Shown: in pieces, positions 1-32,000 of the stretch
How the letters are laid out: each line of letters opens with the position of its first letter
Position numbering within the stretch: position 1 is the stretch's first letter
From: Candidatus Saccharimonadota bacterium
GTDB taxonomy: Bacteria > Patescibacteriota > Saccharimonadia > Saccharimonadales > UBA4665
Assembly (NCBI GenBank): GCA_002952755.1
Contig: CP025011.1
Span: 900,001 to 932,000, forward strand
Direction of reading: 5' to 3'
Length of the DNA: 32,000 bases
The notes under the pieces: generated by a model
What the model saw: the letters and a program-made list of their open reading frames with translations, nothing else
What the model was told of the DNA's origin: nothing
The model's database searches: none
Program-made: the position numbers and the translations under genes

Positions 1-153
1 ACGCTATTCATCAATCTGCTACCTTGCCCGCAGTGCAGCCGTATGTTTGCCGAAACCGACATCGAGGAGTTCGTATATGTCCAGGATCACTCTAATGGCT
101 ATGCCGTAAGGATGCTGGAACTAGCCGGCAAAAAAGTAAGGAGAGTTACATAA
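1..153 (+). CDS. cytidine/deoxycytidylate (dCMP) deaminase family protein, C-terminal fragment (5' end outside window)
   Basis: Frame 1 is open from base 1 to TAA at 151-153: TLFINLLPCPQCSRMFAETDIEEFVYVQDHSNGYAVRMLELAGKKVRRVT. A PCxxC zinc-ligand motif near the C-terminus is typical of the CDA/dCMP deaminase fold. The stop overlaps the next start (TAATG at 151-155). Confidence 0.6.
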   Translation, partial: TLFINLLPCPQCSRMFAETDIEEFVYVQDHSNGYAVRMLELAGKKVRRVT

Positions 154-686
154 TGAACATTTTTATCGTGGCCGCGATGACTGCCGATGGCTATATCGGC
201 AAAGATGCCAGCCACTTATCAACCGACTGGACCAATAAGGCAGATAAAGAATTGTTTACACGCTACATCAAACAGGCCAACAATATGGTCATGGGGCGCA
301 GCACGTTCCTGACCACCGCCCAAAAGTATCCTACGGTTTTTACCAAAAGCATGCCAGGCAGGCGACTTTTTGTCTTCACTCACCACCCCGAAGATATTAC
401 TGATTATCCAGAGGTTGAGGCGACTGCCGAAACGCCGCAAGCCTTCATTGAGCGTCTAGAAAAAGAAGGCGTAGAAGATTTGGCCATCTGCGGCGGCACG
501 CAAATCTATAGCATGTTTATGGAAGCCGGACTGGTGAATGACCTCTATATTGATATGCAGGCAACGTTGTTTGGTACCGGACAACCCTTGTTCAACGTTC
601 CGATAGAAACGACCATAAGCCTGCAGAACGTCGAACGCTTGGACGACAGCAACGTCTTGCTGCATTATCGGGTAAAAGAAGACTAG
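153..686 (+). CDS. dihydrofolate reductase family protein (DHFR / RibD C-terminal-like)
   Basis: 177-aa ORF. N-terminal IFIVAAMTADGYIG, then MGRSTF, PGRRLFVFT and ICGGTQIYSMF follow the DHFR pattern (beta-A, MGRxT, PxR, GGxxxY). Translationally coupled to the upstream deaminase. Confidence 0.7.
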   Translation: MNIFIVAAMTADGYIGKDASHLSTDWTNKADKELFTRYIKQANNMVMGRSTFLTTAQKYPTVFTKSMPGRRLFVFTHHPEDITDYPEVEATAETPQAFIERLEKEGVEDLAICGGTQIYSMFMEAGLVNDLYIDMQATLFGTGQPLFNVPIETTISLQNVERLDDSNVLLHYRVKED

Positions 687-788
687 TGGCGATTATTCAA
701 ACCTGACTTTATTCTGTTGTTCGGAATCCACAAAGCTACTTCTGTCTCCTCAGTAAATCCTTTAACCGCGAATTGCAATCTTCATAAT

Positions 789-815
789 GCTACTTTTTTC
801 CCGTAAAAAAGTAGC
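789..815. repeat. perfect 11-bp hairpin (gctactttttt / aaaaaagtagc, 5-nt loop)
   Basis: Read directly: 789-799 is the reverse complement of 805-815. Lies in the long non-coding gap after the DHFR-family gene. Confidence 0.9.
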
Positions 816-850
816 CAAAAACCTCTCGGCCTAAAAATGAAAAAGCCTAC

Positions 851-945
851 TAACAGAGGGAGTTCTTGGACTGAGCCTGCGGAACTCGCCCCTATGGTGC
901 TCAAACAGTCCTCGGCTTTATCCAGTCCAAGAACTCCCTCTGTTA
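851..945. repeat. perfect 23-bp inverted repeat with 49-nt spacer, the core of a ~160-nt rod-like fold (822-981)
   Basis: taacagagggagttcttggactg (851-873) is the exact reverse complement of cagtccaagaactccctctgtta (923-945). Outer pairings extend it: cctctc 822-827 with gagagg 976-981, and ggcc 828-831 with ggcc 962-965. Confidence 0.9.
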
Positions 946-982
946 ATCGGTTTTCCATTACGGCCGAACTAGTCGGAGAGGT

Positions 983-1081
983 GGAGCAGCGGTTGAGAGA
1001 TGGTTAGTGCACACTAAGTCCTGTGGTGGGATTCCGGATCAAGTCCGGAATGACAGGGGTGTTCGAAGCTCTGTCCGCTCC
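983..1081 (+). ncRNA. candidate structured RNA element (three-helix, aptamer-like) upstream of tmk, class unknown
   Basis: Closing helix ggagc(983-987)+gg(991-992) with cc(1075-1076)+gctcc(1077-1081). Inner hairpins at 1004-1017 (ttagt/actaa) and 1020-1057 (cctgt..attccgga tcaag tccggaat..acagg). No convincing ORF. Strand assumed from the downstream gene. Confidence 0.3.
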
Positions 1082-1175
1082 TAATGTTGCAAATGATGCT
1101 AAGGTGTGGCTAAATTATGTTGGGTGCGAGGAGGTGAGGTCCCGCGACGTTAGCACACGGAGGCAACAGACAGTC

Positions 1176-2843
1176 ATGACAGTACAACGCGGCACATTTA
1201 TTGTTTTGGAAGGCGTCGATGGTTCGGGCAAAAGCACACAGTTCCGCCTGCTCGAAGCGCGCTTGCGTCAGGCAGGTTATGATGTGGTTACTTTTGATTT
1301 TCCGCAGTATGACCAACCCTCCAGCTATTTTGTCCGCGAATACCTAGCGGGCAAATACGGCGATGCCAACGCCATCGGCCCGTACACTTCCTCGCTTTTC
1401 TATGCACTGGATCGTTTTGAGGCTGCTCCGGCGATTCATGCCGCGCTTGACGCCGGCAAAATCGTACTAGCTGATCGTTTTACCGGCTCCAGCATGGCCC
1501 ATCAGGGGACCAAATTCCGTTCTCCCGAAGAACGGCGAGGCTATTTTATTTGGCTCGACAACCTCGAATTTGAGATGCTCAAAATTCCGCGCCCCGATTT
1601 GAGTTTTGTGCTGCGCGCGCCACCCGAGATCTCGCAGATGCTACTCGAGCAATCAGGCAAAGCGCGCGATGCTCACGAAAAAGACCCTCGTCATCTTGAA
1701 CATGCTCTGGCAGTGTATGACGACATGACCCAACTTTTCCCAAAGGACTTTCAACGGATCGACTGTGTCCGCGGCGACACATTAATGGAAATCGAAGCGA
1801 TTCAGTCATTGCTCTGGGAAAAGATCAGTCCCTTGCTGCCACCACCCTCGCAACTGGAAATGCCCATGCCCACCCTCTCTAAAGCCGAAGCTACTGCCTC
1901 GCCACAGATTATTGATGCAGCTGCCGCTGAAAAGATGGACGCCTACTACACCCCCGACTCACTCGACGATGACGTTAAGCGCCAGTACAAATTGCATATG
2001 GAGGCGATCATTCGACTGCAGGCCGATATGCATAAAAGCATCGGCACGTATTTGAAAGAACAAGGCCGCGACCCGCACGAAGCTGACGACTTGCTCGCAG
2101 GTCTGACACCGCTTGCCGTCTATGCTGCGGAAGATAGTCAACTTCGCGAGCACATTGAGCAGGGGAGTCTGGCTGCCCTCACCAAGCTTACTCAAGATAC
2201 ATTGCCCTCGCAGCATGCTGCCAGCACTGATGCTGTGCAACTCAGCGAAGTCTGGCCGCGTAACGAGTTCGACCTTATTCCCGACATGCTCTACGGTGCG
2301 AGCAATCTGCCGCTGGCCGACCTCCGGGCGCAAACCAACATTTGGCCCTACACTCGCAAACTTGATGTTATGGAAACATACCTGAAAAGTAGCAATAAAA
2401 CTGCATTCCAAAAAATCCGCTATACGTGGGACATCCTAAGCGACTATGTCTGCTATAAAGCCGTAAGCGAGCACTTCACTATTACGCCGCCGCATCAGCA
2501 GCTTACGCCGCGCTATGGTTATGATATGCCTGACGAAATTGACGCCGCAGGACTGACCGACCAATTCGAACTCGGCTTTGCAGCCAGCCTGGAACTATAC
2601 AGCTTCATGCAGCAAGCCGGGCTCGAACTTGAGGCGCAATACGCCGTACTGGCCGGCCATCGCATGCGCTGGAAGACAACGATCAGCGCCACCGAACTAC
2701 TCGAAACTGGCCTTGCCTCTACAAATAGTGCAATTCGGCCCCTCCTAAACACCATGCGCGAAAAGCTGGGCGAAGTACACCCTATGCTCGCCGAGGCAAT
2801 GTATCCACCATCGACCACTGCTGACTCAATACCAGACTTGTAG
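1176..2843 (+). CDS. tmk: thymidylate kinase (dTMP kinase) fused to a C-terminal ThyX-like (FAD-dependent thymidylate synthase fold) domain with degenerate catalytic motifs
   Basis: MTVQRGTFIVLEGVDGSGKSTQF carries the Tmk P-loop at the canonical distance from ATG 1176. GGAGG sits at 1159-1163. The track ORF starts at 1023, but those 51 extra residues have no Tmk counterpart. DRFTGSSMAHQG is the Tmk core. C-terminal segments line up with the T. maritima ThyX sequence as I recall it (see finding). Confidence 0.8.
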   Translation: MTVQRGTFIVLEGVDGSGKSTQFRLLEARLRQAGYDVVTFDFPQYDQPSSYFVREYLAGKYGDANAIGPYTSSLFYALDRFEAAPAIHAALDAGKIVLADRFTGSSMAHQGTKFRSPEERRGYFIWLDNLEFEMLKIPRPDLSFVLRAPPEISQMLLEQSGKARDAHEKDPRHLEHALAVYDDMTQLFPKDFQRIDCVRGDTLMEIEAIQSLLWEKISPLLPPPSQLEMPMPTLSKAEATASPQIIDAAAAEKMDAYYTPDSLDDDVKRQYKLHMEAIIRLQADMHKSIGTYLKEQGRDPHEADDLLAGLTPLAVYAAEDSQLREHIEQGSLAALTKLTQDTLPSQHAASTDAVQLSEVWPRNEFDLIPDMLYGASNLPLADLRAQTNIWPYTRKLDVMETYLKSSNKTAFQKIRYTWDILSDYVCYKAVSEHFTITPPHQQLTPRYGYDMPDEIDAAGLTDQFELGFAASLELYSFMQQAGLELEAQYAVLAGHRMRWKTTISATELLETGLASTNSAIRPLLNTMREKLGEVHPMLAEAMYPPSTTADSIPDL

Positions 2844-3585
2844 CCACGGGCACTAGCACGTCCGTATCTCCTGTTTCCAGAGCTAGATCCACCACCTCGG
2901 CCGCTCCGGGCCCAAGAGAGGCAGACTGAGTAGACGGCTCATCCAACATCTCGTGCCACTCAGGGTGCATTACGAGGGCTGATACTAGCGCCACCTGAGC
3001 CGTGTGTCTGTACATCTTCGGTGAATCATTATTATCCGAAAGCAACAAACCCCGGCACAGATTCAATATCGGCAGACGGCGCATGATAACCGGCAAACTC
3101 ATTCCAGACACACAATCATACGTATAGCTTCTGGTACGTGGAGCGTCGTCCAAAATAAATGGCGGTTGCATACCGCGAATGGCCGAAACTACAGAAGACG
3201 CGCCTACGGCATCAATGTCGGCAAAAGATTCGTACGGCTCGCGTTTAGATCCCACATGACATATACTGCCGAGCGCAATACGTCCGACAAGTGGCGTGGT
3301 AAGTGCCCACTCAGCTCTATCTGCCGGCCGGGGAGTCTTTTCCAAAAAAGCACTTACTTCCTTGCGACCATTTAGTTTGGCATGCCCGGGTACGAGCAGG
3401 TTTACCGCCACAGGCTGAACGCTATAGTCCCTTAGGCCCGCTGTTATTGCTTGTACTGCATCGGCATTCAGTCCCGGAATATATACACTTTTCTGGGGCT
3501 TTGGCTTTTGCGGCGGTGCATTGCCAAACAGATCTCCTTTTACTGTTCGACGTTTTCCGCCAACTGGTTCTGCGTTATGGCGCAT
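2782..3585 (-). CDS. hypothetical protein (267 aa), no recognisable domain
   Basis: Long ORF. Start set at MRHNAEPVGG because AAGGAG (plus-strand 3591-3596) lies 5 nt upstream of ATG 3585-3583. The 3' end overlaps the tmk fusion convergently by 62 nt. Confidence 0.6.
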   Translation of the reverse strand: MRHNAEPVGGKRRTVKGDLFGNAPPQKPKPQKSVYIPGLNADAVQAITAGLRDYSVQPVAVNLLVPGHAKLNGRKEVSAFLEKTPRPADRAEWALTTPLVGRIALGSICHVGSKREPYESFADIDAVGASSVVSAIRGMQPPFILDDAPRTRSYTYDCVSGMSLPVIMRRLPILNLCRGLLLSDNNDSPKMYRHTAQVALVSALVMHPEWHEMLDEPSTQSASLGPGAAEVVDLALETGDTDVLVPVATSLVLSQQWSMVDTLPRRA

Positions 3586-3610
3586 AGTTACTCCTTTTTT
3601 ATGCAGCCCA

Positions 3611-3646
3611 ACAAAAAACGAGCTCGGATTACGGTCGAGCTCGTTT
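3611..3646 (-). terminator. intrinsic terminator-like hairpin on the minus strand, 26 nt upstream of the 2782-3585 gene start
   Basis: Minus strand reads aaacgagctcg-accgtaatc-cgagctcgttt followed by tttgt. That is an 11-bp stem (3646-3636 / 3626-3616), a 9-nt loop and a run of six T. Confidence 0.65.
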
Positions 3647-3949
3647 AGTGTTTCGGATGGCAATGTATTAATTTCTATGGCAAAACGAGTGACCGCGGCG
3701 AAAGCGCAGCAAGAATAAAGCCCTGAAGGCTAATAATTGCTAAAATCGCGTGGTCCCGTGTAGTCATGTCCGACACACTATTGCACAACTTGGCAACGTG
3801 ACGCAATACCCACCAGAGATGATGCAGTACCTCATAGGGCGACTTCCGAATGTGCTTATTGTAAGTTTGCACGCGCACCCTATATTATTTTGAGTAAACC
3901 ATACACCCCGTCATGCTCAGCCTGACGCTGAATATCGGAAGAGAAATCT

Positions 3950-5749
3950 ATGAGGGAATTAGCAGGTTATTCAGAACAGCTTCCGGCGATTGATCCTACC
4001 TTAGATGCGTTACTAGCGTCGGTTGAGGCTAGTCGGGAGGATCCTTATGGGCTGTCGGTGCCCACCTTTACCTATTCGCGGGGCGCAATAGCTGGCATAG
4101 GCACAGCTCCCGCCCCACACACGCTGCCGTATCAGCCAGAAGAGTTTGCAAGGGACACCCGGATACATCCGATACCAAACACACCAGGTAAAACAATGCG
4201 AAGTGTGCTGGAATATGTAGGATTGGAGAGCGGTGGCCAGGCAGTATTCGTCACTCGCCACTACCCTAACTGCAGCCGATGGTTTGCAGCTCCAGTCGCA
4301 CCAGAACGAGTTGCGACACTAGCCTTAATCGGTAAGCGTCGCTTTGGCGCCGACTTTACCATCGGGGACAAACCCACCGATGACGATACACATTGGCCCA
4401 TAACATTCAAAGCCACCTATGGCTTCGAACCGACCTTTGACGGCGCTATTCCGGATGCATATTTCGACCCCCCGTCCGCGAGGAGGGAAGGTAAAGCGGG
4501 CCGCGACCGACGTCCTAGCCGTATGCTTGTTGCCGGTATAGTCGAAGATTTTTACTCATTCGATGAGATGAACATTCTATTCCGCCTACCTTCTGGCTGG
4601 ACGAAAACGCCAGCCTTCGCCAAAATTCGCTATGGCACTCTGGCGGCCGATATTGTATATGTTGCAGTCTACGATGATAGTGTAGGCGGGGCGGTGACTC
4701 CTGGGCATGAGTATGAATTTCTGCCGGGCGATGTGGTCCACGTCCCAACGAGCGTTTCAGCCGACACAATACTGGCTATAACTGATAGAGAATCAGAAAC
4801 TCCAGCCAAATTACTCCTACAGCCGCCTATGTTTACAGGTCCGGCAGATGAAAGAAAGGCCAACGTTATCGTAGCCGGCGAAGAACGTCTTAGCCGCTAT
4901 CAGACAACCCGCGGCATCATAACCGACTACCTAGATCATCTCAGACAAACCACAGACCCGAGAGCACAAGCTGCAGTTCTATCACGGCTTGCCAATGCAA
5001 CTTACTACACCTTACCGCAACATGCTGGATCGGACAGCACATGGGGAAGGGTTTGCCTAGAAGATGCCGATCTTGCCGCTATCAATGAAGTTCTAATGAC
5101 CATGGATGAAGCCGATAAACCAATATGCTCATTCCTCTTTGAAGAAAAGGCAAGAGACGGCTTTGCCTGTGGACGGGTGGCTGCACAAATGAGGGAACTT
5201 TTAAAATACCCCCAAGCACCACGAGGCCTAATTCATATGCAAAAACGCGAGATAGTAAGCCATACACTTCAACTACTGGCAGACCCACGCACAGAGGATC
5301 AGGGAGTCGCAGACTTCTTTACGTTCGCGTTAGAACGTGGCCATCCCGAAGGAAAAAAGGATCTTGTTAGAACTATCTTAGACAACCTAAGCCAGCTAGG
5401 CGCATACAGCATCGCAACAAGATCAGACATCTTAAAGAGTGTCTTCGATAGTACCGATCATCCCGATTTTGCGTCGGATTGCTTACTCGCCGTCCAAAGC
5501 ACACTTCGTCTTGGCAGCATTCTGAACGGCGAGCATATGCAAAATCTTATGTTTTCCGCTATTGACGGGCTTAAAGGTACGCATGGAGGGCAAAAGGAAG
5601 CGCCGGAGCTAAGTGCATGGTTGCATGTGGCAAAAGAATTACATGGCATTGCAAGCCTGAATTTTAATCAGCAAGGAATGCTCACTCACACAATCGCTGA
5701 GCTGGATGGTTACATAAAAGTTATCGAAAACCAGCTTAATTCTGCTTAG
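3950..5749 (+). CDS. hypothetical protein (599 aa), no recognisable domain
   Basis: Uninterrupted 599-codon ORF. Only short antisense ORFs overlap it. By eye it is rich in AGA/AGG/ATA codons compared with the housekeeping genes here. Confidence 0.7.
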   Translation: MRELAGYSEQLPAIDPTLDALLASVEASREDPYGLSVPTFTYSRGAIAGIGTAPAPHTLPYQPEEFARDTRIHPIPNTPGKTMRSVLEYVGLESGGQAVFVTRHYPNCSRWFAAPVAPERVATLALIGKRRFGADFTIGDKPTDDDTHWPITFKATYGFEPTFDGAIPDAYFDPPSARREGKAGRDRRPSRMLVAGIVEDFYSFDEMNILFRLPSGWTKTPAFAKIRYGTLAADIVYVAVYDDSVGGAVTPGHEYEFLPGDVVHVPTSVSADTILAITDRESETPAKLLLQPPMFTGPADERKANVIVAGEERLSRYQTTRGIITDYLDHLRQTTDPRAQAAVLSRLANATYYTLPQHAGSDSTWGRVCLEDADLAAINEVLMTMDEADKPICSFLFEEKARDGFACGRVAAQMRELLKYPQAPRGLIHMQKREIVSHTLQLLADPRTEDQGVADFFTFALERGHPEGKKDLVRTILDNLSQLGAYSIATRSDILKSVFDSTDHPDFASDCLLAVQSTLRLGSILNGEHMQNLMFSAIDGLKGTHGGQKEAPELSAWLHVAKELHGIASLNFNQQGMLTHTIAELDGYIKVIENQLNSA

Positions 5750-5813
5750 CGCATAGCAAAGTTACACCGCCCAACCGCCCTAGGCTAGAGCCACAAACTG
5801 GTGTCCGGAAAGC

Positions 5814-5842
5814 TTGACCAACCCACACCAGGAGAGTACAAT
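5814..5842 (+). promoter_or_regulatory. sigma70-like promoter TTGACC-N17-TACAAT
   Basis: TTGACC 5814-5819, 17-nt spacer, TACAAT 5837-5842. The predicted start near 5849 is 1-3 nt before ATG 5852. Confidence 0.55.
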
Positions 5843-5851
5843 TCCGTCATT

Positions 5852-5908
5852 ATGGCTAAAGGTTTCATGGGTCTCGTCCTTATTGTCGGCTCGGAAGAGC
5901 TCGGTTAG
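5852..5908 (+). CDS. candidate 18-codon leader peptide MAKGFMGLVLIVGSEELG
   Basis: ATG 5852 to TAG 5906-5908. Five consecutive Leu/Val/Ile codons lie at 5873-5887. The ORF sits between a near-consensus promoter and a terminator, and its stop lies inside a segment that can pair with the terminator 5' arm. Confidence 0.35.
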   Translation: MAKGFMGLVLIVGSEELG

Positions 5909-5932
5909 GCGCGGCCTCAAGAAACCACGACC

Positions 5933-5957
5933 AACCGGGCTCCAGCCCGGTTTTTTT
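5933..5957 (+). terminator. intrinsic terminator / attenuator hairpin 17 nt upstream of the 5974 gene
   Basis: aaccgggc (5933-5940) pairs with gcccggtt (5945-5952), loop tcca, and the T run extends to 5957 (ttttttt). Confidence 0.7.
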
Positions 5958-5973
5958 ATAATCAGAAAGAACT

Positions 5974-8910
5974 ATGACGACGAAAAGAATCATCGAACAA
6001 ACCAAGCAGCTGATGGCCATCCCATCCACCGGCGACAACCCTGCAGCCTTACAACAGGCCGTTGATTTTGTGGCCGATCTTGTCGCCAAAGTGCCCAATA
6101 TCACCATCGAGCGATTCGAGCAAAACGGCAAGCCCAGCTTTTTAGCCTACCGTGGTCCAGTGCGCCCTGAGGAATTCGACATCTTACTAAACGGCCATGT
6201 GGACGTGGTGCCTGGCAAACCAGAACAGTTTGTTGCGTACGAAAAAGACGGCAATCTCTATGGTCGCGGTGCGCTGGACATGAAAGGAACTGCGTTGTCG
6301 CTAACGTCGGCCTTTTGCGAGCTGGTTCATGAGGTGCCATACGCTCTAGGATTACAGATTGTCAGCGATGAAGAGGTCGGGGGACACGACGGGGTACGGG
6401 TGCAAATCGAAGACGGTGTTCGTGCCAAATTCGTCGTGATGGGTGAGTATGCCAACGACCGCCATACCATCTACAACGCCGCGCGCGGCTTATGTTGGGT
6501 AGACATTGCTTTTACCGGTAAAACGGCACATGGTGGACACCTGTGGCACGGCAGCAATGCGGTCATCAAAGCCGGCGATTTTGCCGGTGCTGTACTCAAA
6601 CGCTATCCGACGCCAGATAAAGAAACCTGGACTACTACCGCCAGCATCGCCAATCTCTCGACCCCTAACAACACCTACAACAAAGTGCCTGACTCAGCGC
6701 TGCTGAAGATCGACTTCCGCTTTACGCAAGAAGACCCGGTATTTGTCAATCGCGAATCACTAGAAGCATTCATAGCGAGTATCGACCCTGACGCCAAACT
6801 TGTGAATGTCGCCACATTCGAGCCAGCCGTTAACGTAGAGGAGCTGAATCCGTATGTCCAGGGATTGAGCAACGCCATGCGCAAAATCACCAATGAAGAG
6901 CCACATTTCCTGGGCCGCCCGGCGGGAAGCGATGGCCGCCACTTTGCCATGGTCAACTGCGACATCATCGAATATGGATTGTACGGCGGGGGTTCACACA
7001 GCGACCATGAGTATGTAGAACTGGCTTCGTTTGATGAATACCAATCCGTCCTACGCGCCTTTTTAAAGCAGCCCATCCCTGAACGTTTACGACAAGGCGA
7101 CAATGAGCAGAAACCACTCCACGAGCGGCTACTCCGCAAGCTGGTCAGTATGCACACTATAAGTAGTGACCGGAACGCCAACGACCACGCCCTTAACTTC
7201 GTGGAAGACTTTCTGAGCCAACGAGGTATGTATGTCGAACGATTCCAAAAAAACGGTATCGGCTCGATTATCGCTACCACCAAACCTGGCAATAAACAGC
7301 CAGCAGTCCTTCTAAATGCTCATATAGACGTCGTGCCCGGTGCTGAAGAGTCGTTTCACCTCAGACTGGAAGAAGGGCGCTTTATCGGCCGTGGTGTTAT
7401 GGATATGAAGCATGCTGTTGCCGCCTATCTCACGCTGGTCGACAATCTCAAGGACAATCTCGATGATTACGACTTTGGCATCATGATTAACAGCGATGAA
7501 GAAATTGGCGGCGCCAATGGTGCAAAAGCGCTTGTTGAGCTTGGATATTGGCCCAAGGTAGTTATTGTCCCCGATGGTGGCAATAACTGGGATATCGAGA
7601 CGTTCGCCAAAGGCGTGCAATGGATTGAATTGCAGGCTAGCGGCAAAGCCGCCCATGCGTCGCGCCCCTGGGAAGGTGACAGTGCTATCCAGCGATTGCT
7701 ACCGGCCTTGCAGGAAATTCGGACACTGGTATCAGCCGATCCGAAACCACAGGATACAATTCTGTCGATAGGTACAATCACCGGCGGCACTACCGCTAAT
7801 CAAATCCCGGCAGCCGCAACCGCGATGCTGGACATCCGCACTGGCACTGCAGAAGACCACAACGCACTGCCCGGCCGCATCGAAGAGATCTGCCAAAAAT
7901 ACGGCGTTGCTACCACCATTTTAGTGAACGACCCACCATGCGAGACCGACCTTACCGAGCCGCACGTACAGGCCATGGTCGAAATTGTGGAGCAGATTAC
8001 CGGCACAGCGCATGGCACCACCTTTGACTACGCAGTAAATGACGGACGCTTTTTCAGCGCTGCCGGCATTCCCACTATTGTTATCAATCCGGAATGTGGC
8101 AATATCCACAGCGACGAAGAATGGCTGTCGCAGGCTGGTTTTGCACAATTCTGCACCGTTCTGGAGACATATGTACAGCGGATTGCTAAAAACAGCAATA
8201 ACAGGGCATACGATATTGCCCGCCTGGCGAAGCAACTAAATAAATCCAACAAATCTGCCTACGTTTGGTACGCCGCCTACGGTTCGGGTCTATCTAAAGA
8301 AAACTTCATGCACCAAATTCGTGGCGGTCAGCCGGAGGGATCAACTCGGGCATTCGCCGGCTGCAGCGACCAGGCACCACCAAAAAAAGAAACCTTCATT
8401 TCTCTACCATATCCCTTGTATTTTGCCGGTACATGTACGGAGTGGGGCGGGGGGCATATCAATGTCCTGCCCGAGCCCTCCAACACTGCACACACCATCG
8501 CACGCGCTTACCTCATCACCGTAGAACAATTTGAGGAGATTGCTGCCCAGCAAAACGATCGCCTAGTGACGCAACCGCTGCCACTACGAAATGCCATGCA
8601 GCGGGGCCACGTCACCGTAGGCGATGGCAGTGGGCACTATGACGAGCTCTTGTTCTGCGGCACCAAAGACGACATCCCAGTTTTTACCCTCACTGCCGTC
8701 CGCCCCGAGCTACCCTATACCGCACCCACGCCGGTCTACACTAGACTCTTATGCAAGGGCCTATCCGAAAACAAGGATATCGACCAGCAAACGGCTATTG
8801 ATTATATGTTAGCTACTCCAGGTATTTCTGGTAACTATAAAAAGCATGACATCTTACGCTTGTTTGTCGAGGCTAACAAGCAGACAAACCCCGGGACTCA
8901 AACTAAATAG
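5974..8910 (+). CDS. tandem M20-family metallopeptidase (two complete ArgE/DapE/CPG2-like modules) fused to a C-terminal gamma-glutamylcyclotransferase-like (GGCT/AIG2-like) domain
   Basis: Module 1: NGHVDVVP, GRGALDMKG, VSDEEVGG, GGSHSDHEYVEL. Module 2: NAHIDVVP, GRGVMDMKH, NSDEEIGG, GNIHSDEEWL. C-terminal domain from codon 762 (nt 8257): YVWYAAYGSGLSKENF matches the YFAYGSNL-type GGCT N-terminal motif. Confidence 0.8.
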   Translation: MTTKRIIEQTKQLMAIPSTGDNPAALQQAVDFVADLVAKVPNITIERFEQNGKPSFLAYRGPVRPEEFDILLNGHVDVVPGKPEQFVAYEKDGNLYGRGALDMKGTALSLTSAFCELVHEVPYALGLQIVSDEEVGGHDGVRVQIEDGVRAKFVVMGEYANDRHTIYNAARGLCWVDIAFTGKTAHGGHLWHGSNAVIKAGDFAGAVLKRYPTPDKETWTTTASIANLSTPNNTYNKVPDSALLKIDFRFTQEDPVFVNRESLEAFIASIDPDAKLVNVATFEPAVNVEELNPYVQGLSNAMRKITNEEPHFLGRPAGSDGRHFAMVNCDIIEYGLYGGGSHSDHEYVELASFDEYQSVLRAFLKQPIPERLRQGDNEQKPLHERLLRKLVSMHTISSDRNANDHALNFVEDFLSQRGMYVERFQKNGIGSIIATTKPGNKQPAVLLNAHIDVVPGAEESFHLRLEEGRFIGRGVMDMKHAVAAYLTLVDNLKDNLDDYDFGIMINSDEEIGGANGAKALVELGYWPKVVIVPDGGNNWDIETFAKGVQWIELQASGKAAHASRPWEGDSAIQRLLPALQEIRTLVSADPKPQDTILSIGTITGGTTANQIPAAATAMLDIRTGTAEDHNALPGRIEEICQKYGVATTILVNDPPCETDLTEPHVQAMVEIVEQITGTAHGTTFDYAVNDGRFFSAAGIPTIVINPECGNIHSDEEWLSQAGFAQFCTVLETYVQRIAKNSNNRAYDIARLAKQLNKSNKSAYVWYAAYGSGLSKENFMHQIRGGQPEGSTRAFAGCSDQAPPKKETFISLPYPLYFAGTCTEWGGGHINVLPEPSNTAHTIARAYLITVEQFEEIAAQQNDRLVTQPLPLRNAMQRGHVTVGDGSGHYDELLFCGTKDDIPVFTLTAVRPELPYTAPTPVYTRLLCKGLSENKDIDQQTAIDYMLATPGISGNYKKHDILRLFVEANKQTNPGTQTK

Positions 8911-8957
8911 ATGCAAGCTCGTTCTCAACATTCGACACCAGTTACCAGGCAACGCTA

Positions 8958-8986
8958 TTGACGCACGTGTCATGGTCATATAAAAT
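8958..8986 (+). promoter_or_regulatory. sigma70-like promoter TTGACG-N17-TAAAAT for rplJL
   Basis: TTGACG 8958-8963, 17-nt spacer, TAAAAT 8981-8986. This gives a ~178-nt leader before rplJ. Confidence 0.5.
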
Positions 8987-9083
8987 AGTCAGGAACATTA
9001 CCGAAGACCGTAGCTGTTTGCCCAGCAAACCTAAGTATGCTACCGAGGCGATGAAACAGTCTGTAAAGTTGTTTTTGAGCACG

Positions 9084-9121
9084 AAAAACCTTTGGTTTTG
9101 TCCCCAAAGGTTTTTTCTTTT
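9084..9121 (+). terminator. terminator-like hairpin inside the rplJ leader (possible L10-leader attenuator, or the terminator of the upstream gene)
   Basis: aaaaacctttgg (9084-9095) pairs with ccaaaggttttt (9104-9115), followed by tcttt. Located 50 nt upstream of rplJ ATG 9171. Confidence 0.5.
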
Positions 9122-9170
9122 GGGGGAATCCTTAACAATCCTAGGTCGAAGATTAATAACAAGGAACAAT

Positions 9171-9692
9171 ATGGCTTTAAGCAAAGATAAAAAGCATGAA
9201 GTCGTTCGCGAAGTAGCCGAAGCGCTTGCATCGTCAAAAATAACCGTGGTTGCAAGATACCAGGGCACGACGGTAAAAGCACTGCAGCAACTGCGCCGCG
9301 ACGCTCGCGCTGGCGGCACCAAATTACGGGTCGTCAAAAACCGCTTGGTAGTAAAGGCTTTAAGCGAAGTTGACGCCCTCAAAGGCGTCGACGCTAGTGC
9401 ACTCAACGGTCAACTACTCTACGCTTTTAACAGCGAAGATGAGGTAGCTCCCGCACAGGCACTTAATACGTTCGCCAAACTCAACCCAAGCATCGAATTT
9501 GTAGGCGGTATTACCGCACAAGGCACTTTCATCAGTGCCGAAGAAGTAAAAGCATTAGCTGTCTTGCCGAGCAAGGAACAGCTCATTGCGGAAGTGGTGG
9601 CAACGCTGCTCTCACCAGTACACGATGTTACCAATGGCCTTTCGGGCAATTTGCACGCGTTACTGGACGGCATCGAGGCCAAAGCAAGTTAA
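9171..9692 (+). CDS. rplJ: 50S ribosomal protein L10
   Basis: MALSKDKKHEVVREVAEALASSKITVVARYQGTTVKALQQLRRDARAGGTKLRVVKNRL is canonical L10. AAGGAA lies at 9161-9166. The track ORF start at 8958 is a spurious upstream extension. Confidence 0.9.
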   Translation: MALSKDKKHEVVREVAEALASSKITVVARYQGTTVKALQQLRRDARAGGTKLRVVKNRLVVKALSEVDALKGVDASALNGQLLYAFNSEDEVAPAQALNTFAKLNPSIEFVGGITAQGTFISAEEVKALAVLPSKEQLIAEVVATLLSPVHDVTNGLSGNLHALLDGIEAKAS

Positions 9693-9713
9693 TTTTGAAA
9701 GGAATCTAGCGAC

Positions 9714-10091
9714 ATGGCTGATTTAAAGAAATTTGCAGAACAGCTCGTTGGTTTGACTGTTCTCGAAGTAAACGAACTCAAGACCATCCTCAAGGATGAA
9801 TACGGCATCGAGCCAGCTGCTGCAGCTGTTGCCGTTGCTGCTGGTCCTGCTGCTGAAGCTGGTCCTGCTGCTGACGAAAAGGCTGAATGGGACGTTGTCC
9901 TGAAGGACGCTGGCGCTCAGAAGGTAGCCGTTATTAAGGCTGTTAAGGAAATCACTTCCCTCGGTCTTGGCGAAGCCAAGGCGTTGGTTGATGGTGCTCC
10001 TAAGACTATCCTCGAGAAGGCCAAGAAAGAAGACGCTGAGGCTGCCAAGAAAGCTTTGGAAGAAGCTGGCGCCGTTGTCGAACTAGCTTAA
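9714..10091 (+). CDS. rplL: 50S ribosomal protein L7/L12
   Basis: N-terminal dimerisation helix, an Ala/Pro hinge, and a C-terminal domain with [32 protein letters not shown]. Confidence 0.95.
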
Positions 10092-10106
10092 GACTTTTCG
10101 ACCATC

Positions 10107-10144
10107 AAAAACCGCCCGCGTATTTACGGGGGCGGTTTTATTTA
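10107..10144 (+). terminator. intrinsic terminator after rplL
   Basis: accgccc (10111-10117) pairs with gggcggt (10130-10136), followed by tttatttat. Confidence 0.75.
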
Positions 10145-10245
10145 TCCACAACTACCAACAGGCTTTTTGACTTGACTTAAGACTCATGATAGTCTTAGGT
10201 GTAAGTGTAACAAACAAACACTTGTTGAGAGACTAACGAGACAAC

Positions 10246-10755
10246 ATGGCAGACGTAGCAGACAAACAGATCAAACGCCTGAGAGCCTTGATTCAGGAAG
10301 CAGAAACAAACTTAGCAGCCGCCAACGAGCTGCTTATTAGCCTTGTAGGGGACGACGAGAGGGTGGCACCTGTCGTACAAGAAGATAATCTTGGCAAAAT
10401 CATCGAGGGGGTTTTTGACGGCCAAAATATGGTCGGCAGCGACGGCAAGACCTACCCGATTCCTGCCAACTACGCCAGCAAATCCAAGCTGGTTCAAGGC
10501 GATATCCTCAAGCTGACCATTGCGGACGATGGCACCTTCTTATACAAGCAAATCGGCCCCATCCCGCGCAAACAAGTAGTGGGTATGCTCAAGCTCGAAA
10601 ATGGCCACTACTTTGTAGACGTAAACGGCCGCGACTTCCGCGTCCTACTCGCCAGCGTAACCTACTTTAAGGCCAAACCTGGTGACCAAGTAAGCGTCAA
10701 TCTCCCCGAGGACGATACTACCACCGAGTGGGCCGCGCTTGAAGCAGCGCTCTAA
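10246..10755 (+). CDS. hypothetical protein (169 aa) with an N-terminal coiled-coil-like helix and two similar beta-rich modules
   Basis: Clean ORF bounded by terminators on both sides. Both modules end in a GD-x-hydrophobic strand (LVQGDILKLTI and AKPGDQVSVNL). No family recognised. Confidence 0.7.
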   Translation: MADVADKQIKRLRALIQEAETNLAAANELLISLVGDDERVAPVVQEDNLGKIIEGVFDGQNMVGSDGKTYPIPANYASKSKLVQGDILKLTIADDGTFLYKQIGPIPRKQVVGMLKLENGHYFVDVNGRDFRVLLASVTYFKAKPGDQVSVNLPEDDTTTEWAALEAAL

Positions 10756-10780
10756 TGTGGATAGGCGCTGTCTAGGCGTA

Positions 10781-10806
10781 AAAGCGGCCGCACGGCCGCT
10801 TTTTTG
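10781..10806 (+). terminator. intrinsic terminator
   Basis: agcggcc (10783-10789) pairs with ggccgct (10794-10800), loop gcac, then tttttt. Confidence 0.75.
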
Positions 10807-10914
10807 GTCGCTACATGGTTGACAGGCAGAAACAACAACAACTTTTCAAGGCCCGCTCTGCTAGAATAAAAGCATGAGTGAGAGGGAAGCACTTGGTTTC
10901 AAGGTGGCTGCGTA

Positions 10915-12492
10915 ATGGGGCAAGCGTTATATCGCGCCTACCGGCCGAAATCGTTGTCCGAAGTTTCCGGGCAAGAGCCCATTACGACCGCCTTAAGTCG
11001 TTCATTGCAAAACGGCACTATTAGTCATGCGTATTTGTTTACTGGCATACGGGGCACGGGCAAGACCTCTATTGCGCGTATCTTTGCGCATGAGATAAAT
11101 GGTCTGCCTTACGAAGATGAATCGACTCATCTAGACATTATTGAAATCGACGCCGCCTCTAACCGCCGGATCGATGAAATCCGCGACTTGCGCGATAAGG
11201 TGCATATCGCCCCAACCAGCGCCAAATATAAAGTGTATATCATCGACGAAGTGCATATGCTGACCCGTGAAGCTTTTAATGCGCTGCTCAAGACACTCGA
11301 GGAGCCGCCAGCTCATGTGGTCTTCATCTTAGCCACTACCGAGGTGCACAAGCTGCCCGAAACGATTATCAGCCGGACGCAGCGTTTTGCCTTCAAGCCC
11401 TACGACCTTTCCACGGTAACCGCTCACTTAAAATTTATTGCCGAGCAGGAAAAGATCACCATTACCGATGAGGCGCTCGAACTTATTGCTGAGCATGGTG
11501 AAGGCAGCTTTAGAGATAGTATCAGTTTGCTCGACCAGGTGCGCAATACTGGCGAAAAGATTACGCTCGCGGACGTACAAACAGTGCTGGGCATCGCCCC
11601 CAAAGAACTCATCGCACAAATAATCCAAGCGCTCAGTAGCCATGACCCTGTTGCGCTATCTAAAGGTTTGACGGCACTCAGTGATGGTGGTCACGAAGCT
11701 TCGCAGGCGGCCAAGCAGCTGGGCACAGCGCTCCGCGAAAGCCTGCTGGCAGGCAAATCTGCACTCGGGCACGATATCCTTATGCAGCTGCTACCCCGGC
11801 TTATCGAAGTGCCCGGTTCGGCAGACCCGAAGAGCTATCTGGAGGTAGCATTGCTCGACGCCGCACTCAGCGACGCTGGAGCCAAAATTACGCCCACAAA
11901 AGTAATGCACGAGGCCGTGCAAGCCAAGCCCGCCGTACAGGTCGAACCACATCCCAGCACCTTCCGTAAAACTGAGCATCACATCCCAAAGTCGCCAACA
12001 GATACGCCAGCTAAAAAAGGAACTGCAGCCCCCCTCCTAGAGTCAGTAGACAGTCCGGCTTCTATTCCCAGCGATTCTGCTATAACGCTCGACGCCAGCG
12101 TCTGGCCCACCATCCTCGCAGCCGTCAAAGCTAAGCACAACACGCTATACAGTATTGTCCGCGCAACCAGTCCTGCATTTACGCCAGGCAATCTGACGCT
12201 TACCTGCGGCTTCGCCTTCCATCAAAAACGCCTGAATGAAAAACGCAATAAACAAATGCTCGGTGAGCTTATCCAACAAACAACTGGCGAGAATCTCCAA
12301 ATTACTTGCGTGGTGGGCGAAGTTGGGCCGCTGCCCGAGCCCACCGGCCCGCCACCCTTGCCGCCCGCCGATCAAGAAGTATCACATAGTGTTACTCGTA
12401 CGCCCGCAGCGACACCGCCGCCGGCCGCCCAAAACGAGGCTATTACTGCCATAAGCAATATTTTTGGCGGCGCCGAAGTGTTAGAATCGTAA
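10915..12492 (+). CDS. dnaX: DNA polymerase III subunit gamma/tau
   Basis: GIRGTGKTS (Walker A), IIDEVHMLT (Walker B), SRTQRF, and a Pro-rich C-terminal region. AAGGTGG lies 7 nt upstream of the ATG. Confidence 0.9.
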   Translation: MGQALYRAYRPKSLSEVSGQEPITTALSRSLQNGTISHAYLFTGIRGTGKTSIARIFAHEINGLPYEDESTHLDIIEIDAASNRRIDEIRDLRDKVHIAPTSAKYKVYIIDEVHMLTREAFNALLKTLEEPPAHVVFILATTEVHKLPETIISRTQRFAFKPYDLSTVTAHLKFIAEQEKITITDEALELIAEHGEGSFRDSISLLDQVRNTGEKITLADVQTVLGIAPKELIAQIIQALSSHDPVALSKGLTALSDGGHEASQAAKQLGTALRESLLAGKSALGHDILMQLLPRLIEVPGSADPKSYLEVALLDAALSDAGAKITPTKVMHEAVQAKPAVQVEPHPSTFRKTEHHIPKSPTDTPAKKGTAAPLLESVDSPASIPSDSAITLDASVWPTILAAVKAKHNTLYSIVRATSPAFTPGNLTLTCGFAFHQKRLNEKRNKQMLGELIQQTTGENLQITCVVGEVGPLPEPTGPPPLPPADQEVSHSVTRTPAATPPPAAQNEAITAISNIFGGAEVLES

Positions 12493-12501
12493 AACACAGA
12501 G

Positions 12502-13860
12502 ATGGAACCCGGGAGCGCTAATCCACAACCGCACAACCTAGAGGCCGAAGCGAGTCTGCTTGGGGCTTTGCTTATTGATACCGATGCCCTGATCAAGATT
12601 GCCGATAAAGTACACGCCGACGATTTTTACGATCAGCGCCATAGCCGTATTTACGAAGCGATTATCACATTGTACGAACGCCGCAGTCCAGTAGACGTCC
12701 TTACACTAGCCGATCAACTCAAAGGCACTGGCTTCTTAGACATGATTGGCGGCCCAGCCTACCTAACCGAACTCACCAACTTCGTTCCCACCGCCTCACA
12801 CGTCGAACAGTACGCCGATATCGTCGCTCAGAAAGCCTTGCGGCGCCGCCTCATTAAGGCTAGCAAAGAGATGGCCGAGTTAGGGTACGACGAATCAAAG
12901 CAACTAAAAGAACTCATCGAAGAGGCCGAGCAGCGATTATTTTTGGTCAGCGAGAATAATGTTAAGCAAACCGTCGTCTCACTGGAAACCATTTTGGAAG
13001 AGAGTTTCGACCGCCTCGACAGCCTCCACAAAGATAAGGGCAGGATCCGGGGTGTCACCAGTGGTTTTAAAGATTTAGACGACGTGCTGGCTGGCTTCCA
13101 GCGTTCCGACCTCATCATCCTCGCTGCGCGTCCGGCTATGGGTAAAACTGCGCTGGTACTCAATTTTGCCCATAACGTCGCGCTTCAAGCCAAAGAACCG
13201 GTCCTATTCGTCTCGCTTGAGATGAGCAAGGAGCAGTTAGTAGACCGCTTGCTCAGTATGGAGTCGGGCGTTGACGCCTGGGCGCTGCGCACGGGCAATC
13301 TGACCGATCAAGACTTCGAGAAGATTGGCCAGGCCATGGGCACGCTCAGCGAGGCGAAGATCTTCATCGATGATACGCCCGGCATTACCATCAGCGACCT
13401 CCGCACCAAAGCGCGTAGAGAAGCACACCAGCACGGCCTTGGTTTGATTATCGTCGATTACTTGCAGCTCATGAGTGGCGGCAGTCGGTTTGGCAGTAGC
13501 GATAATCGCGTACAAGAAATTTCCGAAATTTCCCGTGGCCTAAAGGTGATCGCCCGTGAGCTGAATGTACCAATTATTGCACTCAGCCAACTGAGTCGCT
13601 CGGTCGAAAATCGTAACCCACAGATTCCGCAGCTGGCCGATCTCCGCGAATCCGGATCTATCGAGCAAGACGCCGACGTTGTGGCCTTTATTTACCGCGA
13701 AGAATATTACAATCCCGAAACCGAGAACAAGCACATTACGACGATTCTTATCAAAAAGCACCGCAATGGCCCAACTGGCAATGTCGACCTCTACTTCGAG
13801 AACGAAAAACAGCGATTCAGAAGCCTTGACAGCAAGCACCATGATCCATTCCCAGAATAG
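12502..13860 (+). CDS. dnaB: replicative DNA helicase DnaB
   Basis: PHNLEAEASLLGALL N-terminus, ARPAMGKTA (Walker A), IIVDYLQLM, and SQLSRSVENR. Confidence 0.95.
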   Translation: MEPGSANPQPHNLEAEASLLGALLIDTDALIKIADKVHADDFYDQRHSRIYEAIITLYERRSPVDVLTLADQLKGTGFLDMIGGPAYLTELTNFVPTASHVEQYADIVAQKALRRRLIKASKEMAELGYDESKQLKELIEEAEQRLFLVSENNVKQTVVSLETILEESFDRLDSLHKDKGRIRGVTSGFKDLDDVLAGFQRSDLIILAARPAMGKTALVLNFAHNVALQAKEPVLFVSLEMSKEQLVDRLLSMESGVDAWALRTGNLTDQDFEKIGQAMGTLSEAKIFIDDTPGITISDLRTKARREAHQHGLGLIIVDYLQLMSGGSRFGSSDNRVQEISEISRGLKVIARELNVPIIALSQLSRSVENRNPQIPQLADLRESGSIEQDADVVAFIYREEYYNPETENKHITTILIKKHRNGPTGNVDLYFENEKQRFRSLDSKHHDPFPE

Positions 13861-14081
13861 AAAAGTTGATTTCCTTCTACTTGTCATTTCGCCGTGAAAT
13901 ATCCGACGAGCTCAGTGGGTGCGCTTGTCGCCAACGCACAACAGCAGCTCAGGGTGACTAAAAATGATAAAACACGAGGTAACTTTAGAGCTAACCACCT
14001 GAGCACCTACTTGTAGGACAAGACTTGTCAGCATTATGGGTCTAAGTGTACCATTACTACAAGCTAACGTGAGGAGTACCG

Positions 14082-15380
14082 ATGAATGTTGCAATAGTTG
14101 GCTACGGCGTTGAGGGTAAATCGGCCTATGATTACTGGCATAAGCTCGGTGCGGATATTACCATCTGTGACCGTAATACAGCAACAGTAGCACCCGAAGG
14201 TGCGTCGACGCAGCTAGGGGATGAGTATGCGCTCAACCTAGACCGCTTCGACATCGTCGTTCGCTCGGCCGGCATTCCACCAAAGGAACTATTACGCCAC
14301 ACCCCTGGCATTGAAAACAAAATGACGACCGTAGTTGATGAATTTTTGCGGGTCTGTCCAACCAAAAACACCATTGGTGTTACTGGTACCAAAGGCAAGG
14401 GCACTACCAGTACCTTGATCACCCAGATGCTTGAAGCCGCTGGCAAAACAGTATATTTGGCCGGCAACATCGGCAACTCCCCACTAGACTTTCTAGCAGA
14501 ACTTACGCCGGAAGATTGGGTCGTTTTAGAATTCTCAAGCTTCCAACTTTCCGACATTCACCATTCGCCACACATTGCGCTGAGCCTCATGATCGTGCCG
14601 GAACATCTGAATTGGCACGACGATTTCGACGATTACGTGGCAGCAAAATCACACATCTTCACCCATCAAACAGCTGATGATATTGCGGTATATTATCCTG
14701 AAAATGAGGCTTCAAATAAAAATGGCATGCTGAGCCCCGGCCGGCATGTACCCTATTTTGCCGCTCCTGGCGCATTTGTCCGTGCCGGTGAAATAGTTAT
14801 CGACGAACAAGCGATCTGTAAAACCAGCGAACTCAAGCTGCTCGGCAAACATAACTGGCAGAATGTCTGCGCTGCCGTGACGGTGGTTTGGCAAGCAACG
14901 CATGATATTGCGGCGTTACGCACCGTACTCACCACATTTGCAGGGCTGCCTTACCGGCTTGAACTGATCCGCGAGCTTAATGGAGTAAAATATTATAACG
15001 ATTCGCTGGGGACAACACCAGAAACGACTATTGGTGCTATTGAAGCATTCGACCAACCCAAAGTTCTAATTGTCGGTGGCGCCAGCAAGGGCGCGCAATT
15101 TAACGAACTAGCCCGGGCAACAGTAGTCCCCAATGCCAATGTCCGCACTGTGGTATTGATTGGCGATATGGCCCCTACCATTGAAGCCGCGCTAAAAAAT
15201 GCCGGCTTTACGTCACTGGTACACGGCGGCGAGACGATGGCCGCGGCCGTTGCCGCTGCGCACGATGCCGCTCAGCCCGGTGATGTTGTTTTGCTAGCTC
15301 CTGGGTGTAGTAGCTTTGATATGTTCAAAGACTATAAAGACCGCGGCGACCAGTTTAACGATGCCGTGAACGCACTGTAG
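14082..15380 (+). CDS. murD: UDP-N-acetylmuramoyl-L-alanine--D-glutamate ligase
   Basis: IGVTGTKGKGTTSTL P-loop and LAGNIGNSPLDFL are typical of MurD. GAGGAG lies 5 nt upstream of the ATG. Confidence 0.9.
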   Translation: MNVAIVGYGVEGKSAYDYWHKLGADITICDRNTATVAPEGASTQLGDEYALNLDRFDIVVRSAGIPPKELLRHTPGIENKMTTVVDEFLRVCPTKNTIGVTGTKGKGTTSTLITQMLEAAGKTVYLAGNIGNSPLDFLAELTPEDWVVLEFSSFQLSDIHHSPHIALSLMIVPEHLNWHDDFDDYVAAKSHIFTHQTADDIAVYYPENEASNKNGMLSPGRHVPYFAAPGAFVRAGEIVIDEQAICKTSELKLLGKHNWQNVCAAVTVVWQATHDIAALRTVLTTFAGLPYRLELIRELNGVKYYNDSLGTTPETTIGAIEAFDQPKVLIVGGASKGAQFNELARATVVPNANVRTVVLIGDMAPTIEAALKNAGFTSLVHGGETMAAAVAAAHDAAQPGDVVLLAPGCSSFDMFKDYKDRGDQFNDAVNAL

Positions 15381-15473
15381 TCACCTCACTTCTTATGGTT
15401 CAAAGCGCCACTTTTAATCGCTTCTGAGCGAAGCAATCAACGAGAGCTATTCAGTACGTCCTGTGCGGATTGT

Positions 15474-15524
15474 GGGTCGGGGGCAGGGGCGACGGAAAGG
15501 GGTCAAAAATAGGATGAAAAGGGG
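15474..15524 (+). other. G-tract cluster (G-quadruplex-type motif) inside a ~75-nt polypurine tract
   Basis: GGG 15474-76, GGGGG 15479-83, GGGG 15486-89, GGGG 15499-502 and GGGG 15521-24. The first three loops are 2, 2 and 9 nt. Located in the convergent murD / FNR-like intergenic region. Confidence 0.5.
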
Positions 15525-15544
15525 CAGGAAAACGGAAAAGGTGA

Positions 15545-16249
15545 TTAGAACTGCTGGTAACCAGGAAAATAGTCGCTAATGAGACGCTGGGCAGGGACGC
15601 CCATCTTGGCAAGATCTTTCGTGAGGGTCTCGACCATAACTTCTGGACCAGACATATAGTAATACTCTTTGCCGCTATCAGGCGCAAGTGCCAGAACTCG
15701 GCTCGCATCCAGTGAACCAACCTCTCCGATGTATGCATCAGGAGGTCTTTTTACCACCGGCGTATATGGCGAGCCATACTCCTTAAAAAGCTGCACGAAG
15801 GCCAATTCCTCGAGGGTGCCGACGGCGTAGATAAGCCGGATATCACGCTGCTCCTGCGTATCGTGCAAAAATTTGATCATGCTATGCACAGGCGTGATGC
15901 CAATGCCGCCAGCCACAAAAACCAGAGGGATGCGCGGATCTTTCGGCAGCACAAAATCGCCCATTGGCTCTGCCAGCTTCAGCGGGGTGCCGGGCTGCAG
16001 TTTTTTGAGTGTTTGTTTGAAAGTGCTATCGTGGCCAGATGTAAATCTGGTAGTTATCGACAGCATATCGTCCAGCGGCGAGCTGCTGAGTGTAAACCAA
16101 CGCCGTTGGCCATAATTGTCAGAATTGTCGTGCGGCAGGTACAACTCGGTAAATTGTCCAGCAATAAACATTGGTGATTTGAGGGGCCGAAACCAAAAGG
16201 TCTGGATCTGAGGGACGACCTCCTCCTTATGGTCAAACACAACGTCCAT
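15545..16249 (-). CDS. FAD/NAD(P)-binding oxidoreductase (ferredoxin-NADP reductase-like)
   Basis: RRWFTLSS matches the RxYS-type FAD motif and VAGGIGITPVHSM is the NAD(P)-binding glycine motif. The start overlaps the upstream stop (TAATG on the minus strand at 16251-16247). Confidence 0.8.
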   Translation of the reverse strand: MDVVFDHKEEVVPQIQTFWFRPLKSPMFIAGQFTELYLPHDNSDNYGQRRWFTLSSSPLDDMLSITTRFTSGHDSTFKQTLKKLQPGTPLKLAEPMGDFVLPKDPRIPLVFVAGGIGITPVHSMIKFLHDTQEQRDIRLIYAVGTLEELAFVQLFKEYGSPYTPVVKRPPDAYIGEVGSLDASRVLALAPDSGKEYYYMSGPEVMVETLTKDLAKMGVPAQRLISDYFPGYQQF

Positions 16250-16944
16250 TATTGCCCTCTGCGGTTTGTCCTGCGGAATTCGCTAAATCGTTCAGGATGG
16301 TCGGTGCAAATATCGACATCCGGGTAAAATCTGCGAAACAGAGGTGCCAACCAACGGGCATTGAGCGTGTATACGTACAACCTGAGACCGGAACGACGGG
16401 CCAACTGGTAAGTAAGTGGATTCATCAGCCACTTATTAAGACCAATGCCGTCAGCGCTCATGTTCCGCGCGCTCTGAATAATATCGAACGGGCTAAAGTG
16501 CTCCAGTACGTATACCGGTATGTCTGGACGAACATCATGCAATCGTTGCAGTTCGGCGTGTTTGAAAGAGGCGAAACTGACGTCAGCGTCTGGATGTCTA
16601 CTGAGCACGCTGAGCAGTTCGTCGGCACTGCCTTCGTCTTTTACATCGATTATCAGCGGCTTGGAGCCTAAGATGGTCAGTCCCTCATCCAGTGTTGGTA
16701 TGCGCTGGCCGTTTTTAAGGGGAATTTTACGTAATGTCGCCAGCGTAACCTCGTTAACGTATACTTTCTCTCGCGCCACGCGACCGGTGTGCCTATCGTG
16801 CATCATCACCAGTTTATTATCTTTAGTGCGGTGTACGTCGAACTCAATGATGTCAACGTCCGTATCAAGTGCCGCAGCCATACTGGCAGTACTATTTTCG
16901 AGCGCCAGTCCGGCAGCGCCCCGATGACCAATAAGTTTTGCCAT
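16249..16944 (-). CDS. glycerophosphodiester phosphodiesterase family protein
   Basis: MAKLIGHRGAAGLALENSTAS...IIEFDVHRTKDNKLVMMHD carries the HR..EN..E.D..HD signature. Start chosen at ATG 16944 for a canonical N-terminus. In-frame alternatives are ATG 16995 and TTG 17046. Confidence 0.75.
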   Translation of the reverse strand: MAKLIGHRGAAGLALENSTASMAAALDTDVDIIEFDVHRTKDNKLVMMHDRHTGRVAREKVYVNEVTLATLRKIPLKNGQRIPTLDEGLTILGSKPLIIDVKDEGSADELLSVLSRHPDADVSFASFKHAELQRLHDVRPDIPVYVLEHFSPFDIIQSARNMSADGIGLNKWLMNPLTYQLARRSGLRLYVYTLNARWLAPLFRRFYPDVDICTDHPERFSEFRRTNRRGQ

Positions 16945-17085
16945 AAGTAGTGAGCTGGAGAGCCCAAGAAGGCAGCTCTCGCAGTACGCCCCCATTCTTT
17001 TCCAATAAAGGTGGTATGTTAAACTGTTATTTACTCTAGTGTACAATATTTACGAATTGACTAATAGCCAAGAAGAAGGAGTGTC

Positions 17086-17616
17086 ATGGCCGATTTTAAT
17101 CTAGTGTTAACCCCAGGCGACTGGCAGAATGCCGTCGTCAACACCGTCGTAGAGATTACAAAGGGATCGAACATGAAGATCGAGTGGGACCGGGGGCGCG
17201 CCTGCTTTATGCTCGACCGTGTAGAGCCCAAAATCTTTGCCAAGCCCTGCAACTACGGTTTTATCCCACAAACACTCGACGAAGATGGCGACGAACTCGA
17301 CACTCTGATAGTATGCGGCCCCGTGCCCACGGGTGTTTGGATGGAAGCGCGCGTTATCGGTGTCTTAAACTTTAACGACGACGGCGACGGAGATCACAAG
17401 ATTGTGGTAGTCCCGGCAGACGACCGCGACAGCGGCGACAGTATTACCAGCCTCGAGGATCTTGGCGAGCGCTGGAAACAGCAGGTCGAGCATCACTTTA
17501 ATCACTACAAAGACCTCAAAAAGCCCGGCACTACTCAAGTGCTCGGCTGGGGCGATATCGATGAGGCCAAAAAGATTATCGAAGAGTCCATTGCCCGTTG
17601 GAACAATAAAAAATAA
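17086..17616 (+). CDS. ppa: inorganic pyrophosphatase (family I)
   Basis: VVEITKGSNMKIEWD and YGFIPQTLDEDGDELDTLIV match family I. AAGGAG lies upstream of the ATG. Confidence 0.95.
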   Translation: MADFNLVLTPGDWQNAVVNTVVEITKGSNMKIEWDRGRACFMLDRVEPKIFAKPCNYGFIPQTLDEDGDELDTLIVCGPVPTGVWMEARVIGVLNFNDDGDGDHKIVVVPADDRDSGDSITSLEDLGERWKQQVEHHFNHYKDLKKPGTTQVLGWGDIDEAKKIIEESIARWNNKK

Positions 17617-17623
17617 CGCTCCT

Positions 17624-18034
17624 ATGCAGACCTTCGTCACTGCCCGCGCGCTGCTTCTAAACGCAGACGGCAAGATTTTACTCGTACGGCGTAGCCCGAG
17701 CGATCCATTTCATGCCGGCGCGTGGGATATACCCGGCGGGCGTGTAAAGGACGGAGAAGATGTACGGGCGGCCGCGATCCGTGAAACCCGTGAAGAAGTG
17801 GGCGTTACGCTCACCAGCCCGCGATTAGTATTCGCCATTTCCGCGCCGCGCCCAGAAGGCAGTGGCACCTGGATCTTTTTCGTCGACCATATAGATGCCG
17901 GTGCTGTGGAACTCGGCGATGAGCATGATGCTTCGCAGTGGATCGATTTTAAGGACCTGCCAACTTATACCGACTACGAGGTACTGCTCAATATGCACCG
18001 CTATATCTCGGCCATGGGCTTGCTCAACTTGTAG
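17624..18034 (+). CDS. NUDIX hydrolase
   Basis: Nudix box GGRVKDGEDVRAAAIRETREEVG. Start set at MQTFVTARALLL (ATG 17624). The track ORF from 17462 overlaps ppa in another frame. Confidence 0.85.
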   Translation: MQTFVTARALLLNADGKILLVRRSPSDPFHAGAWDIPGGRVKDGEDVRAAAIRETREEVGVTLTSPRLVFAISAPRPEGSGTWIFFVDHIDAGAVELGDEHDASQWIDFKDLPTYTDYEVLLNMHRYISAMGLLNL

Positions 18035-19010
18035 CCACCCGATCCCGATGAGCAGTAACAATGTGGCTATAGTGTCTATGCGGCGTAAGCGAAACGGGCA
18101 ACCCCCAACCCCGAAGTGCCTGTACGACAGCATTAGCCTGTAACTGTCCGACCAACTGCGCATCAGATATTACTCCATCATAGTCGCTGATTACTAACAA
18201 AGGCCTTCTGGGGTGGGGCTCTCGCAATTTCTCAATCATCTCCGGCGCATCCCCGATTGAAGCGACCGCGTGGTAGGTCTGTTGGAGTGACTCCTCTGTC
18301 TGACCTTCGGGTACTGTGTGGCCATGATAGCCTTGTTGTACCCAAATAGGCTCGATTGCCACATCCCGCACTTCCATCTCCTTGGCTAGTCTTGCGATGT
18401 TGACCGCACGATCTTCTAAAACAAATACTTGATAGCCTTGAGATATCTCAGCGAGCTCATTCAATATATGCTCAGCGAACTTATCTTGAGTGGCTATAGG
18501 ATATCTGAGCCCAGCTAGGGTAGGGCCTCGATCTGGCCGCATTTGGCGTCGCAGTTCATTCACCCCCTGAGATTCCATCTTATGATATTGCTCAAAAGGA
18601 TCGCCCTGCATCCATATAGCCACACACCCCTTACTTCCAAGTGCATGCAACACGTCAATGGCGCCCGGGAAACTTGCTTCATTAAGATGACTCCCTAGCG
18701 TTACGGCATAGAGCATATCAGATGTAAAGGCATGGTGATCCGGCGGTGCGATGACAGTAGGAAGGGGCGTCCGTAAAGCTGTCAGCCTGTCCGGGTAGCG
18801 TTCGTCTCCCACTCCTAAGTGTTGCGGCTGATCGTCAAACGAGCTCGGATAGAAAAGAGTGCGATACAACGCATCAGTAGCCACCATTTTATCGCATGCC
18901 TCGATACCCATGCCAAGCGCAGCCGTGATTTTGTCACGTACAAGCTGGACGAGGCCATCATCCGACTCGCAAATCTCAACCGCCGCCGGGAAAGATATGC
19001 TCTCACTCAT
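18024..19010 (-). CDS. hypothetical protein (328 aa), possibly HAD-superfamily related
   Basis: AAGGAG (plus-strand 19018-19023) lies 7 nt upstream of ATG 19010. FPGAIDVLHALGSKGCVAIW and VFVLEDRAVNIARLA resemble HAD core motifs. LLVISDYDGVISD resembles HAD motif I but sits near the C-terminus. Uses a TGA stop. Confidence 0.6.
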   Translation of the reverse strand: MSESISFPAAVEICESDDGLVQLVRDKITAALGMGIEACDKMVATDALYRTLFYPSSFDDQPQHLGVGDERYPDRLTALRTPLPTVIAPPDHHAFTSDMLYAVTLGSHLNEASFPGAIDVLHALGSKGCVAIWMQGDPFEQYHKMESQGVNELRRQMRPDRGPTLAGLRYPIATQDKFAEHILNELAEISQGYQVFVLEDRAVNIARLAKEMEVRDVAIEPIWVQQGYHGHTVPEGQTEESLQQTYHAVASIGDAPEMIEKLREPHPRRPLLVISDYDGVISDAQLVGQLQANAVVQALRGWGLPVSLTPHRHYSHIVTAHRDRVATS

Positions 19011-19049
19011 AGTATCGCTCCTTGTTACTTCAGGTAGTATAGTCCCATC

Positions 19050-19152
19050 GGCAAATTACTCACCTCACCATATAGAGTCAAGCGTAGTGCAACCAGACCA
19101 GCCTTAGCTGGCCTGCGTGTAACGCTCTATTTGGTGAGGTGAGTAATTTGCC
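19050..19152. repeat. 28-bp inverted repeat (1 mismatch) with 47-nt spacer
   Basis: ggcaaattactcacctcaccatatagag (19050-19077) versus ctctatttggtgaggtgagtaatttgcc (19125-19152). An inner hairpin pairs ccagc 19098-19102 with gctgg 19107-19111. Confidence 0.9.
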
Positions 19153-19196
19153 TCTAATCAGTTGCGGCTCGGGATATAGTGTGACGTGCCATCTTA

Positions 19197-19226
19197 TTGC
19201 CTTTTGCGTCTTTCTCACCGTACAAT
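19197..19226 (+). promoter_or_regulatory. candidate promoter TTGCCT-N18-TACAAT for gap
   Basis: TTGCCT 19197-19202, 18-nt spacer, TACAAT 19221-19226. This leaves a ~35-nt leader carrying GGAGG at 19255-19259. Confidence 0.45.
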
Positions 19227-19267
19227 AGGATGAACCGATAATGCCTAAATAAATGGAGGGTTTTTAC

Positions 19268-20284
19268 ATGGAAACGAAAGTGGCGATTAACGGCTTTGGC
19301 CGCATTGGACGTAATGCCTTTAAAATTGCATTCGATCGCAAAGATATTGATATAGTAGCAATCAACGATCTTACCGATACCAAAACACTGGCGTATTTGC
19401 TCAAACACGACAGCAACTACGGCACGTACGACCACGAAGTCACGCATGATGATGAAAATATCATCGTCGACGGCAAGAAAGTAAGAGTACTGGCCGAAAA
19501 AGATCCAGCCACGTTGCCCTGGAAAGATTTGGCAGTCGACGTTGTTATCGAGAGCACCGGCTTCTTCACTGATAAAGAGGGGGCAAGCAAGCACATTACT
19601 GCCGGTGCAAAGCGGGTAGTGATATCCGGGCCAACCAAGAGTGATGGCGTTGACACCATTGTGCTCGGGGCAAACGATGACAAACTGGAAGGCGCGACCG
19701 AGGTGATTAGCAATGCCAGTTGCACGACCAACAGTCTTGGCGCAGTCATGGCAATCTTAGACGATACTTTTGGCGTGGAAAAATCGCTGCTCACCACCGT
19801 ACACAGTTACACAGCCAGTCAGGCTCTCCAGGACGCGCCCAAGAAAGATTTACGCGAGGGGCGCAATGCCGCCGAAAACATTACGCCTACTACTACTGGC
19901 GCAGCAATTGCAGTAACACTCACAATGCCGCAACTCAAAGACAAATTCGACGGCCTGAGCGTCCGCGTTCCCACGCCAGTCGTGTCACTCAGTGACGTTA
20001 CCGCGCTGCTCAAACGCAACACAACGGTCGAAGAGCTGAATCAAGTCTTTAAAGACGCCACAAAAGAGCCCTACTATCAAGGCATCTTAGCCGTCTCCGA
20101 CGAACCGCTAGTCAGCTCGGACTACATTGGCAACAGCCACTCGGGCACCGTCGATCTTCTCCTTACCAAAGTAGTCGACGGCAACTTGGTAAAGGTAATG
20201 GTATGGTACGACAACGAATGGGGCTACAGTAACCGGCTGGTCGAAGTCGTCGCAGACGTCGGCCGCTTACTCAAAAAGCAGTAA
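19268..20284 (+). CDS. gap: type I glyceraldehyde-3-phosphate dehydrogenase
   Basis: METKVAINGFGRIGR, the SNASCTTNS active site, and WYDNEWGYSNR. GGAGG lies 8 nt upstream of ATG 19268. Confidence 0.95.
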   Translation: METKVAINGFGRIGRNAFKIAFDRKDIDIVAINDLTDTKTLAYLLKHDSNYGTYDHEVTHDDENIIVDGKKVRVLAEKDPATLPWKDLAVDVVIESTGFFTDKEGASKHITAGAKRVVISGPTKSDGVDTIVLGANDDKLEGATEVISNASCTTNSLGAVMAILDDTFGVEKSLLTTVHSYTASQALQDAPKKDLREGRNAAENITPTTTGAAIAVTLTMPQLKDKFDGLSVRVPTPVVSLSDVTALLKRNTTVEELNQVFKDATKEPYYQGILAVSDEPLVSSDYIGNSHSGTVDLLLTKVVDGNLVKVMVWYDNEWGYSNRLVEVVADVGRLLKKQ

Positions 20285-20304
20285 TCTTTTATTTGCCTCT
20301 ATAC

Positions 20305-20340
20305 AAATACCGCCTAACAAATAGGCGGTATTTAATATTG
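20305..20340 (+). terminator. terminator-like hairpin after gap
   Basis: aaataccgcct (20305-20315) pairs with aggcggtattt (20323-20333). The T tract is weak (tttaatatt). Confidence 0.55.
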
Positions 20341-20446
20341 ATGGTGCAGAACGTGTAAGAATACGTCTCTAGATAAGCCTCTTTATGCGTATCACAAGAA
20401 GGAAATCGCTTATCTTTTGTAGCGATATTGTCAAAAAGATGATATC

Positions 20447-21232
20447 ATGCAGCGAAAGGAGCTGTTAGCTTTGTTCAGTGCTGCAATAAAATTTGGGCTT
20501 TGGCTACTGGCACTCGTCGGTGTATATTCATGGGCAAAAATGCCTGGTGTTTCTAACGCACTATTATTATTTTTTACGCTTGGCGTCGTTCCAGGAACGC
20601 ATATCGTTCTGTCCCCACAAGCCACATTTTGGTGGACCGGCAGCGTCTTTATTGCCACCACGCTCTTCGTCTTTGCCAGCAATATTAGGCACGGCATACA
20701 GCGGCGGTCTAATTCAATGCCACCCTACGACCAAGGTATGGAGTTTATTGGAGCATCCATGTCTGAGTCGCTCGCTTCTGCTACTCCTCTGTTAGGTACG
20801 GCGCGCAAACCAAAGCCAGTTGTCATCATTACCATTCCGGGGAGGCCTGGACCACTTGCGCATGGATATCGACTACTCAAGAAGCATGCGCCGCCATTCG
20901 CCATACAGGTAGGCGCAGCGCTTGGCCTCCAGACCGCCCGAGCTACCCAAGCCATAAAAATTCAGGCCGTACAAATACTTCATACTTTAGAGCGCGTAGG
21001 TGTCGCGGCGCTACTATGGGCTGGCGAACTGACTAAACGCGGGTTGACCCTCGGCATCCAGTTTTCGCGCGCTACCTGGCACCGCGCAGAACCTCATCTC
21101 CGCACTTTCGACGCCTGGCTGGAAAAACGCATTAAACAAAACGAAGTTCTAATGGCCTTCGTAACCACGCTGCCAGACGTACGGCCAGCTCTATCGGAAT
21201 GGCGCTTATTCCGGCGACACCAGTCTGAATAA
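20447..21232 (+). CDS. hypothetical membrane protein (261 aa)
   Basis: About three N-terminal hydrophobic helices (FGLWLLALVGVY, ALLLFFTLGVVPG, GSVFIATTLFVFA), then a soluble basic region. No family recognised. Confidence 0.65.
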   Translation: MQRKELLALFSAAIKFGLWLLALVGVYSWAKMPGVSNALLLFFTLGVVPGTHIVLSPQATFWWTGSVFIATTLFVFASNIRHGIQRRSNSMPPYDQGMEFIGASMSESLASATPLLGTARKPKPVVIITIPGRPGPLAHGYRLLKKHAPPFAIQVGAALGLQTARATQAIKIQAVQILHTLERVGVAALLWAGELTKRGLTLGIQFSRATWHRAEPHLRTFDAWLEKRIKQNEVLMAFVTTLPDVRPALSEWRLFRRHQSE

Positions 21233-21254
21233 AAGATTAATAGGCATTTGCGGT

Positions 21255-21284
21255 TTGCCCACACTCTACGTCTGGCGTTATAGT
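21255..21284 (+). promoter_or_regulatory. candidate promoter TTGCCC-N18-TATAGT placed 7 nt before the rpiB ATG (leaderless-type)
   Basis: TTGCCC 21255-21260, TATAGT 21279-21284, ATG 21292. There is no Shine-Dalgarno sequence. Confidence 0.4.
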
Positions 21285-21291
21285 AGATTAT

Positions 21292-21744
21292 ATGAAGATC
21301 TTCATTGGCGCCGACCACAATGGCTTCGAGCTTAAACGGAGTTTAGTAGAAGAGCTGGCGCGCATCGGCTACGAAGTGGTCGATGAAGGCGACGGCACTT
21401 TCAAGCCCGAAGACGACTTCCCGCAATTCGCCGCTCGCACTATTGCCGCCTTAAGAGCCGATGGCAGCTCCGATGCCCGGGCCATACTTGTCTGCGGATC
21501 GGGTCAAGGCATGTGCATGGCAGCCAATCGCTACAGAGGCATTCGGGCCAGCCTGGTGTGGAGTCCTGCCGAAGCTCGCGCCTCACGCAACGACGACGAT
21601 GCCAATGTACTCTGTCTGCCGGCACAATATATCAGTGTGCAAGACGCAATCGCCCTGACGGAAACCTGGCTCAAAACGCCGTTCGCTGGTGCCGCCCGCT
21701 TTAAGCGCCGTATCAAAGAGCTTGACGAGCTTGGCGGTTTTTAG
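21292..21744 (+). CDS. rpiB: ribose-5-phosphate isomerase B
   Basis: MKIFIGADHNGFELK and ILVCGSGQGMCMAANRYRGIRA are RpiB/LacAB family signatures. Confidence 0.9.
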   Translation: MKIFIGADHNGFELKRSLVEELARIGYEVVDEGDGTFKPEDDFPQFAARTIAALRADGSSDARAILVCGSGQGMCMAANRYRGIRASLVWSPAEARASRNDDDANVLCLPAQYISVQDAIALTETWLKTPFAGAARFKRRIKELDELGGF

Positions 21745-21850
21745 AGGTGTAAACCCTTCCAGACGATTTGGCCCTTGTTGGGCTTAGGCAATTTTATTTT
21801 TGGCGCATTGGCAGCCGATTTGGTTTTAACTGCTTGGGGAAGACGCTTAT

Positions 21851-22300
21851 TCATACTATTAGTATAGCAAATAATACGACGGTTCCTAAAATAGTAGCGG
21901 CCAGCGACGTCAGCCAGTACCGCCAATACGTCTTATTTATCTGCTGGTTAACATCTATCGCAAGCTGTGTATCCGACAGTAATTGCAATACCAAATCTTC
22001 TTTATCGAGCTCAAGATATTCCGGATGAGACGCAAGGTCTACCGAGGCGCCGATGTAGGGCTTGGGCAAAATAGTCATAATATTAAAGACAATCGACAAG
22101 CCATACGGCAGCCACAGTAGCGCCGACTGCCACCAGTGATGTAAGTGAAGGTCAGCCTGCGCTACAAAAATAAGCAGCGTGATGTTGATAGCCGCCATAG
22201 CCATTGCCTTGTTATCAAGGGCATCACCATCGGCAGTCACCTCGGTGAGCAGATTTTGTTGGAGGGTGAGTAGTGGTCTAAGATCTTGTTCGTTTTGCAT
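21851..22300 (-). CDS. small three-helix membrane protein (149 aa), possibly DUF5706 / Pycsar-effector-like TM family
   Basis: DALDNKAMAMAAINITLLIFV, a second helix WWQSALLWLPYGLSIVFNIMTIL, the segment EYLELDKEDLVLQLLSDTQLAIDVNQQINKTYWRYW, and a C-terminal helix. The family assignment is from memory of the pattern only. Uses a TGA stop. Confidence 0.6.
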   Translation of the reverse strand: MQNEQDLRPLLTLQQNLLTEVTADGDALDNKAMAMAAINITLLIFVAQADLHLHHWWQSALLWLPYGLSIVFNIMTILPKPYIGASVDLASHPEYLELDKEDLVLQLLSDTQLAIDVNQQINKTYWRYWLTSLAATILGTVVLFAILIV

Positions 22301-22344
22301 AAGCGGTATAAGCTAAGTAGTAACTTACCTTTAAAGTATACAAG

Positions 22345-23031
22345 ATGACAACAACGATTTGTCCAACAATCACTGCCCAAAATACCGCCGAATACAACCA
22401 GCAGATGGAACGCGTCGCTCCCTTTGCTACTCGCGTGCATATTGATGTGGCCGACGGTATTTTTACGCCCGTCAAGCTAATCCCGCTCGATACCATTTGG
22501 TGGCCCGGCGGCGTCCGTGCCGATATTCATGTCATGTACAAGCAGCCTTTTAAGCACGCTAAGTTACTGCTCAACTTGCGGCCACAGCTCATTATTGTGC
22601 ACGCCGAGGCCGAAGGTGATTTCATCGCCTTCGCTGAAGAGGCTCATAAAGCGGGCGTTGAGGTAGGCGTAGCACTGAAGCCTGAAAGCACGCCAGAGCT
22701 CATCCGGCCAGCCCTGGATTGGATCGATTACGTCCTGATATTTTCGGGTGATCTTGGGCGCTTTGGAGGCCAAGCCAATACACATCTTTTAGGTAAAGCG
22801 TTACACCTCAAACAGCTCAAGCCAGGGCTCGAGATTGGCTGGGACGGTGGTATTAACAACCAAAATGCTGCGCTTCTGGCGGCCGGGGGTGTTGATGTGC
22901 TCAATGTCGGTGGTTTTATTCACCATGCGCTCGATCCGGAAGGCGCCTATCACGCCCTGCAAAAACAGGTGAAGGCTCACTTCGAAAAACCACTCGATCG
23001 TAGCAATCAGCTCCCCAGAAAGCAGCTATAA
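22345..23031 (+). CDS. rpe: ribulose-phosphate 3-epimerase family protein
   Basis: The ICPTI..., VHIDVADGIFTP and GWDGGIN pattern fits an RPE-type TIM barrel. Divergent from the canonical HxDVMDGHFVPN motif. Confidence 0.75.
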   Translation: MTTTICPTITAQNTAEYNQQMERVAPFATRVHIDVADGIFTPVKLIPLDTIWWPGGVRADIHVMYKQPFKHAKLLLNLRPQLIIVHAEAEGDFIAFAEEAHKAGVEVGVALKPESTPELIRPALDWIDYVLIFSGDLGRFGGQANTHLLGKALHLKQLKPGLEIGWDGGINNQNAALLAAGGVDVLNVGGFIHHALDPEGAYHALQKQVKAHFEKPLDRSNQLPRKQL

Positions 23032-23104
23032 GTATCACATTCTACGAACCCGCAGGTATGCTATCATCTAGAGAACATAACCGTAGCGGTATGGAGGGAG
23101 CGAC

Positions 23105-23962
23105 ATGAGGCAGTTATTTTCGATCGAAGCCCTAGAGCTGAAAGCTAACGACATACGGCGTGACATCATTAAAATGCTCGAACAGGCGGGCAGTGGGCAC
23201 CCGGGCGGCTCGCTTGGCCAGGCTGACATTTTTACGGCACTCTATTTCAACATTCTCAAGCATGATCCACAAAATCCCGACTGGGACGAACGGGATATCT
23301 TAGTGCAAAGCAACGGTCATACGTGTCCCGTACGTTACGCCGCCATGGCGCACGCTGGTTATTTTCCCCGCAGCGAGTTGCTTACGTTGCGGCAATTCGG
23401 TTCGCGGCTACAAGGCCATCCGGAACGCACTCGCTTGCCTGGGCTCGAAACTACCAGCGGGCCTTTAGGCAGTGGCCTGAGCCAAGCTGCCGGGATGGCA
23501 CTGGCGCTGCGTATGAACAATCAGCAGCACCGCTGGGTGTACGTTACTACCGGCGACGGCGAATTGAACGAAGGCAACATTTGGGAAGCGGTGATGCTTA
23601 TCGGCAAATACAAGCTTACCAACCTCATTGCCATTGTCGACCGCAACAATATTCAGATTGACGGCCCCACTGAGGTAGTGATGCCGCTCGAAGATCTGCG
23701 CGCCAAGTGGGAAGCCTTTGGCTGGCATGTGCTAGAAATCGACGGCAACGACATTGAGGCGGTAATTGACGCTGCTGGCATGGCTAAGGCTATTGTCGAG
23801 AAACCTGTGGTCATTATTGCCCACACCATTCCAGGCAAGGGCGTCGACTTTATGGAGTACGACTTCCACTGGCATGGTGTTGCGCCAAATCATGAGCAGG
23901 CAAAGATCGCTCTCAAAGAAATCCATACGCTGCAAGGCAAAATCAGAAGCGAAGGAGAATAG
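23105..23962 (+). CDS. transketolase, N-terminal (TPP-binding) subunit
   Basis: GSGHPGGSLG and TTGDGELNEGNIWEA. GGAGGGAG lies upstream of the ATG. Split-gene form, with its stop directly abutting the next ATG. Confidence 0.9.
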   Translation: MRQLFSIEALELKANDIRRDIIKMLEQAGSGHPGGSLGQADIFTALYFNILKHDPQNPDWDERDILVQSNGHTCPVRYAAMAHAGYFPRSELLTLRQFGSRLQGHPERTRLPGLETTSGPLGSGLSQAAGMALALRMNNQQHRWVYVTTGDGELNEGNIWEAVMLIGKYKLTNLIAIVDRNNIQIDGPTEVVMPLEDLRAKWEAFGWHVLEIDGNDIEAVIDAAGMAKAIVEKPVVIIAHTIPGKGVDFMEYDFHWHGVAPNHEQAKIALKEIHTLQGKIRSEGE

Positions 23963-24943
23963 ATGAGCGACATGCACTTGATTCAGGGCATCCGTGCAAA
24001 AGATATCAGGTCAGAGCCCATTCGCGCTGGCTTTGGGCGTGGTTTAGTCGAAGCTGCCCGCCGTTCTGAAGACGTTGTCGGTATCTGCGCCGACCTTACT
24101 GACAGCACCAAGATGGGTGATTTTGCCAAGGCCTTCCCTGAGCGCTTTATCGAGGCCGGCATTGCCGAGCAGAATATCGCAACTGTGGGCGCCGGCTTAG
24201 CCGCCTTGGGCAAAGTACCATTCGTTACCAGCTATGCCGCTTTTAGCCCGGGGCGTAACTGGGAACAGATCCGTACTACCGCCTGCCTTAACGACCGCCC
24301 TGTCAAATTCGTCGGTTCTCACGCCGGTCTCAGCGTGGGGCCAGACGGCGCAACTCACCAAGTACTCGAAGACATCGCCCTTATGCGCGTCATGCCCAAC
24401 ATGAAGGTCTTTGCTCCCTGCGATTCGGTAGAGGCCGAAAAGATCACCTTGGCCATGGCTACCGATCCGCAGCCAAACTATATGCGCTTGGCCCGGGAAG
24501 CCACGCCAATCATTACCACCGGAAAAACACCATTCGAAATCGGCAAAGCCCAAATCTTCCATGAAGGGTCGGACCTCACAATAATCGCCACTGGCACCAT
24601 GACCTACCACGCACTTATAGCTGCCGATATGCTCAAAAAGGACAATATTCATGCCGAAGTCATTCACGTAGCCACTATCAAACCGTTGGATGAAAAGACC
24701 ATTCTTGCCAGCATCAAGAAGACCGGCCTTGTGCTGACGGCCGAGGAAGGCCAGATTGCCGGTGGGCTTGGCGGTGCCATTGCCGAATTGACGGCAGAGA
24801 AATATCCGATACTCATGCGCCGCATTGGTATGAAAGATCATTTCGGCGAATCCGGTGATCCGAGTGAGCTATTTGAACATTTCGGCCTCACTGCCACCCA
24901 CATCGCACTTGTAGCGCACCAACTGCTCGAGAAAAAGCGTTAG
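23963..24943 (+). CDS. transketolase, C-terminal (pyrimidine-binding) subunit
   Basis: ERFIEAGIAEQN and GPDGATHQVLEDIALMR. GAAGGAG lies upstream of the ATG. Confidence 0.9.
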   Translation: MSDMHLIQGIRAKDIRSEPIRAGFGRGLVEAARRSEDVVGICADLTDSTKMGDFAKAFPERFIEAGIAEQNIATVGAGLAALGKVPFVTSYAAFSPGRNWEQIRTTACLNDRPVKFVGSHAGLSVGPDGATHQVLEDIALMRVMPNMKVFAPCDSVEAEKITLAMATDPQPNYMRLAREATPIITTGKTPFEIGKAQIFHEGSDLTIIATGTMTYHALIAADMLKKDNIHAEVIHVATIKPLDEKTILASIKKTGLVLTAEEGQIAGGLGGAIAELTAEKYPILMRRIGMKDHFGESGDPSELFEHFGLTATHIALVAHQLLEKKR

Positions 24944-24969
24944 GCACCGCCAACCATAAGCTCTATACT
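24941..24969 (+). promoter_or_regulatory. candidate promoter TAGGCA-N17-TATACT placed 7 nt before the fba ATG (leaderless-type)
   Basis: TAGGCA 24941-24946, TATACT 24964-24969, ATG 24977. Confidence 0.4.
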
Positions 24970-24976
24970 AGTGTGT

Positions 24977-26035
24977 ATGGATACAGTAGAACTTGAGAAG
25001 ATTGCCAAAAAAATGGTAACGCCCGGCAAAGGACTATTAGCTGCCGACGAAAGCAACGCCAGCTGCCAGAAACGATTCGATGCTGTGCATGTGCCCTGCA
25101 CTGAAAAAACCCGGCGCGAATATCGCGGGCTTCTTGTCACTACCCCCGGAGCAGAAAAATTCTTAAGCGGCGTCATCTTTTATGATGAAACCTTCTGGCA
25201 GGCAACTAACACTGGCCAGGTCTTCCGTGAGTACCTCAAAAATCATGATGTTTTGCCAGGTATTAAGGTAGATGCCGGACTGGTTGACTTGCCGGGCTTT
25301 CCAGGCGAGAAAGTAACTCAGGGGCTGGATGGCTTGCCCGAACGACTAGCCACTTACCGCGCGGCAGGCGCCCGTTTCGCCAAATGGCGGGCTGCAATCG
25401 CGATCGGCGATGGCATCCCGACAGACGAATGCATCGGCGCCAATACTCTCTCGCTGGCACGTTACGCACGTCTGTGCCAAGACGCTGGTATCGTGCCGAT
25501 GGTCGAGCCAGAGGTACTATTCGATGGCAACCATACTATTGAACAGTGCGAGCAAGTACTCGGCCACGTGCTCGATACTCTTTTCCAAACCATGCGCGCT
25601 TTCCGCGTGCATCTGCCTGGAGCAATTCTTAAGACGAGTATGGTACTGCCGGGCAAGGATAGCGGCACCCCGATTGACCACGACGATGTTGCTGAGCGCA
25701 CCATTCGCGTCTTCCGCGAGCATGTACCTGAAGAGCTAGGCGGCATTGTCTTCTTAAGCGGCGGCCAAACCAGCAGCGATGCCTTTGCCGACCTCAACCA
25801 AATTATTCAGCGCATCAATGAGAGTGGACCGCACCCCTGGAACATCACCTTTTCCTACTCCCGCGCATTACAAGACCCGGTGCTCAAAGCTTGGGCCGCC
25901 AACCGCAACGCAGTACACCAAACACAAGACATCTTCTATCGCCAACTAGAATTAGCCGCCAGCGCCAGCAAAGGCGAGCTCGATGAATCTTCACTAGATA
26001 GCGACGGCTTCGTCTCCCACGCCCAAGATCTTTAA
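24977..26035 (+). CDS. fba: class I fructose-bisphosphate aldolase
   Basis: GKGLLAADESN and ILKTSMVLPG (Schiff-base Lys region) are class I FBA signatures. ATG 24977 is preferred over GTG 24971. Confidence 0.9.
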   Translation: MDTVELEKIAKKMVTPGKGLLAADESNASCQKRFDAVHVPCTEKTRREYRGLLVTTPGAEKFLSGVIFYDETFWQATNTGQVFREYLKNHDVLPGIKVDAGLVDLPGFPGEKVTQGLDGLPERLATYRAAGARFAKWRAAIAIGDGIPTDECIGANTLSLARYARLCQDAGIVPMVEPEVLFDGNHTIEQCEQVLGHVLDTLFQTMRAFRVHLPGAILKTSMVLPGKDSGTPIDHDDVAERTIRVFREHVPEELGGIVFLSGGQTSSDAFADLNQIIQRINESGPHPWNITFSYSRALQDPVLKAWAANRNAVHQTQDIFYRQLELAASASKGELDESSLDSDGFVSHAQDL

Positions 26036-26064
26036 AAGACTTAGGAAGCCGGTCTTACTCATCG

Positions 26065-26667
26065 TTAGTAAGGAAGACTACTTGGCGTGTCACCCGTTGG
26101 ATCTGTTAAACTTATATCTAAAGGGAGAGGCAGGCAATTCTCGCATGCTGCGTCTGTAGTTAACATTTTCATCTCCGTCAGCGACATACCGTCTCTGGCT
26201 TCCGAGCGGAACGGCTTCAGCAGGGCGGTTGCAAAGAGAGCTCTCTGCAACCCCCTTTGGCGTAAACCGCAAAAAGATCCTTCCAAGTCTACTATCGTAG
26301 GCTCGAGGGTCGAACTGCCAATAACATGAACAAGCTCTTCATATGGTATCTGCGATGGCTCTTCGCTTGCCACCTCGCTGGCATTAAAGAGGTAGGGGGA
26401 CGCGCCGTTGACTCTATCAGGCGCAAACCAATCCCAGGGAGCGTGCCGCATCGTTTGATGCCAATTAGATTGACGCGCAATGACCAATCCCGGCACCGGA
26501 ATGTCACGCCCGCTGCGTTCTTGTAAATAGGATCGTATTGTCTCTAGATTAGTACCATTCAACGTTAAACCAGCGACTCGTTGCTCCTTCGCCGCAGCAA
26601 ACGACGCCGGGGTCATAAACCAGGGCATTTCTCCTCGTTGCACCCGACTATTCTCGCCATGGCTCAT
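26065..26667 (-). CDS. hypothetical protein (200 aa)
   Basis: Clean ORF convergent with fba. No recognisable motif. Confidence 0.55.
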   Translation of the reverse strand: MSHGENSRVQRGEMPWFMTPASFAAAKEQRVAGLTLNGTNLETIRSYLQERSGRDIPVPGLVIARQSNWHQTMRHAPWDWFAPDRVNGASPYLFNASEVASEEPSQIPYEELVHVIGSSTLEPTIVDLEGSFCGLRQRGLQRALFATALLKPFRSEARDGMSLTEMKMLTTDAACENCLPLPLDISLTDPTGDTPSSLPY

Positions 26668-26770
26668 ATAAACGAACTATCTCATAACAGGCCGAGGACA
26701 GCAAGTTTGAATTTTAGCGGTAGGCGTGACACAATAGAGTAAACATAAGTATTTTAGAGAAAGAGGGGGC

Positions 26771-27772
26771 ATGCACGACTTCGACGTCATCAGTATTGGC
26801 GATATCGTAACCGACGCGTTTATCAAACTAATCGGCGAAGATGCACGTGTTGTTGACGACGATCAAGGCAACAAATGGCTGGCCATGCAATTTGGCACCA
26901 AGCTTCCATATGACCATGCCGAAATTGTCGAAGGGGTAGGTAATGCCGCCAATGGTGCCGTTGCTTTCGCCCGTCTTGGCCTCAAAACCGGATTCGTGAC
27001 TAATGTCGGTGGTGACCAAGAGGGTCGGGATATGATTATGGCGCTCGGGAAAAACAAAGTGGACACCCGTTTTGTACGCATTAACCCGCAAAAGAAAAGC
27101 AATTATCACTATGTGCTGTGGTATAAAGAAGAGCGCACCATCCTTATCCGGCACGAAGAATACGATTACCACTGGCCACACATGCGGCCCGATGAAATAC
27201 CGCGCTGGGTATATTTTAGCTCTATTAGCAAGCACGCGTTGCCCTATCACGACCAAGTGGCCGACTGGCTGGAGGCCAACCCATCGGTCCATCTCGCCCT
27301 CCAGCCTGGCACCTTTCAAATGGAAGCCGGAACTCACCGCTTAGCCCGACTCTATAAACGGTGCTCTGTGCTGATTCTAAACCGCGAAGAAGCGGTAACG
27401 GTTGGTGGCGGTAAGCACGAAGACATACATGATCTATTCGATCACCTGCACAAACTCGGGCCGAAAGTGGTTGTTATTACCGATGGTCCTAAAGGAGCCT
27501 ACGCCAGCGACGGCCAGCAACGACTCAAGATGCCGCTGTATCCCGACCCAGCTCCACCTGTCGACCGCACTGGCGCAGGTGACGCTTTCGCCTCGACTTT
27601 TGTAGCTGCGGCAGCTAAGGGGCTCTCGTTACATGACGCACTACGCTGGGCACCAATTAACTCGATGAGTGTTGTGCAAAAGGTAGGTGCACAAGCAGGA
27701 CTACTTAAAGAAAAAGAACTGCTGGAGTGGTTGCATAAGGCGCCAAAAAGCTACGAGCCAAAACCACTGTAG
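26771..27772 (+). CDS. PfkB-family carbohydrate kinase (ribokinase-like fold), substrate unknown
   Basis: N-terminal VISIGDIVTDAF and the C-terminal DRTGAGDAFASTFVAA anion-hole/catalytic motif. Confidence 0.85.
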   Translation: MHDFDVISIGDIVTDAFIKLIGEDARVVDDDQGNKWLAMQFGTKLPYDHAEIVEGVGNAANGAVAFARLGLKTGFVTNVGGDQEGRDMIMALGKNKVDTRFVRINPQKKSNYHYVLWYKEERTILIRHEEYDYHWPHMRPDEIPRWVYFSSISKHALPYHDQVADWLEANPSVHLALQPGTFQMEAGTHRLARLYKRCSVLILNREEAVTVGGGKHEDIHDLFDHLHKLGPKVVVITDGPKGAYASDGQQRLKMPLYPDPAPPVDRTGAGDAFASTFVAAAAKGLSLHDALRWAPINSMSVVQKVGAQAGLLKEKELLEWLHKAPKSYEPKPL

Positions 27773-27867
27773 ATAATCACCGCCCATCCTAAAATATTGC
27801 GGTCAGTTTGTACGTGGGGCAATCTTTTCCTCCTTAAAAACCGTACATAGTATGCTAACGTATACCC

Positions 27868-28434
27868 ATGTCAGACCTTTCTGGACGTTTAGCAACCTTT
27901 GATACCATGCTCGACATATCTGCCAATAGATTAGAGATCGTCGATCCAGATTACTTTGCCATTCGGCCTGCCTTGGAGCTGGAAGCTTACCATCAACTTA
28001 GAGAACTGACATCTAAACTTGGGTCTTTGACGCTCCACCGACTGACGGGTGCTGCAAATCACAAACAACTGACAGCCGTGAGAGCGATGTTGAGTTTTGG
28101 CTATGACAACGGGGAAGGCGAACTACGGTGCATAGCATGGCCTCGATCCGAGGCATCGCCACCAGATGCATATCACAATGAAATAGCAGAGGAATTCATA
28201 CAAATTGCAGGTGACGCGAACTTTGTTGGCGCTCACCCTGATTCTATACCCGGTTTGATCATACGGGGCCCTAACCGCCAAGCTTTTATCGGCGGCACAT
28301 ATGATCTGCCCGACCCGCATAAGCTTGCGATCGCTAGCTCAGCCCGGGCGACCCCCTCCGTTGGATACAGCATCATCGACTGGGATGATCCCACTGCAAA
28401 CTTTACCCTCGCTGGGCAGGACATATCGAGATAG
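27868..28434 (+). CDS. hypothetical protein (188 aa)
   Basis: Clean ORF with no recognisable motif. Several AGA codons by eye. Confidence 0.55.
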   Translation: MSDLSGRLATFDTMLDISANRLEIVDPDYFAIRPALELEAYHQLRELTSKLGSLTLHRLTGAANHKQLTAVRAMLSFGYDNGEGELRCIAWPRSEASPPDAYHNEIAEEFIQIAGDANFVGAHPDSIPGLIIRGPNRQAFIGGTYDLPDPHKLAIASSARATPSVGYSIIDWDDPTANFTLAGQDISR

Positions 28435-28466
28435 CAGCGCAGGCAAACCAGCTCCTAAATGCTATA

Positions 28467-29678
28467 ATGGCCTACAAGATGAAGCTAAAATTAAACGTCC
28501 AGGCATGGCTTCGGGCAAACTGGCGCACGCTGACTATGTTTGGGGTAATGCTCGTCGGTTTTGGCTGGATGCTGTACTGGCAATTACAGCCGCTCACCAA
28601 TGGATATAGTGCAAACGAGCTGCAAACCATGCGGGCTAGCTCCAGCCTTACATACATTTTTCATCATCCTATCAATGCGCCTTTCACTTTACTGGCGCAT
28701 GCCCTTCTGCTTCTAGACAACCATCTCTTGATGCTTCGCCTGACATCCGTGATATTTGGTCTTACGACTATCAGTATCTTTTTTTGGCTGGTACGACATT
28801 GGCATGACGAGCGGAGCGCTTTTTTAGGGACACTAGTTTTCGGTACATCAGCATGGTTTGTCCACGGGGCACGGCTCGGCACTCCCGACGTGCTACTCCT
28901 GCTACTTTTGGCATTAGTAGCCTGTGGCACCTGGCTAAAACAAAGACCTAGGGCGGTACCACTATTTGCTTGTTTTATCCTGGCAGCGGGTCTGGCATAC
29001 GTACCTGGTATGATATGGTTCATTGCCGCTGGGGTCGTGTGGCGATGGAAAACCATAGATAAAATATTTAACAAGCAGCTGTGGATGGTGAGCCTTGGAG
29101 CATTGCTCCTGTTGGTCACACTCGCCCCGCTTGGCTGGGCAATCTATAAAACGCCGCACATAGCTAAAGAATTGGTGGGCCTCCCGCTCAATGGTTGGCC
29201 ACAAGTCTTACCTACGATCCGCTCGATAGTAGAGGTGCCAGTATATATCTTTTTGCGTGGACCATTCGCTCCAGAACACTGGGTCGGTCGGGTGCCGCTG
29301 CTTGATGCGTTTAGCGTGGCAATGTGCTGTATCGGTGCCTATCTATATGCGCGCCACTTCAAATTAGCCAGAGCCAAGGCGACTCTGACAATTCTAGCGA
29401 TAGGCACAATACTGTCTGGACTCGGCGGAGCAGTATCGCTCACCCTCTTGGTACCATTCTTATATCTGCTAGTGGCCACGGGCATTGGCTTCATGCTCGA
29501 TAGATGGTGGGTAGTGTTTCCGCGCAACGTGATCGCGCAGGGAATTGGCTTGGGGCTTGTAGGTCTTGCCGTATTGGTCAGCTGTTGGTATTCGCTAACG
29601 GCGTATTTTGTGGTCTGGCCCAATACCCCCACCACCAAGGCAATTTTCGTCGTCTCATCTGATACAATAAAGAAGTAA
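28467..29678 (+). CDS. polytopic membrane protein, putative GT-C fold glycosyltransferase (family 39 / PMT_2 / ArnT-like)
   Basis: About 10 hydrophobic helices. The first loop, YSANELQTMRASSSLTYIFHHPINAPF, resembles the DE...HPPL loop of GT39 enzymes. An alternative start at ATG 28479 is favoured by the extended -10 TGCTATAAT at 28460-28468, which overlaps ATG 28467. Confidence 0.6.
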   Translation: MAYKMKLKLNVQAWLRANWRTLTMFGVMLVGFGWMLYWQLQPLTNGYSANELQTMRASSSLTYIFHHPINAPFTLLAHALLLLDNHLLMLRLTSVIFGLTTISIFFWLVRHWHDERSAFLGTLVFGTSAWFVHGARLGTPDVLLLLLLALVACGTWLKQRPRAVPLFACFILAAGLAYVPGMIWFIAAGVVWRWKTIDKIFNKQLWMVSLGALLLLVTLAPLGWAIYKTPHIAKELVGLPLNGWPQVLPTIRSIVEVPVYIFLRGPFAPEHWVGRVPLLDAFSVAMCCIGAYLYARHFKLARAKATLTILAIGTILSGLGGAVSLTLLVPFLYLLVATGIGFMLDRWWVVFPRNVIAQGIGLGLVGLAVLVSCWYSLTAYFVVWPNTPTTKAIFVVSSDTIKK

Positions 29679-29691
29679 CAGGAGTTTAGGA

Positions 29692-29985
29692 ATGAGTCGT
29701 TTCGATCAAGCTAAGATGCTATTAAAGGTCAAGAAGTTACAAAAAGAGTTACAAAGACAAATCATCACCATTGTAAAAGGTGATGGTGCGGTCAAGGTTG
29801 AAATCACCGGCGATCAGAAAATTAAAAAGATCTCCATCGACCCATCGTTTGTCGATCTGAAGGATATCGGACAGCTCGAGCGCTGGCTGGAAGATGCTAT
29901 CAAAGAAGCAATTAGCGCCAGTCAAAAACTGGCCGCCGAAAAGATGCAACCCATGATGGGCATCCTCGGCGATCTCGGCATGTAA
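29692..29985 (+). CDS. ybaB: YbaB/EbfC family nucleoid-associated protein
   Basis: MLLKVKKLQKELQ...VEITGDQKIKKISIDPS...LEDAIKEAI matches the family in size and pattern. AGGAG lies 7 nt upstream of the ATG. Confidence 0.9.
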   Translation: MSRFDQAKMLLKVKKLQKELQRQIITIVKGDGAVKVEITGDQKIKKISIDPSFVDLKDIGQLERWLEDAIKEAISASQKLAAEKMQPMMGILGDLGM

Positions 29986-30003
29986 AACTCGAGAGTAAAC
30001 AGC

Positions 30004-30609
30004 ATGTCCATTCTTCCGCCCGCGCTCACTGATGTTATTGAGGCGCTCGGCACGCTGCCCGGTGTTGGGCCGCGCACTGCCGAACGTTATGCGTATTATT
30101 TGGTGCGCAACGACTCAACCAAAGCTCAAAAGTTAGCAAGCGCGCTCCAGGATATGCACGCAGGTGTAGGGTACTGCAAAAAGACCTACGCACTCGTGCC
30201 GGCAGGACAGGAGTTGTCTGATCTATACACCGACCCCAGACGCGACAAAACGCTAGTGGCAGTGGTGGCAGAACCATTCGATATCGTCGCGCTTGAAAAA
30301 ACGGCTAGCTTTAATGGCACCTACCATGTGCTGGGCGGCCTGGTTTCCCCCATTGATGGTGTGGGGCCGGAAAGCTTACGCATTGCCGAGCTCATCCAAC
30401 GAATCGACGACGACGGGGTGCAGGAGATTATCCTCGCTACCAACGCCAGTGTAGAAGGCGAATCAACTGCGCTCTATATCCAAAAACAAATTGGCGACCG
30501 GCCAGTGCAAGTCACTCGCCTAGCGCGTGGGCTACCGATAGGCGTCGACCTGGAATACGCTGACCAAATCACGCTCACCCGGGCACTCGAAGGACGCCAA
30601 ACGCTCTAG
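30004..30609 (+). CDS. recR: recombination protein RecR (zinc-finger cysteines not conserved)
   Basis: LPGVGPRTAERYAYYL (HhH) and EIILATNASVEGESTALYI (Toprim). The usual CxxC...CxxC segment reads YCKKTYALVPAGQELSDLYTDPRRD. Confidence 0.9.
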   Translation: MSILPPALTDVIEALGTLPGVGPRTAERYAYYLVRNDSTKAQKLASALQDMHAGVGYCKKTYALVPAGQELSDLYTDPRRDKTLVAVVAEPFDIVALEKTASFNGTYHVLGGLVSPIDGVGPESLRIAELIQRIDDDGVQEIILATNASVEGESTALYIQKQIGDRPVQVTRLARGLPIGVDLEYADQITLTRALEGRQTL

Positions 30610-30665
30610 TCGTACCGAACCCGCGGGAACCCCGGCCAAAGACAGTCCGGTGATATACTGACTTT

Positions 30666-32000
30666 ATGGATCGCCCAAAGGCATTAAGGGCCGATACGAT
30701 TCAACTTGCAGAAACAGTTCTGGGTCAACCATATTTTAGTGACCCACTATTAGAAACAGCTCTTCATGCTGACCCCTCTCAATTCCACGAAGATACGTAT
30801 AATGCACGGCATCTAATACACACTGCAGTGTTACGGGGTTTAGCGAGCTTGCGCCACGCAGACCGGCTTGCGAGAAATGGTGACTTCGACCCCACGACCT
30901 GGCAGCCTTCTGATGGCGACTTAGAGGCGCTGCGCACCCAGCTATCGCCCGCCATTGCACGAATTGCTATTCTCAATAACTTTGATGCTTGGATGGACAG
31001 AACTAAGTATGGCAGCGCCGCAGGCCTCTGGCCCCTGCAACAAGTGGCGATGAATGATACATGGAAAACACTCAAAGAGCTACCCAAAGATTCGCGTGAT
31101 CCAAATAGTAATTTTGGCGTTTCTACCCGCTTTGAACTAGCGACGGGCTTTGGCAAAACCATCCTTGCGTTAAAAACAGCACAGGCTGCGGGTGTCGGCC
31201 AAATTATTGGAGGTTCTGTGCCGGTGAAACCCCGGATGCTATATGTGACGTCCCGAAGGCACCTCATCCGGCAGCTCAAAGAGGACGCCGCGAAGCATAC
31301 TCCTGACATTCCCGTCAGCAAATTATATTGGGTAAATTCGCATGCACCCGACGGCATAGCAGCTACTACCTATCCGGCTCTTATAGAACGGCTCGAACGA
31401 GATGCAGACTTTCTTAATAATTACAGAGGGGGCATTGTTTGCCTTGATGAAGTCCACAACAGCCTAGGCCCCTTATTCCAAGAAAAGATTGAGGATGTAA
31501 AAAAGGACACCTTAGTATTAGCATATACAGCCACGCCCAGCTATGCCGATGGCCGAACTGTAAGAGACCTCTTTCCCCATCTGACATCAGAATACGATAT
31601 ACCTACCTGCATCCAGAATGGTGCAATACGCGGCGTACAGCTACTGGCCATCTCATCCGGCCATGAATTTACAATCGACACGAAAGATCTCAATGACGAT
31701 GACCTTGCTCTAGGAGATTTTAGAACTAGCGATCTATATGCACTTGTCGATAGCCACGATCGCAATACTCAGATTGCCGATATCGCACAAGCCTTCGTAG
31801 AGGGAGGCAGACCGGCTTATATTTCTTGTATACCGGGCAGAAAATGCCGCCACAGCCAATTACTAAAAGGAATATTGGACCAACGGCAGATTGTCGACGC
31901 CGTCACAGGTGAGACACGTCTACTGCGGGCCGAAATCGTCAATTCATACCTCCCCCGTGCTGAGGTAAAAAAGCACAAAGCTGCATTTGAAGCTGGCGAG
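30666..32000 (+). CDS. SF2 (DEAD/DEAH, ResIII-like) helicase with a ~150-aa N-terminal region of unknown type; 3' end outside window
   Basis: Not in the ORF track because it is open-ended. My translation from ATG 30666 is open to base 32000 (445 codons): ...FELATGFGKTILA (motif I), VCLDEVHNS (motif II), LAYTATPS (motif III). The antisense track ORFs here are Ser/Arg/Cys-rich shadows. Confidence 0.8.
   Translation, partial: MDRPKALRADTIQLAETVLGQPYFSDPLLETALHADPSQFHEDTYNARHLIHTAVLRGLASLRHADRLARNGDFDPTTWQPSDGDLEALRTQLSPAIARIAILNNFDAWMDRTKYGSAAGLWPLQQVAMNDTWKTLKELPKDSRDPNSNFGVSTRFELATGFGKTILALKTAQAAGVGQIIGGSVPVKPRMLYVTSRRHLIRQLKEDAAKHTPDIPVSKLYWVNSHAPDGIAATTYPALIERLERDADFLNNYRGGIVCLDEVHNSLGPLFQEKIEDVKKDTLVLAYTATPSYADGRTVRDLFPHLTSEYDIPTCIQNGAIRGVQLLAISSGHEFTIDTKDLNDDDLALGDFRTSDLYALVDSHDRNTQIADIAQAFVEGGRPAYISCIPGRKCRHSQLLKGILDQRQIVDAVTGETRLLRAEIVNSYLPRAEVKKHKAAFEAGE

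Follow-up and report, generated by a model that had tools for sequence, protein, structure and literature searches.

What controls the gene that starts at position 5974 of the window, as we call the whole 32,000-nucleotide stretch of the Candidatus Saccharimonadota bacterium genome analyzed here? The original prediction had placed in front of this gene a leader-peptide attenuator of the trp/leu/ilv type, in which a short open reading frame (sORF) rich in branched-chain codons decides between an antiterminator (segments 2 and 3) and a terminator (segments 3 and 4). That arrangement was supported by comparative tests on the sORFs and pairings of relatives, and the region 5814-5957 is probably a ribosome-mediated (leader-peptide) transcription attenuator controlling the M20-M20-GGCT deacylase gene. 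As listed in Table 1, the promoter, the 18-codon sORF, the Leu-Val-Leu-Ile-Val run, segment 2 with its overlap of the stop codon and its complementarity to segment 3, and the segment 3:4 terminator with its T run were all found where they had been predicted.

Table 1. Positions of the leader elements in the window and of the genes behind them.
Feature	Position	Strand	Basis
Sigma-70-type promoter: TTGACC (5814-5819), 17-nt spacer, TACAAT (5837-5842)	5814-5842	+	10/12 consensus matches
Leader sORF, 18 codons and TAG, MAKGFMGLVLIVGSEELG	5852-5908	+	homologous sORFs in all related loci
Putative regulatory codons Leu-Val-Leu-Ile-Val (CTC GTC CTT ATT GTC), codons -11 to -7 from the stop	5873-5887	+	family-wide Ile/Leu/Val enrichment
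P1 hairpin GCUC-GGAA-GAGC (GCTC 5889-5892, GGAA 5893-5896, GAGC 5897-5900)	5889-5900	+	stem pairing kept in the family
Segment 2, GAGCTCGGTT; as 5' strand of the antiterminator, GAGCUCGGUU	5897-5906	+	best complement of the terminator 5' arm
Linker	5909-5932	+	stalled-state folds
Segment 3, AACCGGGCTC (antiterminator extent)	5933-5942	+	pairs with segment 2 or segment 4
Intrinsic terminator: AACCGGGC (segment 3), loop UCCA, GCCCGGUU (segment 4), U-tract to 5957	5933-5957	+	top terminator in the window
Segment 4, GCCCGGTT, T run onward to 5957	5945-5952	+	
Gene of 978 aa, M20-M20-GGCT (GGCT from predicted structure), start 17 nt past the U-tract	5974-8910	+	Pfam, NCBIfam, Foldseek
Second attenuator-like element	3613-3767	-	own duplex match to own terminator
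Second element, sORF MTTRDHAILAIISLQGFILAALSPRSLVLP	ATG 3767 to TAG 3677-3675	-	
Second element, segment 2, CUCGUUU	3689-3683	-	
Second element, terminator: 5' arm 3646-3636, 3' arm 3626-3616, U-tract to 3613	3646-3613	-	
Gene behind the second element, 267 aa	2782-3585	-	AAGGAG Shine-Dalgarno about 6 nt before ATG 3585

Ranking of the promoter-like sites in the window placed this promoter joint first. The terminator, an 8-bp stem with six G-C pairs followed by U7, ranked first of its kind, and the other terminator-like sites in the window were no commoner than in shuffled sequence. Because ATG 5852 lies 9 nt past the -10 box, the mRNA would be leaderless or carry a 5' UTR of 0-3 nt; promoter spacing is the basis on which both the transcription start and leaderless translation are predicted. 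The leader measures 122 nt from the predicted start to the gene, and the 112-nt transcript has a folding energy of -46 kcal/mol (z = -4.1). Segment 2 overlaps the stop TAG at 5906-5908 and nearly duplicates the 3' arm of the terminator, a mimicry of segment 4 that holds throughout the family. P1 is formed by segment 1 and the 5' part of segment 2, and it is possibly a weak anti-antiterminator and also a pause hairpin. The GGAA tetraloop originally assigned to it is present in the window and its stem is conserved, but the GGAA is not, the loop being any four bases.

Comparison with the 4227 Rfam families, amino-acid leaders, T-boxes, SRP RNA and sRNAs among them, gave best matches of 10-16 bits (E 1-7) at 5740-5990, all confined to the terminator, and an Rfam search of positions 1700-4100 of the locus L012 returned none. 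No tRNA or tmRNA was found. The combination of a promoter, a GNRA-capped hairpin of about 100 nt, a terminator and dnaX 5 kb downstream had raised the idea of an SRP RNA. An SRP (4.5S) RNA or other known small RNA was rejected, with no such Rfam match even at E <= 10, no SRP domain-IV motif and a hairpin that is not conserved.

The gene behind the leader had been described as a peptidase gene 17 nt downstream. Its ATG at 5974 was confirmed, but the product is better described as an ArgE/DapE-family deacylase: the 978-aa protein contains two M20 deacylase domains of this family (Pfam; NCBIfam TIGR01910, 288 bits). For its C-terminal part, the AlphaFold model (pLDDT 92) matched the gamma-glutamyl-cyclotransferase (GGCT) fold in Foldseek (2RBH, E 3e-5), and no Pfam or PDB match was obtained by sequence; the predicted-structure match is what supports a GGCT domain here. 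In relatives, the position upstream is occupied by a ligase-like family. The 599-aa protein encoded there in the window (3950-5749) was considered as a homologue and rejected, having no BLAST, Pfam or NCBIfam similarity and no leader before it.

The same arrangement was found in front of the M20 gene at 18 of 18 related Saccharimonadia genome loci. It consists of a TTGAC-N17-TAnnnT promoter, a start codon 5-10 nt past the -10 box, an sORF of 15-35 codons, an Ile/Leu/Val run and a terminator, and at all 18 loci the stop codon lies in or adjoins the segment complementary to the 5' arm of the intrinsic terminator. The sORF persists in relatives with its branched-chain run, as predicted, and the distance between run and stop is constant. 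TTGAC-N16-19-TAnnnT occurs at a matching distance from the sORF start in more than 40 related elements, and the spacing of 5-10 nt between -10 box and start codon likewise holds in more than 40. A composite scan that was independent of sequence similarity (a promoter, an sORF starting 4-10 nt past the -10 box, and a terminator 8-75 nt past the stop) detected 40 elements in 301 kb, comprising the window and related loci, versus 0 in each of five dinucleotide shuffles. Nine further elements came from a context-free pattern scan of metagenomes. Additional copies were found with a covariance model (R1), which finds the second element of the window weakly (15 bits) and therefore misses divergent classes. 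The family totals 52 elements in 300 kb, a count that does not represent independent events because related elements share ancestry. Most of the 52 are of the Ile/Leu/Val class, nine are of a Phe/Tyr/Trp class and one encodes a Met-rich peptide. Two candidates were discarded: the match of the generic scan in L020 is the known L10 leader, and the antiterminator pairing of a Cys-containing sORF in L008 (809-965) was unconvincing.

The hosts of the family are soil and rhizosphere Saccharimonadia, which carry several copies per genome, placed before different genes. Between the end of the U-tract and the downstream start, always on the same strand, lie 0-28 nt, and this start usually has an AAGGAG Shine-Dalgarno sequence and lacks a promoter of its own. 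The targets include M20 deacylases, a protein with the YbdK/Glu-Cys-ligase fold and some genes without known function. Behind aromatic-class leaders there are genes for small proteins (about 60-120 aa) or for proteins of about 300 aa, which belong to no family and show little mutual similarity.

The best complement of the terminator 5' arm was the 3' end of the sORF in 21 of 21 elements (20 from genome loci and that of the window). When the 5' part was masked as by a stalled ribosome, 29 of 30 elements folded into the 2:3 antiterminator, and RNAalifold of the stalled-state fragments returned the 2:3 helix as the consensus. With its 5' part masked, the sequence from the window gives -23.2 kcal/mol, against -16.3 kcal/mol for the terminator state. 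Pairing of segments 2 and 3 was in register in 86% of cells, compared with 25-47% when the strands were slid. The linker between them varies in sequence and spans about 20-50 nt; within the antiterminator hairpin it usually folds into a small stem of its own. Conserved structure is otherwise confined to the 3-4 bp P1 stem, in which 94.6% of cells pair, both strands have changed at two of the pairs and the loop varies, and to the terminator, which shows compensatory changes, one pair having gone from G-C to A-U in nine sequences. The long hairpin of the minimum free energy (MFE) fold of the window (5861-5926) is not conserved, and an extended 1:2 hairpin, considered as a conserved anti-antiterminator, was unsupported by RNAalifold. 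The antiterminator is preferred in 7 of 21 full-length MFE folds without any ribosome, and the anti-antiterminator is a 4-bp hairpin; therefore, termination would need a ribosome at the stop.

Covariation in the 2:3 helix, which the original prediction had anticipated, was scarce in the core class, where the helix is conserved instead. Segments 2 and 3 showed one double change in 276 cells (covariation term -0.02), and position 5 of segment 2, mismatched in half of the members, varies without tracking segment 3. Covariation in the core alignment is uninformative because both strands are nearly invariant, and a cross-class comparison of matched and mismatched duplexes was used in its place. About ten different sequence solutions for segments 2 and 3 exist, each matching its own terminator, for example GAGUUCGAUU:AAUCGAACUC, GGAUUGAGC:GCUCAAUCC, GGGGUUGAG:CUCAACCCC and GUUGAAGCCUGA:UCAGGCUUCAAC. 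Matched duplexes reached -17.4 kcal/mol, compared with -14.7 kcal/mol for mismatched ones, and the divergent members, whose own sequences match their own terminators, reached -16.7 against -11.7 kcal/mol; neither difference was equaled in 10,000 permutations (0/10,000 each). Each of the 14 members whose central mismatch is G.G or G.A has one more pair at the flank, either G:C or U:A. The RNA segment is also kept where the peptide is not: the conserved segment of the Phe/Tyr/Trp class is translated in two different frames, GGAUUGAGC giving Gly-Leu-Ser in four elements and Arg-Ile-Glu in two, and at the locus L018 (minus strand) a stop within the P1 loop removes Glu-Arg-Gly from the peptide and leaves the RNA segment in place.

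The composition of the leader peptides was compared codon by codon. Ile, Leu and Val occupy 63-83% of codons -10 to -7 family-wide, versus 23% of the residues of the window's proteins, and this peak falls on the codons where a stalled ribosome would uncover segment 2. T is found at position 2 of the run codons in 71% of cases, at position 1 in 12% and at position 3 in 37%, and CTC, ATT and GTC are the favored codons, a bias that could come from RNA-level constraints rather than tRNA choice. The runs are not purely branched-chain, with Met, Phe, Cys, Gly, Ser and Glu interspersed. The second class has runs of Phe, Tyr and Trp, such as FFYGWFF, FFYGFFF and FYGFFFAF, with aromatic-to-aromatic substitutions (TGG to TTC or TTT); this class argues for amino-acid-specific codon sensing.

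A second attenuator-like element lies on the minus strand of the window (Table 1). Its antiterminator duplex has -17.6 kcal/mol and ranked first of 14 when compared with pairings to the terminators of other elements. Its promoter, read by eye, is weak (TTGCGT-18-AATAGT), and the 267-aa protein encoded behind it had no family match.

Taken together as a mechanism, these features would work as follows. Transcription would begin a few bases ahead of ATG 5852, and a 70S ribosome would translate the leaderless sORF as RNA polymerase advances. With charged Ile, Leu and Val tRNAs plentiful, the ribosome would reach the UAG at 5906-5908 and cover segment 2, leaving segments 3 and 4 to pair and transcription to end in the U-tract (5951-5957) with a transcript of about 105 nt. 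With these tRNAs poorly charged, it would stall on the codons at 5873-5887 and hide the 5' half of P1, so that segment 2 would stay free and pair with segment 3; no terminator would form and the deacylase gene would be transcribed. The leading edge of a ribosome extends about 12 nt beyond the A site, and the geometry of masking rests on this span. We infer the transcription start, the translation of the sORF, the stalling and the starvation-dependent read-through from the sequence.

Specificity for Ile, Leu and Val is what separates this mechanism from one in which a ribosome-dependent attenuator reports general translation capacity (any amino-acid shortage, ribosome-targeting antibiotics or low ribosome supply, for example) and the hydrophobic run is a by-product of RNA-level constraints for a pyrimidine-rich tract. 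The Met, Phe, Cys, Gly and Ser codons in the runs and the strong skew to NUY codons, suggestive of nucleotide-level selection, would fit such a sensor, as would homologous genes of about 300 aa whose leader is aromatic in one genome and of the Ile/Leu/Val class in another. However, the two classes differ sharply and each is conserved in its codons even though the RNA sequences diverge, the periodicity of T follows the reading frame, and the Ile/Leu/Val peak lies at positions from which a stalled ribosome would leave segment 2 free; we therefore regard a general sensor as unlikely. A trans-acting protein or RNA that recognizes GGCUC-N4-GAGCKCGGUUAG, with the sORF irrelevant or modulatory, would account for the core class being conserved most strongly in P1 plus segment 2 and for the little covariation within that class. 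It is nevertheless quite improbable, given that other classes replace this motif with unrelated sequences yet keep the sORF, the run and the stop in the antiterminator, that an ORF always runs from a start codon near the promoter to a stop at segment 2, and that no T-box or other Rfam family matches.

The leader might also be a gene in its own right, producing an sRNA of about 105 nt or the mRNA of a small hydrophobic protein, lying merely upstream of a deacylase gene transcribed from elsewhere. It has its own strong promoter and terminator and a stable structured transcript (z = -4.1), and RNAs derived from attenuators can act in trans in other bacteria (rnTrpL, PMC6614838). This proposal has very little chance of being correct, since the element always precedes, by 0-28 nt and on the same strand, a gene that has a Shine-Dalgarno sequence and lacks a promoter, and recurs several times per genome before different genes. 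Moreover, the peptide can do without its C-terminal residues, two reading frames are used across the conserved RNA segment, and 18 residues are too short for spanning a membrane. Almost negligible, in our estimate, is the chance that the product is a secreted short hydrophobic peptide, an SHP-like pheromone or RiPP precursor encoded beside its processing enzyme: the peptides do resemble streptococcal SHPs in size (PMC13361665) and peptidase-family genes adjoin them, but the adjacent genes include no Rgg-type regulator, exporter or radical-SAM gene, a conserved mature peptide is hard to reconcile with the aromatic class and with segment 2 being read in a shifted frame, and the complementarity of the stop region to the terminator would be left unexplained.

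Of the known systems, the leaderless ilvB leaders found in Actinobacteria come nearest to the attenuator proposed here. The C. glutamicum ilvBNC leader peptide IlvL, for example, is MTIIRLVVVTARRLP (PMC11857589). This leader and the ilvB1 leader of M. tuberculosis likewise have an sORF at or about 1 nt from the transcription start and without a Shine-Dalgarno sequence (here by promoter spacing), mixed Ile/Leu/Val regulatory codons, and terminator, antiterminator and (putative here) anti-antiterminator hairpins, with a short terminated transcript expected (PMC11857589, PMC13236596). In contrast, no sequence or covariance-model similarity to them was detected, the leader is shorter (122 nt, versus 292 nt in C. 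glutamicum and 166 nt in M. tuberculosis), the stop codon lies within the antiterminator strand, and several copies occur per genome. The targets differ as well, being deacylase and gamma-glutamyl-type enzymes in an amino-acid auxotroph rather than branched-chain biosynthesis genes. The enterobacterial leaders of ilvGMEDA (ilvL), ilvBN (ivbL) and leu (leuL) share with the Saccharimonadia element Ile/Leu/Val codon runs with biased codons, mutually exclusive 2:3 and 3:4 hairpins and a terminator before the first gene; a Shine-Dalgarno sequence, a longer leader, a strong 1:2 pause hairpin and biosynthetic operons are found only in the former, and no Rfam family of enterobacterial leaders matched the element at E <= 10. 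The aromatic class resembles the pheA and pheST leaders, in which a Phe-codon run in the leader ORF is followed by a terminator, but has mixed Phe/Tyr/Trp runs, a leaderless sORF and small or about 300-aa downstream genes. T-box riboswitches have the same input, tRNA charging, and the same choice between terminator and antiterminator, but they bind uncharged tRNA directly and need no ORF, and no T-box model matches here. Mycobacteria have leaderless poly-Cys sORFs (Canestrari 2020) and a whiB7 uORF responsive to alanine starvation (PMC10274678). There, too, amino-acid-specific codons in leaderless sORFs are reported to tune downstream genes, non-biosynthetic ones included; the amino acids and targets are different, and not all of them act via a terminator overlapping the sORF stop.

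Gene regulation in CPR/Patescibacteria is very poorly understood. Our literature search found no report of ribosome-mediated attenuation in this group, and the original prediction likewise knew of none in such reduced genomes. Leader-peptide attenuation itself is classical; what is new is this proposed attenuator family, with at least two amino-acid classes, in reduced genomes. In organisms that make no amino acids, the attenuators would tie enzymes able to release particular amino acids from acylated, gamma-glutamylated or peptide-bound forms to a shortage of those amino acids, a physiological logic that we offer as conjecture. Only tentatively, and at somewhat less than even odds, do we extend this to a regulon of leaderless attenuators in several classes (Ile/Leu/Val and aromatic ones, possibly also Met-type and further hydrophobic variants) that would be a principal amino-acid-shortage sensor of auxotrophic soil Saccharimonadia, and whose YbdK/Glu-Cys-ligase-fold, ArgE/DapE and GGCT targets would define an unrecognized CPR salvage route via gamma-glutamyl- or N-acyl-amino acids. 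The compact signature of promoter, leaderless sORF, stop in the antiterminator and terminator could be used for scanning CPR genomes. The leaders would also tag each gene that they precede with an amino acid, a functional hint for genes that annotation otherwise leaves as hypothetical, such as those of the YbdK-fold ligase and the GGCT-fused deacylase and several small ones without known function. If the attenuator reading is true, bacteria with reduced genomes and amino-acid auxotrophy sense the charging state of specific tRNAs and switch on salvage enzymes instead of biosynthesis.

Every sequence feature of the original prediction upstream of the M20-M20-GGCT gene was found in place when checked against the sequence. 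The features comprise the promoter, the leader sORF, the P1 hairpin (its 5' half being segment 1), segment 2 (the antiterminator 5' strand) and the segment 3:segment 4 terminator stem, as listed in the table. A window-wide consensus scan ranked the promoter joint first (10/12) and the terminator first; the frequency of other terminator-like sites did not exceed that in shuffled sequence. The predicted fold of the 112-nt transcript was -46 kcal/mol (z = -4.1). A second attenuator-like element, absent from the original prediction, was detected on the minus strand; its promoter was weak, and the 267-aa protein encoded behind it had no family match.

Coordinates of the window element and related features (L numbers are related loci with their own coordinates; pairs are segment 2 : segment 3)
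Feature	Locus	Position	Strand	Details
Promoter	Window	5814-5842	+	TTGACC 5814-5819, 17-nt spacer, TACAAT 5837-5842; read from sequence
sORF	Window	5852-5908	+	ATG 5852, TAG 5906-5908; 18 codons, MAKGFMGLVLIVGSEELG; start nine bases past -10 box
Run codons	Window	5873-5887	+	CTC GTC CTT ATT GTC; read from sequence
P1 hairpin	Window	5889-5900	+	GCTC-GGAA-GAGC; read from sequence
Segment 2	Window	5897-5906	+	GAGCTCGGTT; complement of AACCGGGCTC (segment 3, 5933-5942)
Terminator	Window	5933-5957	+	AACCGGGC-TCCA-GCCCGGTT + T7; read from sequence
Downstream gene	Window	from 5974	+	978 aa; two M20 domains
Second element	Window	3613-3767	-
Second element sORF	Window	3767-3675	-	ATG 3767, stop 3677-3675; MTTRDHAILAIISLQGFILAALSPRSLVLP
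Second element segment 2	Window	3689-3683	-	CUCGUUU; matches terminator arm AAACGAG
Second element terminator	Window	3646-3616	-	U-tract to 3613
Gene behind second element	Window	2782-3585	-	267 aa; ATG 3585, AAGGAG Shine-Dalgarno
Ligase-family genes behind ILV leaders	L004	2192-3808
	L028	10001-11629
	L029	10001-11638
	L012, L018, L020-L022
Aromatic leaders	L021	12151-12296	+
	L019	5307-5454	+
	L012	about 1795-1942	-
	L004	about 1816-1964	-
	L009	about 2414-2562	-
	L002	about 3192-3336	-
	L017	about 3211-3358	-
	L028	about 9626-9776	-
	L029	about 9611-9753	-
Met-rich leader	L018	about 6351-6472	-	MIMAKAICMTSSFMMNS; upstream of single-domain M20 gene, 377 aa
Pair	L018		-	GAGUUCGAUU : AAUCGAACUC
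Pair	Aromatic class			GGAUUGAGC : GCUCAAUCC; segment 3 is the terminator's distal arm + loop
Pair	L011		-	GGGGUUGAG : CUCAACCCC
Pair	L017		-	CGGAUUGGGC : GCCCGAUCCG
Pair	L002, second element		+	GUUGAAGCCUGA : UCAGGCUUCAAC; related sequence in L027
Pair	L008			GAGCGGC : GCCGCUC
Pair	L014			AGCGGU : ACCGCU
Pair	Window, second element		-	CUCGUUU : AAACGAG plus GCGGUC : GACCGU

Homologues of the 978-aa protein all came from Saccharimonadales/Saccharimonadia (CPR) metagenome-assembled genomes (MAGs), and a genome scan with alignment of the M20 homologues yielded 18 loci. In most of these, nhmmer placed the window leader immediately before the M20 gene; several had a second copy ~1.8 kb further upstream. 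Reading of the sequences recovered the predicted arrangement of promoter, sORF and terminator in all 18: a shared promoter (TTGAC-N16-19-TAnnnT), a start codon 5-10 nt past the -10 box, an sORF of 15-35 codons, a variable linker, a G+C-rich terminator and a downstream start codon, mostly preceded by AAGGAG. In the core class, the close relatives of the window's leader, the sORF had 15-24 codons and its peptide consisted of a hydrophobic run followed by Gly/Ser-Ser-x-Glu-Arg/Leu-Gly-stop. Nine further elements were retrieved from metagenome contigs by a context-free pattern scan, before genes for M20 proteins or for a protein family of ~480-550 aa. The composite signature occurred 40 times in 301 kb (window and loci) versus none in five dinucleotide shuffles, and all scanner matches were hydrophobic or aromatic leaders, save an L10 leader and an sORF with Cys codons. 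The total was 52 elements (34 core Ile/Leu/Val [ILV], 8 divergent hydrophobic, 9 aromatic and 1 Met-rich), counts that overstate independence because the elements share ancestry. Two loci (L001, L017) with the element and a Saccharimonadia-type M20 gene lay in MAGs labelled 'Bacillota bacterium' and 'Candidatus Pristimantibacillus sp.', probably through binning or labelling errors.

The proposed pairing of segment 2 with segment 3 was borne out across relatives. When the upstream 60-110 nt were searched in 21 elements (the window's and 20 from genome loci), the terminator 5' arm found its best complement at the sORF 3' end in every case, with the match stopping 1-15 nt short of the stop codon's last base. 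With the 5' part masked as by a stalled ribosome and the terminator 3' arm left out, 29/30 elements folded into the 2:3 helix; for the window, the energies were -23.2 kcal/mol in this state versus -16.3 with segment 2 masked as by a ribosome that has reached the stop. In alignment A2 (28 core elements), 86% of the helix cells were paired in register versus 25-47% when slid. The covariation expected of this helix was hardly seen within the core (RNAalifold covariation term -0.02), because both strands are nearly invariant. The terminator and P1 hairpin did covary, with 13 cells changed on both sides, a value reached by 0/500 shuffles. A G.G or G.A mismatch interrupted the middle of the helix in half of the core members, and an extra flanking pair was present in 14/14 of these (G:C in eleven, U:A in three). 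The anti-antiterminator amounts to no more than a 4-bp hairpin, and the antiterminator was preferred in 7/21 full-length folds, so a ribosome positioned at the stop is probably required for termination. In many core-class members, a Shine-Dalgarno-like AAGGAG lies 6 nt before UAG, across the P1 loop and segment 2 (e.g., L004 2095-2112; window 5893-5908), and could hold the terminating ribosome on segment 2.

Divergent members, found with a covariance model and a similarity-free scanner, kept the architecture with different segment 2:3 sequences. Each sORF end was paired with its own terminator arm and then with the arms of other elements. The mean duplex energy was -17.4 kcal/mol for own arms versus -14.7 for foreign arms (-16.7 versus -11.7 in the divergent subset), and 0/10,000 permutations reached the matched-pair value in either set.

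Selection in the leader was visible at the codon level. Over the seven codons preceding the conserved tail, position 2 was T in 71% of cases, versus 12% for position 1 and 37% for position 3. Counted back from the stop, the ILV share was 63-83% at codons -10 to -7 (23% in window proteins), 3-7% at -6 to -3 and -1, and 37% at -2, where Leu alternates with Arg. Leaders also differed from window genes in the shares of CTC among Leu codons (65% versus 23%), ATT among Ile codons (84% versus 42%) and GTC among Val codons (55% versus 29%). A bacterial ribosome shields ~12 nt past the first base of the A-site codon; one waiting at codons -9 to -7 would therefore hide the P1 5' half and leave segment 2 exposed, and these codons coincide with the ILV peak. 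In M20-linked leaders, the run was immediately preceded by a conserved second Met (MAKGFM.., MKQFM.., MNKSM.., MKKMM..), and ligase-linked leaders were richer in Ile (..IILGLIILGSKERG); these differences may stem from unequal amino-acid weighting or from a second start codon.

The aromatic leaders (example peptides MQSVTQTVYALTQAFFYGWFFAPARVGLSTR, MQTLIQPAAANVANFFYGFFFAPLQAGLSTR, MVQIIQQIRALQDKGFYGFFFAFVRVRIEP and MVYTNSLINVAKVWGFFGFYFAYAYKRIER) carried runs including FFYGWFF, FFYGFFF, FYGFFFAF and WGFFGFYFAYAY, preserved through Trp/Phe/Tyr interchanges. The genes behind them encode small (about 60-120 aa) or ~300-aa proteins of no known family. Aromatic and ILV leaders were divergent, with back-to-back promoters, in L004 (~1965-2010), L012 (~1945-1985), L009, L021 and L028 (~9780-9830), the -35 boxes making a palindrome-like GTCAAC...GTTGAC. 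The minus-strand genes of L009 (306 aa) and L016 (302 aa), homologous by blastp (E 3e-17), were preceded by leaders of different classes, one aromatic and the other ILV. At L008 809-965, a terminator accompanies a seemingly leaderless sORF containing three Cys codons (MTQPTQNQQLTIACCRRSCDRRTTGAVS); the antiterminator pairing was unconvincing, and the gene 100 nt downstream may encode a PIG-L/LmbE-type deacetylase, which its N-terminus resembles by eye.

Other explanations were considered. A small-RNA gene was suspected because a ~100-nt GNRA-capped hairpin lies between a promoter and a terminator, 5 kb upstream of dnaX; a known small RNA such as SRP RNA was rejected, as no Rfam family matched the element even at E <= 10 and weak matches covered the terminator only. 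ARAGORN detected no tRNA or tmRNA in the window. The sole Rfam family there was the L10 leader (RF00557, 59.5 bits, 8983-9127), which immediately follows the M20 gene and has a strong promoter at 8958-8986 (TTGACG-17-TAAAAT). The leader runs are mixed, not pure ILV, and their codon bias could instead be an RNA-level constraint. A functional small protein would not predict a tail conserved as RNA and a run conserved as codons, which a leader-peptide attenuator does. This pattern follows from two observations: the conserved aromatic-class segment 2 is read in two frames (Gly-Leu-Ser in some leaders, Arg-Ile-Glu in others), and the Met-rich leader has its stop codon in the P1 loop, so that its peptide lacks the Glu-Arg-Gly tail and the RNA segment is retained, with the 2:3 pairing fully compensated. 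This single example may represent a Met-type class.

The comparative evidence thus supports a leader-peptide attenuator, whose proposed mechanism is the one known from trp, leu, ilv and phe operons. Judged from sequence, a terminator/antiterminator switch that depends in some way on the sORF is very likely, and ILV sensing by ribosome-mediated attenuation appears probable. In design, the elements come closest to the leaderless ilvB leaders of Actinobacteria. For C. glutamicum, whose leader peptide is MTIIRLVVVTARRLP, a three-hairpin model is described and the transcription start lies a single nucleotide from the start codon (PMC11857589); M. tuberculosis has a similar ilvB1 leader (PMC13236596). 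In contrast, the Saccharimonadia elements show no sequence or covariance-model similarity to these, have a far shorter leader whose antiterminator strand contains the stop codon, precede non-biosynthetic genes, and occur in several classes per genome in a CPR host. No paper tying Saccharibacteria, Patescibacteria or CPR to leader peptides or attenuation was found in the full-text literature. Together with its relatives, the window element forms a family that is new within an established type of regulator.

TIGR01910 matched the M20 domains with 288 bits (cutoff 217.6), which places them in the ArgE/DapE deacylase subfamily. The C-terminal 228 residues had no sequence match; their model (pLDDT 92) matched human gamma-glutamyl cyclotransferase (2RBH, E 3e-5), which supports the predicted GGCT domain at the fold level. 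The second putative target family, annotated as hypothetical with no Pfam domain on record, was modelled (pLDDT 91) with a YbdK/gamma-glutamylcysteine-ligase fold (Foldseek match 1R8G, E 6e-9). The conserved gene order runs from a thymidylate-kinase fusion gene through an opposite-strand small gene with an aromatic leader, the ILV leader with the ligase, the ILV leader with M20, and the L10 leader with rplJ and rplL, to dnaX and dnaB. In the window, a 599-aa protein (3950-5749), with no leader before it, takes the place held by the ligase-fold gene in relatives; it had no Pfam/NCBIfam match and no detectable kinship to that gene. On the models, the YbdK-fold ligase, GGCT-fold domain and ArgE/DapE deacylases look like a set of gamma-glutamyl-cycle enzymes, and we conjecture that ligase, deacylases and cyclotransferase serve salvage via gamma-glutamyl- or N-acyl-amino acids.
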